The notes under the pieces are model-generated. The model saw only the letters and a program-made list of their open reading frames with translations. It ran no database searches and was not told where the DNA came from. This document shows positions 1 through 64,000 of a stretch of 64,000 nt of DNA, piece after piece. The stretch is from contig CAXXOA010000001.1 in the NCBI GenBank assembly GCA_963666275.2, forward strand, positions 1,344,001-1,408,000, read 5' to 3'. Source of the stretch: Oceanispirochaeta sp. (lineage in GTDB: Bacteria > Spirochaetota > Spirochaetia > DSM-2461). Position numbers and translations under genes: made by a program. Every line of letters starts with the position of its first letter. Within the stretch, counting starts at the first letter, position 1.

Positions 1-11
1 ACGCGATTCAT
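1..11 (-). CDS. 5' end of a gene running off the left edge
   Basis: Minus-strand ATG at 11 preceded by a purine-rich RBS-like GGGAGAAGAG; only 3 codons visible. Confidence 0.35.
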
Positions 12-228
12 AAAACTCTTCTCCCTGTTGAGATAGTATAAAAACTAACTATTAGTAATTATAGAGTAATAAAAGGCGGAGGGGAAAGCAAATTCTCCGG
101 AGTTACAGTTTAAATTAATCTCCCAACCTTTTTTTATTTTCCTCATAATTTATGCTGTGATATACTGGGCGGGATTTGATAAAAAGAAATTTATGTTGAC
201 TGATAGTAAGGGGGAGGGAACAGAACCT

Positions 229-1266
229 ATGATATTTTATACAAACAGGGAACTGTATCAGAAGATTCTCTCTTCAGTTGAACACAGCCAAATGATATTT
301 ATAGGGGAAAATCCCCATAGGAACCGGAGCATCCATACTGTTGTCGCTGAGCTGATGATTGAGCTGGCAAAACAGACAGACTTCCAAATTTATGCGACTG
401 AGATGGTTTACAGCCTCTATCCCTTTATGGAGGAGAGCAGCCGACATGCCCGGGAAAGCCGGATGATTCCGGCGCAGATAACCAATTACAATAAATCCAT
501 GGAATCCCATAAAAGGATCATCTGTACCGCCCTGGATATGGCTCATGACGTAAGACATTCTCCCCATCTTGTAATGGAATTCATGGAGAACCTTATGGAT
601 GGATTGACTGATTCTTCCCTCAGACAGGCTCTCTCTGAAATCTGCAGGCTTTTTCCCGGGAATGAGGATGCTGAAGATAAAGAGATCCTGATCTGCAGGA
701 TGAAAGAAATCACAGAGCAATATAGAGGCAGTATAGAAGACGATACCTTCCGGGAGCTCTCTTTTTACTATGAACTCCTTTTGGCTTCTCTGGAGATTGG
801 CGGCTTGAATTTCCAATCTCAGGATGATCAGAGAAACAGATGGTTTATCCGTACCATAGAGAATGCCCTGGAAAGGTTGAAACAGGACAGGGCCAGAATG
901 GTCTGTCATGTGGGAGCCCCCCATGCCTATAAAAGCTATTTAAATGAAGACGATTACTATGTGGGAAAAATACCTGAAGCGGCCTACTTCGACCGCAAGG
1001 GAGGAGAAAATCCGGTTTTTTCCCTACAGATCCGACCCTTTTTCTGGACTAACCGGGGCGACTATTCAACCACACTGACGGATCCGCTGGAAATCCTTGC
1101 CTTTCAGGAACTGAAGGATTCTGATGCGGTCTATGTGGATCTGAGGGAATACTGTGAGAAGGCTGATGAGAACACAAGGAAGAAATACTCCTTAAATGGA
1201 CAATTTCAGTTTGACGGGATTCTTTTTGTAAAAGAAATTTGTAATCATGAGTACCAGATCAATTGA
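229..1266 (+). CDS. Erythromycin esterase (EreA/TIKI-like) family hydrolase
   Basis: IFIGENPH...FQIYATE N-terminal motif and RN..F...MVCHVGAPH C-terminal motif resemble the Ere fold; start moved to ATG 229 after GGGGAGG. Confidence 0.5.
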   Translation: MIFYTNRELYQKILSSVEHSQMIFIGENPHRNRSIHTVVAELMIELAKQTDFQIYATEMVYSLYPFMEESSRHARESRMIPAQITNYNKSMESHKRIICTALDMAHDVRHSPHLVMEFMENLMDGLTDSSLRQALSEICRLFPGNEDAEDKEILICRMKEITEQYRGSIEDDTFRELSFYYELLLASLEIGGLNFQSQDDQRNRWFIRTIENALERLKQDRARMVCHVGAPHAYKSYLNEDDYYVGKIPEAAYFDRKGGENPVFSLQIRPFFWTNRGDYSTTLTDPLEILAFQELKDSDAVYVDLREYCEKADENTRKKYSLNGQFQFDGILFVKEICNHEYQIN

Positions 1267-1340
1267 TGCCTATAGTAATTTGACTAGTATAAATTAGAAT
1301 CCCTCCATGGCATTATTTTTTTAATAGTAGAGGTCTGGAT

Positions 1341-1892
1341 ATGTTTGAAATAGAGACAGAAAGATTATACCTGCGGAACTGGAAACTCAGCGACAGCTCA
1401 GATGTTTATGAGTATGCAGGGAGTGAACTTGTCGGTCCCAATGCGGGATGGAATCCACACAGGTCGGAGCAGGAGTCCCTTGAAATTCTGAAAATGTTCC
1501 TTCGGGAGGATGAAACGCTGGCAGTGGAGCTGAAATCTGAGGGAAAAGTCATAGGCAGTGTAGGGCTTCATAATCGCAGACCTGATGAGAATCTCAGCAA
1601 TCTGAATCAGAGAGAAATCGGTTATGTTCTTAATCCCCTGTACTGGGGGAACGGATACATACCCGAAGCTGTGGAAGGACTCCTTGAAATCGGATTTATC
1701 AAGATGAAACTGGATCTGATATGGTGCGGTCATTTTGAAGAGAACTACAGGTCAAAAAGGGTCAATGAGAAGTGCGGATTCCATTTTCAGTTTGCAAAGG
1801 AACGGAATCTGACCCTGCTGGACAACAGGACGGTAATTACCTGGTATTACAATCTGAAAAAAGAAGAGTATCTGAGCAGACAGACAAGCTGA
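1341..1892 (+). CDS. RimJ/RimL-family GNAT N-acetyltransferase
   Basis: IETERLYLR, EIGYVLNPLYWGNGY, N..S.RV.EKCGF. Confidence 0.9.
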   Translation: MFEIETERLYLRNWKLSDSSDVYEYAGSELVGPNAGWNPHRSEQESLEILKMFLREDETLAVELKSEGKVIGSVGLHNRRPDENLSNLNQREIGYVLNPLYWGNGYIPEAVEGLLEIGFIKMKLDLIWCGHFEENYRSKRVNEKCGFHFQFAKERNLTLLDNRTVITWYYNLKKEEYLSRQTS

Positions 1893-2015
1893 ACAGCCGG
1901 TCTTTCGGATAAGAGCTCAGAGCTTTCTATAGCCATTTATCTCCCCACTACGTACAAATAATCTGAAATAATCAGAAAAATTTGTTTTTTCTAACATTCG
2001 GTACTATATTTATTT

Positions 2016-2044
2016 CAAAGAATAGAGCAATGTTCTATTCTTTG
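2016..2044. promoter_or_regulatory. Probable TetR operator (inverted repeat)
   Basis: CAAAGAATAGA-GCAATGT-TCTATTCTTTG, perfect 11-bp arms just upstream of the RBS of the DUF4260-tetR pair. Confidence 0.7.
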
Positions 2045-2060
2045 TTTTAGGAGGTTTATT

Positions 2061-2408
2061 ATGCCGAAGATTCATCTTCGTATTGACGGTTTAATGCTTA
2101 TGGCTGCCGGGCTGGCTCTCTATGCTCATTTTGACTATCCCTGGTGGATGTTCATTGTCTTTCTTTTTGCTCCGGATATTTTTATGGCGGGCTATCTTTT
2201 CTCTCCCCGTCTGGGTGCCCGGATCTATAATATCGGGCATACCCTGATCTGGCCGGTGTCCCTGGCTCTGATCGGTCTTTTCACTTCGGGAGGGCTCTGG
2301 TTCGCGGCGGCCCTGATCTGGACATGCCATATCGGTCTGGATCATCTGATCGGATACGGATTCAAATATGACGATGCCTTCGGGCATACCCATTTTTCGG
2401 AGATCTGA
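2061..2408 (+). CDS. DUF4260-family small membrane protein
   Basis: LRIDGL, FLFAPD..M.GY, YN..H, HIGLD...GYGFKY...F.HTH. Confidence 0.8.
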   Translation: MPKIHLRIDGLMLMAAGLALYAHFDYPWWMFIVFLFAPDIFMAGYLFSPRLGARIYNIGHTLIWPVSLALIGLFTSGGLWFAAALIWTCHIGLDHLIGYGFKYDDAFGHTHFSEI

Positions 2409-3074
2409 GTGGCCTACAGACGAACCGAAAGCCGTATCCGCCACAGCGAGGAAGTGAAGAACAGTATCCTTGCGGCTGCGGTTTCCCTGCTCGAAAAAGA
2501 GGGATTTTCAGCTCTGACAGTCAGAAAAACAGTGGCAGCTGCCGGTACATCCAATGGGAATTTCTATTTTTACTTCAGGGATAAGGAGGATCTGATAGAT
2601 CAGATTATCCGGAGTGAACTGGATAGACTGGGTGAGTTTATCGATCAGGCAGGAAGAGTTACTTCACGGGAAGATGATTCGGTCTACGCTGTATTGGCAT
2701 CCATGGTTTATACAGGAGTCAGGATAGGGTTGAGACTGGTCCGGGAGGAGGGGGTGCTCTTTCTTCCCGAACTGAGACCCCGGACTTTTGCGGGGCTGCG
2801 GGATTTTATGATTCAGAGAACTCAGAAGGTCTTTGCCCGGGGAGTCAACCTGCCGCCGGGACTGACTCCCTCACTGGCCGCTGTTTTATGGCAGGGATCA
2901 CTGTTGACTGTGATTGATGAGTTCCGCGATAGAAAAGAAGCCCATGGGGAGATTGCCAGGCAGTCCGCCGCCTGGAACCTGCGCGCCCTGGGAACATCCG
3001 AACCGGATATCCTCTCGTCCCTCATAAAGGCGGAAGCAATCTGGAGCACCATGGAAGAATCCTTTCTGAGTTGA
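2409..3074 (+). CDS. TetR/AcrR-family regulator
   Basis: ILAAAVSLLEKEGFSALTVRK..AAAGTSNGNFYFYFRDKEDL HTH. Confidence 0.9.
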   Translation: MAYRRTESRIRHSEEVKNSILAAAVSLLEKEGFSALTVRKTVAAAGTSNGNFYFYFRDKEDLIDQIIRSELDRLGEFIDQAGRVTSREDDSVYAVLASMVYTGVRIGLRLVREEGVLFLPELRPRTFAGLRDFMIQRTQKVFARGVNLPPGLTPSLAAVLWQGSLLTVIDEFRDRKEAHGEIARQSAAWNLRALGTSEPDILSSLIKAEAIWSTMEESFLS

Positions 3075-3122
3075 AAAATTCAAGCAGATCAATAGATTCT
3101 ATTTCCTTTATGGATGTCCTTC

Positions 3123-3180
3123 TTGACATAAGCGACACATATGTCGTATTTATAGTAAATATAAAACGACACTCATGTCG
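3123..3180 (+). promoter_or_regulatory. Sigma70-type -35 with two tandem TetR operators
   Basis: TTGACA at 3123; CGACA-N4-TGTCG palindromes at 3133-3146 and 3167-3180. Confidence 0.75.
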
Positions 3181-3200
3181 CTATTAAAGGGCGTACCACT

Positions 3201-3767
3201 TTGAACAAAGGCAGCAGAACAAAAGAAATAATATTGAATACGGCGTCCATTCTCTTTGCCCGGAAGGGATATGCCACTGTCACAATGAAGGATATCTGCG
3301 AATCCACTGAGCTCAGCCGGGGAGGGCTCTACAGGCACTTTTCATCAACCAAAGAGATTTTTATTGAGATCCTCAACAGGGACCTGGAATTGAACAGTGC
3401 CGCCGTGGATGCTGCCCTTCAGAACAATGTTTCCGCCCTGCGTATTTTTCAGCATTACCTGAATCAGGAAAAAGAAGCGGCATTAAGCAGAGACAGAGGT
3501 TTCTATTTTGCTGTTCATGAGTTTGCCTTCCTGGAACCGGATCAGCGGAAATACTTCAATCACAGGGTCGAAAAATCCCGGGAGATTCTTTCAAAAATTT
3601 TCCTCTATGGACAGGAACGGGGAGAGTTCGGACAGTTTGATATACCTGTGGTCTCAATGCATATCCTATATTTCTGGGACAGTATAAAAACATCATCCTC
3701 CATACTCACAATCACAGAAGAGGAAATTGAGAAACAGATGGAATTTATAAAGGAGCTCATACAGTGA
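3201..3767 (+). CDS. TetR/AcrR-family regulator
   Basis: ILNTASILFARKGYATVTMKDICESTELSRGGLYRHFSSTKEI. Confidence 0.9.
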   Translation: MNKGSRTKEIILNTASILFARKGYATVTMKDICESTELSRGGLYRHFSSTKEIFIEILNRDLELNSAAVDAALQNNVSALRIFQHYLNQEKEAALSRDRGFYFAVHEFAFLEPDQRKYFNHRVEKSREILSKIFLYGQERGEFGQFDIPVVSMHILYFWDSIKTSSSILTITEEEIEKQMEFIKELIQ

Positions 3768-4444
3768 AAATTTCTATTTTTAACGGCAGTCCCCGGGGAA
3801 AGGGCAGCAACACCAATGTGATCGCCTCGGCATTCCGCAAAGGAGCCGAATCGGCAGGAGCGGAGGTGCATAACTATTTTCTCATAGAGAAAGATATACA
3901 CCATTGCACAGGCTGTTTTTCCTGCTGGTATAAAACACCGGGTCAGTGTGTTTTTTCCGATGATATGCAGGAGCTGCTGGAAGCCTATATCACATCCGAT
4001 CTGGTATGCTTTGCCACTCCTGTCTACTCATGGACTCTGACAGCCTGTCTGAAAAACTTTATCGACAGACTGATCCCCCTCAAATCACCACGGGTGATAG
4101 AAGATCACGGGAATTTTGATATGCAGAACAGTAGAAGGAAAAATCCCGATGTCATGGTAATCGCCAATGCGGGGTTTCCGGGAGAAAACAATTTTCATAC
4201 TATCAAAACAGTCATGTCTGCCGCCCAACCTGTCTTTGAAATCTATCGTAACTGCGGCATGCTTCTTCAGTCCCGACGTCAGGATATAGCTGAAAAAGTT
4301 GGAGAATACCTGGAAAATGTCAGAAAAGCAGGCTTCCTTATGGCTGAGGGAAATGAAATTCCTGTAGAATTACATAGGGATCTGCAGATGGCACTTCTGA
4401 GTACGGAAAAATACATTGAGTACATCGGAGGCGGAAAAAAATGA
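3764..4444 (+). CDS. Flavodoxin-fold / iron-sulfur flavoprotein (NADPH-dependent FMN reductase family)
   Basis: NGSPRGKGSNT, CTGCFSCWYKTPGQC, ATPVY; overlaps the tetR stop. Confidence 0.85.
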   Translation: MKISIFNGSPRGKGSNTNVIASAFRKGAESAGAEVHNYFLIEKDIHHCTGCFSCWYKTPGQCVFSDDMQELLEAYITSDLVCFATPVYSWTLTACLKNFIDRLIPLKSPRVIEDHGNFDMQNSRRKNPDVMVIANAGFPGENNFHTIKTVMSAAQPVFEIYRNCGMLLQSRRQDIAEKVGEYLENVRKAGFLMAEGNEIPVELHRDLQMALLSTEKYIEYIGGGKK

Positions 4445-4498
4445 TTTTCCTGAAAGAATTTTCTTTATCGGAAAGATTTGCAGGAGAGAGGGGAACCA

Positions 4499-5155
4499 TT
4501 GAAAACAACAATACTCTTTGATCTGGATGGAACTCTGACAGATCCCGGCAGAGGTATTACAAAATCCGTTCAATACTCATTGAAGAAGTTTGATATTCCT
4601 GTTGAAGATCTGAAGACTCTGCATACATTTATAGGGCCTCCCCTGGGAGAGTCTTTCCGTCAGTACTTCGGTTTTTCCGAAGACCAGTCCCGGATGGCCA
4701 TAGACTATTACAGAGAGTATTTTTCCGAAAAAGGGCTCTATGAGAATGAGATCTATCCGGGGATCCCCGACCTGCTGGCAGGTCTGAAAGAGAGAGGAGT
4801 CACTACCGCTGTGGCTACCTCCAAACCGACCCGGTTCGCCCGTCAGATCCTGGAGCATTTCAAACTGGACCACCTGTTTGATGAAATCATAGGAAGCAAT
4901 CTGGATAACACCCGAACCGACAAAAAAGATATTATAGCTTTTGCTCTGGATCAGCTGAATAGAAACAATAAAGAATCGCTTATGGTCGGTGACAGAAAAC
5001 ATGATATCATCGGGGCTGTGGCCCATAAGATGGAATCAGTGGGTGTACTTTACGGCTATGGATCCAGAGAAGAGCTTGAAGGGGCAGGGGCTGACTGGAT
5101 TGCCGGAGATGTGAGTGAACTGGGCAGGATTCTGGATGGGCTTATTACACCATAG
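4499..5155 (+). CDS. HAD-family hydrolase (phosphoglycolate phosphatase/5'-nucleotidase-like)
   Basis: FDLDGTL, ATSK, MVGDRKHD, YGYG; probable TTG start at 4499. Confidence 0.9.
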   Translation: MKTTILFDLDGTLTDPGRGITKSVQYSLKKFDIPVEDLKTLHTFIGPPLGESFRQYFGFSEDQSRMAIDYYREYFSEKGLYENEIYPGIPDLLAGLKERGVTTAVATSKPTRFARQILEHFKLDHLFDEIIGSNLDNTRTDKKDIIAFALDQLNRNNKESLMVGDRKHDIIGAVAHKMESVGVLYGYGSREELEGAGADWIAGDVSELGRILDGLITP

Positions 5156-5191
5156 CTCCGGAAGGAGTGTCTCCGCTCGAAGGATAGGACA

Positions 5192-6112
5192 ATGATAAAC
5201 CGTGTTCCGAGCTTACTTCGCAGTACCAGATATGAAAACTGCCGAGTCGAAAGGCTTGTGAAAGAGGGTTATGAATATCCAGATCTTTTTGTTCTCACAA
5301 ATCCTGAGGGCCAACGTTTCTACCTTAAAATTGCAGATCAGGAGAATCCCACCCTGAATGTATCTCTTCCCCTTCTGGAAAAGATGAAAAATCCCAATTC
5401 GCTTATACAGAAATATAGGGACATTCTGAAATTTGAGGGTCTGTACGGACTGATTACAGAAGAGATCACCCTAGAATCCTCCGTCCCCATAACATCGGGC
5501 TCCTCCGTCCCCAGGGAACGCTCCATTGTTCCTGATCAAACAAATATGAAAACCCTATTCCGTAGACTTGCTGGATTTCACAAAGAAAATATGAACCTTG
5601 AAGAAAAGATAACATCCAACTATCTGGACTATGAGCCATTTAATTCTGTTTCTGAACTAGTTGATGCTGAATTCAGAATGCATAAGACCTCACTGCCGGA
5701 AAGGTTTGTGCCCGGGATTGCTTCAGTAGTGGAGCCTTTGAAGAAGGGTTTTAAAACAGTCATTCACGGGAATATTCATAAGGGGAATATGATTCAGGGA
5801 GAGTTCCCCCAGCTCATTGATACAGAGACCCTTCATATGAGCTGCAATCTGTATGACTTTGAGTATTTTGATCTTTCAGGCTTCTATGGGAATTCACAGC
5901 TGTATTTTCACAGGGAAGCACGGGAGTGTTATGACGCCTATTTTGAAGAGCTGAACTACGGTGAATCAGAAACGCTGGCCGCAGTCTGCGCTATTGAGAT
6001 GCTGAATCTTCTCAGAGAGATAACTTTCAGAACCTGGCAGGGGGAGTTGACTGTCAGAAACTGGGCGGAACCGAAACTGGATTCACTGATAGAGATGAGT
6101 AAACAGGTATAA
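5192..6112 (+). CDS. Aminoglycoside phosphotransferase/choline kinase-like fold protein, possibly degenerate
   Basis: FYLKI, VIHGNIHKGNM (HGD replaced by HGN), LIDTE; contains two CCTCCGTCCC repeats in frame. Confidence 0.6.
   Translation: MINRVPSLLRSTRYENCRVERLVKEGYEYPDLFVLTNPEGQRFYLKIADQENPTLNVSLPLLEKMKNPNSLIQKYRDILKFEGLYGLITEEITLESSVPITSGSSVPRERSIVPDQTNMKTLFRRLAGFHKENMNLEEKITSNYLDYEPFNSVSELVDAEFRMHKTSLPERFVPGIASVVEPLKKGFKTVIHGNIHKGNMIQGEFPQLIDTETLHMSCNLYDFEYFDLSGFYGNSQLYFHREARECYDAYFEELNYGESETLAAVCAIEMLNLLREITFRTWQGELTVRNWAEPKLDSLIEMSKQV
5478..5511 (-). repeat. Two copies of the RAYT-associated 10-mer, inside a CDS
   Basis: CCTCCGTCCC at 5478-5487 and 5502-5511. Confidence 0.8.
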
Positions 6113-6124
6113 AAGGATGCACCT

Positions 6125-6364
6125 ATGTTTATAAGGGGTTTCAAAGAGGGAGAGGAAAGCGTATTGAGAGAAGTCTTTTGTTCTTCTATCCATGGGAATA
6201 CAGAAAAGTTTTATACGGAAAGACAGCAGAATGCCTGGGCTCCCGCAGATTATGATGAAGAGGATTGGTCTAGACGGATCCGTCAGCTGCACCCCTATGT
6301 GATGGAAGATCAGGGAAAGATTATTGGATATGCTGACCTTCAGGATGATGGATATATAGATTGA
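6125..6364 (+). pseudogene. Truncated YafP-like GNAT acetyltransferase
   Basis: YTERQQNAWAP...IIGYADLQDDGYID then stop; the acetyl-CoA-binding half (R/QxxGxG/A) is missing. Confidence 0.7.
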
Positions 6365-6513
6365 AAAACGGACTCCATTGAGACAAGGACTATCCGGAAG
6401 TCATCTAAAAGAGGTCAGTTGTATCTCCTTCTTCCCTGAAACTGTCTTTTCCGGTTGTATGATAGAATGGAGGGCAGGAGAGATCGATACTAATTCCTGG
6501 TAAGTCATACACA

Positions 6514-7377
6514 ATGAATATAGAAAAACAAATTGAGTCCAATAAAAGAGTAAACCTGTTTTTTCACGACCTGGAAAAGGTGATGAATCTGGATAAGGAT
6601 TTTGTCAGGGAACTTCTGGAACTGAAAAAGAAGCAGGCTGACCTGCCGGATGAGGAAGTGGAAAAAATCACCCGGAAAGTCCTGCAGATTTTTTATGGCA
6701 TTAATCAGTATCTGAATGTAACGCACAAGGATATTGAGGATCTAAAAAATATTTACAGAGTCACCTATGCCGAGGCCGCGGAAACGAATATCCATGAGGT
6801 GATGATAGAGCATCACAAACAGTTGTCCCTCTGGCTCTCCCGGTTCTATCCGGCTCAGTTTATTGAGCAGCTGAAAAGACAGGAGGAGATCGGCAGTGTT
6901 CTGAATGAGGAGTATACTGCAGAATTCCAGAGAACAATACTGGATCTTGATATCCCCTCTCTGAAGGAACCCATCCTGGATATTGGCTGCGGTTCCCGCG
7001 GGCATCTGGTGACAGCTCTGAACCGGCAGGGCAAACAGGCCTGGGGGATTGATAGAGTTATCCATTCCAGCGAAAAGTATTTCCGGGAACAGAGCTGGTT
7101 TGAATACAAATTTGAAAAGGAAAGCTGGGGAACAATCATATCCCATATGAGTTTCTCAAATCATCTTCTTTTTACCTATCGACATGATCCCGAAAAATTG
7201 CCGGAGTATCTGAATACCTTCAAAGAGATTCTGGAATCACTCAGGATTCACGGGACTTTTATCTACACTCCGTCTATACCTTTTCTGGAGAATTATCTGG
7301 AAGGAGCAGGCTATACGATCTGCAGTAGGGAAATAGCTGAGCAGATCAACAGATCCACGATCCAAAGGAACTGGTAA
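6514..7377 (+). CDS. Class I SAM-dependent methyltransferase
   Basis: ILDIGCGSRG motif I, AWGID. Confidence 0.75.
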   Translation: MNIEKQIESNKRVNLFFHDLEKVMNLDKDFVRELLELKKKQADLPDEEVEKITRKVLQIFYGINQYLNVTHKDIEDLKNIYRVTYAEAAETNIHEVMIEHHKQLSLWLSRFYPAQFIEQLKRQEEIGSVLNEEYTAEFQRTILDLDIPSLKEPILDIGCGSRGHLVTALNRQGKQAWGIDRVIHSSEKYFREQSWFEYKFEKESWGTIISHMSFSNHLLFTYRHDPEKLPEYLNTFKEILESLRIHGTFIYTPSIPFLENYLEGAGYTICSREIAEQINRSTIQRNW

Positions 7378-7482
7378 CAGAGGAAGTAACTCTCCGGTGG
7401 CTGGAGTTGCATGAGAGAAATGAGACGATTCAGCTGAACCAGTGAAAAAAATTAGCCGCTGGAATTTATCCTTTCCAGAAAA

Positions 7483-7738
7483 CCTCCGTCCCCCCATTGT
7501 CTATCCTCCGTCCCCCGGAAAAACAGATATAACCAAAACAGGGGTTTAAAACTGAAAGAGACCTGACTCTCATATGTATTAGTTTTCCCGAATCGTATAG
7601 ACTTTTCGTGAAAGGGACGGAGGTTTTGTTTTAATTGTTGGAGAGAGGGACGGAGGTTTGGTAGGAGTGAGAAAGGTCGAGGGACGGAGGATTTAAGGCG
7701 AGGGACGGAGGATTTAAGGCGAGGGACGGAGGATTTAA
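7483..7738. repeat. Cluster of seven 10-mer motifs, including a 3 x 21-bp tandem repeat
   Basis: CCTCCGTCCC at 7483, 7505; GGGACGGAGG at 7614, 7647, 7681, 7702, 7723; (CGAGGGACGGAGGATTTAAGG) repeated about 3 times at 7678-7738. Confidence 0.95.
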
Positions 7739-7745
7739 AAAGGTT

Positions 7746-8204
7746 ATGAGAAGAAAAGATAAGAAAATCCAGGATCAGAAGGTAATTGATGAAATCTTTC
7801 TGAAAAACAAAGTCTGTCGAATAGGGTTTGTTGATGATAACAAGCCTTATGTGATCTCTATGAATTACGGTTATCAGGAGAATCTCATTTATGTGCACAG
7901 TGCTCTGGAAGGCCGGAAAATTGAGATCATTCAAAAGAATAACAGTGTCTGTGTGGAGATCGCCGATGCCATTGAAGTGGTGGACGCTGAAAAAGCTTGT
8001 GATTTCACAACAAAATACCGGTCTCTGGTCTGCGAAGGGAAAATCCATTTTCTCGCAGACTTAGGTGAAAAAAGAGAGGCTCTGGAAAGAATCATGCTGC
8101 ACCATACCGGAAATTCCAATTGGAACATGCCTGATCCTGCTATAGAGAAAATTGCCGTAATGAAGATAGTGCTTCAGACTATCAGCGGGAAGATTTCCGG
8201 ATAG
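7746..8204 (+). CDS. Pyridoxamine 5'-phosphate oxidase / Nim-like flavin-binding protein
   Basis: MRRKDK, PYVISMNYGY, YVHSALEGRK, YRSLVCEG, ISGK. Confidence 0.85.
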   Translation: MRRKDKKIQDQKVIDEIFLKNKVCRIGFVDDNKPYVISMNYGYQENLIYVHSALEGRKIEIIQKNNSVCVEIADAIEVVDAEKACDFTTKYRSLVCEGKIHFLADLGEKREALERIMLHHTGNSNWNMPDPAIEKIAVMKIVLQTISGKISG

Positions 8205-8291
8205 GTATTTAAAAATGGCATAGAAAGAAGGATAATTTGATTTTATAAAGAGGGGATGAATTAAGATCCCTTAGGCACAATCAGATAATCA

Positions 8292-8320
8292 AAACCGGGA
8301 GTCTTTGGGGATCCCGGTTT
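8292..8320. terminator. Probable bidirectional intrinsic terminator
   Basis: AAACCGGGA-loop-TCCCGGTTT between convergent genes. Confidence 0.7.
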
Positions 8321-8327
8321 AATTTTA

Positions 8328-9488
8328 TCAATTGGAAGAAACACACCAGATAACGGCGTCATGAGTTGTATCTGTTAAATCATAGGCTGTCTCATTTTCC
8401 CAATAGCGTGCAACTTTAGTTGTTCCTAATGTTGGTTTATCCTCTGTTTCATATCCTACAGAATAAATGTTCCCATCAATGGCAAGTATTTTGAAAATAT
8501 CACAAAAATGATCTGCAGTGTTCAGATTGTGTACTGTTGTATCACTCCAGTAATTCAGCTGTATTAATGATAACTCTGCGTAAGCTTTTGCTGTACAAAA
8601 GACTGTATTATTGTTCACCACAATGTCTTTTAAAAGAGAGGTTCTTGTGTAAGATTCAGCAAGTGAAACTGAAGAAGAAATACTGAAATCAGAAAGGTCC
8701 ATAGTCCAATAAGTTCCAATATCTTTTGATGCAGAAGTAGAGTATTCTGATCCACATATGTAAAGGGTAGTTCCCGATAGATCTAACCCCCATGTTTCTG
8801 CAAAAGTATCAGAAGCAGGAACTGGGTAGGTGTCAAAACCTCCTGTCAGATTGGTTAAATCACCTACATAAACATAAGCGTTTCTATTTGGATAATCAGA
8901 ATCTTCATCAAGATATCCCGTAAGGTATATCTTGTTATTGTCAATAACAAGGTCTCTGGCAACAGGGTAACCACCAGAATCTACAGTATATTTCTGTATT
9001 GTTCCGTTTTGATCAATTTCATAAAGATACAACGCTGTATCTAAGTCATTGGTAAATATATAGATCTTATCATTGAAAATCTGAAAATCCTGTCCATTTA
9101 GATAGCTGTCTGGTAATTCTTTTATTAACTGAGAGTTTTTATAATAACAGAGAGTATCGTCCGTTCCATTAAAAACAAGTGCATATATGTCATCTTCATA
9201 AATTACTATATCCTGTACTGTCGTATAATCAGAACCATCTAAAAGGGGAATTTCAACTATATCTGATTTGTTGTTTTTATCAACTTTCCAGATTGTGGCA
9301 ACTCCATCATTTCTACCACCAAAATACAGAAATGTTTTAGAAATTGTTGAATCCTCATTTTCCTGTTCGCTATTGGAGCTTTCCTGATCTTGAGCGTTTT
9401 CATCGTCTTCTTTATCACTCATAGCAGGATTTTCACATCCAATAAAAATAATTATAACAAAAATGAGAAAAATAATAGTTTTTTTCAT
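8328..9488 (-). CDS. AT-rich lipoprotein, probable beta-propeller
   Basis: MKKTIIFLIFVIIIFIG-C lipobox, acidic linker, repeated beta-strand units (DIVIYEDDIY, DLVIDNNKIY, DIVVNNNTVF); start at 9488 after GAGGA. Confidence 0.75.
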   Translation of the reverse strand: MKKTIIFLIFVIIIFIGCENPAMSDKEDDENAQDQESSNSEQENEDSTISKTFLYFGGRNDGVATIWKVDKNNKSDIVEIPLLDGSDYTTVQDIVIYEDDIYALVFNGTDDTLCYYKNSQLIKELPDSYLNGQDFQIFNDKIYIFTNDLDTALYLYEIDQNGTIQKYTVDSGGYPVARDLVIDNNKIYLTGYLDEDSDYPNRNAYVYVGDLTNLTGGFDTYPVPASDTFAETWGLDLSGTTLYICGSEYSTSASKDIGTYWTMDLSDFSISSSVSLAESYTRTSLLKDIVVNNNTVFCTAKAYAELSLIQLNYWSDTTVHNLNTADHFCDIFKILAIDGNIYSVGYETEDKPTLGTTKVARYWENETAYDLTDTTHDAVIWCVSSN

Positions 9489-9630
9489 AATAAGTATTTC
9501 CTCGTTTATTTTAGAAAGACAATACCATATTAAAAATATACACTCAAGTGATTTTTCAGAGAAATGAACAGAAGATCCGATTAAATAGATTCTTATCATG
9601 TATTACTTGTGTATTACATGGTGGTACATG

Positions 9631-9640
9631 GGGACGGAGG
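9631..9640 (+). repeat. 10-mer motif upstream of RAYT
   Basis: GGGACGGAGG ending 64 bp before the transposase ATG. Confidence 0.85.
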
Positions 9641-9704
9641 ATCTTTTCGAGAAAATAATTTTAGGAATTGAATCAGCCATACACTTTCTTCTGTTAATAG
9701 TAAC

Positions 9705-10199
9705 ATGAGAAAACCAAGATTAACCCGACAGGGTGCGACGTATCATGTCACGGCCAAAACCAACAGAGGAGAGTTTATATTTGAAGATGACAATATCAAA
9801 GAGCTCTTCTGTTCGGTTGTAGATGAATCCAGAGATCGCTATGATTTCCGCCTAACTAATTATTCTGTAATGACTAATCATGTTCATATGCTCATCGAAC
9901 CATTAGAGGGAACAGAATTATCAAGAATGCTTCAATGGATCTTCAGCGTTTTTGCCTGCCGGTATAACAAAATGACAGGACAGAAGGGCCATGTCTGGTA
10001 CGACCGGTTCAAGAGTAAAATTGTCAGGACTTTTCTTCAGTGGATTAATACCTTCAATTACATCACCAATAATCCTGTGAAAGCAGGATTGTGTCACTCT
10101 CCTGAGAAATATTTCTACAGCGGCATGCATGAACTGAAGAAAAAGCGGTTTAGGCTGCTCAATCCACCGGATAACTGGATCTCAGCTCTGTTTCAATAA
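9705..10199 (+). mobile_element. REP-associated tyrosine transposase (RAYT / TnpA-Y1, IS200-like HUH endonuclease)
   Basis: YHVT..TNR, MTNHVHML (HUH), GHVWYDRFKS, YITNNPVKAG (catalytic Tyr); 164 aa, no tnpB partner. Confidence 0.92.
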
Positions 10200-10482
10200 A
10201 ATTTCTTATCTGAATCAGAGAAAACTCACGTTTGCATGTATCAATATTAATTGAAAAACATCCTCCTTTTACTGATAACAGGCTAGTTGTATTCTGCAAA
10301 TAAGCTGAATGAATTATTGATACACAAAACTCCTATTTTATTTTTTAAAAAATATCATCTTAAACAATCAAATCTGTGGTTTTGTGACTTCTAAGACTCT
10401 CTTTATTGATCCTATTTGGTTTGACCCCGGGAATTAAAAGAGAAAATAGGCCCTTTATGCTGAAAAATGCTGATTTTTTAAG

Positions 10483-10568
10483 CCTCCGTCCCTTAAATTA
10501 GCGGTCAGGATAGCCTCCTTCCCGCTTTTTCCCCGCTGCTTCTTCTTTACCTTCCATGCCTCCGTCCC
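10483..10568 (-). repeat. Downstream cluster of 10-mer motifs
   Basis: CCTCCGTCCC at 10483 and 10559; one-mismatch CCTCCTTCCC at 10514. Confidence 0.9.
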
Positions 10569-10741
10569 TGAACAAATGATTTTTATTACTGTTTTTCTAC
10601 GAAAAAACCATACTCATAAGTCCCGGATATGTAAAAATATATTGAATTAACCTCGAGAAAAGAGCTGTATAACTGCTGTTTATGTCGGTATAGATTTATC
10701 GAAAAAGGTTTACAAATCTAACTAATAGAGTAAAAATATAC

Positions 10742-10838
10742 CTGCCGAGCGAAACTCCTAAGCCGGGCCGGAACGGTAGGGAATTATGCCGATAGGGTCT
10801 TTCTGGAAACGGATAGGCCTCCCATTGTGGAAAGGCGA
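10742..10838 (+). ncRNA. Moco/Tuco riboswitch (Moco RNA motif)
   Basis: CCGAG...CCTAAG...AGGG-stem-GGAAAC-stem-GCCTCCC...GGAAAGG in the leader of the tungstate/Moco operon. Confidence 0.8.
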
Positions 10839-10914
10839 AGATACAAAACTGGATGAAAAAATTCTGAAATGCGTCTCTATCGCCTTCAATAATCTTATTT
10901 ATTGGAGATCTTGA

Positions 10915-11739
10915 ATGTTTACTAGAAAGAATGTTTTAACAGTGATCATGGCTCTGGCCATGGTCTTTTCCGTGACTGCGGGGGGAAAGAAAGAAGAACC
11001 CCAGCACATCAAACTGGCTACCACAACAAGTACCGAAAACTCAGGCCTTCTGGCGGAACTCCTTCCTGTTTTTCTTGAGGAGGAGAATATCCAGGTGGAT
11101 GTTATTGCTGTAGGTACAGGTAAAGCGATCGCCCATGGTGAAAACGGGGATGTGGATGTCATCCTTGTTCATGCCAGAAGCCGGGAAGATGCGTTTGTCA
11201 ATGATGGTTTCGGTGTGAACCGCCGGGATGTGATGCACAACGACTTTGTTGTTCTGGGACCTGAAAGCGATCCTGCCGGGATCAGCGGTATGAGTGATGC
11301 GGCAGCAGCTTTTTCCAAGATTGCCGCTTCCGGATCCGATTTCCTTTCAAGAGGAGATGACTCGGGAACCCATACAAAAGAGAAGGCCATCTGGGCTTCA
11401 GCCAATGAATCCCACGAAGGTACCTGGTACAAAGAAGTGGGGCAGGGTATGGGAACTGTCCTGACCATGACGTCTGAAGTGCAGGGGTATACCCTTACCG
11501 ACAGAGGTACATGGCTGGCAATGAAGGACAATCTGGATCTGGCTGTTCTTGTAGAGGGAGATCCCGTCCTTTTCAATCCCTATGGTGTTATTGCTGTCAA
11601 TCCCGAATTGCACTCTCATGTCAATTACGAGGGCGCTATGAAGTTTGTTGACTTTCTGACTTCAGAAACCGGTCAGAATGTGATCAAAAACTTTCAGAAG
11701 AACGGGGAACAGCTGTTCTACCCGGATGCTCTGAAGTAG
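10915..11739 (+). CDS. tupA: Tungstate ABC transporter substrate-binding protein
   Basis: ATTTSTENSGLL signature, GTGKA, SRGDDSGTH, signal peptide. Confidence 0.93.
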   Translation: MFTRKNVLTVIMALAMVFSVTAGGKKEEPQHIKLATTTSTENSGLLAELLPVFLEEENIQVDVIAVGTGKAIAHGENGDVDVILVHARSREDAFVNDGFGVNRRDVMHNDFVVLGPESDPAGISGMSDAAAAFSKIAASGSDFLSRGDDSGTHTKEKAIWASANESHEGTWYKEVGQGMGTVLTMTSEVQGYTLTDRGTWLAMKDNLDLAVLVEGDPVLFNPYGVIAVNPELHSHVNYEGAMKFVDFLTSETGQNVIKNFQKNGEQLFYPDALK

Positions 11740-11747
11740 GAAAGACA

Positions 11748-12428
11748 ATGTCAGCTTTAAGAGATGCGATTGAACTGATAATTTCGGGAGATAGAGAACT
11801 CTTCACTATCTGCCTTACTTCTCTCAGATTTTCCGGTACTTCCATACTGATTGCCTCTCTGGCGGGAATTCCTCTGGGATTCCTGCTTAAGCTGAAGAAT
11901 TTTTCAGGCAGGAAACTTGTCCTGGTTATTTTAAACAGTCTGATGGCCCTGCCCACTGTTGTGGTGGGTCTTCTTGTCTATGCTTTTATCTGCCGTTCCG
12001 GTCCCTTCGGTCAGTGGGGGCTCCTTTTTACTCCTGCCGCTGTCATCATCGGACAGGTTATTCTTGTACTTCCCATTCTGACCTCCATGGTTTACGGCAG
12101 TGTTTCCGATATGGATCCCCGGCTCCCGGAAACTCTGAAAACTCTGGGGGCCACAGGGAGTTCCTACTATGCTATGCTTGTCAGGGAGATGCGGGGACCC
12201 ATCCTTTCAGCTGTTCTGGCGGGATTCGGAAGAGCTGTGGGCGAAGTTGGTGTTTCCATGATGCTGGGAGGAAATATCCGGTGGTTTACAAGAACCATTA
12301 CTACCACCATTTCCCTGCAGACCAGTAAGGGGGAGTTTGAACTGGCTCTGGCACTGGGAATTATCCTTATGATAATAGCTTTTACACTGAATTTTCTTAT
12401 TCATCTGGCGGTGGGTTATGAGCACTGA
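11748..12428 (+). CDS. tupB: Tungstate ABC transporter permease
   Basis: LPTVVVGL, GFGRAVGEVG..MMLGGNI. Confidence 0.92.
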   Translation: MSALRDAIELIISGDRELFTICLTSLRFSGTSILIASLAGIPLGFLLKLKNFSGRKLVLVILNSLMALPTVVVGLLVYAFICRSGPFGQWGLLFTPAAVIIGQVILVLPILTSMVYGSVSDMDPRLPETLKTLGATGSSYYAMLVREMRGPILSAVLAGFGRAVGEVGVSMMLGGNIRWFTRTITTTISLQTSKGEFELALALGIILMIIAFTLNFLIHLAVGYEH

Positions 12429-13407
12429 TATTTTTCATATTCAGAATCTCATATTCCAGTATAAAACAGTGAAAAATTCCCCGGTAAACAGACCGGTTCT
12501 GGATATCCCCCACCTGGATTTTAAAAAGAATTCCATTACTGTTATCAGAGGGCATAACGGTTCCGGGAAAACAACTCTTCTGAAGCTGCTCAACGGCCTC
12601 TATGAACCTGTATCCGGAAATATAGATGGCAATGGATCCCGTTCCGTTCTGGTACAGCAGGAACCCTACCTGTTCCACGGATCTGTACAGCATAATCTGA
12701 CGGCTCCCCTGCGGTTCAAAAAGGAGAAGATCCGCAGCGGCAGTGAAAAAGTCAGTGCGGCTCTCGCCATGGTGGGACTTGAGGGGTTTGAAAAACGCCG
12801 GGCCCGGGAACTTTCGGGGGGAGAAAAGAAACGGATCGCCATTGCCAGGGCTCTCATGACAGAACCGGATGTTCTGCTCCTGGATGAGCCGGATGCGAAT
12901 GTTGACAGCACCACAGCGGGGGAGCTGGAGAATCTCTTCAGGACTTTGAAAAAAAGGGGAATCTCAATCATTCTCTGTTCCCATAACAAAGGGTTCGCCT
13001 ACCGCTGCTGCGATCAGATAATCGATCTCTATCAGGGGCGGCCTGTTGATCATGATGAAAATATTTTTGAAGGAAAATATCTTTATCAGAAGGATGTCCT
13101 TTCATGGTTTCAGACTTCCGGGTGGACCTTTTGCTGTCCCACTCTTCAGGGGGAATTCACCAAAGCGGTCATCTCTCCGGAAAGCTTCACCTTTATACCC
13201 GAACATGCGGAGGATACTGGACGGAATATTATCAATGCCCGTATCCTCTCTATATATCCCCAGAAAAAGGGGCTGAATACAGTGACTCTCAAGGGGCCGG
13301 TGGAACTCAGGATGCGCATGAGTGATGCGGAGTTGACTCTGTCAAAACTGAAAGTCGGTGATGAGATCCGGCTGCTCTTTGAACCCTCATCGGTGAAACT
13401 CTATTAA
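12418..13407 (+). CDS. tupC: Tungstate ABC transporter ATPase with C-terminal TOBE-like region
   Basis: GHNGSGKT, LSGGEKKR, LLLDEP. Confidence 0.88.
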   Translation: MSTDIFHIQNLIFQYKTVKNSPVNRPVLDIPHLDFKKNSITVIRGHNGSGKTTLLKLLNGLYEPVSGNIDGNGSRSVLVQQEPYLFHGSVQHNLTAPLRFKKEKIRSGSEKVSAALAMVGLEGFEKRRARELSGGEKKRIAIARALMTEPDVLLLDEPDANVDSTTAGELENLFRTLKKRGISIILCSHNKGFAYRCCDQIIDLYQGRPVDHDENIFEGKYLYQKDVLSWFQTSGWTFCCPTLQGEFTKAVISPESFTFIPEHAEDTGRNIINARILSIYPQKKGLNTVTLKGPVELRMRMSDAELTLSKLKVGDEIRLLFEPSSVKLY

Positions 13408-13424
13408 ACAAGGATTGAAATGCA

Positions 13425-14591
13425 ATGTTGGATGTAAAAGACATACGGGCAATTTTAGATCGGTATCCTGTCTCCCCCCGGGAGGAACATGTTCCTCTCG
13501 AAAAGGCTGACGGCCGGTTCCTTTTCAAAGATATTGTCTCTACTCTGGACTCTCCGCCATTTGACAAGGCGGCTATGGACGGATGGGCAGTCATAGAAAA
13601 TGAATCCTCATCTCAGCTGGATATCATTGAGACAGTGGCTGCCGGAGATGTTCCCGAATCCTCTTTATCATCCGGTAAATGCGCTGCCATTATGACGGGA
13701 GCCAAAATCCCCGAAGGAACCGGAAAGATTATACGGGTGGAGTATTCCCGCAGGGAAGGGGACCGGGTATTCATAGAAAAAGAGGAACCCCTTGTGAATA
13801 TAATCCGTCAGGGGGAGAATCTGAAAAAAGGGGATACAGTCCTGACGCCCCGCATGCTGGGGCCCGGTGACATCGGAATCCTGGCCAGTCTGGGCCTGGC
13901 GGAAATCCCTGTGGCCGTGACTCCCTCCATCGGTATTATCACCACAGGTTCGGAGCTGAAAGAACCGGGAGAGTCCCTTCTGGACGGTCAGATCTACAAC
14001 AGCAACGGTCATCAGCTGAAAGCTCAGGCACGGCGCTGCGGCTGTTCTGTGAACTACTACGGAATCATTCCCGATGATGAGGATCATCTGTTCCGCACTA
14101 TTGAAACAGCCCTGAAAGAGAGTGATATCCTTATCCTTTCCGGGGGTGTTTCCATGGGGGAATTTGATTTTGTCCCCTCCACGCTGGAGAAACTCGGGGT
14201 TAAACAGATCTTCTACAAAGCGGCCATCAAACCGGGGCGTCCCCTCTGGTTCGGCGGCTCCGATGAGTGCGCCGTGTTCGGACTTCCGGGAAATCCTGTT
14301 TCCACCTATATCCTTTTCGAGGTTTTTGTCAAACACCTTATCTACCGCTTCTGCGGACAGGATTACAAACCCGACTATCTGAACGGATTCCTGGGAAAAA
14401 CAATCAGAAGAAGAACCTGGGACCGTACGGAATTCCTCCCTGTCTATTTCCAGGACGGCAAGGTCTTTCCGGTGCGATATCATGGTTCCTCCCATCTGAA
14501 TGCCATGGCACTGGCCCATGGTCTTCTCACTATAGAGAAGGGAACCCAGACTGTTGAAGAAGGAGAGACTGTTCATGTTAGACTCTTATAA
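13425..14591 (+). CDS. moeA: Molybdopterin molybdenumtransferase
   Basis: PPFDKAAMDG, IMTGA.IP, SGGVSMG, KPGRP, GLPGNPVS. Confidence 0.95.
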   Translation: MLDVKDIRAILDRYPVSPREEHVPLEKADGRFLFKDIVSTLDSPPFDKAAMDGWAVIENESSSQLDIIETVAAGDVPESSLSSGKCAAIMTGAKIPEGTGKIIRVEYSRREGDRVFIEKEEPLVNIIRQGENLKKGDTVLTPRMLGPGDIGILASLGLAEIPVAVTPSIGIITTGSELKEPGESLLDGQIYNSNGHQLKAQARRCGCSVNYYGIIPDDEDHLFRTIETALKESDILILSGGVSMGEFDFVPSTLEKLGVKQIFYKAAIKPGRPLWFGGSDECAVFGLPGNPVSTYILFEVFVKHLIYRFCGQDYKPDYLNGFLGKTIRRRTWDRTEFLPVYFQDGKVFPVRYHGSSHLNAMALAHGLLTIEKGTQTVEEGETVHVRLL

Positions 14592-15378
14592 TAGGGAAAT
14601 CTCCTACCTCAGGATCTCCGTGACAGACAGGTGCAATCTCCGCTGCATCTACTGCATGCCGGAAGAGGGCGTTCCTCTGCGGGACCATGGGGACTGCCTG
14701 AGTTTTGAAGACATCGTGAAAATCGCCCGGGAGGCTGCCTCTCTGGGGATCAGAAAAGTCCGTTTGACCGGCGGAGAACCTCTGGTCAGAAAGGGCATTG
14801 TCGATCTGGTGGGAATGTTACGGCAGATTGAGGGAATAGAGCTCATTACCATGACCACCAACGGCTACAGCCTGGACAGATATGCCCGGCCCCTGAAGGA
14901 AGCGGGCCTGGACAGTGTGAATATTTCATTGGATACGCTTGATCCGGATAAGTACTCCCATCTGACCCGGGGAGGAGATATCAGCAATGTACTGAGAGGC
15001 ATTGATGCAGCCTGTGAAGCGGGATTTCCTATCAAATTGAATATGGTGGTTACCGAAGAAACCGGAGCGGGAGAAGTGGACAGGATGAGAGAGTTCTGCC
15101 GCAGCAAAGGGGTCAGGCTTCAGCAGATCAGAGAGTACTCTCTGAAAGAGGATAAAGAGGAACATGATGATATTACCTATCACAGGCCTCCTCCCTGCAG
15201 CCAATGCAACAGAATCAGGCTCCTTTCCAATGGAAGGATCAAACCCTGCCTTCATTCGGATCATGAAATCATCATAGATAAAGATGACATCAGGAGCAGC
15301 CTGATGGAGGCAATACAGAATAAACCCCGCTGCGGAACAGTCTGCAGCACTCGAAATATGGTAGAAATCGGAGGATAA
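14575..15378 (+). CDS. moaA: GTP 3',8-cyclase (radical SAM)
   Basis: YLRISVTDRCNLRCIYC, LTGGEP, C..CNRIRL...KPCL, C-terminal IGG. Confidence 0.95.
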   Translation: MLDSYNREISYLRISVTDRCNLRCIYCMPEEGVPLRDHGDCLSFEDIVKIAREAASLGIRKVRLTGGEPLVRKGIVDLVGMLRQIEGIELITMTTNGYSLDRYARPLKEAGLDSVNISLDTLDPDKYSHLTRGGDISNVLRGIDAACEAGFPIKLNMVVTEETGAGEVDRMREFCRSKGVRLQQIREYSLKEDKEEHDDITYHRPPPCSQCNRIRLLSNGRIKPCLHSDHEIIIDKDDIRSSLMEAIQNKPRCGTVCSTRNMVEIGG

Positions 15379-15380
15379 AA

Positions 15381-15839
15381 GTGGAATTTTCCCATGTAGA
15401 CGGATCAGGAAAGGCAAAAATGGTTGATGTCTCGGCCAAGCCGGTGATCCATAGAACAGCTACCGCAGAAGGGATGATCCTCTGCGGCGAAAATACAATG
15501 CGTCTGATCCGGGAGAATCAGATTAAAAAAGGCGATGTCCTGACTGTGGCCCAGATTGCCGGCGTTATGGCGGCCAAGCAGACCTCTTCTCTGATCCCTC
15601 TGTGTCATAATATTTCCATGGATCAGGTCACAGTGGATCTTTTTCCCGAGGATAAGGGGATCAGAATCCTGGCTAAAGCGGTCTGTACGGATAAAACAGG
15701 AATAGAGATGGAAGCATTGACGGCCGTCTCCCTGGCGGCTCTCACGGTCTATGACATGTGCAAAGCCGTGGACAAATCCATGGAGATTACAGGAATCAGG
15801 CTCCTTGAAAAAACGAAAAAGGAAATGGATCGGTCATGA
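15381..15839 (+). CDS. moaC: Cyclic pyranopterin monophosphate synthase
   Basis: MVDVSAK, LIPLCH, TGIEMEAL, YDMCKAVD. Confidence 0.96.
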   Translation: MEFSHVDGSGKAKMVDVSAKPVIHRTATAEGMILCGENTMRLIRENQIKKGDVLTVAQIAGVMAAKQTSSLIPLCHNISMDQVTVDLFPEDKGIRILAKAVCTDKTGIEMEALTAVSLAALTVYDMCKAVDKSMEITGIRLLEKTKKEMDRS

Positions 15840-16279
15840 AAAAAGTTGAGTTTTCCCTCCTGTCCCTGAATATTTCCGAAAAAAAAGGGGTCCAGAAAAA
15901 ACCTGTGGATTCTATGGAACTCCGGGTAGATCACGGGATCGTCGGTGATGCCCATGCGGCGGACTGGCACCGCCAGATTTCAATGCTCGCCAACGAGGAC
16001 GCCGATACGATCCGCGGAAAGGGCATGGAAATCGGATTCGGGGATTTTGCTGAAAATATAACCACCAGCGGTGTGGAGCTCAGCGCTCTGCCCCTGGGAA
16101 CCAGAATCTTCCTGGGAGAGTGCGAAACCGAGATTACCCAGATAGGGAAAGAGTGTCATCAGCACTGTGCTATCTACCATACCACAGGTGACTGCGTCAT
16201 GCCCCGGAAGGGGATCTTTGTGAAAGTACTGAAAGGAGGAACCATCACCCGTGAAAGTAACTGTTATTACTGTCAGTGA
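15836..16279 (+). CDS. MOSC domain protein
   Basis: GIVGDAHA, G.FAENIT, TQIGKECH..C. Confidence 0.9.
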   Translation: MKKVEFSLLSLNISEKKGVQKKPVDSMELRVDHGIVGDAHAADWHRQISMLANEDADTIRGKGMEIGFGDFAENITTSGVELSALPLGTRIFLGECETEITQIGKECHQHCAIYHTTGDCVMPRKGIFVKVLKGGTITRESNCYYCQ

Positions 16280-16718
16280 CCGGGCCAGCCGGGGGGAGTA
16301 TGAAGACCTCTCTGGGCCTGAAATTGAAATGATTCTGAAAGAGTCCTATCCGGATGCCCTGATAGAAAGGGTCATTGTTCCCGATGAAGCTCCGGATATA
16401 AGAAACGCCCTCAAAGACGCCGGGAGCAGTGATTTTATCCTGACCACCGGCGGTACGGGGATCTCTCCCCGGGATATAACCGCTGATGTCACCCGGGATT
16501 TCTGCGATCGCGAACTTCCCGGTATTGCCGAAATCCTCAGAGCCGAGTCATACAGGGAAACGCCCCAGGCCATGCTCAGCAGAGGATATGCAGGGCTGAA
16601 AAATCAGACGATCATCATAAACTTTCCCGGGTCAGTCAAGGCTGTCCGCCTATGCACCAGAACTGTCCTGCCGATCCTGGGGCACTCCATCAAAATGCTC
16701 AGAGGGGAGGGGCACTGA
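16251..16718 (+). CDS. mogA: MogA/MoaB molybdopterin adenylyltransferase
   Basis: ITVSDRAS.G.YEDLSGP, TTGGTGISPRD, NFPGS. Confidence 0.85.
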   Translation: MKVTVITVSDRASRGEYEDLSGPEIEMILKESYPDALIERVIVPDEAPDIRNALKDAGSSDFILTTGGTGISPRDITADVTRDFCDRELPGIAEILRAESYRETPQAMLSRGYAGLKNQTIIINFPGSVKAVRLCTRTVLPILGHSIKMLRGEGH

Positions 16719-16781
16719 TTTTTCTCCTCCCACCCTGTCCGGGAGGATCCCGGGGGGACGTTTTCTTCTGTTCCCCAGTCA

Positions 16782-16791
16782 GGGACGGAGG
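16782..16791 (+). repeat. Isolated 10-mer motif between convergent genes
   Basis: GGGACGGAGG in the mogA/lacI intergenic region. Confidence 0.7.
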
Positions 16792-16834
16792 ATGAACAAT
16801 CCGCCGATGCTGTCCGGAAGGGAACTGCCCCGGG

Positions 16835-17842
16835 TTATCTGTTTCCCAGAGTTTCTCCCGGGTGCAGCTCCGGCAGTATCAGCCTCGCCTCGGAGGGCCC
16901 TGTCTTACCGGATATCACATCCAGCAGAAGGTTCACAGCTTCCATCCCCAGGGCAATCCGTTCGTTGCTCCAGCAGGTCCATTTCACATTCGAAGTAAAC
17001 CACTGGTCCTCCAGAAGGACGGCAGATATATCCTCTCCCAGAGTTAATCCCATGTCTTCGCAGGTTTTTTCAAGCTGGATCGCCAGTTCCTTTCTTTCCA
17101 GAAAGAGCAGACTGACCTCTTCATTGAGAAAATCCCGGATCATTGAATCAGTTATGCCCTCTGTTTTGACGCTGAGGCACTCTCCCCGACCCGAAATCTC
17201 CCAGGCCCGGTCAAGAAAATCCTGTCTGTCTGAGTAGGGTTCGCTGTTTTCGCTGTTCCGGAGGTACCGGCATCTGGTGTGGCCTTTTTCACAGGCCAGA
17301 CGGACAAGGTTCTCTATGACATTTTTATAGTCATAGTTCACCATATTAACCTGCCGCCCCTCCATATCCCTTCTTCCTATAAACACAAGAGGAAAGTTGT
17401 CGTCAATCAGCCTGAGCAGGACATCCGTATGCCGTTCGATACCGATGAGGATTCCTCCGTCCCCCAGTTTCAGTCTGTTCAGGTCAACCGGAGCCCCGTT
17501 GCTGTGGCGCTGTTTATTCGTCAGGAGGAGTATATCAAAACCGGTTTTTTCGGCAGTTTTCTCTATGCCCAGCAGAAACTCGTAAAATTCACTTTCCGCT
17601 TCAAAGGGAAAGGCCGCTTCATAGGAGAAAATAGACAGTATGTGCGATTTTCCCGACACAAGGTTCTGGGCGGCCGGGTTGGGGACATAGCCCAGTTTGC
17701 GGGCGGCTTCCTGAATCTTCTCCTGACTCTCTTTTCCCACCCGGATCCCTTTTCCCACTTTGTTGTTGAGAACTGCAGAAACCGCAGAGGGGGAGACCCC
17801 GGCTTCCTGCGCCACATCTTTGATACTGATCTTCTTCTTCAT
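16835..17842 (-). CDS. LacI-family transcriptional regulator
   Basis: ISIKDVAQEAGVSPSAVSAVLN, LGYVPNPAAQNL. Confidence 0.93.
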   Translation of the reverse strand: MKKKISIKDVAQEAGVSPSAVSAVLNNKVGKGIRVGKESQEKIQEAARKLGYVPNPAAQNLVSGKSHILSIFSYEAAFPFEAESEFYEFLLGIEKTAEKTGFDILLLTNKQRHSNGAPVDLNRLKLGDGGILIGIERHTDVLLRLIDDNFPLVFIGRRDMEGRQVNMVNYDYKNVIENLVRLACEKGHTRCRYLRNSENSEPYSDRQDFLDRAWEISGRGECLSVKTEGITDSMIRDFLNEEVSLLFLERKELAIQLEKTCEDMGLTLGEDISAVLLEDQWFTSNVKWTCWSNERIALGMEAVNLLLDVISGKTGPSEARLILPELHPGETLGNR

Positions 17843-17872
17843 ATGTAAACCTTCGCCTGAGTTTCTTATCTT

Positions 17873-19225
17873 TTAATCCGGGAGGAATGCCTTCTGCTTT
17901 TTTAACAGAGTCTGTATCTTTACAGGATCCAGATCCGGAAAGGCCAGTCCTGTCCGGACCGCAATCACAGCGGCAGCTCCTCCGGCATGCCCTATCGCAC
18001 CGGCTCCCGGGGTTGTTCTGAACGCGGCCTGGGCCTCGAATTCACCGGAAATGCATCGCCCCACTGTCAGCAGATTGGGAACCTGTGAATTCACCAGGGA
18101 GCGGTAGGGCAGAGTGTAGTACTCCCCCCAGGCCAGATGGCTGCTATAGGTATCCTCTCCGCTGGGGCTGTGGATATCCACAGGATACCCGTTACACACC
18201 ACCGCATCGGGGAATTTTCTCCCTTTCAGAATATCATCTTTTGTGACTGTGTATACACCTTTTATCTGCCGGGAGGAGCGGATCCCGATGGAGGGTCCTG
18301 TAAAACTCAGGACCGCATTCTGAAATCCGGGAATCCTCTTGCGGAAAAACGCCGCCAGTTCGGCCGCCTGCTTCCGGCCTTCCACTTCCGCCAGGGTCAG
18401 GTCATAGGGATCTGTTGGATCCAGCCCGGTAATCCGGGATGTATTGATGATCACTTCTCCGGGATTATTGGTTTCAAAAAACAGAATGTCTTCCCTCTGG
18501 AAAGAAAACTCTCCCGCCTCTCTGGCCTTCTGCAGAGTTTTGACAAAACCTCCAATCGAGAGTCTCCCCGCATTATTTATCAGGGAGGTATCTCCCTTCA
18601 AACGGGGAAACTCATCCGGGTTTTCCAGAATATAACGGCGGACTTCCGCCATATCCACACCGTACATTCTCAGTTTCATTGTCATGGGCTGACTGACGCC
18701 GTCATTGTTCCGGCCTTTGGTGAACTCCACCCCCGACCAGGCTGCAAGATCCGCATCTCCCGTGGCATCAATATAATGGTCTCCTTTCACATCCGAAAGG
18801 CCCGCCTTATTGCAGAGGGAGAGTCCGGTGATCCTGTCCTCCTCTTTGGACACCCCGGCCAGCATGGTGTGGTAGAGCAGTGTCCCTCCGGCTTCCAGGT
18901 ACATCGATTCCAGCTCGCTTTTCATTCCCTCCAGATCAAAGGGGGTGACAGAATAGGTATAGCCTGTGGTATCGAAGATATGCCCCGGTGAGAGTCCTTT
19001 GGCGGCCATACGTTCAATCAGCTCGCCCGTAATGCCCCGGATGACCTGATTGTCTCCGGCATGAAATGTCATCATGGGGCCGACGCCCGCACCTGTGAGC
19101 ATCCCGCCCAGATAGCCGTTCTTTTCAATGATCAGTGTTTTTACATTCTCTCTGGCTGCGGAAATCCCGGCTATTGCTCCGGAGATTCCCCCGCCTGATA
19201 TAATCAGTTCGTATGTTTTGGTCAC
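17873..19225 (-). CDS. FAD-dependent oxidoreductase
   Basis: GGGISG..AGISAAR, IDATGDAD, LPYRSL, GRCIS; probable GTG start at 19225. Confidence 0.88.
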   Translation of the reverse strand: MTKTYELIISGGGISGAIAGISAARENVKTLIIEKNGYLGGMLTGAGVGPMMTFHAGDNQVIRGITGELIERMAAKGLSPGHIFDTTGYTYSVTPFDLEGMKSELESMYLEAGGTLLYHTMLAGVSKEEDRITGLSLCNKAGLSDVKGDHYIDATGDADLAAWSGVEFTKGRNNDGVSQPMTMKLRMYGVDMAEVRRYILENPDEFPRLKGDTSLINNAGRLSIGGFVKTLQKAREAGEFSFQREDILFFETNNPGEVIINTSRITGLDPTDPYDLTLAEVEGRKQAAELAAFFRKRIPGFQNAVLSFTGPSIGIRSSRQIKGVYTVTKDDILKGRKFPDAVVCNGYPVDIHSPSGEDTYSSHLAWGEYYTLPYRSLVNSQVPNLLTVGRCISGEFEAQAAFRTTPGAGAIGHAGGAAAVIAVRTGLAFPDLDPVKIQTLLKKQKAFLPD

Positions 19226-19230
19226 TTGTA

Positions 19231-20073
19231 TTATCCTTTGAGTCCTGAAAAAGCCATAGCATTGGTAATCCTCTTCTGAAAAAGGATATAGACAATGAGA
19301 ATCGGGATCACCGAAGCGCTGGTGGCTGCCAGCTGCATATGCCACTGGGGAAGCCCGTAGGAGTCATTGAAGTTGGCCAGGGCCAGGGGGATGGTAAACC
19401 TGGGGACGGAATCAATGAAAACCAGGGGTTCAAGGAATGTGTTCCAGCTGTAGAGAAACGACAGGATCGCCGTGGCGCTGAATACGGGAGTTGAAAGTGG
19501 TACTATGATCTTCAGATAGGTTTTAAAAGGCGAGAGTCCGTCCATATGGGCGGCTTCCTCCAGTTCATCGGGAATGGTGATAAAAAACTGCCTGGTCATA
19601 AAAGTTGTAAATGCCCCCTGGGCACCGAACACCGGGATCAGAATCAGAGGAATATGGGTGTCGATCAGGGCCAGTTTCTTCATGAAAAAGAAGTTGGGAA
19701 CAATGGTGACTTCAATGGGCATCATGAGGGAGCTTAAAAGGAGCAGAAACAGGAAGTTCCTTCCCCTGAAATGCATTTTGGCAAAAGCATAACCGGCCAG
19801 TCCGGAAACAAAAAGATTTCCCGCAGTAACAAGAACAGCAATATAGAGGCTGTTGAAACTCTGCCGGGCAAAAGGCTGATAACTGAAGGCTTCCCTGTAA
19901 TTCCGCCATTGCCATCCTTCGGGCAGAAGCCGGGGCATACCGAATATCTGATCCGGTGTATTGAGGGAATTGATAAGCATCCACCAGAAGGGATAGATGA
20001 AGGGGATCGAGATCAGAATGAGAACTATATAGCGTACCGCAATGGGATTGGCGGAGGGGATTTTAATTTTCAT
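19231..20073 (-). CDS. Carbohydrate ABC transporter permease (MalG-like)
   Basis: IPDELEEAAHMDG EAA loop, WN.FL.PL. Confidence 0.93.
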   Translation of the reverse strand: MKIKIPSANPIAVRYIVLILISIPFIYPFWWMLINSLNTPDQIFGMPRLLPEGWQWRNYREAFSYQPFARQSFNSLYIAVLVTAGNLFVSGLAGYAFAKMHFRGRNFLFLLLLSSLMMPIEVTIVPNFFFMKKLALIDTHIPLILIPVFGAQGAFTTFMTRQFFITIPDELEEAAHMDGLSPFKTYLKIIVPLSTPVFSATAILSFLYSWNTFLEPLVFIDSVPRFTIPLALANFNDSYGLPQWHMQLAATSASVIPILIVYILFQKRITNAMAFSGLKG

Positions 20074-20950
20074 AGTGGCTTATCCTTTTTCTTGCACTCC
20101 ACTGGATGATCGTCATTATCAGGACAACTGAGAATAGAACTAGGGCTACAGCACTGGCATAGCCGTACTGGAAAAACTGAAAGGCCTGAAAATAGATATA
20201 GTAGACAAGCACCATGGTGGAGTGGTTCGGTCCTCCTCCTGTCAGAAGAAGGATTGTATCAAAAACCTTCAGAGAACCTATCACTGTGATGATGCTCACC
20301 ATCAGAAGAGAGGGCATCAGAAGGGGAATGGTTATATTGAAAAATGTCCGGACTTTTCCGGCTCCATCCATCGTGGCCGCTTCATAGTAGTGCCGGGGCA
20401 GATTCATCACAGCCGCCAGAAATATAATCACATTCATTCCCAGGTTCTTGATGACCCTGTTCACTATCACACTGAACATGGCCCACCCGGGCTCATGGAG
20501 CCAGTTGGGCCCTTCGATTCCGAATACGCCCAGAAGGGCATTGACGGCTCCCTGGTCTCCTCCCTGAAGAAGGAATTTCCAGACGATTGCCCAGGCAACG
20601 GCGGAAGTGACTACGGGAGCGAAAATAATGGTTCTGAATGCTCCCACACCCCGGAAAGGTTTCGAAAGGAGTATGGCTATGAGCAGGGAAAGGATGATAT
20701 TCAGGGGGACCTGACCAAAGGAAAAGACCAGGGTGTTCTTTATGGTTTTCCAGAATATAGGATCTTCAAAAAGCATCTTTGAGTAGTTGGCAAATCCCGC
20801 AAACCGGTTCACATTGGTCAGGAGGTTTCTTTCCTGAAAGCTGTAGATAATGATGGCAGCCAGAGGCCCGAGGACAAAAATCAAATATCCAACCATTTGG
20901 GGGGCAATAAAAAAATAGGCTGTAATCGGGCTTTTTCTGTTTTTAGTCAT
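20063..20950 (-). CDS. Carbohydrate ABC transporter permease (MalF-like)
   Basis: YYEAATMDGA, ITIPLL.P, TGGGP, GYASA. Confidence 0.93.
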   Translation of the reverse strand: MTKNRKSPITAYFFIAPQMVGYLIFVLGPLAAIIIYSFQERNLLTNVNRFAGFANYSKMLFEDPIFWKTIKNTLVFSFGQVPLNIILSLLIAILLSKPFRGVGAFRTIIFAPVVTSAVAWAIVWKFLLQGGDQGAVNALLGVFGIEGPNWLHEPGWAMFSVIVNRVIKNLGMNVIIFLAAVMNLPRHYYEAATMDGAGKVRTFFNITIPLLMPSLLMVSIITVIGSLKVFDTILLLTGGGPNHSTMVLVYYIYFQAFQFFQYGYASAVALVLFSVVLIMTIIQWSARKRISHYEN

Positions 20951-20967
20951 GAAAAAATATCCTTGAA

Positions 20968-20990
20968 GGCCGCCCCGGACCGGGACGGCC
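20968..20990 (-). terminator. Intercistronic hairpin after the binding-protein gene
   Basis: GGCCGCCCCGG-A-CCGGGACGGCC near-perfect GC stem. Confidence 0.5.
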
Positions 20991-20999
20991 GGAGAGTTC

Positions 21000-22286
21000 T
21001 TACATCTGGCTTTTAATAGCCTGTGCTACGGAATCAAGAACCGCCTGAACATCGGCATCCTTATTCCAGAGTCGGTCAAATTCTCCCGAGGCACTCAGGG
21101 AAATCTGGGGAAACTTCTCGTGAAAGGGAAGGACTTTTCCGTATTTCAAACCCGGTACCACCGCTGAAAGCATCTGCTCCATGGGAATATCCGGATTGCC
21201 GTCCAGAAATTCGCTTGAGTTCATCACTGATTCTCTGGCAGGAGGCCAGTAGCGGGCCATACGGCTTACATTCTCTTTATTGGTCATAAAGGCAACGAAG
21301 GCCGCTGCGGCGTCCCTGTTTCTGCCCGAAGAGAAGGCAACGATCGCTGCCTGCCCTATGGTACTTGAAGAGGCGGGGCCTTCCGGACCCTGGGGCAGAG
21401 GAGCAATCGCCCATTCCCAGCTGACATCCTTGAGTTTTGATACCCTGCTTATCTGTCCGGTGGTCATGGCGGCAGCTCCCGCATAGAAGTCGCTTAAATC
21501 TCCCGGAGGAACTACGCTTTCATCCTCATAGACCATATCGTGGAAAAGCTGAACTGCTCGTACGGCTTCGGGAGAATTGATCAGGACGTTTCCACTCTGA
21601 TCCCAGGCATCGCCGCCGTATCCCCGGATCATAGGAACCAGATTATGCCAGACCCTGGCGCCGTAGGCGGCGCCGTCCATGCCCTGGAATCCATAGGTTC
21701 CTGTAGATTTTTTTACTCCTGCGGAAATCTCGCGGAAGGCTTCCCAGGTCCATTCTCCCCGGGCTGCCAGATCTCCGGGAGTGGGAACTCCCGCTTTATC
21801 CAGCAGGGTTTTATTGTAAATAACGATGAAGGGAGAGGTGGAAAAGGGGACTCCGTAGACTTTACCGTTATTAACCCACAGGCCCATGGCACTGGAGGAA
21901 AAATCTTCATAATCATACTTCTTCATTTCCCCGGTCAGATCCTCAAGAACACCCGCATTGACAAAGGTGGGGGCAGATGACTCTACAAGCCAGCCTATAT
22001 CGGGAGGATTGGAACCCGAGAGCTGCAGTGTTACCTTGGGTACATAATCTCCGAAGGGGATAGAGTCCACAGTGAGATCTATCTGGTAAGTATCCTGGGA
22101 GGCATTGAACTCATCTGCCATGGTTTTAAACATGGCAAGCTGAGTTTCATTGCTGGTCCAGGTAGTAAAACGCAATGGAATAATACCGTTTTGCTCCTCC
22201 GGACCGGTGCTTTTCTGGCCGTTGGCAGTGACTCCGGCTGTTATGATTGCTAACAGGGCAGCCACAAGAAGGATGCTTTTTTTCAT
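21000..22286 (-). CDS. Carbohydrate ABC transporter substrate-binding protein
   Basis: Signal peptide + ANGQK, GKVYGVP, YNK.LL.KAGV, WTWE. Confidence 0.92.
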   Translation of the reverse strand: MKKSILLVAALLAIITAGVTANGQKSTGPEEQNGIIPLRFTTWTSNETQLAMFKTMADEFNASQDTYQIDLTVDSIPFGDYVPKVTLQLSGSNPPDIGWLVESSAPTFVNAGVLEDLTGEMKKYDYEDFSSSAMGLWVNNGKVYGVPFSTSPFIVIYNKTLLDKAGVPTPGDLAARGEWTWEAFREISAGVKKSTGTYGFQGMDGAAYGARVWHNLVPMIRGYGGDAWDQSGNVLINSPEAVRAVQLFHDMVYEDESVVPPGDLSDFYAGAAAMTTGQISRVSKLKDVSWEWAIAPLPQGPEGPASSSTIGQAAIVAFSSGRNRDAAAAFVAFMTNKENVSRMARYWPPARESVMNSSEFLDGNPDIPMEQMLSAVVPGLKYGKVLPFHEKFPQISLSASGEFDRLWNKDADVQAVLDSVAQAIKSQM

Positions 22287-22327
22287 AATGATTCTCCTTT
22301 TGTACATTCTATAACGGATTAGGCACT

Positions 22328-22377
22328 TTGATAAACCGTTTTATCTGGATGATAAATCGGTTTATCAAAGCTGTCAA
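22328..22377 (-). promoter_or_regulatory. Sigma70 promoter overlapped by two LacI-type operators
   Basis: Minus strand TTGACA (22377-22372)-N17-TATCAT (22354-22349); near-palindromes GATAAACCGTTTTATC (22330-22345) and GATAAATCGGTTTATC (22351-22366) with central CG. Confidence 0.8.
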
Positions 22378-22419
22378 GAGTATTTTTTACCTGCCCGGAT
22401 CAGGAGAATCCCCTGATTA

Positions 22420-23157
22420 TCAGTCCTGGGAGCCTTTTCCTCCTTTGACAAGCAGCCAGATACCGAACCATCCCTCGGCAATGACCGATGGAAAAGCGAC
22501 AACAGCGGTAAACAATCTCGCATAGTTCTGGTAATCAGACATCAGGGTATGGGCCATTGTGTCCAGCATATAGGCTGATCCTGAGAGAATCAGAATAATT
22601 CCCAGAAAGAGAGGAGCGCTTTTTGTTCTGACAATAAGATAACCCATTACTATCAGGTGAACTCCAAAAGCTGTCAGACCTATGAGCCAGATAGAATTAA
22701 AAGATTCCAGTGCCACTGCGGCATGGGCATCGAGGACTTCCTGTCCGATGATTTCGAGCCCTCCCGTTCCCTGAAGCAGCTGTATCGCCTGAAAATAGAA
22801 TACCAGCGCCACCCCCAGAAAGACTGTATAGACTATGCGAAACCAGGCGGCCAGCAAAGAGATCTCTCTGTGATTATCCCTGAATAGGATGTAAAGACCC
22901 CAGGCTACGAACACATCAATCAGAAACACAAGGAGGAAACTGGCCATTCCCAGACGGAAAAGCCCCAGGGAATTTCTTATATTTTCCGCTGTTTCAGCTG
23001 TCTTTCCCGGAACAATCAATCCTTCCTTTACAAGGAAATTGGCAAAAACAGCTAATACAAAAAGGCTTAAATAGCCGAATCCCGCTATGAGGGATGCCTT
23101 TCTCTGATCCGTATAGGGCGCCCCGGCAGGGGACATCTCCGACATGGTTTTCTTCAT
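22420..23157 (-). CDS. DUF4386-family membrane protein
   Basis: IAGFGYL, D.FVAWGLY.LF, AAWFR, E..FGIWLLVKG. Confidence 0.75.
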   Translation of the reverse strand: MKKTMSEMSPAGAPYTDQRKASLIAGFGYLSLFVLAVFANFLVKEGLIVPGKTAETAENIRNSLGLFRLGMASFLLVFLIDVFVAWGLYILFRDNHREISLLAAWFRIVYTVFLGVALVFYFQAIQLLQGTGGLEIIGQEVLDAHAAVALESFNSIWLIGLTAFGVHLIVMGYLIVRTKSAPLFLGIILILSGSAYMLDTMAHTLMSDYQNYARLFTAVVAFPSVIAEGWFGIWLLVKGGKGSQD

Positions 23158-23215
23158 CTTTCTCTACTCCTTAAAAGATTCAATGTACTTGCGACAGAAC
23201 AGATCCCTTTATGTT

Positions 23216-23252
23216 CGTACGGTGTACTATTATAGTAATAGTACACCGTACG
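23216..23252. promoter_or_regulatory. Perfect 17-bp inverted repeat, probable operator
   Basis: CGTACGGTGTACTATTA-TAG-TAATAGTACACCGTACG. Confidence 0.65.
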
Positions 23253-23362
23253 GATATCAAGATTTTTTAAACATTAATTTTGAAAATTCCCGGATTCCGT
23301 GTATAGTTTAAAAAGGTCAGTTTAAATACATTTTTTTAAACCATTTAAAATGAGAATCGGAG

Positions 23363-23662
23363 TTGAAAAACCGCAGTAAAACTTTAAAAAATATTATCGC
23401 AAAGATCTCCGGTTTTATGGGATACCATTCTCTGCGCATTTTCGGCAGCATTCCCCGGCACAATACCTATCGTATTCCCGTACTCCTGGAAAGGGATCTG
23501 GATTTATTCCTTGGGGAAGGGGAAACCATTCACTGCCTTGTCTGCCGGAACACACTCACAAGTCAAAATATAGGGACTCTGGTTGCCTTTGAAGGGAAAT
23601 ACAGGTTCTGCTGTAAAAGCATTTCCTGTCAGGATAAACTGCGGGGACAGGGATATGAATAG
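23363..23662 (+). CDS. Small hypothetical protein with CxxC and CCxxxxC
   Basis: HCLVCRN...FCCKSISC; GGAG immediately before the TTG start; stop overlaps the next start. Confidence 0.55.
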   Translation: MKNRSKTLKNIIAKISGFMGYHSLRIFGSIPRHNTYRIPVLLERDLDLFLGEGETIHCLVCRNTLTSQNIGTLVAFEGKYRFCCKSISCQDKLRGQGYE

Positions 23663-24896
23663 TCTATCCAATTTTATCCATAAGTGCTCAGTCAATGCCG
23701 GTATCTGTACCAGGATAAACCACTATCTTAAGGATAAGGGGTATCTCTACCGCCTTGTCTGGATGGATAAAATCCTGAAATCGGGAAAAATCCTCCCTCT
23801 GGATCAGCAGTTCATCACTGTTATTCCTGAGGATGATAACGAGACAAGTCAGGTCCTTCAGGCATTTCAGGCTTTTCTGTACAGCTTTCACAGAAAAGTC
23901 TACAGAAAAATTAATAACGAATTCAGCAAAGCCCTGGATTATGCCCTTCTGAGAGGTCTTGCTCTCTCTATGGATACAGAAGCCATTGAAATCTTCCATG
24001 AAAACTACCTGGCCCTTCTTGAGGGTAAACCCGAGATTCAGAGTATTTACCAGAAATTGTCAAATCTGGATGATCGGGGACTCCTGCAGTCTGTATTCAT
24101 GAAAGAGCTCTTCAATCTTCCTGCCAATGGAAAGGACTATTCCGAGGAGCTCGCCGGACTGATCGAGTTTCTCAGGCTTCCAACCCGGGATTATTACCTC
24201 AATGGTGATATCCGGATTGCCCTTTATGATAAGAACTTTCCTGTCCCCTCGGAAATCTCCCGTGTCTGCTGCGATAGAATCTATGTTTCCCAGCTCACAC
24301 CCCGCGGCAGGTCTGTCCGTATAACAGCCCCGGTTCCCAGCGAAGCCGAGCAGAGAGTCTTTAAAAGGAAAATTCAGGCAAGCCGTCTCAAACCCGGAGA
24401 AGAAGCCCATGGCTGGGTCATGAGAGTAGAATCGGATGTTGTCCTTTTTGATCTGGACGGCATGCAGGGAATCCTCTTCAAGGAGGATTTCGGATGGCAT
24501 CGCCTCCAGAAATCGGAAGTTTTCCATAATGGAGATTTCTGTGATATACAGGTGGAGAGTATTGATTATAAACAGTGCAGAATCTATCTGAGCAACAGAA
24601 AAGAAACCCTTGATCCCAGAAAGACTCTGGGGTTTCCGGAGATCTATACGATTGTGAAGACCCATATAGTCAGAGAATTTCACACCTATATGGTCGGTCT
24701 GTACAGAGGGACTTTTGAAATAATGATTCCCAAAGAGGAGTTGCCTGAAAAGAACAGGTATTTCCCCTCCAGTCTTATCGGAACTTCAGTCCCGCTGCTT
24801 ATCTATTACATCGATGACAAAAGCCGCCTCTATGGCAGCATCAAAAAGACACATCTGGATAACAATGATCCTCATATTCCCTACTCATCCTACTGA
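23655..24896 (+). CDS. Hypothetical protein with C-terminal S1 (OB-fold) domain(s)
   Basis: LKPGEEAHGWV..VE...V.FDL.G..G.L...DFGW...V.SID....RI.LS matches the S1 pattern. Confidence 0.65.
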   Translation: MNSLSNFIHKCSVNAGICTRINHYLKDKGYLYRLVWMDKILKSGKILPLDQQFITVIPEDDNETSQVLQAFQAFLYSFHRKVYRKINNEFSKALDYALLRGLALSMDTEAIEIFHENYLALLEGKPEIQSIYQKLSNLDDRGLLQSVFMKELFNLPANGKDYSEELAGLIEFLRLPTRDYYLNGDIRIALYDKNFPVPSEISRVCCDRIYVSQLTPRGRSVRITAPVPSEAEQRVFKRKIQASRLKPGEEAHGWVMRVESDVVLFDLDGMQGILFKEDFGWHRLQKSEVFHNGDFCDIQVESIDYKQCRIYLSNRKETLDPRKTLGFPEIYTIVKTHIVREFHTYMVGLYRGTFEIMIPKEELPEKNRYFPSSLIGTSVPLLIYYIDDKSRLYGSIKKTHLDNNDPHIPYSSY

Positions 24897-24917
24897 GGAG
24901 GGAATGCTGTACTTTCC

Positions 24918-25595
24918 TTATATCCGTGGGATTACAAACAGGTATATGCTCCCGTAAAAAAAGGCGCTTCCGGCTACGACGAAAAGATGCCAGATGGCAT
25001 GGTAGAAGGGCAGTTTTTTGGCGGCATAGAAAAGGGTTCCCACCGTATAGGAGAGACCGCCTCCCAGGATCCAGAAGCCCGCTTCGGGGGGGATGATTTT
25101 TCTCAGATCCCCCAGATAAAATACAATCATCCATCCCATAAGCAGATAGATCAATGTATGCAGCGGTTTGAGTCTGTTCCAGAATACAAGTTTAAACACC
25201 GATCCCAGAAGAACGATCGACCAGATCAGCCATAAGAGGGGGATTCCTCTGGAAGGGGGAAGTACAAGGCAGAAAGGAGTGTAGGTTCCTGCGATCAGAA
25301 TGTAGATATTGATATGATCCAGTATCCTCAGAAAACGCTTGGCCGGTGAAGGCTTCAGAAAATGATAGACCGCGGAGGATGTGTAGGTCAGTATCATGGA
25401 AAGTCCGAAAACAGCAGAACCTGTCAGAGCGGCAAAATCAGCATGACTCCCTGCATGGATAAGGAGCAGAATAAGGCCGGTCAGAGAGAGAACAGCTCCC
25501 ATGGCATGGGTGATTCCGTTCATAAACTCTTCCCGTGGTGAGTCATGACTGTGTAGAGCGATCCGGCTTTCAAGCCAGTTTGTGATAGTTTTCAT
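24918..25595 (-). CDS. Hemolysin III / PAQR family membrane protein (YqfA/TrhA-like)
   Basis: EE..N.ITH, SAVYH, LDH..IY.LIAGTYTPF, HAIWHLFV. Confidence 0.93.
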   Translation of the reverse strand: MKTITNWLESRIALHSHDSPREEFMNGITHAMGAVLSLTGLILLLIHAGSHADFAALTGSAVFGLSMILTYTSSAVYHFLKPSPAKRFLRILDHINIYILIAGTYTPFCLVLPPSRGIPLLWLIWSIVLLGSVFKLVFWNRLKPLHTLIYLLMGWMIVFYLGDLRKIIPPEAGFWILGGGLSYTVGTLFYAAKKLPFYHAIWHLFVVAGSAFFYGSIYLFVIPRI

Positions 25596-25921
25596 ATATT
25601 CCTCCCGATAGGCTGATCATAAACCTGTCCTGAGGGGAAAGGTCTATAGTGTTTTCCTAGTATAAACAGACTATTTGATCCTCTTCTCTCCACAAACCGG
25701 GGATATTCAGGGAAAATCCGGACTGAGACCCGGTTCGGGCTGTTCAATCTTTCAGGGAAGGTATGGTTGCATTGATCCTGAAGGTACGGGATAATGCCTT
25801 CAACTCTGACCATGATAAGATATTCCCCCATACGGCCGTTTCAGAGGAAATTATTTTTCCCTCTTCTATTGATTGGCAGCGGAGTCGTCTTTTAAACTTA
25901 AAAAGAGTCCAGGAGAAAAGT

Positions 25922-26341
25922 ATGGAATGGCATCAATCATCCCGTCTGATCAAATCGGAAGATCTGAATCATCACGGTACCCTTTTTGCCGGCCGCATGG
26001 CCGAATGGTTTGTTGAAAGCAGCTTTGTCGCCGCCGCTCTGGCTGTGGGTAATCCCGATCAGATTGTCTGTCTGAAAATACACGGTATGCGATTCAACAT
26101 TCCCGCCAGGAAAGGGGATATCCTCAAAATCAGATCAAAAGTGGTCGATGCGGGTATTACAAGTATGACTGTATTCAACCAGACATTCTCTACAGGCACA
26201 GGCAAGGTCCTGGTAGAAGGATTTATCACTTTTGTGAGTGTTGACGGTGAGGGAAAAAAAATGGCTCATAATATTGTAATCGAAGCCTGGGATCAGGAAG
26301 AACTTGCACTGCAGGCCCGTGCACGAAGTTTGAAACAGTAA
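25922..26341 (+). CDS. Hotdog-fold acyl-CoA thioesterase
   Basis: EDLNHHGTLFAGR, FITFVSVD; start after AGGAG. Confidence 0.85.
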   Translation: MEWHQSSRLIKSEDLNHHGTLFAGRMAEWFVESSFVAAALAVGNPDQIVCLKIHGMRFNIPARKGDILKIRSKVVDAGITSMTVFNQTFSTGTGKVLVEGFITFVSVDGEGKKMAHNIVIEAWDQEELALQARARSLKQ

Positions 26342-26358
26342 ATCAGGAGAGAAACGCT

Positions 26359-27150
26359 ATGAGTCAGAAGAAAGGAACCATACTCTATTTTTCCCACGGA
26401 GGAGGACCTCTGCCCATTCTGGGAGATCCGGGGCATAAAGCCATGGTCGAGTTCATGAAAAAACTTCCCGGATCGCTGGATAAACCTGATTCGGTCCTCG
26501 TTATCAGTGCCCATTGGGAGGAGCAGAACCCCACAGTCATGACCCATCCCTCTCCCTCTCTTTTCTATGACTATTACGGATTTCCCGATGAAGCCTACAC
26601 CCTGGAATATCCTGCTCCGGGCCATCCGGAACTGGCGGATAAAGTGTCAGCCCTGCTTGAAAAAGCGGGTTTCTCCGCAGGGAAAGATCCGGAACGGGGG
26701 TTTGATCACGGTCTGTTCATTCCCATGAAAATGATGTATCCCTCTGCGGATATCCCCATGACCCAGCTCTCACTGAAAAGAGGTCTGGATCCTGAAGAGC
26801 ATATTGCCCTGGGAAAAGCTCTTTCTCCTCTGCTTCAGGAGAATATTCTCATCGTTGGTTCGGGATTCTCCTTTCATAATATGCAGGCTTTTTTCAGATC
26901 CTCAGGGAAAGATCCAGCCAATGATACGTTTCAGGACTGGCTTGTGGATGTCTGTACAGGCTCCTACAGCGCGGAAGAACGGAATCAGCATCTCATATCC
27001 TGGGAAGACGCTCCCAATGCCCGTTACTGCCATCCCCGGGAGGAGCATCTGCTCCCCCTCATGACCTGTCAGGGGGCGGCCGGGACCGGAGCGGAGCTTG
27101 TATTTGACGATCTGATATTCGGCAAACGGGCTGTCGCGTTCAAGTGGTAG
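26359..27150 (+). CDS. Class III extradiol dioxygenase (DODA/YgiD-like)
   Basis: SHGGGP, VISAHW, YDYYGFP, RGFDHG, GSGFSFHN, HPREEHLLPL. Confidence 0.92.
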   Translation: MSQKKGTILYFSHGGGPLPILGDPGHKAMVEFMKKLPGSLDKPDSVLVISAHWEEQNPTVMTHPSPSLFYDYYGFPDEAYTLEYPAPGHPELADKVSALLEKAGFSAGKDPERGFDHGLFIPMKMMYPSADIPMTQLSLKRGLDPEEHIALGKALSPLLQENILIVGSGFSFHNMQAFFRSSGKDPANDTFQDWLVDVCTGSYSAEERNQHLISWEDAPNARYCHPREEHLLPLMTCQGAAGTGAELVFDDLIFGKRAVAFKW

Positions 27151-27192
27151 AATCTTGAACAGCAAAAATATCTGCATAAATATGCAATTTTA

Positions 27193-27221
27193 TTGACATA
27201 AAATTACAGCAATTCTATTAT
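27193..27221 (+). promoter_or_regulatory. Sigma70 promoter of putP
   Basis: TTGACA-N17-TATTAT. Confidence 0.7.
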
Positions 27222-27283
27222 TTTACTCTGAGCAATTATTTTAATTGATCAATATATAAATATTTACAACAAAGAGGTAAAAA

Positions 27284-28744
27284 ATGATCCTGTATGTTCA
27301 ATTTGGTTTATACCTGGTCCTCATGCTGGTAATCGGTTTTTATTCCATGAGAAAAACCAATACCAATGAAGACTTTATTATCGGAGGGAGGACCCTGGGG
27401 CCCTTTACTTCCGCTATCTCCGCCGGTGCGTCGGATATGTCCAGCTGGCTCCTTCTGGGGCTTCCCGGTGCAGTATTTGCCAGCGGTCTGGTCGAGGGAG
27501 TCTGGATCTCTGTGGGACTTTCTGTGGGTGCGTATTTCAACTGGCTCATCGTAGCGGGAAGACTCCGTTCCATGACGGAAAAGCTGGATGCCGTGACTCT
27601 TCCTTCCTTTATTGCCAGACGGTTTGATGATGAGACTCATGTTCTGAAAATCGTCTCCACCCTTGTTATCCTTTTCTTTTTTACACTCTATGTTGCTTCG
27701 GGACTCAAGGGAGGAACCCTCCTTTTTGCCCATACCTTCGGTGCCTCTGAAAAGGCAGCTCTTATCATAACAACCCTGGTTGTCGTTTCCTATACTTTTC
27801 TGGGCGGCTATATGGCTGCCTGCTGGACCGACCTGATTCAGGGGCTCCTTATGCTGGCCGCCCTTGTTTTCTGTGCTCTCCTGGGATTTTTCGCCATTGC
27901 CGGAAAGGGAGCGGATATTACTGCCGTCAATCCTGAGGCATTCCATTTTTCAACAGGCTGGATCACCGCTGTCTCTCTGATGGCCTGGGGATTCGGATAT
28001 TTCGGTCAGCCCCACATCCTGGCAAGATTCATCGGTATCAAAGATGTCAAATCTGTAAAAAGCGCCAGACGGATCGGTATTACCTGGATGGTAATCAGTC
28101 TGATTCTGGCAACGGCTATCGGTATTATCGGAATCGGATTCAACGTTCTTCAACCTCTGGAAGGAGTCGCAGGCCCCGACGGAAACAGTGAAAGAATCTT
28201 TCTGGCTCTTACAACCACACTGTTTCATCCTGTATTCGGCGGTTTTGTTCTGGCAGCTGTTCTGGCTGCGGTTATGTCCACAGCAGACTCTCAGCTTCTG
28301 GTTCTGACCTCCTCTCTCACCGAGGATATTCCTTTTATTGCCAGAATGGATGATAAGAAAAAAGAGTGGATAAGCAGAGCGGGAGTTCTCGGCTTTGCTC
28401 TCCTTGCCTTTCTGATCGCCATGAATGATTCAGGAACAATTCTGAATATGGTCGGATATGCCTGGGGCGGTTTCGGTGCCGCTTTCGGTCCTCTTGTGAT
28501 CCTGGCTGTTACCTGGAGAAAGACGACCAAATGGGGCGCCCTGGCCGGTATGATTGTGGGTTCTGTGACAATTTTCATCGTTAAGAACTATATCAGCATA
28601 GAAGGGGAGTACTTCTATGAACTCCTTCCCGGATTCATCCTGTCTCTGATTGCAACTATTGTGGTCAGTCTTCTGACAAAGGTTCCTTCCGAGGAAACTC
28701 TGAAAACATTTGATGATGTTCAGGATCTTGTAAAAACAGTCTGA
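27284..28744 (+). CDS. putP: Sodium/proline symporter
   Basis: SAGASDMSSWLLLGLPG, GYFGQPHILARF, AAVMSTADSQLL, YAWGGFGAAFGP. Confidence 0.93.
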   Translation: MILYVQFGLYLVLMLVIGFYSMRKTNTNEDFIIGGRTLGPFTSAISAGASDMSSWLLLGLPGAVFASGLVEGVWISVGLSVGAYFNWLIVAGRLRSMTEKLDAVTLPSFIARRFDDETHVLKIVSTLVILFFFTLYVASGLKGGTLLFAHTFGASEKAALIITTLVVVSYTFLGGYMAACWTDLIQGLLMLAALVFCALLGFFAIAGKGADITAVNPEAFHFSTGWITAVSLMAWGFGYFGQPHILARFIGIKDVKSVKSARRIGITWMVISLILATAIGIIGIGFNVLQPLEGVAGPDGNSERIFLALTTTLFHPVFGGFVLAAVLAAVMSTADSQLLVLTSSLTEDIPFIARMDDKKKEWISRAGVLGFALLAFLIAMNDSGTILNMVGYAWGGFGAAFGPLVILAVTWRKTTKWGALAGMIVGSVTIFIVKNYISIEGEYFYELLPGFILSLIATIVVSLLTKVPSEETLKTFDDVQDLVKTV

Positions 28745-28759
28745 TTGACAAATGATAAT

Positions 28760-28796
28760 AAAAAGAAGGAAACCTCTCATGGTTTCCTTTTTTTTA
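28760..28796. terminator. Intrinsic terminator after putP
   Basis: AAGGAAACC-TCTCAT-GGTTTCCTT followed by a T run. Confidence 0.85.
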
Positions 28797-28809
28797 TCCA
28801 GAGATTTTC

Positions 28810-28929
28810 TCAGACTTTGAACTTTTCCGTATCTTCATGAATTTTTCTGAAGCCGTCCAGGAAGTTGTGATTCATCTCTGTGATAGACTCCATCGCTTTG
28901 AGGATTTCATCCGTACCGGCTGATACTCC
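28810..28929 (-). pseudogene. C-terminal remnant of a methyl-accepting chemotaxis protein
   Basis: Translates GVSAGTDEILKAMESITEMNHNFLDGFRKIHEDTEKFKV*, preceded by an in-frame TAA. Confidence 0.55.
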
Positions 28930-29031
28930 TTATAGCCTCTCAAGGGGATGCTTTCTAAAGGACCGGCAGAGACGCTGTTTTTATAAAAATGAATTGAGTT
29001 TCATGAAGAAGCCGGATCGGGGCGAATGCTC

Positions 29032-30456
29032 CTAACCGCGGCAGCAGCGGTTCCGTCCGCTTCTTTTGGCCTCATAGAGGCCTTTATCCGCCCTTGTAAG
29101 AAGGCGGCTGATCCTCTCTCCAGGGGCGGGAATGCAGCAGTGAATCCCGAAACTGGCTGTAATGGACTCGCCTGTTTCGGGATGTACTGTTGTCTCCAGC
29201 CTGGTCCGGACCCTTTCGGCGGCTTTGAGGGCATCAGAGTATTCGGTATCCGGCATTATCAGGACAAACTCTTCTCCGCCGTAACGGGCCAGAAGATCTA
29301 TGGAGCGGATCTCTCTGGAGCAGATATCGGCGACCCTTCGGAGTATCCTGTCTCCTACGGGGTGACCGAAGCGGTCGTTGACTATCTTGAAATGATCAAT
29401 ATCCAGAATGATAACAGCAAGTTCCCTTTTCGACCGGATTGCCGCTTCCAGAAGTATCCGTCCCTCCATCTGGAACCGGTGCCGGTTGCCAATCCCTGTA
29501 AGGGCATCCTTCATGGCCATTTTAAATGCTTTTTCATGGAGCATGGCATTTTCCAGAGCGATGGAAATGTGGTTTCCTATGGTCCCGGCCAGCTCCAGAT
29601 GATGCCTGGTAAAGGCATTTTTATCATATCCGTCCAGAGCAAGAAGACCCAGGATCTCTCCATGGCTGATAAGGGGGATACCTATCCAGGATTGGATTTT
29701 CTCCCCGTTGGCAGGCTGAATGAAGGAAGGAAAATCCTTTTCTATATCACTGGAGCGGATCGGCTTCTGTTCTTCCAGGGCTTTTGTGCTCAAACTCCCT
29801 TCCTGAGGATAGGGAAAGGTTAAACTGCAAATATCGCTGTTGTCAGGAAAGCCGGCTGCTCCGGAGACTTTCAGGGTATTCCCTCTGAGAAGCTGAACCG
29901 TTCCGGTCCGGTAGGGGATGATCCTGCTGGTTTCCTGCAGAATCCTGTCCACAGTTTCTTCCACATCAAGAGAGGAGCTGATAATGGAGGATATCTGTCG
30001 GATTGTCTCCACCTCGTTAAATCGCTCCTGTTCTTTTTTTATGCTCTGACGCAGGTTCTCTTCAGTCTCCTTCAGATCTGAGATATCCGAGTCGGAGCCA
30101 ATAAACAGGATCGGTTTGCCCTCTGTATCGGAAAAGACAGTTTTTCCGTAGGAGTGAATCCAGCGGGACTCCCCATCCGGTTTTTCTATACGGTAGATTT
30201 CGTGCAGAACAGAGTCTTTTCCCTCTGAAATCTCTATCAGTTTTTTTCGGATTTTATCCCGGTCATCAGGATGAATGTACTGAAGAAAACCCTTTTCAGG
30301 TTGGTTAATGTCGAACTTGTCGGGCATCTTATCCCATATGATGCTGCTCAGAGTTTCCCCTGTCACATAATTGCTTATATAAATTCCGATATCGGAAAGA
30401 GCTTTCAGAATTTTTTTGTCCTGGATGGAAACGTTGCCAAATAATTTGTCAGACAT
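29032..30456 (-). CDS. PAS-GAF-GGDEF diguanylate cyclase
   Basis: IHPDDR (PAS), SWIGIPL (GAF), DALTG, DIDHFK..ND.FGH, RYGGEEF; I-site RSID. Confidence 0.93.
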   Translation of the reverse strand: MSDKLFGNVSIQDKKILKALSDIGIYISNYVTGETLSSIIWDKMPDKFDINQPEKGFLQYIHPDDRDKIRKKLIEISEGKDSVLHEIYRIEKPDGESRWIHSYGKTVFSDTEGKPILFIGSDSDISDLKETEENLRQSIKKEQERFNEVETIRQISSIISSSLDVEETVDRILQETSRIIPYRTGTVQLLRGNTLKVSGAAGFPDNSDICSLTFPYPQEGSLSTKALEEQKPIRSSDIEKDFPSFIQPANGEKIQSWIGIPLISHGEILGLLALDGYDKNAFTRHHLELAGTIGNHISIALENAMLHEKAFKMAMKDALTGIGNRHRFQMEGRILLEAAIRSKRELAVIILDIDHFKIVNDRFGHPVGDRILRRVADICSREIRSIDLLARYGGEEFVLIMPDTEYSDALKAAERVRTRLETTVHPETGESITASFGIHCCIPAPGERISRLLTRADKGLYEAKRSGRNRCCRG

Positions 30457-30540
30457 TTATTATTACCTGTTGTTTCCTATCATACAGGTCATTGGCGGAT
30501 TTAACAATAATTATTCTGTATTCAGATTGAAAGGTTATAT

Positions 30541-30578
30541 AAAAAAACAGCCGGATCAACCAACGGAAGATCCGGCCC
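30541..30578 (-). terminator. Terminator of the hyd-nfn operon
   Basis: GCCGGATC...GATCCGGC stem with a minus-strand T tail. Confidence 0.75.
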
Positions 30579-30628
30579 AAATCAATAATTTTATATAGAA
30601 GTTCCCAATGAATACCGGTAACTGCTAT

Positions 30629-32128
30629 TTATATCTTTGAAAGGTACTCATCAATACCTTTTGCGGCAACTCGCCCGTCACCCATGGCAAGGATCACTGT
30701 GGCGGCTCCCTGAACAATATCTCCCCCGGCAAAAACACCCGGTATGGATGTCATTCCTCTGTCATTAACAAGTATATTACCCCACTTATTAATTGCAAGG
30801 TCAGGCGTTGTTCCCGTAACCAGGGGATTGGAGCTGTTGCCCAGTGCGGTAATGCAGGTATCAATCTCCATGACAAACTCGCTGCCTTTCACTGGTTCCG
30901 GACGGGCCCTTCCCGAATCATCCTGTTCTCCCAGCTTATATTTCAGGCATTCTATCCCTTTCACACAGCCTTTTTCATCTCCCAGAATGCGAACAGGATT
31001 GGTAAGCTCATCAAAAATGATCCCTTCCTCTTTGGCATGATGGATCTCCTCGGCTCTGGCGGGCATCTCTTTTTCGGTCCTTCTGTAGACAATATGAACC
31101 TCTTCCGCACCAAGCCTCAGGGCTGTCCGGGCCGCATCCATCGCCACATTGCCTCCGCCGAAAACAGCCACTTTCCGGGAGTGATAGATGGGGGTCATCG
31201 CATTGCCCCTGTCGTAGGCTTTCATGAGATTGGCTCTGGTCAGGTACTCATTGGCTGAGAACACACCCACCAGGTTTTCCCCTTCAATATTCATAAACTT
31301 GGGGAGTCCCGCGCCGTTGGCCACATAGACAGCATGAAACCCCTGTTTTTCCATCAGTTCTTTAATCGTTGCCGTCCGTCCGATCAGGTAATCATAGACG
31401 AATTTTACACCCATCTTTTCAAGCTTTTCCACTTCGAGCTGAACGATGGACTTGGGCAGTCTGAATTCGGGGATTCCGTATACAGTCACGCCTCCGGCTT
31501 TATGAAAGGCTTCAAATATGGTCACGTCATGACCCATTCTGGCCAGATCCGCCGCCGTGGTCAGACCGGAAGGCCCGCTTCCCACAATAGCGACTTTCTT
31601 ACCTGTAGCGGGTTTTTTATCCACAGTGCTGACAGAGTTGGTTCCTCTGTCCGCCAGAAATCTTTCCAGACGGCCGATGGCTACGGACTGCATGGGATCT
31701 TTCTTTATTTTTCCCACAGTACACTGTTCCATGCACTGCTTCTCCTGGGGACAGACCCTTCCGCAGATAGCCGGAAGCATGCTGCTCTCCTGAATGATTC
31801 CCAGAGCTTCGTCGAACTTGCCTCTGGCAGTTGCACAGACAAAAGCCGGAATATCTATATTGACAGGGCAACCTTTGACACAGGGGGCATTTTTACATTC
31901 CAGACAGCGGCTGGCCTCCAGAATCGCCTGTCCTTCCGAGTAGCCGAGGGCTACTTCGCTCATATTCCTGCCCCGGGCAACAGGGTCCTGGGCCGGCATC
32001 TCCTGCTGGGGGATGGACGTTCTGTCTTTAGGTTTCAGCCCGGACAATCCTTCCGGCAGATTCAGATCCCGGATAAGAGTCTCCGCTTCTTCTACAAGTA
32101 TTTCAGGTTCTTTATAGGCAATCATCAA
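30629..32128 (-). CDS. nfnB: NfnB/SudA (GltD-like) large subunit of electron-bifurcating transhydrogenase
   Basis: EASRCLECKNAPC..GCP, CGRVCPQE.QC, GSGPSG, GGGNVAMDAAR; coupled to nfnA. Confidence 0.88.
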   Translation of the reverse strand: MMIAYKEPEILVEEAETLIRDLNLPEGLSGLKPKDRTSIPQQEMPAQDPVARGRNMSEVALGYSEGQAILEASRCLECKNAPCVKGCPVNIDIPAFVCATARGKFDEALGIIQESSMLPAICGRVCPQEKQCMEQCTVGKIKKDPMQSVAIGRLERFLADRGTNSVSTVDKKPATGKKVAIVGSGPSGLTTAADLARMGHDVTIFEAFHKAGGVTVYGIPEFRLPKSIVQLEVEKLEKMGVKFVYDYLIGRTATIKELMEKQGFHAVYVANGAGLPKFMNIEGENLVGVFSANEYLTRANLMKAYDRGNAMTPIYHSRKVAVFGGGNVAMDAARTALRLGAEEVHIVYRRTEKEMPARAEEIHHAKEEGIIFDELTNPVRILGDEKGCVKGIECLKYKLGEQDDSGRARPEPVKGSEFVMEIDTCITALGNSSNPLVTGTTPDLAINKWGNILVNDRGMTSIPGVFAGGDIVQGAATVILAMGDGRVAAKGIDEYLSKI

Positions 32129-32985
32129 AGGGCTCCTGTCTGTAAGAGTTTTCCTGCTGCCGCATCCATCCGGCAGCGGTGATCAAGTTCATGATCCGTG
32201 TAGGATTTCATACGGGTCATCATGGAATCAAAATCCACAAGATGTCCGTCAAACTCAGGGCCGTCCACGCAGACGAATTTTGTGTCTTCTCCCACGGTCA
32301 CACGGCAGCCTCCGCACATACCGGTTCCGTCAACCATAATGGTATTCAGAGATACCACGGTGGGGACTTTAAAAGGACGGGTGGTCTCACTGCAGAACTT
32401 CATCATAATCGGAGGGCCGATGGCTACCACTTCCGCAGGAGGATTGTCAGAGCCGCAGATCTCTTTCAGAGGTTCCGTAACCAGGGCTTTCCGGCCACGG
32501 CTTCCGTCGTCTGTACAAATGATCAGTTCGTCCGACAGGGCCGTCATTTTATCTTCCAGTATAAGAAGATCCTCATTCCGGGCGCCCATTATGGTAATGA
32601 CTCTGTTTCCCGCCTTTTTGAAGGCTTCCACAATAGGGTGGAGGGGGGCAACACCGATACCGCCGCCCACGCACACCACAGGAGCGTCATATTTCTGAAT
32701 ATGCGTCGGGGCTCCCAGAGGGCCCAGGAGGTGGGCAATCTCTTCACCTTCAGTTTTCCGGCTCAGCTGCAGGGTAGACCCCCCTACAGCCTGAAAAATA
32801 ATGGTGATGGTTCCTTTTGCCTCATCTGCATCGGCTATGGTCAGAGGGATTCTCTCTGCCAGATCATCGTCCAGCATGACAATCACAAACTGTCCCGCCT
32901 GCCGTGACGAGGCTATATGGGGGGCGGCAATTTCCATCTGAAAAACATCAGAAGACAATTGAATCTTTTTGACAATCCGGTTCAC
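32125..32985 (-). CDS. nfnA: NfnA/SudB small subunit
   Basis: ERIPLTIAD, GPLG, GGGIG, MVDGTGMCGGCRV...CVDGPEFD. Confidence 0.9.
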   Translation of the reverse strand: MNRIVKKIQLSSDVFQMEIAAPHIASSRQAGQFVIVMLDDDLAERIPLTIADADEAKGTITIIFQAVGGSTLQLSRKTEGEEIAHLLGPLGAPTHIQKYDAPVVCVGGGIGVAPLHPIVEAFKKAGNRVITIMGARNEDLLILEDKMTALSDELIICTDDGSRGRKALVTEPLKEICGSDNPPAEVVAIGPPIMMKFCSETTRPFKVPTVVSLNTIMVDGTGMCGGCRVTVGEDTKFVCVDGPEFDGHLVDFDSMMTRMKSYTDHELDHRCRMDAAAGKLLQTGAL

Positions 32986-35012
32986 TTTGAAACTCCTGCC
33001 GTCTCTTTTATCCCCAGCAGAGATTCCACTTCTTTAACAACCTCTTCCATTGATGTTTTATGGAGTTTCTTCTCTCCGACAGTTACGGTGGGACCATGGC
33101 TGCAGTTTTCACTGCAGAAGGTCGCTTTTACAGACAGTCTCTCTTTCCAGCCTTCTCTTTCCACAAGGGAGTTCATTCCGGAAAGGATCTCCTGAGACCC
33201 TTTGAGAAAGCAGCTTGTTCCCACACAGACATTGACTTCCACAGGAGCCTCATGGGCTGTTTCTGTCAGGGCCAGATGATCATGATCGATCCTTTTACGG
33301 CTCTGGTAGCTTGTATGGACCATATCATGGGCTTCGTGACTCCCTGTTTTGTTCCCCAGCATCTTTTCATAAATCCTCTGAATGTAGGGATTGTCTTCGG
33401 GGGAGTGAATGGGAGAAATCCTTCCGGCGTCTTTCAGGGCCGCAGTCCGTTTGGCTATGACTTTGCTGTCGTAGGTGACGGGCTGTCCCCCTCCGGCAAC
33501 ACAGCCTCCCGGACAGGCCATAACTTCCACAATATCGTATTCCACTTCACCGGCCTGGATCTTTTCAATAAGCCTTTCCGCATCTTTCATCCCCGCTGCC
33601 ACGGCCATCCTGAGTTTCAGATCTCCCTCTTCGATAATGATCTCTTTCCAGCTGGGATCATCTTCGTAGGGCACAGGATCGAAGGATTTCAGTTCTTTGC
33701 CGTTGATGGTTCTGGCGGCATACCGGGCGACCGCTTCGGAGACCCCCTGGGTGCTTCCGAATCCCAGTCCCGCTTCCGAATAGAGTCCGAAGGGCAGATC
33801 TGCAGCGGCCGGAGCCAGTTCTTCAAAGACAATTCCCGCTTCTTTTATCATTTTTCCCAGTTCCTGGGTTGTCAGGACATAGTCCACATTGGGAACACCG
33901 TCCCGGCTCAGCTCGGGTCTCTCTTTTTCATACTTCTTGGCTGTACAGGGCATGATGGATACCATAACCACATCGCTTTCCGGAATCTCACAGGTCTGGC
34001 TCAGCAGTTTTTTGCCCAGTGACCCTACCATTCCCTGAGGAGACATACAGGTGGAGAGCTGAGGAAGCAGTTCCGGATGAAAATGCTCGGCATATTTGAC
34101 CCATCCGGGGCAGCAGGAGGTAAACATGGGGCCTTTCATCCCTGATTTTTTCCGTTCCAGAAACTCATTTGTCTCTTCAAGCACAGTCAGATCCGCACCG
34201 AAAGAGGTATCGTACACCTCTTTGAATCCCAACATTCTCAGGGCATTCATGATTTTTCCTACAGTCACAGCCGATTCGGGAAGGTTGAACATCTCTCCGA
34301 TGGAGGAGCGGATCGCCGGAGCAATCTGAGCTACAACAGTCTTTTTCTCATTTCCCAGAGCGTCCCATACCTGACTGACTTCGCTGCGGGGCATGATGGC
34401 ACCGGTGGGACAGACCGCGGCACACTGACCGCAGTTGATACAGTCTACCTGTCCGAGGCTTTTATTGAAGGCGGGAGTGACAACCACATCTTCGCCTCTG
34501 TAGGCAAAGTCAATGGCGCCGACGCCCTGAATCTCATGACAGTAGCGGACACAGTCTCCACAGAGCACGCACTTGTCGGGATGACGGACCAGGCTGGGTG
34601 AGAGGAGGTCCGGTTTCCGGGGTTCCCTTGTTTTTTTGTAGGGAATCCTTGTGACACCCAGAGAGGACGCCAGCTCTTTGAGCTTACAGGCAGAAGACTT
34701 TTCACAGGTAGTACAGCTGTTGTCATGATTGGCTAGAAGGAGCTCAATCAGATTTTTCCGCATTTTCCTCAGTTTCGGAGTGTGAGTTTTAATCACCATC
34801 CCGTCTCTGGGAGGGGTGGAACAGCTTGTATCGATGCCTTTTCCTTCTATATCCACAATACAGAGCCGGCAGGCGCCGTAGACACTCAATTCGGAGTGAT
34901 AGCAGAATGTGGGCATTTCGATACCCGCTTTGCGGATGACTGACAGAAGGTTTTTTTCTCCTTCCAGGGGGACGGCATTGCCGTTTATTGTAATAGTTCC
35001 TTGCTTGTTCAT
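32982..35012 (-). CDS. hydA: [FeFe]-hydrogenase catalytic subunit with C-terminal thioredoxin-like 2Fe-2S domain
   Basis: H-cluster motifs TSCCPGW, MPCTAKKYE, EVMACPGGC..GGGQP; N-terminal FeS motifs; C-terminal CVGTSC...CSENC. Confidence 0.92.
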   Translation of the reverse strand: MNKQGTITINGNAVPLEGEKNLLSVIRKAGIEMPTFCYHSELSVYGACRLCIVDIEGKGIDTSCSTPPRDGMVIKTHTPKLRKMRKNLIELLLANHDNSCTTCEKSSACKLKELASSLGVTRIPYKKTREPRKPDLLSPSLVRHPDKCVLCGDCVRYCHEIQGVGAIDFAYRGEDVVVTPAFNKSLGQVDCINCGQCAAVCPTGAIMPRSEVSQVWDALGNEKKTVVAQIAPAIRSSIGEMFNLPESAVTVGKIMNALRMLGFKEVYDTSFGADLTVLEETNEFLERKKSGMKGPMFTSCCPGWVKYAEHFHPELLPQLSTCMSPQGMVGSLGKKLLSQTCEIPESDVVMVSIMPCTAKKYEKERPELSRDGVPNVDYVLTTQELGKMIKEAGIVFEELAPAAADLPFGLYSEAGLGFGSTQGVSEAVARYAARTINGKELKSFDPVPYEDDPSWKEIIIEEGDLKLRMAVAAGMKDAERLIEKIQAGEVEYDIVEVMACPGGCVAGGGQPVTYDSKVIAKRTAALKDAGRISPIHSPEDNPYIQRIYEKMLGNKTGSHEAHDMVHTSYQSRKRIDHDHLALTETAHEAPVEVNVCVGTSCFLKGSQEILSGMNSLVEREGWKERLSVKATFCSENCSHGPTVTVGEKKLHKTSMEEVVKEVESLLGIKETAGVSK

Positions 35013-36916
35013 TCGTTTCCTCCAAAACTGATGGCATCAAAACGGCAGGTATCCACACAGGCACCGCAGCTGATACATTTCTCTTCATCAATCACGTGAG
35101 CTTCTTTTCTCTCTCCCGAGATGGCTCCCACAGGGCAGACTCTGGCACAGGCGGTACAGCCCTTACAGGCCTCCGCAATGATGCTGTAGCTCACCAGATC
35201 CTTGCAGTTTCCGGTGGGACAGGTCCTATCCTCCACATGGGCTACCCACTCGTCCCAGAACTCTTTCATGGTACTGAGAACAGGGGAGGGCGCGGATTTT
35301 CCGAGTCCGCAGAGGGAGGATTCCTGAACGGTTTCGCACAGTTCCTTCAGCAGATCCAGGGTTTCCATAGTTCCCCGGCCCTGGGCAACGTCGTCGATCA
35401 GTTCCAGGATCTGCCTGGTACCTTCCCGGCAGGGAACGCACTTCCCGCAGCTTTCAGACTGGGTGAACTTCATAAAAAACCGGGCAATCTGGATCATACA
35501 GGTGCTTTTGTTCATCACAACAAGCCCGCCGGAGCCGACCATGGCGCCTACTGATTTAAGAGAGTCGAAGTCCAGGGGAATATCCAGATGTTCTTCTGTC
35601 AGACAGCCTCCCGAAGGACCGCCTATCTGGACAGCTTTGAATTCGCTGTTATCAATTTTTCCTTTGCTGTTGAGAACACCGCCGCCGATGTTGAAAATGA
35701 TTTCCCTCAGGGTCGTCCCGAAAGGAACTTCGATCAGTCCCGTATTGGCCACATGGCCTGTCAGGGCAAAGGTCTTGGTTCCCGGAGATCCGGCGGTTCC
35801 TGTCTTTTTATAGGCGTCTTCCCCCATGCGGATGATAAGAGGAACACAGGCCAGGGTTTCCACGTTGTTTACAACCGTGGGTTTTCCCCAGAGACCTTTC
35901 TCCGCTGTCCGGGGCGGTTTGACCCGGGGCATTCCCCGGCGTCCCATGATACTTTCGGTCATGGCGCTGGCTTCCCCGCAGACAAAGGCTCCGGCACCTT
36001 CCATAACAAAAATGTCAAAACTGAAATCAGAACCGAAAATATTTTTTCCCAGAAAGTTTTTGGCTCTGGCTTCGATTATGGCTTTATTGATGCGCTCAAC
36101 CGCCAGGGGATACTCCATTCTCACATAGATCTGGCCTTCCGTACCGCCGCAGGCTTTGGCCGCAATGATCATACCCTCCAGGACACTGTGGGGATTTCCC
36201 TCCATAACAGATCTGTCCATAAAGGCTCCGGGGTCGCCCTCGTCACCATTACAGATGATATACTTGGCATCGCTTTCCTGGCGGAGAGCCAGTTCCCATT
36301 TACGTCCGGTGGCAAAACCGCCGCCGCCGCGGCCTCTCAGTCCGGCTTCTTTGATTTTGTCACAGACTTCCTGGGGTGTATTGTTCAGAACAACCTGACG
36401 GGCTCCCTCATAACCGCCGTCGGCGATGTAGTCGGAGATATCTTCAGGGTCAATATTGCCGCAGCCTTTCAGTACTGTACGGGCCTGTCTTTTGTAAAAG
36501 GGTATTTCATCATGATTCCGGCAGGTATCGCCGTTTGCCGGGTTTTTATAGAGGAGGTCTTCCAGAACTTCCCCTTTCATAATGGTTTTTTCAATTATAT
36601 CCTGAGCATTTTCAGGTTTTACTTTGATATAGAGGATCTGTTCGGGTTCAATGGTCACCAGGGGACCGACCTGACAGAATCCCTGGCATCCGCTCTTGCT
36701 GAGAAGTACGGAACCTTCCCGGGGGGGCTCTTCTTCCTTCAGGGTCAGGGTCAGAGGAATGTTATTCTCTGTGATATATCGGCTCAAAGCCTCATGGACT
36801 TCCATGGCACCGTTGGCAATGCAGCCTGTACCGGCACAGATCACAATCCTGTGAGCCAGGGCGGCTTTTTTGTTTTTATATTCTTCTACGACTTTTTCCA
36901 GAATAGCAGTTTCCAT
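35009..36916 (-). CDS. hydB: HydB (NuoF-like NAD/FMN subunit)
   Basis: GLRGRGGGGF, CNGDEGDPGAFMDR, ESCGKCVPCREG, C-terminal 2x[4Fe-4S]. Confidence 0.92.
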   Translation of the reverse strand: METAILEKVVEEYKNKKAALAHRIVICAGTGCIANGAMEVHEALSRYITENNIPLTLTLKEEEPPREGSVLLSKSGCQGFCQVGPLVTIEPEQILYIKVKPENAQDIIEKTIMKGEVLEDLLYKNPANGDTCRNHDEIPFYKRQARTVLKGCGNIDPEDISDYIADGGYEGARQVVLNNTPQEVCDKIKEAGLRGRGGGGFATGRKWELALRQESDAKYIICNGDEGDPGAFMDRSVMEGNPHSVLEGMIIAAKACGGTEGQIYVRMEYPLAVERINKAIIEARAKNFLGKNIFGSDFSFDIFVMEGAGAFVCGEASAMTESIMGRRGMPRVKPPRTAEKGLWGKPTVVNNVETLACVPLIIRMGEDAYKKTGTAGSPGTKTFALTGHVANTGLIEVPFGTTLREIIFNIGGGVLNSKGKIDNSEFKAVQIGGPSGGCLTEEHLDIPLDFDSLKSVGAMVGSGGLVVMNKSTCMIQIARFFMKFTQSESCGKCVPCREGTRQILELIDDVAQGRGTMETLDLLKELCETVQESSLCGLGKSAPSPVLSTMKEFWDEWVAHVEDRTCPTGNCKDLVSYSIIAEACKGCTACARVCPVGAISGERKEAHVIDEEKCISCGACVDTCRFDAISFGGNE

Positions 36917-36921
36917 CCTTC

Positions 36922-37422
36922 TCAGTCCTCCTTGGCCTTGTATTCATCGATCAGTTCTTTCATCTGTTTGTTTGAAACCTGACCATAGACTTTGTCATTG
37001 ATAACAACTGCCGGAGCCAGACCGCAGGCGCCCAGACAGGAAACGGTTTCCAGAGTAAAAAGAAGGTCCTCTGTGGTATGTTTTTTTTCAGACAGTCCCA
37101 GTTCTCTCTGGATTATATCTATAAGTCCGGAAGAGCCTTTAACATGACAGGCTGTTCCATCGCAGACTTTAATTACGTATTTTCCTTTGGGATCCAGGGA
37201 AAAGTGGCTGTAGAATGTGGCAATACCGAAAACCCTGGCCGGAGAGATCCCCAGGCTGGTTGCAACAAAAGTCATGATCTCTTCGGGCAGGTATCTGTAC
37301 TCTTCCTGGACTTCCTGCAATATGGGAATAATTTTTGAAGGCAGTCTGTCATACTTGTCCAGTATGTCGCAGACTTTGCTGAAATTGTTCAGTTTCTCAG
37401 CTGTCACGCTTTGGGTAGCCAT
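36922..37422 (-). CDS. hydC: HydC (NuoE-like 2Fe-2S subunit)
   Basis: ATFY, CDGTAC, CLGAC..AP. Confidence 0.92.
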   Translation of the reverse strand: MATQSVTAEKLNNFSKVCDILDKYDRLPSKIIPILQEVQEEYRYLPEEIMTFVATSLGISPARVFGIATFYSHFSLDPKGKYVIKVCDGTACHVKGSSGLIDIIQRELGLSEKKHTTEDLLFTLETVSCLGACGLAPAVVINDKVYGQVSNKQMKELIDEYKAKED

Positions 37423-37442
37423 AGTTTTAAACGCTCCTATTT

Positions 37443-37466
37443 TTATCGATATGGTGATATCGATAA
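37443..37466. promoter_or_regulatory. Inverted repeat upstream of hydC, candidate operator
   Basis: TTATCGATAT-GGTG-ATATCGATAA. Confidence 0.5.
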
Positions 37467-37527
37467 TAAAATATCCAATATGCGTTTTTTTGGCAATACC
37501 TTTACAACAAATTTCTTTTATTATTCT

Positions 37528-37558
37528 AAAAAAAAGACCACCCCGCAGGATGGTCTTT
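37528..37558 (-). terminator. Terminator after the SET/membrane gene pair
   Basis: AAAGACCA...TGGTCTTT with a long A run (minus-strand T tail). Confidence 0.7.
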
Positions 37559-37577
37559 CATGAAGAATAAAAACCTT

Positions 37578-38915
37578 TCAGTCTCTCTTTTTTCTTAAAT
37601 TATTTCTGATCCTGTCCAGATACCCTATAAAGAGAATAAGCACCGTGATAAATGAAAGAGAGAGCAGGGCTATTGTGGATATAGCCCCGATTCTGTCATT
37701 CAGATCAAAATAGTCATTAGCAACTCCCAGCAGAGCCAGAAGCTGCACTATAGCAATGACAAAAAGAAGGTTATTCTGCCGGTTGTCCGAACTGGTCTGT
37801 ATTATATCCATTTTCTGATCCAGTGACAGACGGCATCTTTCCAGATCTTTTTCAAATGTGAATAGATTCTCTTCCATCTCCCAGTATTTCCACAAGGCAG
37901 TGTAAATCTGCTGCTGATCGGGTTTCAGGTTGGAAAGGAATATTCGCTGGATATGTCTTAGTTTATGAATAAGAAGCGACATCCTTTCAGATCTCAGGAT
38001 CTGTGTATTCAGTTCGATTCTATCCTGGTAGAAAATCTGATCATATAGACGGTGAATATGATATTGAACTGTCTGGGTCAAAGTGTAATAAAGATTCTGA
38101 ATATTGATAAAAACAGGAAATATCCGGGAAGTCGTATCTCTGTCTACCCCCCAGAAGGTGGAGGACTGCCATCCCAGGAATACCTTTGTATTTTCGCTGT
38201 AGACCGAGAGTTCTTTCATCTGTTCAGACTGCTGGTCTATCCTGTCCAGGCAGTGTGACTGCTGAATAAAATCCTCCGGGAAATCTGAAGATGCAAAATC
38301 CTGGAATTCAGGAAAAAATGAAATCAAATAACCGAAGCTTCTCTCTATATGAACTTCTGGTGCGCCATTAAATAGGGATTTTATTTCGTTTTTGACAAGA
38401 TTTATACAGTGCTGTTTTATCTTATCCGCCCAGGTGGAAGAAGGTTTTTCGTACATATCATCATCCACAAGCATATTTCTTATATGGCTGTAGAGAGAAT
38501 TAAAATAGGACGTCTGACCCGGAGAAAAGGGATCGTTTGAAGATAGTGTCAGGCAGAAATGGATATAAAAAATCCTTAGAGTTTTATCAAATAGAAGAGC
38601 GTAGCCGCTCTGGTTCAGGTTAATGATAAAGCCAGGCAGATAACAGAATGATCCGTCACACATATACTCCTGCAGATGACCGTTGAAATCATCACCTGGG
38701 AGAGGGTAGTAGAGGCAGTTGTAATTCAGATAATTCAGCTGGGAGTATTCCGCCTGAAGAGGAGCGGGAATATGTTCGGTATTCTGTAGATTCTGCCATT
38801 TTCCGGAATCTTCAATTCTTTGAAAGTAAAACTGAAGCAGCCAGTTATGATCGATCTCAAGCGGATACAGGCAGTGAAAAGTAATGTTGTAGGGTTTAGA
38901 GATATGTGTTTCCAT
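37578..38915 (-). CDS. Hypothetical protein with two C-terminal TM helices (CorA-like architecture)
   Basis: Large soluble domain, long helical stalk, QNNLLFVIAIVQLLALLGV...IALLSLSFITVLILFIGY, basic tail; start uncertain (38915 or 38972). Confidence 0.65.
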   Translation of the reverse strand: METHISKPYNITFHCLYPLEIDHNWLLQFYFQRIEDSGKWQNLQNTEHIPAPLQAEYSQLNYLNYNCLYYPLPGDDFNGHLQEYMCDGSFCYLPGFIINLNQSGYALLFDKTLRIFYIHFCLTLSSNDPFSPGQTSYFNSLYSHIRNMLVDDDMYEKPSSTWADKIKQHCINLVKNEIKSLFNGAPEVHIERSFGYLISFFPEFQDFASSDFPEDFIQQSHCLDRIDQQSEQMKELSVYSENTKVFLGWQSSTFWGVDRDTTSRIFPVFINIQNLYYTLTQTVQYHIHRLYDQIFYQDRIELNTQILRSERMSLLIHKLRHIQRIFLSNLKPDQQQIYTALWKYWEMEENLFTFEKDLERCRLSLDQKMDIIQTSSDNRQNNLLFVIAIVQLLALLGVANDYFDLNDRIGAISTIALLSLSFITVLILFIGYLDRIRNNLRKKRD

Positions 38916-39330
38916 GTCCTTGCAGATACTCCTGTGGCAGCGGTTCTTTTCGATAGTCCAGAAACAGTTCACAACCTTTCGGTAAATCAGACAGAACTAC
39001 GATCCTGAGGGGATTATACTGTAAAGACACATTGGGAGTGCGGCTGTGATTGATGTAATAGTACTTGGTTTTGAACGGGCGGATAATAACACCCTCTTCT
39101 ACGGCATTCCACTCAGACGCAACAGTTTCTCTGGACCAGTAAAGATCCCATGAGATTTTCTGGCCGTCCAGTTCTCCCAGAACTGTTCCTTTTCTTACCG
39201 GTTCGGTTAAAAAAAGGCCATACCCATGAACAGAACTGATTCCTGTTGTTGTGTAACAGAGATTATCGATGAGTTCTTCCGGTGGAGGTTCCGGAATACC
39301 GTTATCCTTATTATTGAGTGTATCTGCCAT
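38896..39330 (-). CDS. SET-domain protein
   Basis: SSVHGYGLF, YINHSRTPN, ELFLDY; no post-SET cysteines. Confidence 0.88.
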   Translation of the reverse strand: MADTLNNKDNGIPEPPPEELIDNLCYTTTGISSVHGYGLFLTEPVRKGTVLGELDGQKISWDLYWSRETVASEWNAVEEGVIIRPFKTKYYYINHSRTPNVSLQYNPLRIVVLSDLPKGCELFLDYRKEPLPQEYLQGHGNTYL

Positions 39331-39442
39331 TTCAAGTCTTCTTCTCTGTCTTCAGTAGATATCCCGAGAGTATCCGCCTTTATCTTATGATACTATAATT
39401 TAGGCTGTAATGACAAATCAAAGACATTTCCAATCAGTCAAT

Positions 39443-39655
39443 TTAAACAGCCGTCCTGACTTTTCTGACTTTCTGGGGCTCTACTTTCTTCTTGAGCGGG
39501 ATACCGCAGAATCGGCATTTAGCCCGTTCGTCGCTGCAGGAGGGGCAGACATGAAAGTACTTGTCGCAGTGGGAGCAGTAGTACCTTTTTGAAGCTGCCA
39601 TAAAAACTCTGCCGCAGCTTTCACAGGTCGCTTCGATGACATTTGTTTTATCCAT
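39443..39655 (-). CDS. Small zinc-finger protein
   Basis: Four CxxC pairs in 70 aa; AGGAG RBS. Confidence 0.75.
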   Translation of the reverse strand: MDKTNVIEATCESCGRVFMAASKRYYCSHCDKYFHVCPSCSDERAKCRFCGIPLKKKVEPQKVRKVRTAV

Positions 39656-39793
39656 TATTCAACTCCTGTTGATGTGAGTATTTTTTTATTATCGAATGGC
39701 TGTTTCTTAAACTGAATAGACCGTTTGGTATAATTCAGATCTCTCAGCGATTTTTTGAGTTTTTATGCCCTTCTGCCGATAATCGAAAGAGTT

Positions 39794-40759
39794 ATGAATA
39801 GAATTATTCCGGTAGCCAGCGGAAAAGGCGGCGTGGGAAAGTCCATGCTCACAGTCAATCTGGGTGTCACTCTAGCCTCAATGGGAAAAACAGTCATTCT
39901 GATTGATCTGGATCTGGGCGGCTCCAATCTCCACACTTTTCTGGGAATCCGGAACAGCAAAACCGGTATCGGAAATTATCTGAATAAACAGGCCGACTCC
40001 CTGGAATCACTTATTATCCCCACACAGGTGGATCGTCTTTTTCTTATTCCCGGTGACGGGCTTTTTGCCGGTACAGCTCATATGCACTACTTTCAGAAAA
40101 TGAAAATACTGAAGGAAATTCCTGCTCTTGTGGCCGATTTTATCCTTCTGGACCTCGGGGCTGGCACCGCAAATAATGTGGTGGATTTTTTTATTCCCTT
40201 TCCCCAGGGCCTCATAGTCACCATGCCGGAAACCACATCCATACTCAATGCCTACTCCTTTCTGAAAACAGCCCTCTATCGGGCTTCCTACAGGATGTTT
40301 CCTCCCAAAAGTGATGAAAGGGAACTCATTCATGATTTTTTCAGGCATCGGCTGGAAGGATCGGGTAACAGCCTTTTTTCTCTGGCTGACCGCCTGGGTG
40401 ATATCTCCCATGATTCAGCGGCAAAAATCAGGAACCTTATCGATGTATTCTATCCGGGGGTGATCATCAATATGGGACGGACCCAGGAAGACCGGGATCT
40501 GGGGAAAAAGCTCCGAATGGTGAGCCGGAAAAATCTGGGAATCTCTCTGGAATATATGGGATACATTCCCTATGAAAAGGCTGTCTCCCGATCGATCCTC
40601 AACAGAAAACCCTACGTGGTGGACCACAAAACACCCCTGGCATCAGGACTGGAAACTGTGGCGAAAAGAATTCAGAAACTGATTCCCGATGCGGGCATTC
40701 CCCTTTATGAAGGAGATGAGGACCTGGATCAGCTGAATTGGGAGGGGATAGAACAGTAA
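39794..40759 (+). CDS. MinD/FlhG-family P-loop ATPase
   Basis: ASGKGGVGKS, DLDLGGSNLH, DLGAG, PE.TSI.NAY. Confidence 0.88.
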   Translation: MNRIIPVASGKGGVGKSMLTVNLGVTLASMGKTVILIDLDLGGSNLHTFLGIRNSKTGIGNYLNKQADSLESLIIPTQVDRLFLIPGDGLFAGTAHMHYFQKMKILKEIPALVADFILLDLGAGTANNVVDFFIPFPQGLIVTMPETTSILNAYSFLKTALYRASYRMFPPKSDERELIHDFFRHRLEGSGNSLFSLADRLGDISHDSAAKIRNLIDVFYPGVIINMGRTQEDRDLGKKLRMVSRKNLGISLEYMGYIPYEKAVSRSILNRKPYVVDHKTPLASGLETVAKRIQKLIPDAGIPLYEGDEDLDQLNWEGIEQ

Positions 40760-40760
40760 T

Positions 40761-41579
40761 ATGGCCAGAGTATATGCTGCAGTATGTATAGCTTTTTTCC
40801 TTTTTCACGGCCTTGCCGCTCAGGAAAACGTTATCAATGACGGAATGATCTTTGTGGAAGGAGGAACCTTTCAGATGGGTTTTAATAAGGGGGATTTCTT
40901 TGAAAAGCCAGTTCATCAGGTAACACTGGGCAGCTTCTACATCTCTCCCTATGAAGTGACACAGGGGCTCTGGCAGCAGGTTATGAGAAAAAATATAAGC
41001 CATCAGAGAGCAATGAAAAATCCTCCCGGCCGGATCAAAGGAGAAGGCTACAGCTATCCTATCTATTACGTCTCCTGGTACGATGCTGTTGAATTCTGCA
41101 ATGAACTGTCCCGGCTGAACGGTCTTGAGCCCTGCTATTCCGGAGAAGGGGAGAATATTCGCTGTAATTTCGAGGCAAACGGCTACAGACTTCCCACAGA
41201 AGCGGAATGGGAATATGCCGCACGGGGCGGTATCAGGAGCGGTGGAAATCAGTATGCGGGCTCCCGGTTTATAGACAAGATAGCCTGGTATCAGAATAAC
41301 TCATCGGTCAGAACGAATGAAGTGGGATTGCTGGATCCCAATGAGCTGGGCCTTTATGATATGAGCGGAAATGTGAATGAGTGGGTATGGGACAGTTTCT
41401 GTCTGTATAAGGCCCTGTCGGCAGTAGATCCGGTTGTCTCGGACTGTATGGATTACAGAGTTTACAGGGGTGGTTCCTGGTCTCATAGCGCCGAATACAG
41501 CAGAGTCACCTACCGCATGGGAGATGTACCGGAGACAAGACTGAATAATCTGGGTTTCAGAATTGCCCGTTCCCGGTAA
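40761..41579 (+). CDS. Exported FGE-sulfatase (SUMF1) domain protein
   Basis: GGTFQMG, YEVTQ, RLPTEAEWEYAARGG, YDMSGNV.EW, RGGSW, GFR. Confidence 0.92.
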   Translation: MARVYAAVCIAFFLFHGLAAQENVINDGMIFVEGGTFQMGFNKGDFFEKPVHQVTLGSFYISPYEVTQGLWQQVMRKNISHQRAMKNPPGRIKGEGYSYPIYYVSWYDAVEFCNELSRLNGLEPCYSGEGENIRCNFEANGYRLPTEAEWEYAARGGIRSGGNQYAGSRFIDKIAWYQNNSSVRTNEVGLLDPNELGLYDMSGNVNEWVWDSFCLYKALSAVDPVVSDCMDYRVYRGGSWSHSAEYSRVTYRMGDVPETRLNNLGFRIARSR

Positions 41580-41590
41580 AAACGAATTTG

Positions 41591-41761
41591 CTATTTTGTC
41601 TTTTTTTCGAGGGAGTTCTTCTGCTGATCTGCTGAACTGGACAGTAAGTCAGCGGCCAGGCCGTCCGTTTCAAGTTCCACAAGGAACCGGAGGGTTTCGG
41701 ACCACTTTTCCAGAGTCATTTCTTTTTCGTCAACAACTGAATATTCCGGTTCTTTTTCCAT
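41591..41761 (-). CDS. Putative 56-aa small protein, not in the ORF track
   Basis: MEKEPEYSVVDEKEMTLEKWSETLRFLVELETDGLAADLLSSSADQQKNSLEKKTK*; upstream TTGAAA-N18-TATTAT. Confidence 0.45.
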   Translation of the reverse strand: MEKEPEYSVVDEKEMTLEKWSETLRFLVELETDGLAADLLSSSADQQKNSLEKKTK

Positions 41762-41899
41762 AATCAACATTAATAATAAGGTATCATCGGATCATCTTTC
41801 AAGTCTTTTTTAAGGAAAACCCCATTTCCCCTGTATACGGAAAAGGGGGCTTCTACCTGCAATTTCCCTTTTCAACCCCTCCTGAAACTGTGAATCGCA

Positions 41900-41928
41900 T
41901 TGACACTACATATTTATACAGGTATAAA
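41900..41928 (+). promoter_or_regulatory. Sigma70 promoter of gatC
   Basis: TTGACA-N17-TATAAA, 9 nt before ATG 41938. Confidence 0.75.
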
Positions 41929-41937
41929 AGTAAGATC

Positions 41938-42219
41938 ATGGAAAAGAATGATTTATTCATCACAGCCTCCCTTGCCAGACTCGAACTGGAAGAGGATGAA
42001 GCACAGACACTGGGGAAAGAAGTTTCCCGTATGCTCACGTATTTCGAGAAAATGTCAGAAGTCGATGTGGAGGGATTAGAACCTACAACTCATGCCCTTC
42101 AGAAGGAGAACCGCCTGCGTGAAGACCGCAGGCATCCTAATGAAGCCCAGCCGGATGAACTGCTGGAATGCGCGCCGGATCTCGAAGACCGGTTTATCCT
42201 TATTCCTAACGTTCTCTAA
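41938..42219 (+). CDS. gatC: Asp/Glu-tRNA amidotransferase subunit C
   Basis: LARLEL, VDVEGLEPT, LRED, F..P. Confidence 0.92.
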   Translation: MEKNDLFITASLARLELEEDEAQTLGKEVSRMLTYFEKMSEVDVEGLEPTTHALQKENRLREDRRHPNEAQPDELLECAPDLEDRFILIPNVL

Positions 42220-42287
42220 TTTCATAACTGTTACTATTTTTATCTTTACTTAAATTCAAACCGGGGTGACAGCCGGGAAGGTATGAT

Positions 42288-43676
42288 ATGTCAGAAATCG
42301 AAAAGAAATGGGCGGGGCTTCTCAAGGACAGTTCCCGTTTAAAAGCTTATAAAAAATACGTTACCGATTGGGAAGAGAAAATCGGCAGCTTTCTGGAGTT
42401 CGACACAAACCGTGTGGTAGAGGACTCGGCTGCCGAAGGCCCCCTGGCGGGGATCCCCTTCGGTGTAAAAGATAACATTGCTGTAAAAAACTTCAAGCTC
42501 ACCTGCGGTTCCAGAATGCTGGAGCATCTGGTTTCTCCCTATACAGCTACAGCTGTAAAGAATCTTCAGAAAGCCGGCGCGGTTCCTGTAGGGAAATGCA
42601 ACCTGGATGAGTTCGGAATGGGGTCTTCCACGGAAAACTCCGCTCTGGGCAAAACCAGTAACCCCTGGGATACCGCAAGGGTCGCCGGCGGTTCCTCCGG
42701 AGGGAGCGCCGCTGCGGTTGCCGCCGGTCTTGTCCCCTTTGCCCTGGGTTCCGATACAGGGGGATCTGTCAGACAGCCAGCCTCTTTCTGCGGTGTCTAC
42801 GGACTGAAACCCACCTATGGTGTGGTATCCCGTTACGGCCTGACAGCCTATGCTTCCTCTCTTGAAGTCATCGGCGTACTGGCGAGAACCACAGAGATGA
42901 CAAAGAAGGTGTTTGAAGCCATGAAAGGGAAGGATCCCATGGATCATACCTCTCTGGATCACACACCCGCCGGGGGAGACGTTAAAACCGTTGGTGTCCT
43001 CAAACTGGCACCGGGTGCCCTCAAGCCGGAAGTGGAAGGCTCCTATAAGACTTCCATTGAAAGACTGAAAAAACTGGGATACCAGATTATTGATATTGAA
43101 CTGCCCATGCTGGAATATGTTGTTCCCGCCTACTATACAATCGCTACAGCCGAAGCCAGTGCCAACCTGGCCCGGTACAATGGAATCCGTTACGGCCATG
43201 CCCCTGTTTTTGCTGAAAATCCGACGGAGCTTATGAAAAAGTCCCGTCATGAGGGATTCGGTGATGAGGTCAAACTCAGGGTCCTTCTGGGAACCTATGT
43301 TCTGCGGTCGGGATTTCAGGATCAGTACTACGTAAGAGCCCAGAAGATCCGGACAGCCATCCGGAATGACGTGGAACGATGGTACGATCAGGCGGATGTG
43401 CTGATGATGCCTGTTTTCCCCACACCCGCGTTCCATCACGGCAATCAGGAAATGGATGAGTTTCAGCAGAAACAGGCTGACCTTTATACCTGCACAGCCA
43501 ACCTGGTGGGCCATCCGGCTCTTTCCGTTCCCTCTACAGTAGAAGAGGGGCTGCCCGTAGGAGTTCAGTTTATGGCTCCTCCTTTTGAAGAAGAGCGTCT
43601 GTTTAAGGTCGCTTCCAGTCTGGAGAAGGAGTTCCAGGCTCCCGAACCCACCGGTTATACCATGGAATGGAGTTAA
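42288..43676 (+). CDS. gatA: Asp/Glu-tRNA amidotransferase subunit A
   Basis: KDNI, GGSSGGS, GSDTGGSVRQP, NLARY.GIRYG, FGDEVK. Confidence 0.95.
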   Translation: MSEIEKKWAGLLKDSSRLKAYKKYVTDWEEKIGSFLEFDTNRVVEDSAAEGPLAGIPFGVKDNIAVKNFKLTCGSRMLEHLVSPYTATAVKNLQKAGAVPVGKCNLDEFGMGSSTENSALGKTSNPWDTARVAGGSSGGSAAAVAAGLVPFALGSDTGGSVRQPASFCGVYGLKPTYGVVSRYGLTAYASSLEVIGVLARTTEMTKKVFEAMKGKDPMDHTSLDHTPAGGDVKTVGVLKLAPGALKPEVEGSYKTSIERLKKLGYQIIDIELPMLEYVVPAYYTIATAEASANLARYNGIRYGHAPVFAENPTELMKKSRHEGFGDEVKLRVLLGTYVLRSGFQDQYYVRAQKIRTAIRNDVERWYDQADVLMMPVFPTPAFHHGNQEMDEFQQKQADLYTCTANLVGHPALSVPSTVEEGLPVGVQFMAPPFEEERLFKVASSLEKEFQAPEPTGYTMEWS

Positions 43677-43679
43677 GTT

Positions 43680-45098
43680 GTGTATCAGTCATTTATCGGT
43701 CTAGAAATTCATATACATCTGGCTGCGGAAACCAAAGCGTTCTGCAGCTGCAAAGCCAACTACGGCGATGAAGAAAACACCAATGTCTGTCCCGTCTGTA
43801 TGGGGTTTCCCGGTGTTCTTCCCACTCTGAATGAAAAAGCCATTCAGATGTCCTACGTGGTTGCTCGGGCTCTGAACTGCGAGCTCAGCAGAAAAACCAT
43901 TTTCGAACGGAAAAACTACTTTTATCCGGACATGCCCAAGAACTACCAGATCAGTCAGTTTACCGATCCGGTAGGAGTCAACGGATATATTGATATTGAA
44001 GTAGGGGATGAGATCAAAAGGGTCAGAATCCACGATGTTCACTTTGAAGAGGATGCGGGAAAAATGATCCATGCGGGCGATATGTCTCTGCTGGACTATA
44101 ACAGAGCGGGATATCCCCTTCTTGAGATCGTAACCGAACCGGATCTTGTTGTGGGATCCGATGCGGAAGCCTTCCTGAGAAGTTTCAGAAGGATGGTCCG
44201 TTATCTGGGTGTCTGCGACGGTAACATGGAAGAGGGATCTCTCCGCTGTGACGCCAATGTTTCCATCAACCATCCCGGTGCCGGCCTGGGAAGCAAAGTT
44301 GAGATCAAGAACCTCAACTCCTCCCGGTTTGTCCGGAAAGCCCTGGACTATGAAATTGTCAGGCAGTCCGCCATGATGGATGAGAAGAAAGAAATCATTC
44401 AGGAAACAAGACTCTGGAACGAAAACAGGGATATCACTGAAAGTATGAGACGGAAGGAAGCGGCCAATGATTATCGCTATTTCCCCGAACCCGACCTTCC
44501 TCCTTTCATGCCTTCCGATGAATTCCTGAAAACAGTGGAAGACAGTCTTTGTGAACTGCCCTTTGCCAGAAAACAGCGTCTTATGAGCGGTCATGGCCTC
44601 AATTCTGAACAGGCTGAGTACGTCCACGACGAAAAATTTGTAGCCGATTTCTTTGAGCAGGCTGTTTTTCACGGAGCCGATCCTGTCCAGGTCTATTCCT
44701 GGCTCTCTTCGGATGTGAAAAAAATGCTCAACCGGACAAATATTTCACTGGAAGAGTCTCCTCTTTCAGCAGAACGTCTGGCCCGGCTGATTGCTCTGAT
44801 TGAAGAGGGACAGATCAGCGGAAAAATTGCCAAAACAGTTCTTACTCATATCTTCGATGAAGACAAGGATCCTGATGTGATCACCAGGGAGAAGGGACTT
44901 GTTCAGATTTCCGACAAAGGAGCAGTAGGTGAAATTGTCGGGAAGGTCATAGCCGAAAACCCTCAGGTTGTCGAGGCTATTAAAGGCGGAGATATGAAGC
45001 AGATGGGATTTCTTGTGGGACAGGTTATGAAAGCTTCCGGCGGAAAAGCCGCCCCTCAGGTGGTTCAGACTGTACTGAAAGAAAAAGTCCTGGGTTGA
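43680..45098 (+). CDS. gatB: Asp/Glu-tRNA amidotransferase subunit B
   Basis: IGLEIH, RKNYFYPD.PK.YQISQ, EEDAGK, DYRYFPEPD. Confidence 0.96.
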   Translation: MYQSFIGLEIHIHLAAETKAFCSCKANYGDEENTNVCPVCMGFPGVLPTLNEKAIQMSYVVARALNCELSRKTIFERKNYFYPDMPKNYQISQFTDPVGVNGYIDIEVGDEIKRVRIHDVHFEEDAGKMIHAGDMSLLDYNRAGYPLLEIVTEPDLVVGSDAEAFLRSFRRMVRYLGVCDGNMEEGSLRCDANVSINHPGAGLGSKVEIKNLNSSRFVRKALDYEIVRQSAMMDEKKEIIQETRLWNENRDITESMRRKEAANDYRYFPEPDLPPFMPSDEFLKTVEDSLCELPFARKQRLMSGHGLNSEQAEYVHDEKFVADFFEQAVFHGADPVQVYSWLSSDVKKMLNRTNISLEESPLSAERLARLIALIEEGQISGKIAKTVLTHIFDEDKDPDVITREKGLVQISDKGAVGEIVGKVIAENPQVVEAIKGGDMKQMGFLVGQVMKASGGKAAPQVVQTVLKEKVLG

Positions 45099-45115
45099 AG
45101 AGAGGAGAAGTAAAA

Positions 45116-46387
45116 GTGCGCGTTTTAGCGAAAGATATAAAAGAGTATGCAGGAAAAGAGATTGTCCTGAGCGGATGGATTCATAGAATCCGGGAGCTGG
45201 GTGGAGTCAACTTCATTATCCTCCGGGACAGGAGCGGACAGGTGCAGCTGGTTACCAATGATGAAGTCGATCTGACTCTGGAATCTGTTGTGAATGCCAA
45301 AGGTACTGTTCAGGAGAATGATAAGGCTCCGGGAGGATATGAATTACAGCTTACAAGCCTGGATATCCTGTCTGAAGCCGCCTCGGATCTTCCCTTTCCT
45401 GTCAACCAGGATCCTGAGAATACGGGTATTGATACCATTCTGGATAACAGAATTATTGCTCTGCGCAACCCTAAAATCCTCTCTATTTTCAGGCTGCAGG
45501 CCGGTCTTGTCCGATATTTTGCCGAGTTCCTCAGGTCAAAAGATTTTACAGAGATCAAAACCAGTAAAATTGTCAGCGGCGGAACCGAAGGGGGATCAAA
45601 CCTCTTCCGTGTCGACTATTTTGACGATAAAGTCTGCCTGGCCCAGTCTCCCCAGCAGTATAAACAGGCTATGGTTTCCAGCGGACTGGAACGGGTTTTT
45701 GAAATAGGTCATGCCTACAGAGCGGAAAAACACGATACACCCCGGCATATCAATGAATATGTTTCTCTCGATATTGAGATGGGTTTTATCGAATCCGAGA
45801 AAGATCTGATGGCTCTGGAAGCGGAAATGATGGGCTTCATATTCCGTAAAGTCCGGGAGAATCATCAATCTGATCTGGAAGCCTGGGGAGCTACCACTCC
45901 CGATCCCGATAAATGCAAGGATATCCCCATCATTCCCCATGATCAGGCAAAGAAGATCGTCAGCGAAAGGATCGGACGCAGGATTTTCGAAATTAATCCA
46001 GAAGCGGAAAGAGTTATCTGTGAATGGGCGGAAGAGGAATATGGTATTCCCATGGTATTTATCAATGCTTTCCCCCGGAAAAAAAGACCCTTCTATACCT
46101 ATCCTGACGGTCTGAAAACCATGAGTTTCGACCTTATTTTCAGAGGTCTGGAAATTACAACAGGCGGCCGCCGTATCAATGAATACAAGATGATGAAAGA
46201 AACTCTGCCCAAATTCGGCATGACCGAAGAAGAGCTGGGTGACTATATCAAAATTTTCAAATACGGCTGTCCTCCCCATGGGGGTTTTGCCATCGGTCTG
46301 GAAAGGCTGACTCAGAAAATCCTGGGACTGGCGAATATCAAGGAAGCTTCCATATTCCCCCGGGACAGAAAAAGAACCACTCCCTGA
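45116..46387 (+). CDS. aspS: Non-discriminating (archaeal-type) aspartyl-tRNA synthetase
   Basis: Short form without GAD insertion; GWIHRIR, KAPGG, LAQSPQ.YKQ, YG.PPHGGF.IGLER; follows gatB; GTG start after GAGGAG. Confidence 0.9.
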   Translation: MRVLAKDIKEYAGKEIVLSGWIHRIRELGGVNFIILRDRSGQVQLVTNDEVDLTLESVVNAKGTVQENDKAPGGYELQLTSLDILSEAASDLPFPVNQDPENTGIDTILDNRIIALRNPKILSIFRLQAGLVRYFAEFLRSKDFTEIKTSKIVSGGTEGGSNLFRVDYFDDKVCLAQSPQQYKQAMVSSGLERVFEIGHAYRAEKHDTPRHINEYVSLDIEMGFIESEKDLMALEAEMMGFIFRKVRENHQSDLEAWGATTPDPDKCKDIPIIPHDQAKKIVSERIGRRIFEINPEAERVICEWAEEEYGIPMVFINAFPRKKRPFYTYPDGLKTMSFDLIFRGLEITTGGRRINEYKMMKETLPKFGMTEEELGDYIKIFKYGCPPHGGFAIGLERLTQKILGLANIKEASIFPRDRKRTTP

Positions 46388-46407
46388 TCCGGTAAATCGA
46401 ATATCTG

Positions 46408-46434
46408 CCGGCTGTTTATTCAGCCGGTTTTTTT
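46408..46434 (+). terminator. Intrinsic terminator
   Basis: CCGGCTG-TTTATT-CAGCCGG-TTTTTTT. Confidence 0.9.
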
Positions 46435-46749
46435 ATGCCCTTTCACTTTTCTAACTATCAATGAAATCATGAGTACCTTCTCAGAAGCTCTCTCTCAGAT
46501 AAACCCGAAATAATTATCAAATCTTGTATTTCTCTTTCAGTATCATTAGGACCGGTTAACCCATTTGTCAGGGGGGGCAGATTTTTTCCATCCCCCTCAG
46601 GGGCAGAATCTTTCCAGATAGGGTTTTAGAATATAACAAAAAGATATATATAATAAAATAATATGGGGGTATACAGGAATACTAATTAATAATATTGCAT
46701 ATAGATATTTCTGAAGATAATATGTTAGAAAAATGAAAGAGGTATTGCA

Positions 46750-47001
46750 ATGACAACGGAAGAACGCGCTTTTGAAGAGAATTTCAGGGAAACCACTGAC
46801 TATCTGACAGTCCGGTCAATGGGAGCCGATTTTTCAATAGAGACTGTCAGTAACGAACTGGAAGCCCTTTACAAATTCGAAGGTCTTGACTGGGTCGGAA
46901 GGGGGGAACTGGCAAATGCGGAAATTCAGGGATCCATTGTGGCGTATCAGATTTTTTTAAGAAACTGGATGGGCCGGGAAAAAAACAGGAAAACTGCCTG
47001 A
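46750..47001 (+). CDS. Small hypothetical protein
   Basis: 83-aa ORF with GAGG RBS and a downstream hairpin. Confidence 0.65.
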   Translation: MTTEERAFEENFRETTDYLTVRSMGADFSIETVSNELEALYKFEGLDWVGRGELANAEIQGSIVAYQIFLRNWMGREKNRKTA

Positions 47002-47066
47002 TTGCCCTCCATCTCTATTTAAAAAAGCTGGCCCCCTCCGGGACTCCAGTTGTGATGTTTTCAGGG

Positions 47067-47759
47067 TCAGTTCTGCAGGGGGGAGAGTATCGTCTGGATA
47101 ATTCCTTCTGCAGTATCATCAGCAAGAGGGTGAATGATCAGCTCTACCCTGGCAGGAGATATTTTGCCGCTAGCTTCAAACATCTGTGCTGAATCCTTAA
47201 TTGTCACAGGTAGGAGAGGAACGCCTTTTTCCAGAGCCAGGCGAATACCGGCCGTATAAAACTTTCCTGGACCTTTTCCTCTGCTCCTGGTGCCTTCGGG
47301 AAAGAGCACCATAGACTGACCATTTTCCACTTTTTCAACAGCCTTTTTCAAACCTGAAATCGAACTTTCCAGGCTTTTCCGTTTTATGTAAATACATCCC
47401 AAAGCATTCATCCAGGTGCTGAGAAAAGGAACATGGGCCATTTCCATTTTACTTATAAATCCCAGCTTCCGGGGAATGCGGCTCATAAGAAGGGGGATGT
47501 CAAAATTGCTGTTATGGTTGGCAATCAGACAGAATGCTCCGTCTGAGGGGATATTTTCCTGTCCGGAAACCAGAATCTCGGATCCCGAGGTCCATATAAG
47601 ATGACGGGCCCAGAGCCTTGTGACAGAGAGCGTATATCTGTCTGTTTGAGCCGGGGCCAGCAGTTTCAGAAACATGAGAGGAATGAGAAGAAGAAGTGAA
47701 ATGGCCAGGAGAACCCACATCCAGCTGAAAAAAAGTATAGTCCGTCCCAGGTTTTTCAT
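47067..47759 (-). CDS. plsC: 1-acyl-sn-glycerol-3-phosphate acyltransferase
   Basis: NHNSNFD, FPEGTRS. Confidence 0.92.
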   Translation of the reverse strand: MKNLGRTILFFSWMWVLLAISLLLLIPLMFLKLLAPAQTDRYTLSVTRLWARHLIWTSGSEILVSGQENIPSDGAFCLIANHNSNFDIPLLMSRIPRKLGFISKMEMAHVPFLSTWMNALGCIYIKRKSLESSISGLKKAVEKVENGQSMVLFPEGTRSRGKGPGKFYTAGIRLALEKGVPLLPVTIKDSAQMFEASGKISPARVELIIHPLADDTAEGIIQTILSPLQN

Positions 47760-47767
47760 AGTTCTCC

Positions 47768-48418
47768 TTATCTTTCCCTGCGTTTCAGGGAAATCCTGTT
47801 TTCGCTTCCCTGAAGAAGCCTTTTGATGTTCTTATAATGGAGCAGTGTTATGATAATAGCAACTACAATGTAAAAAGAAAGATAGACAGGATTCACTGTT
47901 ATCACATCTAAAGCTCCCAGGACACTATAAAAAAAGGGAAGAGCCCAGGCGGCGCTTAAAGATGCCAGTGATACAAATTTAGTGACCAACGTGACCAGTA
48001 GAAAAACCCCCAGGCAGAAGAGGGCTCCTACAGGAAAGAGGACCGTTATTCCTCCGGCGCCGCAGGCTACGCCTTTTCCCCCTCTGAAACCGAACCAGAG
48101 GGGAAACATATGCCCTGTCATGATTGAAAGCAGCAGCACCAGGGAAAGATAGGTCTCTCCCTGATCTGCCATTTTCACAGAGGACGCAAAAAAAGGAACA
48201 AAGAGAAGAGGGATCATCCCTTTCAGAAAATCCATCAGGAGTACAGTCAGGCCGATTCCCTTTCCCAGTACTCGCAGCGCATTGGTTGCTCCGGCATTGC
48301 CACTGCCTTCTTCTCGTATATCAATCCCCCGGATGAGCTTACCCGCCATGATTGACCAGGATAGAGACCCCCATAGATAGGAAATGAGAATCGCTGCAGA
48401 AACAGGAAAAAATATCAT
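47768..48418 (-). CDS. plsY: Glycerol-3-phosphate acyltransferase
   Basis: [42 protein letters not shown]. Confidence 0.95.
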
Positions 48419-49197
48419 TTTTTCACCGGAAGTAGCAGAAGCAGGTGAGTGCGTTCTTTGTATTTCCTGAACTCAGGATCTTTCCCGTAACGTTCTTCAG
48501 AACTTTTTTCCAGAAGAGGGATTCCACTGACAAAAAGAAGGAGCAGGGTTATGGCGACAGGTCCCAGTACGGTCAGCCATGCCAGTCCTTTCAGAGCCGG
48601 TACTGCAATGATGAAAAGTCCCCACCAGACAAGGATCTCACCAAAATAGTTGGGATGACGGGAGTACTTCCATAATCCCTGATCCATCCAGTGGCCCTTG
48701 TTGCGGGGATTCAGTCTGTACCGGAACTTCTGTCTGTCACTGATAGCTTCTATGATCAGCCCTATCAGGTAGATCACAGCTCCTGATAGGACGGGGATAC
48801 TGATTCCTATGGCGAAGGGTCTTGTAAGATAATAGGTAAAGGGCAGCATTATTACCCAGACTGCTGTTGCCTGGAGGATCCAGAACTTCAGAAACTCAAT
48901 TGGATTTCCCCTTCTCTCATCAAATCTGTGATCGCTTTTTATAGTAAGTATCCTGTAAAAGAGGTAGCTTCCCAGCCTGACGGCCCAGAGAAGAATTCCC
49001 AGGGTTACAATAATTTTTCCGGGGCTCAAAGCCTTGTCTGTTCCTATGAAAAGTATCCCCGTAATGAGGAAGAAACTCAGACTGTAGGTAAGGTCTGTTA
49101 CCTTGTCTGTTTTGAACAGGGCGGCGAAAGCATAAAAAAACATGTTGATTCCAAAACTCAATAGAAGCGTGAATAGAAAGGGGTAGGTAATCAGCAT
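48415..49197 (-). CDS. DUF1295 (steroid 5-alpha-reductase-like) membrane protein
   Basis: WAVRLG, D.RF, D.QK..., [14 protein letters not shown]. Confidence 0.9.
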
Positions 49198-49207
49198 TAT
49201 TTTCTCC

Positions 49208-49924
49208 TTAAAAGTAATTGTAATATATCTGGGTGTCCACAGTGGTTTTTTTTCTGCTGCTGTAGGGGTCGGGAAGAATGGTCGGTCCGTGGATTTCCAT
49301 AACCCGGCCGCTGTCTGTGTCTATTAGAAACTCAACCGGGTCAATGAACATCCCGAGAAACAGATTTTTCAGTTTCATTTCCACGCTGATCAGACCTTCA
49401 GGAGCATCGTTTCTCCCGGGGATCAGCTGAAACGGAATGATCGTCTGTCTTTCCAGGAAGGGCAGGTGAAAATCAAGAACCTCTCCTCTGATAAGCCTGT
49501 TCCTGTTCTGCTGTATAAAACCGGGAAGCTGTGGTCCAGTGAGAAGGGATGTTTCATAGGGGATCTCTCTTGATTTCTCTTTTTCATTCTGTCTGAAATA
49601 GAGGCGGAGGGAGTCTCCTTCTCTGATTATGCTTCCATAACTGTCAAGATCATTTATGGCCACTTCATAGAAATCCAGTTTTCCCTGGCTGACAGTCACT
49701 TTTTCAAAGGCTGCCTCCAGCTGGTTTTCCTTGAAATAAACATGCGAAATTTCAGATGTGTTTCCCATGCTGCGGAAAAACTCCTTCTGAACATACAGCA
49801 GCTCCCTTTCACCGTCTTTTCTGAATATCCTTCCCTCAACTGTCTGTTCCGTAGCGGCCAGGGAAAGGAGAGGGATAAGAAAAAATATGGAAATGCTAAC
49901 TATGTTATATAAAACTACTTTCAT
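49208..49924 (-). CDS. Exported hypothetical protein
   Basis: Signal peptide; beta-rich; first gene of the leftward operon. Confidence 0.65.
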
Positions 49925-50002
49925 ATTTCATATTGTAATCAATAAAACAGAAAAATCAAATTTATTTGGAAATATAATATCATAATGATATATAATGAGC
50001 TT

Positions 50003-50887
50003 ATGGATGAGAACAAATTCGGCTATAACCTGAAATTTCTACGAAAGAAAATGGGAATGACCCAGAAGCAGCTGGGAGAACAGATCGGTGTCGGTCAGGT
50101 AGCGATAGCCAATTACGAGAAGGGACAGAGATTTCCCGGTGAAAAGAACCTTATGGATCTTGTAAAAGTTCTGGATGTCTCTCTGGACAGGTTAATGGGG
50201 CTGGACGGGTATCCAGGCGGTGTCTCTGAAGATTTAATGGAGTTTTCTGCAGAGCAGCTGTGGAACAGGCTTTTAAAGGATTCCGCAGATAGGGTTCTGG
50301 ATTACCTCCTTGCCTGGCAGAAGGACAAATCCTGGGAACTTCCCGTCCTTTATGAAAAAGTTATAACCCCTTTGCTTCTGTCTCTGGGACAGCTTTGGCT
50401 CGGGGGAAACCTGACCATTGCGGAAGAACATCTGTTAACAGGAAAAATACGCACCCTCATTATTCTCCTGTCCCATTACACATCCGACCGCAGAAAGCAT
50501 TTGAGGGAAGGGAGACGCTGGCTGGGATTATGCCCCCCCGGAGAGGATCATGATCTGGGACTTCTTATGCTTGCAGGAACTATGGAGTATGCCGGATGGG
50601 ATGTCAGAAATCTGGGAATCAATATCCCGGTTTCAGATCTTCTGCAGATTGTAGAAAGTTTCCGGCCACGGGTGGTGTCCTTTTCCTGTATCAATCCTCA
50701 CTGCCTCAACGGACTGGACAGCTATATCCGGGCTTTGAGGGAAAAATCCTCCTATTCTTTTCAGATCCAGGTGGGAGGGAGCGGAATCCATAGGGACTTC
50801 AGGGAGGAGGATTCGGTGGTGTATGCGGAAAATCTATTTGAAAGTGTAAGGCTGGCAGAAGAAACTATAGGCGGAGGTACTGTATGA
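50003..50887 (+). CDS. XRE-HTH + cobalamin-binding (CarH/LitR-like) regulator
   Basis: LKFLRKKMGMTQKQLGEQIGVGQVAIANYEKG; W-x9-EH (WLGGNLTIAEEH); ExHxxG (EDHDLG); LG..., VGG. Confidence 0.85.
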   Translation: MDENKFGYNLKFLRKKMGMTQKQLGEQIGVGQVAIANYEKGQRFPGEKNLMDLVKVLDVSLDRLMGLDGYPGGVSEDLMEFSAEQLWNRLLKDSADRVLDYLLAWQKDKSWELPVLYEKVITPLLLSLGQLWLGGNLTIAEEHLLTGKIRTLIILLSHYTSDRRKHLREGRRWLGLCPPGEDHDLGLLMLAGTMEYAGWDVRNLGINIPVSDLLQIVESFRPRVVSFSCINPHCLNGLDSYIRALREKSSYSFQIQVGGSGIHRDFREEDSVVYAENLFESVRLAEETIGGGTV

Positions 50888-51423
50888 AAGCAAAGGTGTT
50901 TCTCTTTTTACTTCTGGGCAGTTTCTCTCTTTTTGCGGGGGGGAAAACAGAGGTTGTTCATCAGACCGTAGACTACGTTGATCTGGAACAATTTTCCGGA
51001 GACTGGTATGTGATAGCCCTGATTCCCACGGCTTTTGAGAAAAAAGCGGTCAACGGGGTTGAAAATTATACCCTCAATCCCGATGGAACCATCCGGGTCA
51101 GATATACTTTCCGCAAAGGCAGTGTCCAGGGAAAAGAAAAGACAATGTTCCAGAAAGGCTGGGTCTATAACAGCGAAACAAACGCCGAATGGCGAGTCCG
51201 GCCTTTGTGGCCTCTGAAACTTCCCTACTATATCCTGGATCTGGCAGAGGACTACTCCTACACTATAATCGGAACAGATAACTACGATTATCTGTGGATT
51301 ATGGCAAGAGAACCGATCATGGACAAATCCCTTCTGGAAAATCTGATCGAGAAAATGGTTGAAATCGGCTATGAAAAAGATAAAATTTTATACATGACAC
51401 AATCCTGGGGAGAAGCACAATGA
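50884..51423 (+). CDS. blc: Bacterial lipocalin
   Basis: VDL..FSGDWYVIA, Y.IL.L..DYSY, YLWIMAREP. Confidence 0.88.
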   Translation: MKAKVFLFLLLGSFSLFAGGKTEVVHQTVDYVDLEQFSGDWYVIALIPTAFEKKAVNGVENYTLNPDGTIRVRYTFRKGSVQGKEKTMFQKGWVYNSETNAEWRVRPLWPLKLPYYILDLAEDYSYTIIGTDNYDYLWIMAREPIMDKSLLENLIEKMVEIGYEKDKILYMTQSWGEAQ

Positions 51424-53234
51424 CTTCAAGCATCAATGGGTATCATCTCTATCACAGTTTTTTAGCAGGTTATATCAGTGTTCTTGAAAAAAAAGCCGAG
51501 ATGAACAGGATCAATGTTTTTCCTGTGGCTGACGGAGACACAGGCAATAATATTACAAGGACCATCCGTTCGGTTGTTCAGGGGGCTTCCTCCCGGAAGT
51601 CCGTTGATATTATGCTCAAAGATTTTGCTGATAAATCTCTGGAGGGAGCCAGAGGGAATTCAGGGATGATCCTTTCCCAGTTTATTACAGGTTTCTCACG
51701 GACCGGCAGGGGAAAAAGCCGTATGACCCTGAAGGAGTTCGGTCATGGGGTTAATGAAGCGGTAGATTATGCCTACACGGCACTTGAGGAGCCTCAGGAA
51801 GGAACGATTCTGACTGTTCTCAGGATCTGGGCCAATGCGGTTTATGAGAAGAGTCTGAGTGAAAATTCCTTCAAAGAGGTGATGAGCCACGGTTTTGAAG
51901 CGGCCAAACAGGCCCTGAGAAAAACCACGGAACAGCTGATTGTACTCAGGGATAATCATGTGGTTGACGCAGGTGCCCTGGGTTTCGTGAGTTTCCTCGA
52001 GGGGATCGAGAGGTTTCATCAGAAAGGGCCTGTTCCTCAAAAACTGCGAAAGAGTCTTAAATCGGAAACCCTTACAGCCGGAACAGTACTCAGTCATAAG
52101 GAAAAAGCCGTTTCCAGTACTCTGACCTACAGGTACTGTACGGAACTCCTGCTGGAGAATCCCCGGATAGAGGCTTCCAGACTCCGGAAGAAGCTCAAAA
52201 CCTACGGAGACTCTCTGATCGTCGGAGAGGGGGACAGCAGGATAAGGGTTCATATCCATACGGATGATCCGCCCTCTCTGGCGGCCTGTCTGAACCGGTA
52301 CGGCAGCATCATCCAGCAGAAAGTGGACGATATGTTCAGGCAGCAGCAGATTGTGAACAGCCGGAGAGGAAATGTGGCAGTAGTCACGGATTCCATCGCG
52401 GATATTCCCCTCTCTCTTCAGGATGAGCTGCAGATTCACAGGATCCCGCTCTCTCTCCTGTGGGGGGAAGAAGAGTACCTGGACAGACTGACAATCTCTC
52501 CCGAGGAGTTCTACAGGCAGCAGCAGATCCGTTCGGACTTTCCCGGCAGCTCCCTGCCGGATCTGCAGAGGATCGACGCTCTCTTCTCCTATCTGGCGGA
52601 GCATTACGATCATATCCTTGTCCTTCCCGTGGCCAGTGCCTTGAGCGGTACCTTTCAGCAGATGCTTCAGGGAGCGGAACCCTATAATCGGGATGGGAAA
52701 AGAATTGCCGTGGTAGATACAAGGCTCAATTCTGCCGCTCAGGGACTGCTTGTGGCGGAAGTCGCCCGGGAAGCTCTGAAAGGCGCCTCTCTGGAGGAAC
52801 TGATATCTCTGGCTGAAAACCTCCGGGAGAGGGTCAAAATCTATGTAAGCCTGAGTACCTTCAAATTCATGGTCAAAGGGGGGCGGGTCAGCCCTCTGAA
52901 AGGTTTTATTGCCACAGCCCTGAATCTGAAACCTATTGTAACCCTTGATGAACAGGGCAGGGGAAAGGCCATGGATAAAGCATTTTCCAGGCAGGGCCTT
53001 CTGAAAAAAATAACCCTCCTTCTCAAAGAAACCCAGAAAACCCGGGGCATAGAAAAATACTGTGTCGTCCATGCTCTTTCTTCTGATAAAGCCGAAGAGT
53101 TTGCCCGGATTGTCAGGGGTATTGCCGACAGGGAGCCCGAGTATATAACCTCCATCTCTCCGATTGTGGGGATGCATTCCGGGAAAGGTGCTGTGGCTAT
53201 CGGTGTTATAGAGGGGGTCAGGAAGTCATCCTGA
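51420..53234 (+). CDS. DAK2-DegV fusion (fatty acid kinase FakA/FakB-like)
   Basis: [32 protein letters not shown], then DegV VVTDS.AD, LSGT, GGR, KP, G.HSG. Confidence 0.92.
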
Positions 53235-53257
53235 ATCCCGATTTCTGCAACCCTCTA

Positions 53258-53286
53258 TTGATCAGAGGGAAAGACAGGTTTATAAT
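53258..53286 (+). promoter_or_regulatory. Sigma70 promoter of asnS, probably leaderless
   Basis: TTGATC-N17-TATAAT, 7 nt before ATG 53294, no SD. Confidence 0.65.
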
Positions 53287-53293
53287 GCCTCTC

Positions 53294-54676
53294 ATGATGC
53301 CAGATACGATAAAACAGATTCTTCAGCAAAATGATAAAATAGGAGAGACCCTTACTGTTCAGGGATGGGTCCGGACCAAACGGGATACCAAAGAGATCGC
53401 TTTTATAGCTCTGAATGACGGTTCCTGTCTGGGAAATATACAGATTATTGCCGACAAGACAGTCATTCCGGAAGATGTCCTCCACAGATTAACCACCGGG
53501 GCCAGCTGTTCCGTACAGGGAATCCTGGTGGAGTCACCGGCCAAAGGGCAGTCTGTGGAAGTACAGGCTTCGTCCATTGAGATCCTGGGCGACTGTCCGG
53601 GGGACTATCCTCTCCAGAAAAAACGGCACTCCATGGAATTCCTCAGGGAAATCGGACACCTCAGGGCCAGAACAAATACTTTCGGTGCCGTAGGTCGAAT
53701 CCGGAATGCCCTGACCCAGGCTGTTCACAGCTACTTTCAGGAGAATGGATTTTTCAATGTGCATACACCGATTATCACGGCCAACGACTGCGAAGGGGCG
53801 GGGGAGATGTTTCAGGTAACCACTCTCCCTTTTGAAACTTTTGACAGCTCAAAGGGAGTGGACTACAGCCGGGATTTCTTCGGTAAAAAAGCCTCTCTCA
53901 CGGTCAGCGGACAGCTTTCAGCCGAAACCTATGCCACCGCTCTGGGAAGGGTCTATACCTTCGGTCCCACCTTCCGGGCGGAGAACTCCAATACCTCCCG
54001 GCATCTGGCCGAGTTCTGGATGATCGAACCGGAAATGTCTTTCTGCGATATCAACGGCGATATGGATCTGGCCGAAGAGTTTCTCAAGTATGTTCTGGCC
54101 TATGTGCTGGAAAACTGTGCAGAAGATATGGCTTTTTTCAATCAGTGGGTTCAGAAGGGAATCATCGACGATATGAAGGCTGTTATAGCCGCGGATTTCA
54201 CAAGGATCAGCTATACAAAAGCCATTGAAGACCTGGAGTCATCAGGGCAGACATTTGAATTCCCCGTTTCCTGGGGGATAGATCTGGCATCGGAACATGA
54301 AAAATACCTGACAGAGCATGTGTATAAAGGCCCGGTGATCATCACGGACTATCCCAAAGAGATCAAAGCCTTCTATATGAAGCTCAATGCCGATGGAAAG
54401 ACAGTCCGCGCCATGGATGTTCTGGTTCCGCGGCTGGGTGAGATCATCGGAGGAAGTGAACGGGAGAATGATTACGATACTCTTGTGAAACGCATCCGCG
54501 AAATGGGACTGAATGAAGAGGACTACTGGTGGTATCTGGACCTGAGAAAATACGGATCCGTCCCCCATGCGGGATTCGGTCTCGGTTTTGAAAGACTTAT
54601 TCAGTATGTGACAGGAATGGGTAATATCCGGGATGTCATTCCCTATGCCCGTTCTGCCAGGAACTGTGAATTTTAA
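53294..54676 (+). CDS. asnS: Asparaginyl-tRNA synthetase
   Basis: [49 protein letters not shown]. Confidence 0.96.
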
Positions 54677-54694
54677 AAGGACAGTTCAGGGAAA

Positions 54695-55789
54695 TTGTTA
54701 GAACTTCTTCAGTATACCTATGACGAACTGACCGCTTCTGTGGAGGAGCGATTCAGTGCCAGTCCCTATTACGGTGATGCCCTGTTCCGGCATATCTACA
54801 GGAAGGGAGATCTGGATCTGGAGGGGGATGAGGGATTCGCATTGAATCCGACCCTTCGGAAGGCTCTCTCCGGAGCTTTTTCCCGGGATCTTCCTGAAAT
54901 TCAGGAACTCCTCCATGAGGGGGAAACCGCAAAGTTTACTCTGGACTATCACTCCCGGGTGAACTGTGAATCCGTGCTGATCCGTATGAAATCCTACGAT
55001 ACCCTCTGTGTCTCTTCCCAGCTGGGCTGCCGCTGGAACTGCGCTTTCTGCGAGACAGGGAAGCTGGGCCTGAAGAGGAATCTTCAGACCCGGGAAATCA
55101 TTGCCCAGGTCATGACGGCCCGTTTCCGGCTGGGAGCGGACAGGCTGCGGAATCTTGTTTTTATGGGGATGGGGGAACCTTTTGAAAATCTGACGGAAGT
55201 CCTGAGGGCTGTGGATATTGTCACAGATCCCCGGGGACTGAACATTCCCGCCAAATATATCTCCCTTTCCACGGCAGGATACATCCCGGGGATCCGGGAA
55301 CTCTCCCGTCTCTGCGGGGAGAGCAGGGAGAAGAACTATCATAAAATGCATTTAAGCCTCTCCCTCCACTCTGCCGATCAGGAGACCCGGAATCGTCTTA
55401 TGCCCATCAACCGGGCCTATCCTCTGGAGGATCTTGGACAGTGCCTGAGGGACAGTCCCTACAGCCGGGTCAAAGACGGCCTGTATATTGAGTATCTTGT
55501 TCTTCCCGGAATTACCGATACGGAGGAGCAGATCGATAAATTGCTCTTTTTTCTTAAGGGAATGGAAGCCAAAATCAATCTTATCCCGTATAATCCAGGA
55601 AAAGATCCTCTGTTCCGAAAACCGGAAAAGGAAGAAATGGACCGATTGTGGCAGAGGCTGAAAGAGAGCGGGTATCATTGCCGCACAAGATTCAGTAAGG
55701 GAGAGTCCCTTATGGCGGCCTGCGGTCAGCTGGGCGGAAAAAAAGAAGATCTTAATACAGAGAAAAAAGGGAGCTCACATTATGAGTAA
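54695..55789 (+). CDS. rlmN: RlmN/Cfr-family radical SAM RNA methyltransferase
   Basis: CVSSQLGCRWNCAFC, FMGMGEP, SLH, NLIPYN, AACGQL. Confidence 0.85.
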   Translation: MLELLQYTYDELTASVEERFSASPYYGDALFRHIYRKGDLDLEGDEGFALNPTLRKALSGAFSRDLPEIQELLHEGETAKFTLDYHSRVNCESVLIRMKSYDTLCVSSQLGCRWNCAFCETGKLGLKRNLQTREIIAQVMTARFRLGADRLRNLVFMGMGEPFENLTEVLRAVDIVTDPRGLNIPAKYISLSTAGYIPGIRELSRLCGESREKNYHKMHLSLSLHSADQETRNRLMPINRAYPLEDLGQCLRDSPYSRVKDGLYIEYLVLPGITDTEEQIDKLLFFLKGMEAKINLIPYNPGKDPLFRKPEKEEMDRLWQRLKESGYHCRTRFSKGESLMAACGQLGGKKEDLNTEKKGSSHYE

Positions 55790-56423
55790 TCAGGATAATA
55801 CCTTCAATAAAATGAGACAGACCTATCCTCAGCACAGTGTGATTTTTTCAGAAGGCGAACAGGGACGTACCATGTATGTCATCATGGACGGAGAAGTGGA
55901 AATCCGTAAAAAAACAGGAAAGAATTCCTATAAAATCCTTGTGACTCTGAAAGCGGGGGATTTTTTCGGGGAAATGGCGATAATCGAGAACAAGCCGAGG
56001 ACGGCGACGGCGGTGGCCAGGGTTTCCAGTACGCTGATAACCCTGGATACGGACGCCTTTTACACAATGGTGGAAAAAAGCTCGGACTTCGCTGTTAAAA
56101 TGATCAAAACCCTTTCCTCCCGTCTCAGAAAAGCGGATCATCTGATTGAATATATCCTGGGTTCCAACGATGAAAAGCAGGTTGTCTCGGGCATAGCGGG
56201 ATATGTGAAGAGTCATCCCGAATGCGATAACGGCAGCGGGGAGTGCAAAATTATCCTGAGGGATTATCTGAGATGGTCCAGTCAGAATCTGGGACACCCT
56301 GACGAGATGGTATCCCAGACTATCAAACGGCTGATTGTCAGGAAGATCGTTAAGATTTACGATCCCCCTGAAAAAATTACCGAATTCTACATGGACAAGA
56401 GGCTTCTACTCCGCCTTCTGTGA
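55782..56423 (+). CDS. Crp/Fnr-like cyclic-nucleotide-binding protein
   Basis: IF.EG..G..MY.I..G.V, GDFFGEMA...PRTATA. Confidence 0.88.
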   Translation: MSNQDNTFNKMRQTYPQHSVIFSEGEQGRTMYVIMDGEVEIRKKTGKNSYKILVTLKAGDFFGEMAIIENKPRTATAVARVSSTLITLDTDAFYTMVEKSSDFAVKMIKTLSSRLRKADHLIEYILGSNDEKQVVSGIAGYVKSHPECDNGSGECKIILRDYLRWSSQNLGHPDEMVSQTIKRLIVRKIVKIYDPPEKITEFYMDKRLLLRLL

Positions 56424-57326
56424 CTCTTCAATAAAGAGAAGGTGTTTGTAGAGCATCCAGACAGAGCGCATTTCATACCCTTTTCCGGCTGCCTCTTCCA
56501 GAGGCCGCCGATAGATGTACTCCAGTTCCATGGGGCGATTATTGTCGTAGTCCAGCTTCATGCTCGGTTCGTAGGGAGTCATTTTGTCGGTAAAAGCCAT
56601 CATTTTGGCCACAGCTTCCTCTTCTATGGTGATCCCGCAGGCTGCGGCTCCGGCTACCACTTCCTCCATGAGACGCTGAATGATCTCTCTTGAGGAGGGG
56701 GTTTTCATGATCCTGTCTGTATTGCAGTCAAGCTGGACACACAGGCCGTTGTAGGGAATATTCCAGAGGAGTTTCCGCCAACGCGCCTCAGGGAGATCTT
56801 TGACAATATCGGCGGGAATTTCCGAACCGTTCATATCCGAGGCAATCTCTTCCACCATAGGGGCATCTTCCTTTTTCAGACTGCCTATGGTGATCCGGCC
56901 GTAGTCCTGATGGATCACATGGCCCGGTCCGCCTTTGCGGCTGCAGATAAAACACATTCCCCCCAGTACGGGATTGTCCGGAAAGGATGCCTGCAGTTCC
57001 TCTTCTATGCCCAGGCCGTTCTGCAGGATCAGTATGGCCGTGTTTCTGCCCACCATGGGGGAGATCATTTCCTTCAATCGTCCGTTCCCTGTGGTTTTCA
57101 GAGCAATAAGGAGCACATCCGCCTGTGGCATTTCCCGGGAAGAAGAGAAAACACTGACCTTTGCAAGATGAAAATCACCCAGGGGAGAATCCACTCTCAG
57201 GCCCTTTTCTCTGATAAAACTGTAGTCGCTCCGTGCCAGAAAGTGCACTGTATGGCCGTGCTGTGCCAGCTTGCTGCCGTAATAGCCTCCGACAGCTCCG
57301 GTTCCGATAACTGCATAACTTTTCAT
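56406..57326 (-). CDS. panE: 2-dehydropantoate 2-reductase family
   Basis: IGTGAVGGYYG, LQNGLG.E, WRKL.WN..YN, PSM..D....RPMELE; start at 57326 after AGGAG. Confidence 0.88.
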   Translation of the reverse strand: MKSYAVIGTGAVGGYYGSKLAQHGHTVHFLARSDYSFIREKGLRVDSPLGDFHLAKVSVFSSSREMPQADVLLIALKTTGNGRLKEMISPMVGRNTAILILQNGLGIEEELQASFPDNPVLGGMCFICSRKGGPGHVIHQDYGRITIGSLKKEDAPMVEEIASDMNGSEIPADIVKDLPEARWRKLLWNIPYNGLCVQLDCNTDRIMKTPSSREIIQRLMEEVVAGAAACGITIEEEAVAKMMAFTDKMTPYEPSMKLDYDNNRPMELEYIYRRPLEEAAGKGYEMRSVWMLYKHLLFIEESQKAE

Positions 57327-57445
57327 TTTACATCTCCTGTTTAAGCATGGTTTCGCTTTTTCTGTTCTAAAAAAAGCGGAACCTTCGGGTGAATCAGATA
57401 GGGATTCGTATTTATTAATATTCAGGTAGGAACAGAATGGTCTGA

Positions 57446-58324
57446 TCAAACCTCCAGTAGTTCACAGATCGAGAGATTTTCCGGAGTCATGAGCTGATAG
57501 AGCGATTTCTCCAGAAGAACCCCTTCTCTCTGGGGTGTATTGTGGCCAAAAGTATTTTTTATGGCATGAATTACAAAATTCACAGCCCTGTCTATGGCGG
57601 CGGGGAGGCTGTCTCCCAGGAGGAGCCTCCCTGTGATTACGCTTGAAAACATATCTCCCGTACCGGGATAGACCGCCGGAATATGATTGGTTTCCACTTT
57701 CCAGAAACGGTCATTCCTCTTCTCATAGGCAATAACCGCATTGGTGGTCTGCCGCTTCTCCAGGGGAACGCTTGTAATGACAACCTTGTCGGGACCGAAA
57801 GAGGAGAGTTCTTTGAGAATCTTTACGATTTCATGGATGGAGACGGATTTTTTATGGGACCGTCCCAGCAGGAAGACCGCTTCCGTGTAGTTGGGCGTTA
57901 TAAGATGGGCCCGGGATACAAGGTTTTTCATGCCCTGTATCATCGAGCTGTCCAGGGGGCCGTAAAACTCTCCGTCATCACCCATCACGGGATCAACGGT
58001 AATGAGCTGGTCCGGCAGTTGAAAATGGTGGATCAGGTCCTCCACAAGCTCTATCTGACTTATGGAGCCCAGAAAACCGGAATAGATGCTGTCAAATTGA
58101 AGCGGCAGGGTTTTCCAGTGACGGATAATCTCCTCCATGGCAGAGGTCAGATCCTGAAAAAAATAGTCCTCAAAGCCGCTTGTCTGGGTAGACAGTATGG
58201 CCGTCGGAAGAGGGCAGACATTGATGCCCATGGCAGAAAGAACCGGAAGGACCACTGTCAGGGAAGATCGTCCATAGCCTGAAAGATCATGAACCGCAGC
58301 AACGCGGGGAATCGGATTTCTCAT
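57446..58324 (-). CDS. pdxK: Pyridoxal/pyridoxamine kinase
   Basis: HDLSGYGRSSL, YSGFLGS, VDPVMGD.G, TPN.TEA, GTGD.F. Confidence 0.9.
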   Translation of the reverse strand: MRNPIPRVAAVHDLSGYGRSSLTVVLPVLSAMGINVCPLPTAILSTQTSGFEDYFFQDLTSAMEEIIRHWKTLPLQFDSIYSGFLGSISQIELVEDLIHHFQLPDQLITVDPVMGDDGEFYGPLDSSMIQGMKNLVSRAHLITPNYTEAVFLLGRSHKKSVSIHEIVKILKELSSFGPDKVVITSVPLEKRQTTNAVIAYEKRNDRFWKVETNHIPAVYPGTGDMFSSVITGRLLLGDSLPAAIDRAVNFVIHAIKNTFGHNTPQREGVLLEKSLYQLMTPENLSICELLEV

Positions 58325-58423
58325 ATAAAAGAAATAATAGTATAATTGGGAAGTATTGAAAATACTTTAAAAAAATCCCGCTCTGTCGATTATAATGATA
58401 ATAGAGTGTACGGGAGGAATGGG

Positions 58424-59242
58424 GTGAATCTTACAATGTCGAGGGAAGAAGAAAAGGCTCTGCTGCTTTTAATGGGTGTCACTGCCGCATTTGATGAACA
58501 GAGTCTGAAAAAAGCCTACCGCCGCAAAGTCATGGTGTCCCATCCCGACAGGGCTTCCTCTCTGGGCAAAGACCCCGCCCTTATGCAGATTCAGTTTCAG
58601 GAGATCAATGACGCCTTTCAGCTGCTCCTGGATAAAATTCGGAAAGATAACAGTCAGATCAGCAGGAACTCCTACAGAAAAAACAGGGCCGGAGCCTACA
58701 AGCATCCTTCGGGAACCGGCAGAAAACAGCAGACCCGCAGAGGGCCGTCTTCTTCGGCGGGAGCCTACAAAACCAGGCAGAGTCAATCCGCCAGACCTGA
58801 AAGCAGCGCCAGAAAATTTCATAGGAGAACCACAGCAACAGGACAGTTCTATAAGGGCATCCTCCCCGCCAGAATTCTCCGGTTTGCCGAATACCTCTAC
58901 TATACGGGAGAAATTTCCTGGGAGGAACTGATCCATGCCATTGTCTGGCAGTACCGGAACCGGCCCAAACTGGGAGAACTGGCAGAATCCATGGGGTTCC
59001 TGGATAACAGGCAGGTCCTTCATATAATCAAAAACAGGCAAATGTCCGAAACCTTCGGTCATGCCGCGGTAAGACTGGGACTGGTAGAAAGAAAAACCCT
59101 GGATCAGCTTGTCAGGGCTCAGCGAATGATAGGCCTCCCTATCGGTAAGTATTTTACAGACAGGGAAATCCTTTCAGAAGAGCAGCTCCAGCAGAAACTT
59201 ATGTCTTTCCGCCGGCACAATTATCTTCATCATCCGTCCTGA
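58424..59242 (+). CDS. J-domain protein with C-terminal MshEN-like repeats
   Basis: LKKAYRR....HPD...FQEINDAF; basic linker; four helical repeats of type (R/K)LGE.....G.(I/L). Confidence 0.8.
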   Translation: MNLTMSREEEKALLLLMGVTAAFDEQSLKKAYRRKVMVSHPDRASSLGKDPALMQIQFQEINDAFQLLLDKIRKDNSQISRNSYRKNRAGAYKHPSGTGRKQQTRRGPSSSAGAYKTRQSQSARPESSARKFHRRTTATGQFYKGILPARILRFAEYLYYTGEISWEELIHAIVWQYRNRPKLGELAESMGFLDNRQVLHIIKNRQMSETFGHAAVRLGLVERKTLDQLVRAQRMIGLPIGKYFTDREILSEEQLQQKLMSFRRHNYLHHPS

Positions 59243-59244
59243 TC

Positions 59245-59802
59245 CTATTTCCGAATCAGGCTCATAAACTCCTCTCTTGTGGCCACAGAGTCATGAAAAC
59301 TTCCCAGTACTGAGGAGGTCACCATACTGGAGTTCTGTTTCTCCACACCCCGCATCATCATGCACATGTGGCGGCATTCCATAACAACTCCGACCCCTTC
59401 CGCATCGACCTCGTCTTTTACGGTCCTGGCTATTTCGGCAGTGAGTCGCTCCTGTATCTGGAGTCTTCTACTGTAGTAGTCTACGATCCGGGCCAGTTTG
59501 CTGACCCCGATAACCTTGTTTTTTGCTATATATCCGATATGGCAGGTCCCGAAGAAGGGCAGCATGTGGTGTTCGCAGAGACTGTACACTTCAATATCCC
59601 TGCAGAGAATCATATTGTTGGCTGCAGATTCAAAAACGGCTCCGTTGATGACCTTATTCAGGTCCATCCTGTAGCCGCTTGTCAGAAAGTTATAGGCCTC
59701 GGCGACCCGTTCAGGAGTTTTCAGCAAACCCTCTCTTTCCGGGTCTTCTCCGATTTCAATCAATAATTCTTTTATCAGTTCACTGACTCTTTCCTTATTC
59801 AT
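59245..59802 (-). CDS. folE: GTP cyclohydrolase I
   Basis: REGL.KTPERV, SLCEHH.LPF, SKLAR, RRLQIQERL, HMCM.MRG. Confidence 0.96.
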   Translation of the reverse strand: MNKERVSELIKELLIEIGEDPEREGLLKTPERVAEAYNFLTSGYRMDLNKVINGAVFESAANNMILCRDIEVYSLCEHHMLPFFGTCHIGYIAKNKVIGVSKLARIVDYYSRRLQIQERLTAEIARTVKDEVDAEGVGVVMECRHMCMMMRGVEKQNSSMVTSSVLGSFHDSVATREEFMSLIRK

Positions 59803-60289
59803 TAATCATACTCCTCAATTGGTTTGTATATTCATTCAGAGGGGATAAATCTCTGGTATCCGAGGTATTCACTCTCTCTGCCAGGATCGTTCCGTCACAG
59901 AGGATAAGTTTACAGTTGAGTTCCAGCAGGGGAAGGTAGACAAAGTTCCTTGTCAGAATATCTTTGTGAAAACCCGTTACCTCCGGGTCGATCAGAATAT
60001 CAAGATCGATCGTTCTTGACGCATACCGGTCCACCTGCTTTTTCCTTCCCAGAGCTTTTTCGATCTCCGAAAGGCTCTGTTTCAATTTTTCCGGCCCGAG
60101 GGAACAGGAGAGCTGCCAGACGCCATTGATATAGGAGGGATTGTCCCTGTGCTTGACAGGGAGGGTCCTGTAATGGGTGGAAACCGAAACGACACGGATC
60201 CCCTGATCGAGTAACTGTCTGAGAGCCGCCCTGACATTGTATTCCGGTTCAATGTTTGAACCCACAGACAGATAGACATCCCTAGTCAC
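59795..60289 (-). CDS. folK: 6-hydroxymethyl-7,8-dihydropterin pyrophosphokinase
   Basis: YLSVGSNI, IE..LGR, RTIDLDIL, R.FV..PL.E. Confidence 0.92.
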   Translation of the reverse strand: MTRDVYLSVGSNIEPEYNVRAALRQLLDQGIRVVSVSTHYRTLPVKHRDNPSYINGVWQLSCSLGPEKLKQSLSEIEKALGRKKQVDRYASRTIDLDILIDPEVTGFHKDILTRNFVYLPLLELNCKLILCDGTILAERVNTSDTRDLSPLNEYTNQLRSMINE

Positions 60290-60653
60290 GGGACTCCCTG
60301 AAAATTTCCACACCCACCGAGCGGGCAAAACGGAGAGCCGTCGGCTTTTCAACCTGAACTTTCACTGCCCTGACTCCCCGGCGGTCCAGGCAGAGAGCGG
60401 CTATTTCCTCGGTCAGTTTTTCCACAAGGAGAAACGATGAGTTTTCCGCCAGATCGATCACCGCCAGTTTGAGTTCCTTGTAGTTCACCGTGTCATTGAT
60501 ATCCTCTGAAGCGGCAGCCCGGGAAAAATCGCTGTAAAGGGTGAGATTGATTACAATATCCTGTTTATTCACCCTCTCATCCGGATTGATTCCGAGAATA
60601 CAGCGGACCAGAAGGTCCTTTATAAAAATTTTATCCATTTTTTCATAGTCCAT
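60282..60653 (-). CDS. folB: Dihydroneopterin aldolase
   Basis: DKIFI.DL...I.G....ER...Q, TVNY, L.E.L...IA, V.KP.A. Confidence 0.92.
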   Translation of the reverse strand: MDYEKMDKIFIKDLLVRCILGINPDERVNKQDIVINLTLYSDFSRAAASEDINDTVNYKELKLAVIDLAENSSFLLVEKLTEEIAALCLDRRGVRAVKVQVEKPTALRFARSVGVEIFRESRD

Positions 60654-61386
60654 AAAAACTTCCTTTCAGATGCCTTCCGCCATCTACAAATAGTATCTGG
60701 CCTGTCATAAATTCATTGCGAATAAGAAATAACAGACTCTCTGTTATATCTTCCAGCGAGCCTGTTTTTCGAAGCAGGTTGGTATCCACTCTTGCTTTGA
60801 GGTACTCTTCGGTTTCTCCCGGCGGGGGAAGTATCAGCCCCGGGGCTATGGCGTTCACCCGGATTTTCGGAGCCAGTTCGCTGCTGAGAAGGCGGGTGAT
60901 TGTAAGAAGGGCTCTTTTGCTGAGGTGGTAGGCCATATGATCGCTGCCGTTTTCAGTGATTGTAGAATCCAGGAAATTGATGATGCACTCTCCATGGTCC
61001 TTCTGGCAGGCGAACTCTCTGGAGAGAACAAAAGGAGAAAAGGCATTGATGCGGAAGTTCTCCTCAAAGTCATTCCAATCCGAACTCTGCCACTTCCCCG
61101 GGGAAAAGATAGAAGCCGAATTGACAAGGATGTCGATGCCGCCGCACTTTTTCAGTGCCTCTTTCATCAGTTCCTCTGCACTCCCGGGACGGGACAGATC
61201 CGCCTGGATCAGCCAGGCATTCCTTCCGTGCATCCTTATGGAACGTGCCAGTTCGTCAGCTTCATCCCTGGATGTATTGTAATGGATGAGGATATCCATT
61301 CCCTCTCTGGCCAGTTTCAGGGCACAGGCCCTTCCGATTCTTCTGGCGCTGCCTGTTATTAAAGCTGTTTTACCGTTTGTGCTCAT
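60643..61386 (-). CDS. Pteridine reductase / FolM-like SDR
   Basis: TGSARRIG, HYNTS, VNSAS.F, Y..SK, RVNAIAPG. Confidence 0.85.
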   Translation of the reverse strand: MSTNGKTALITGSARRIGRACALKLAREGMDILIHYNTSRDEADELARSIRMHGRNAWLIQADLSRPGSAEELMKEALKKCGGIDILVNSASIFSPGKWQSSDWNDFEENFRINAFSPFVLSREFACQKDHGECIINFLDSTITENGSDHMAYHLSKRALLTITRLLSSELAPKIRVNAIAPGLILPPPGETEEYLKARVDTNLLRKTGSLEDITESLLFLIRNEFMTGQILFVDGGRHLKGSFYGL

Positions 61387-61433
61387 ATGACTATTCTAAA
61401 CTATTCCCCCTGTTTTACCAGGAGGGAACAAAA

Positions 61434-63095
61434 CTAATCCTGGCTGATCTCATCCACAACTCTGAGGACTTCCGGAAGCAGCTGCTTTTTCCGGGAAAGA
61501 ATTCCCGGCAGATCATAAAGGTTGTCCTGAAGCTTTTTGTAGATAAGGGACTCTTCCCCTTCGGGAAAGCTTGTGCACAGAAGATAGCTGTACTCTTTCA
61601 TCACATTGGTAATGAGGATCATGGTCCAGTCCAGATGATTCTCCCTGCGCAGCTGTTCCAGAGCATCCAGGAAACTCTCTTTCATCTCCTCCACGTCCTC
61701 CAGGGTCATCACTTCCGCCTGGGATATTCCTATATTGATGGGGCCCCTGTAGGTTTTGAAGTCGCTCTTCAGAACAGTCAGAGGGTCACCGTCGCTGAGG
61801 GAGGAGTTCTGGCTGAACAGCTCCCGTCCGAAACTCTCCAGATCCACTTCGGCTATTGCCAGCAGCTCTTTCACGGTTTCCCTGTCTGTATCTGTTGTGG
61901 TGGGAGATTTGAGGATCACTGTATCCGAAAGGATCCCCGAAAGGAGAAGCTGGGCTATTTCCTTGTCCACGGGAATGGAAAACATCTTGTAGTGGACATA
62001 GACAATGGTACAGGTGCTTCCCACAGGGCGGGCGTAAACATAGATGGGTTCTCTGGTACTGCTGTTTCCCAGTCTGTGGTGATCCAGGATCTCCAGGATC
62101 TCGGTCTGATCCGCCCCGGGAATGCTCTGACTCAGTTCATTGTGGTCCATCAGGATCAGCTTCTTCCGGGGTTTCTCTATAAAGCAGCGTCTTGTGACTA
62201 TCCCGGCAAACTGATTGTCCGAAAAAACCGGCAGACCTCTGAGGGTGGAATTGACAAGTGTCTTTTTCGCATCATCATAGCTCTGATCACTGCTGACCCT
62301 CATGGGATTGGTATTGATCACATTCTTCAGAGGCGTACTGAGTCTCAGCAGCCGGATTGTTTCAGCCGTATCGCTATGGGAGATAAAAAGGGTACCCTTG
62401 TATTCGCTGAAATCCAGGGGGATTTCCTCATCCTTTGCCATTCCCGTCAGGATGATCCCCGGGAACTGCTCTTTTATGGCATATTCCAGGATATCCTCTC
62501 TCAGGCCAATGACAAGAAGGGGTTTCAGGGGGAGCAGTTTATTGATCCTGTCCCGGCTGATCTCATAGGGCATGGCGCCGGTCATGATGGGCGCTTCAAA
62601 CTCCTGATCATCTCCTCTGCGATAGAAATAACCGGGAAGAACCCTTTTAAAGTTGTTGATTCTGAACAGATAGGTGGGTCTGTTCTGCAGATTGTCGTTG
62701 ATAAGGAAGCCCGAGATCTCGTGGAGGCTTATGGTTCCCTTGAAATCCGCTTCATCCCTGAAGACAGGGATAAGGCTGAGGTTCTCTTCATCCAGCCGTT
62801 TTATGGCGGAGAATACAGGATCATTTTCATCCAGTGTGGGTATATCTCTTTTGGCTACATCCGAAACCTGCGGCGTGATATCCCTCATCAATCGGGGAGG
62901 TGTAATCCCCAGGTTCTGGAATACCATTTTTGTCTGATTGTTCAGACGGCCGCAGCGAATGGGGATGTAATGGTTTGAACTGTCTATCTGATTTTTCAGA
63001 ACACTGTAGCAGTAGGCACTGCATACCGAATCCATGTCCGGGTTTTTATGTCCTGTAATATATATGTCTGCCAGAGTTTTCTCCTTTAGTTTCAT
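61434..63095 (-). CDS. ppaC: Mn-dependent inorganic pyrophosphatase with CBS/DRTGG insert
   Basis: GHKNPDMDS, DHNE, DHHR, ILSDT, SRKKQ. Confidence 0.92.
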   Translation of the reverse strand: MKLKEKTLADIYITGHKNPDMDSVCSAYCYSVLKNQIDSSNHYIPIRCGRLNNQTKMVFQNLGITPPRLMRDITPQVSDVAKRDIPTLDENDPVFSAIKRLDEENLSLIPVFRDEADFKGTISLHEISGFLINDNLQNRPTYLFRINNFKRVLPGYFYRRGDDQEFEAPIMTGAMPYEISRDRINKLLPLKPLLVIGLREDILEYAIKEQFPGIILTGMAKDEEIPLDFSEYKGTLFISHSDTAETIRLLRLSTPLKNVINTNPMRVSSDQSYDDAKKTLVNSTLRGLPVFSDNQFAGIVTRRCFIEKPRKKLILMDHNELSQSIPGADQTEILEILDHHRLGNSSTREPIYVYARPVGSTCTIVYVHYKMFSIPVDKEIAQLLLSGILSDTVILKSPTTTDTDRETVKELLAIAEVDLESFGRELFSQNSSLSDGDPLTVLKSDFKTYRGPINIGISQAEVMTLEDVEEMKESFLDALEQLRRENHLDWTMILITNVMKEYSYLLCTSFPEGEESLIYKKLQDNLYDLPGILSRKKQLLPEVLRVVDEISQD

Positions 63096-63136
63096 TTTAT
63101 GGGTAAAATCATACCGGGAATAAGGCCATCTGTCTA

Positions 63137-63781
63137 TCAATCAGGGATCTCATAAGCCCTGGCTTCCTCTTTGAGCAGATGACTGGAAAGCCAGCGGGGA
63201 GCATGCCCCTCTTCGGCGTTTCTTGCTCTCATGGGATCATTCACATCGAGGTCGTCGGGCTGCAGGAGGTTCATTTTGGCCAGGATGATTCCCTTTCTGT
63301 AATTGTGATGGATATAGCGGATATTCCCCAGGGAGTCGGTGCTGACGACCATTCCCACATGGGTCAGTTCATCATTGATCCTGCCGTCTCCGTTGTGGTC
63401 ATAGGTGTCATCCCAGAAGAGAAGATCTCCCGGACGGGGGTAATCGGTTCTGTAGAGAAGGTCAAGATCGCCCATATAGGCATAGAGCCTCTGAACACCC
63501 CCGCCCTGATACAGGTTGAAACTTTCTGCCAGATCGATACCGGAGCGGTAGTAAATGGCAAGGACAACCCCTGTACAGTCCAGATTGAACTGTCTGTCCC
63601 TGACTCTGAGGGTATTTTTTCCCAGGGCCCACTGGGCGGAGTCTATCAGTTTCATCTGCACCGGGCTGACAGTGCCGTCCGGAACGGAGGCTTCCGGAAT
63701 ATTCCTCTCCGGCAGAGCACCCCCGGTGGCACAGGCTCCCAGGAGGAAAATCAACAAAGGCAAACTCATGAGCTTTTTCAT
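63137..63781 (-). CDS. NlpC/P60-family lipoprotein
   Basis: LLGAC lipobox, DCTG, PGDLLFW, THVGMV. Confidence 0.8.
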   Translation of the reverse strand: MKKLMSLPLLIFLLGACATGGALPERNIPEASVPDGTVSPVQMKLIDSAQWALGKNTLRVRDRQFNLDCTGVVLAIYYRSGIDLAESFNLYQGGGVQRLYAYMGDLDLLYRTDYPRPGDLLFWDDTYDHNGDGRINDELTHVGMVVSTDSLGNIRYIHHNYRKGIILAKMNLLQPDDLDVNDPMRARNAEEGHAPRWLSSHLLKEEARAYEIPD

Positions 63782-63875
63782 CTGACCATCCTTTCCTTAA
63801 AAGGGGGTTGGGAAATACTGGTATCTATTGTAGTTTTACTCATAACCAGTGTAAAGAGTTGCCAGGAGGATCAGA

Positions 63876-64000
63876 ATGGATTACAGGGTCAGTCTAAGGA
63901 AAATGTCTACCGCTCCAGGACATCCCATACAATATAGGATGGAAAGCGATCAGGGGGAGATTCTGATCAATGAATGGATAGGCCGGGAGATCTCACTCTT
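63876..64000 (+). CDS. 5' part of a probable DUF2797-family protein (runs off the window)
   Basis: AGGAGG RBS; MDYRVSLRKMSTAPGHPIQYRM...INEWIGREISL. Confidence 0.55.
   Translation, partial: MDYRVSLRKMSTAPGHPIQYRMESDQGEILINEWIGREISL

Follow-up and report, generated by a model that had tools for sequence, protein, structure and literature searches.

A gene of the HUH/Y1 type (RAYT-like and TIRYT-like) at positions 9705..10199 (+) of the window, the stretch of 64,000 nucleotides of spirochaete DNA analysed here, is surrounded by a halo of one short exact word that decays with distance and lies mostly inside genes, core genes among them. The initial annotation, which described a transposase bracketed by repeat arrays, missed this main feature. 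We put at roughly 0.6 the probability that a minimal HUH enzyme imposes its own word on its surroundings, by a cis-limited drive or by direct re-writing, filling about four-fifths of the permissive sites within 10 kb, changing core proteins, tracking a lineage-specific word and lapsing upon loss of the gene. Such a halo around a Y1 gene is apparently undescribed in the literature searched: among the matches listed we found no published description of the halo or the word and no follow-up on TIRYTs, subscription journals lying mostly beyond the search.

The encoded protein (164 aa) is a predicted single-strand DNA-nicking enzyme. It passes the cut-off of the NCBIfam model REP_Tyr_transpos (NF047646; 92 bits against 80) and also matches Pfam Y1_Tnp, which bears out its first identification as a RAYT/Y1 transposase. 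Its signatures are NHVH (H59-V-H61) and YITNNP (from Y119); H59, H61 and Y119 are invariant across 18 aligned homologues, and the catalytic HUH and YxxxNP motifs are present in all 124 distinct homologues. In the predicted structure (pLDDT 82.5), for which the closest PDB entry is TnpA-REP 4er8 (TM 0.67), the C-terminal end consists of two short helices. Members of the clade have a median length of 171 aa (154-204) and, like the window protein, no C-terminal HTH, so the core of the Y1 protein itself would have to read the word. Membership in IS200/IS605, a family with subterminal hairpins, was considered and rejected: the tyrosine motif is YxxxNP and not Y---Q, NF033573 gives only 25 bits against a cut-off of 55, and the intact copies in the genome are 55-76% identical to the window protein, as opposed to the near-identical copies of IS200/IS605. 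The source genome (G000) holds only one near-identical duplicate, which is 97.9% identical and in tandem.

The conserved unit spans 9631-10492, where the Y1 gene lies between inverted copies of RGGGACGGAGGW, and is TIRtron-like. Eight diverged copies of it occur in the source genome, and relatives show empty sites. The unit measures 804-909 bp and contains the Y1 gene alone in 16 of the 17 full-length copies from the genus, the 17th, which has no right-hand word, being left out of the unit statistics; the earlier proposal that 7614-10568 is the mobile unit is not supported. The left-end word, GGGACGGAGG at 9631..9640 (+), begins 74 nt before the ATG and is the most constant feature of the clade, an inward G-type word being found within 260 nt upstream of the Y1 gene in 101 of the 114 homologues whose flank is long enough. 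A TTGAA(G/T)C box about 38 nt upstream of the ATG (9667..9673, +), read from the sequence, is likely the -35 element of a leaderless promoter. Boxes of this kind are present at 15 of 19 left ends, and a looser one at -42..-30 in 55 of 114 homologues clade-wide; the box at 9667..9673 was not among the predictions of a consensus promoter scan. The gene is followed by an AT-rich non-coding tail (10200..10482, 30% GC) that is conserved in length (233-320 nt in 16/16 units) but not in sequence, pairwise BLAST giving only two short matches. Neither a structured RNA nor a hidden ORF was found in the tail, which has no Rfam match and no conserved reading frame. The right-end array (10483..10568, -) comprises exact words at 10483 and 10559 and a one-mismatch copy at 10514.

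An inverted copy of the word recurs at +774..+808 in seven of the eight genome copies of the unit. Clade-wide, just 36 of 91 homologues have the inverted pair around the Y1 gene, and the word is therefore no universal transposon end. The ends share only 10-12 nt among the genome's copies and as many as 18 nt at certain metagenome loci, and related units at different sites have 5-9 nt in common outside the word. The hsp70-like site is empty in all five relatives, and of the five relatives compared at the XRE site two are empty, one is filled and two gave no clear call. Exact insertion junctions or target duplications could not be defined at the empty sites, the relatives being too diverged between genes, and no empty site was located for the unit in the window: in all six relatives examined (of seven) the genes lying upstream of the tungstate-binding gene are different ones.

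All 14 exact copies of the 10-mer first reported in the window were confirmed at their exact coordinates. Their excess over chance stands as well, the original expectation of 0.1 copies having been harmlessly low (shuffles: mean 0.25, largest 2); at one mismatch the window has 16 words against 5.3 by chance, so that near-matches are not enriched. The orientations originally assigned hold for 7483-10568, with the correction that the copy at 16782 is G-type and that at 17454 C-type. Six copies at 7614-9640 had been grouped together as G-type; they are indeed G-type and consist of an intergenic halo array of five words (7614..7732, +; spacings 33, 34, 21 and 21) plus the left end of the conserved unit at 9631. 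The last three words of the array form a 21-bp tandem amplification, and the array is real and no assembly artefact, because short-read contigs from one sample break precisely at 7678-7728 and agree with the sequence elsewhere. Among the genes left of the array the intervening gaps are mostly short.

A word pair (7483, 7505) is followed by CCGGAAAAACAG (7483..7530, -), as is the case at the right end of the unit at G000:C2:2113832, which is the sister of the window unit (support 91/100 in a tree without reference subclass members); the pair is possibly a leftover right end. Two halo words (5478..5511, -) lie in frame inside a 306-aa kinase-like ORF (5192-6112), whose kinase match is weak and for which a search among proteins of 168-536 aa returned only the ORF itself. 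On the other side of the unit are a single exact intergenic halo word (16782..16791, +) and one in a LacI-family gene (17454..17463, -), which is one synonymous change away from the orthologue in G002, a genome with no Y1 match. The word is not a hairpin, as had been noted at the outset: six stretches of the motif regions fold without a notable hairpin (z -1.45 to +0.94), no consensus stem was found beside the word across the flanks of 65 copies, and no GTAG- or CGTC-tagged hairpin repeats, the mark of REPtrons, were found at the motif regions.

Genome-wide counts uphold the proposed link between the word and a RAYT-like enzyme. Close to the Y1 gene the exact word reaches a density tens to hundreds of times that at a distance, in the source genome as in six others, and this density fades across 5-50 kb. 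G000 has 14 words in the 70 kb that lie no more than 5 kb from units and 17 in the 4.0 Mb more than 100 kb away; a control word counts 0. In G008, 42 words lie in 160 kb, and the syntenic 120-140 kb of four relatives without a Y1 gene there hold 0, 0, 0 and 0. Four more genomes, all single-contig and chosen blind to the halo, all show it: up to 2 kb away there are 67-156 words per 100 kb, and more than 100 kb away 0.3-0.5. Relative to a reversed control the word is in 1.4- to 9.5-fold excess in all nine searched genomes holding the Y1 clade and in excess in one of the 32 without it, plus one case of 1 versus 0, these genomes being kin and not independent. The word that makes up a halo is specific to the lineage, and in 40 kb of G351 every one of the 25 exact copies with an R flank reads RGGGACAGAGCT. 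Words with one or two mismatches do not rise above background. Most halo words are intragenic and they occur in both orientations (307 of 421 in ORFs, the ORF calls being mechanical and including some spurious frames). Halos vary, with three of 41 regions lacking a word beyond 500 nt and six more having one only, and G373 has a second cluster (eight words in 40 kb) where no Y1 gene was found.

Words in genes appear with their native flanks and without foreign flank sequence, and among alignable gene sites of G008 17 of 20 are gap-free replacements, the other three gaining +3, +6 or +12 nt. At four of nine G008 sites that align well, 4-6 of the 10 positions depart from the majority base of the outgroups. 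Some halo-word sites have changed amino acids at columns conserved in every outgroup. Between species the words are retained at 130 of 138 sites over 10 pairs (71.1 expected) and at 10 of 10 sites in the most distant pair (0.7 expected), the pairs having common ancestry and not being independent; at shared sites, changes are confined to position 6 (G/A), -1 and +10. Of the permissive positions within 10 kb, those at which the encoded amino acids are compatible with the word, a perfect word stands at 42 of 50 in four blind-picked genomes and at 158 of 203 at 15 loci, the majority of which were selected for having halos. The corresponding figures are 1/76 for the control word, 20/540 far from units in G000 and 0/63 in Y1-free orthologous DNA.

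Several duplications begin 7-10 nt outside the word. A single fixed cut position was sought in the tandem arrays and discarded, as the junctions scatter and the one recurrent feature is an outer boundary near -5 to -10. We also rejected a mutation hot spot 3' of the word, for which the ratio in genes is 1.14 (p 0.12; 10 pairs, codon-position control, overlap removed). It had first looked strong in two strain sets (33/285 vs 3.5%; 5/186 vs 0.46%), partly because facing words were counted twice, and what excess persists is restricted to intergenic DNA (31 vs 11.8) and to a single pair (19 vs 4.1).

The mechanism that we favour, at about even odds, is a local drive: a short HUH/Y1 gene with inverted 11-12-nt non-hairpin words would keep its distance-fading halo because a cis-acting enzyme makes word-bearing alleles win recombination. 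The process would begin with the 0.8-0.9-kb unit, which sits at sites that are empty in relatives. Its protein would bind RGGGACRGAGS and nick about 5-10 nt outside, and such nicks could give both the unit ends and short duplications or deletions at intergenic copies (e.g. 7614-7732). Intragenic words, as the alignments and retention counts show, arise gap-free at part-matching places, with native flanks, and are then held far above expectation. Newly made protein would act chiefly in cis, and a nick next to a perfect word would free a strand that converts word-less homologous copies on sister chromosomes or incoming DNA. Polyploidy and the cis action of new protein are background to this model. 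Word-completing mutations would be driven up and word-breaking ones purged, even at some cost to the encoded protein, in a drive of the uptake-sequence type limited to 5-50 kb around one gene. Lineage-matched specificity would be expected, with the G351 protein preferring GGGACAGAGCT and the window protein GGGACGGAGG. Several observations count against such a drive: one- and two-mismatch words are at background level, yet they are over-represented in uptake-sequence drive according to the available text of PMC2817400; the G008 sites with 4-6 differences exceed, by a rough estimate, a last-step-only model; halos are uneven, no Y1 gene was found at the G373 cluster, the inverted pair is confined to 36 of 91 homologues, and G000 has but one near-identical duplicate.

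Host selection could maintain the halo with no need of conversion bias if the word is a binding site of the protein and the abundance of sites close by serves to titrate or organise it, the proposed benefits being self-repression, less toxic nicking or local chromosome structure. Retention that tolerates change only at 6, -1 and +10 is typical of a site bound by a protein, the most constant word lies just upstream of the promoter-like box, and some Y1 genes have kept their locus while the DNA diverged by about 30%. Against it, perfect words near the gene are far more numerous than synonymous changes by themselves could account for (203 permissive positions versus 76 for the control word), and many sites have therefore changed amino acids, a high cost when dozens of sites exist already and one more would add little binding. 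We consider this explanation rather unlikely.

We regard it as less probable again that the enzyme pastes directly, moving a 10-12-nt piece into part-matching nearby sites in one step and re-writing decayed copies. Exact words that are plentiful while one-mismatch words are unenriched, sites that differ from all outgroups at 4-6 positions within conserved flanks, and the small in-frame gains at three sites all speak for it. The closer pairs (about 86-96% identical) tell against it, since their one-sided gap-free sites differ mostly by 1-2 bases, as does the mean distance to the nearest outgroup, which at 3 of 10 is far below random; in addition, donor flank is never brought along, and the word sites are old and common to several species, not recent.

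Very improbable, finally, is the model of the initial annotation, in which a cassette-capturing device has the arrays as its joints and 7614-10568 travels whole with two passenger genes, since the span corresponding to it at the sister unit holds purC, found in 5/5 relatives, homologues of the passenger gene occur in G002 and G003 without word bracketing, and most of the extra copies are intragenic (the 307 of 421 given above), with 245 halo words pointing toward the Y1 gene and 176 away. No excision joint was found in the contigs of three runs of one sample (depth 2-10), which is a weak test because contigs drop rare variants. Some observations speak for capture: a unit-sized, word-bracketed element at G000:C2:914730-915598 carries an HTH passenger gene without a Y1 gene, retains the Y1-type promoter box and is absent in 5/5 relatives; at C2:583645-585775 a tandem duplication took along about 190 nt of flanking sequence, in which a host gene begins; and a divergent accessory-type neighbour lies beside both sister Y1 genes.

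Among known systems, the unit resembles TIRtrons, which in the accessible text of PMC3733652 (Di Nocera, De Gregorio, Rocco 2013) combine a RAYT-like gene (TIRYT) with inverted repeats in place of REP hairpins, the repeats being found also singly, as dimers and in clusters. The TIRtron core GGGGWSAS, given there for most but not all TIRs, fits the GGGGACAG variant (G351, L184) and differs from the window's GGGGACGG by one mismatch. The repeat here is just 11-12 nt, in contrast, and only a minority of the clade has the downstream copy; long terminal inverted repeats are lacking, as the ends of the genome's copies share 10-12 nt, and the accessible text mentions no distance-decaying, mostly intragenic halo for TIRtrons. 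The NHVH and YxxxNP motifs, the absence of REP hairpins and the several diverged copies per genome are shared with subclass 2.1 of the class 2 TnpA-Y1 proteins (Quentin et al. 2018, PMC6006769) and with Group 1 RAYTs (PMC5581495), as far as the available portions of both papers describe them; the window protein has the subclass 2.1 motifs NHVH/NH[YF]H and Y[IV]xxNP. In the same portion of PMC6006769 subclass 2.1 has a median of 238 aa, and a C-terminal HTH is present in each of the 20 TIRYTs assigned to it, unlike the shorter, HTH-less clade described here (median 171 aa, window protein 164 aa).

With REPtrons (TnpA-REP/RAYT groups 2 and 3; PDB 4er8), as presented in the available part of PMC8266576, the system has in common the fold, HUH/Tyr single-strand cleavage with strand transfer, and a resident gene linked to a repeated sequence; REPs are GTAG-tagged, mostly intergenic hairpins, whereas the present word is hairpin-less and local and arises in coding sequence by substitution. 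The uptake sequences USS and DUS, going by the accessible text of PMC2817400, are likewise non-palindromic, short and found in both orientations; mutation plus recombination, not insertion, gives rise to them, and they pile up in genes and alter proteins, at a density comparable to that near the Y1 gene (to about 1 per kb). Uptake words are even genome-wide, driven by the uptake machinery and accompanied by over-represented one-mismatch forms, in contrast to an excess that is bound to one transposase-like gene and gone within 5-50 kb; formation in genes by point mutation without indels was observed here, an even spread and one-mismatch enrichment were not.

Class 2 TnpA-Y1 genes are present in about a quarter of bacterial species, according to the available text of PMC6006769. 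For a hairpin-less Y1 protein a predicted substrate can now be named, RGGGACRGAGS with lineage variants; the likely cut zone would lie 5-10 nt outside the word; and the genomic effect is measurable, as tens of exact sites have been gained and held in core genes only near a Y1 gene. A named substrate, a likely cut zone and a measurable effect open the question to direct test, for which short oligos and a single 164-aa protein would be enough. Should drive or re-writing be confirmed, it would be a local counterpart of uptake-sequence evolution that requires no uptake receptor, and amino-acid changes near Y1 genes would be liable to be mistaken for adaptation. It would also represent a new route by which a selfish gene edits its chromosomal neighbourhood, and a function for the large TIRYT/subclass 2.1-like group, and it might offer a compact tool for sequence-directed nicking or conversion.

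Two further genes lie near the Y1 gene in the window, neither with an orthologue available for comparison. The accessory gene at 7746..8204 (+), between the halo array and the unit, had been called Nim/PNPOx-like; it is PNPOx-like and falls well short of the Nim model (62 bits against a cut-off of 260), and its best match in 10 genus genomes is 24-39% identical. The lipoprotein-like gene at 8328..9491 (-), head-to-head with the Y1 gene, is AT-rich as originally described, with 34% GC.

All 14 perfect matches to GGGACGGAGG or its complement (hereafter the word) that the initial annotation had placed in the window were recovered at their positions (5478, 5502, 7483, 7505, 7614, 7647, 7681, 7702, 7723, 9631, 10483, 10559, 16782 and 17454), where shuffled sequences predict 0.25, and a search allowing one mismatch brought the total to 16, only two more, against 5.3 expected. 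Favoured flanking bases extend the word to RGGGACGGAGGW. As that annotation had supposed, the motif is not a hairpin: motif regions fold no better than shuffled sequence. Short-read contigs from one sample agree with the window and break at a 21-bp tandem repeat. The genome containing the window (G000) holds 65 words compared with 21 copies of the reversed word (our control), and the anticipated enrichment near the RAYT-like gene was found, with 14 words in the 70 kb of sequence lying no more than 5 kb from its units versus 17 in the 4.0 Mb more than 100 kb away; the control word scored 0 in this comparison.

The RAYT-like gene (Y1 gene, 9705–10199, + strand) encodes a 164-aa protein with NHVH and YITNNP motifs; it scores above the cut-off of the NCBIfam RAYT model and below that of the IS200 model. 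Its predicted structure (pLDDT 82.5) lacks an HTH tail and best matches E. coli TnpA-REP (4er8, TM 0.67), which is also the protein's sole sequence match. Of 401 genomes in the class, 74 have a member of this clade, and HUH and YxxxNP are kept in all 124 distinct homologues (median length 171 aa); the closest named locus is in Candidatus Marispirochaeta associata (53% identity), which makes a spirochaete host probable.

G000 carries eight copies of the unit formed by a Y1 gene between inverted words: six intact (55–76% identity to the window protein), one frameshifted and one truncated. An inward word lies 61–91 nt 5' of the ATG in all eight and an inverted word at +774 to +808 in seven, and unit length is 804–909 bp in 16 of 17 full-length copies in the genus, the seventeenth being excluded for want of a right-hand word; the AT-rich tail is conserved in length only. 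Since these word positions and this length recur across copies, the window unit is 9631–10492, with an array reaching 10568. A TTGAA(G/T)C box lies about 38 nt from the ATG, shortly 3' of the upstream word, at 15 of 19 left ends. Clade-wide, the upstream word accompanies 101 of 114 homologues and the inverted pair just 36 of 91. At some homologues (L146, L158, L202) the nearest words face outward rather than inward, a 204-aa homologue (L200, L203) is surrounded by another frequent word, GGGGACGGTG, and GGGACGGTGT is also found outside two right ends in G000. One Y1 remnant with an internal deletion (L069, G000:C2:2036500-2036762) has its left word directly upstream of a DNA polymerase III alpha-like gene, and no word-dense surroundings were found there.

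Units occupy sites that are empty elsewhere. Gene identities hsp70, tonB, XRE, cobQ, rmuC, clpX, lon and argJ are those we take from translations, unlike purC, which comes from a database search. The hsp70-like site lacks the unit in five of five relatives; the XRE site is empty in two, filled in one and of unreadable occupancy in two; and the tonB-like site is filled in one relative (G004) and not in another (G003). Related units at differing sites share 5–9 nt outside the word. The only recent tandem duplication of a whole unit in G000 (L067, G000:C2:583645-585775; 97.9% identical, one copy frameshifted) includes about 190 nt of flank, taking in the first 137 nt of the hsp70-like gene, and begins 9 nt outside the word, as does a 28-nt duplication distinguishing 99%-identical strains. 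From these sequences we infer that the enzyme may cut 5–10 nt outside the word.

The gene and inverted-repeat layout is that of TIRtrons (TIRYTs) in the sections of PMC3733652 describing them, and a passage of PMC6006769 equates TIRYT with subclass 2.1. Because two features listed for these known systems, long repeats and an HTH tail, are absent from the window unit, it is a TIRtron variant that works like one and not a plain member. For Group 1 RAYTs, flanking repeats are described as just modest in the relevant part of PMC5581495.

Words also form a halo, dense near the Y1 gene and fading over 5–50 kb. In one relative (G008), the 160 kb surrounding two Y1 genes contain 42 words, at 25–67 per 100 kb within 10 kb, 11 at 20–50 kb and 0.7 far off, and syntenic DNA in four relatives has none; another (G033) has 15 in the 40 kb examined. 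A halo was present in all four single-contig genomes picked before looking, each with one Y1 gene and its own word variant, and G351 uses the RGGGACAGAGCT variant throughout. The 41 regions surveyed, which are related to one another, contain 421 words at distances above 500 nt from the gene; 307 of them fall inside ORFs, in all frames, and 245 are oriented toward the gene and 176 away. Against this, three regions have no such word and six have one. Also counting against it is a cluster of eight words in 40 kb, several of a GAGC variant (G373:C1:2.00-2.02 Mb, L264–L265), where no Y1 gene was found; it is possibly an imported island or reflects recent loss. A literature search found no published description of such a halo, although clade members could stand in figures or supplements of related papers, and the behaviour is apparently undescribed so far.

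Words are retained far beyond expectation: 130 of 138 sites versus 71.1 expected from codon-position rates (10 pairs, 99.5% to about 71% identity), and in the two most divergent pairs that were informative 10/10 versus 0.7 and 10/11 versus 1.6. Within 10 kb of the gene, 42 of 50 positions where the amino acids permit a word hold a perfect one in blind-picked genomes, and 158 of 203 do so over 15 loci, mostly halo-selected; controls gave 1/76 for the control word, 20/540 far from units in G000 and 0/63 in Y1-free orthologous DNA. Species with a Y1 gene adjoining the XRE or tonB-like site have the word there and aligned species without one do not, a contrast that gives no direction of change. 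Selection on binding sites could maintain a halo of this kind, an account we consider possible though unlikely. Flanks of retained words show no unusual conservation, shared sites vary only at positions 6, −1 and +10, and one- and two-mismatch words stand at background level. One allele (L174:17134-17985) is without two words common to L181, L184 and L206; its sequence there is also more divergent, a pattern that would fit replacement through recombination with DNA from a donor lacking a halo.

The 42 G008 sites comprise 18 without an orthologous ORF, four at unit ends or unalignable, and 20 that could be compared; 17 of these arose gap-free and three with in-frame gains. Direct pasting of the word by the enzyme is less probable still than selection on binding sites. 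At the nine sites represented in three or more outgroups, flanks are native, the average distance to the nearest outgroup is 3 of 10 bases and lineage-specific changes run at about twice background; four of the nine differ from the outgroup majority at 4–6 bases. Among the closer pairs, one-sided sites that align without gaps usually show differences of 1–2 bases, and at intergenic sites the difference is often a deletion or duplication between direct copies. The window word inside the LacI gene differs from its counterpart in G002 by a single synonymous substitution. An apparent mutation hot spot in word flanks did not hold up once controls were applied.

Cis preference is known for transposases, and multiple chromosome copies for spirochaetes. 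We favour a cis-limited, biased-conversion drive by the Y1 enzyme, at a probability of roughly 0.5; the broader statement, that the enzyme drives or re-writes neighbouring genes locally, is somewhat more probable. The enzyme would bind and nick next to a perfect word, so that the word allele could serve as donor when homologous copies recombine. According to the part of PMC8266576 on this fold, HUH enzymes cut a single strand, remain bound to the 5' end and then join it to a 3'-OH. Formally, the process would equal the molecular drive proposed for uptake sequences (in a section of PMC2817400), confined by the site of protein synthesis.

Cassette shuffling as the main story is improbable. One unit has an HTH gene in place of Y1, and the span of the sister copy (tree support 91/100) from outer array to Y1 gene encloses purC, present in five of five relatives. 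The former (L063:3730-4598, G000:C2:914730-915598) is unit-sized, with both words and a Y1-type box, and is absent from five of five relatives, so gene replacement inside a unit has occurred at least once; the unit is non-autonomous. Two relatives carry homologues of its HTH gene that lack bracketing words. Just beyond the right end of this unit, a short inverted copy forms a 7-bp hairpin beside a cobQ-like stop. The initial interpretation is partly supported, and 7614–10568 as a mobile unit is poorly supported. The matching sister span holds purC, no excision joint was seen in short-read contigs of one sample, and no orthologues of the two enclosed genes were found for comparison. More plausibly, the arrays are halo copies that multiplied between genes.

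The accessory run at 157–7377 consists of co-oriented small genes (GNAT, DUF4260, two TetR, flavin reductase, HAD, kinase-like, methyltransferase); in six relatives, no DNA upstream of the transporter matches it. It includes an apparently truncated GNAT-like frame (about 6126–6362) and a 306-aa kinase/phosphotransferase-like ORF (5192–6112) with two words in a linker region and no similar-length homologue among 5.8 billion proteins. The Y1 unit ends 160 nt upstream of a molybdenum/tungsten (Moco) riboswitch (10731–10853; RF01055, 52.1 bits) that lies 5' of tungstate/molybdate-type ABC transporter and molybdopterin genes. A hairpin made of one word and an incomplete inverted copy of it sits between convergent genes at G000:C1:1463710, comparable to uptake-sequence pairs in terminators. 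Other short dispersed repeats of 40–110 nt, unrelated to the word, occur in several G000 copies (C1:510716-510774 and 512018-512068; C2:2037735-2037824 and 2038225-2038350).
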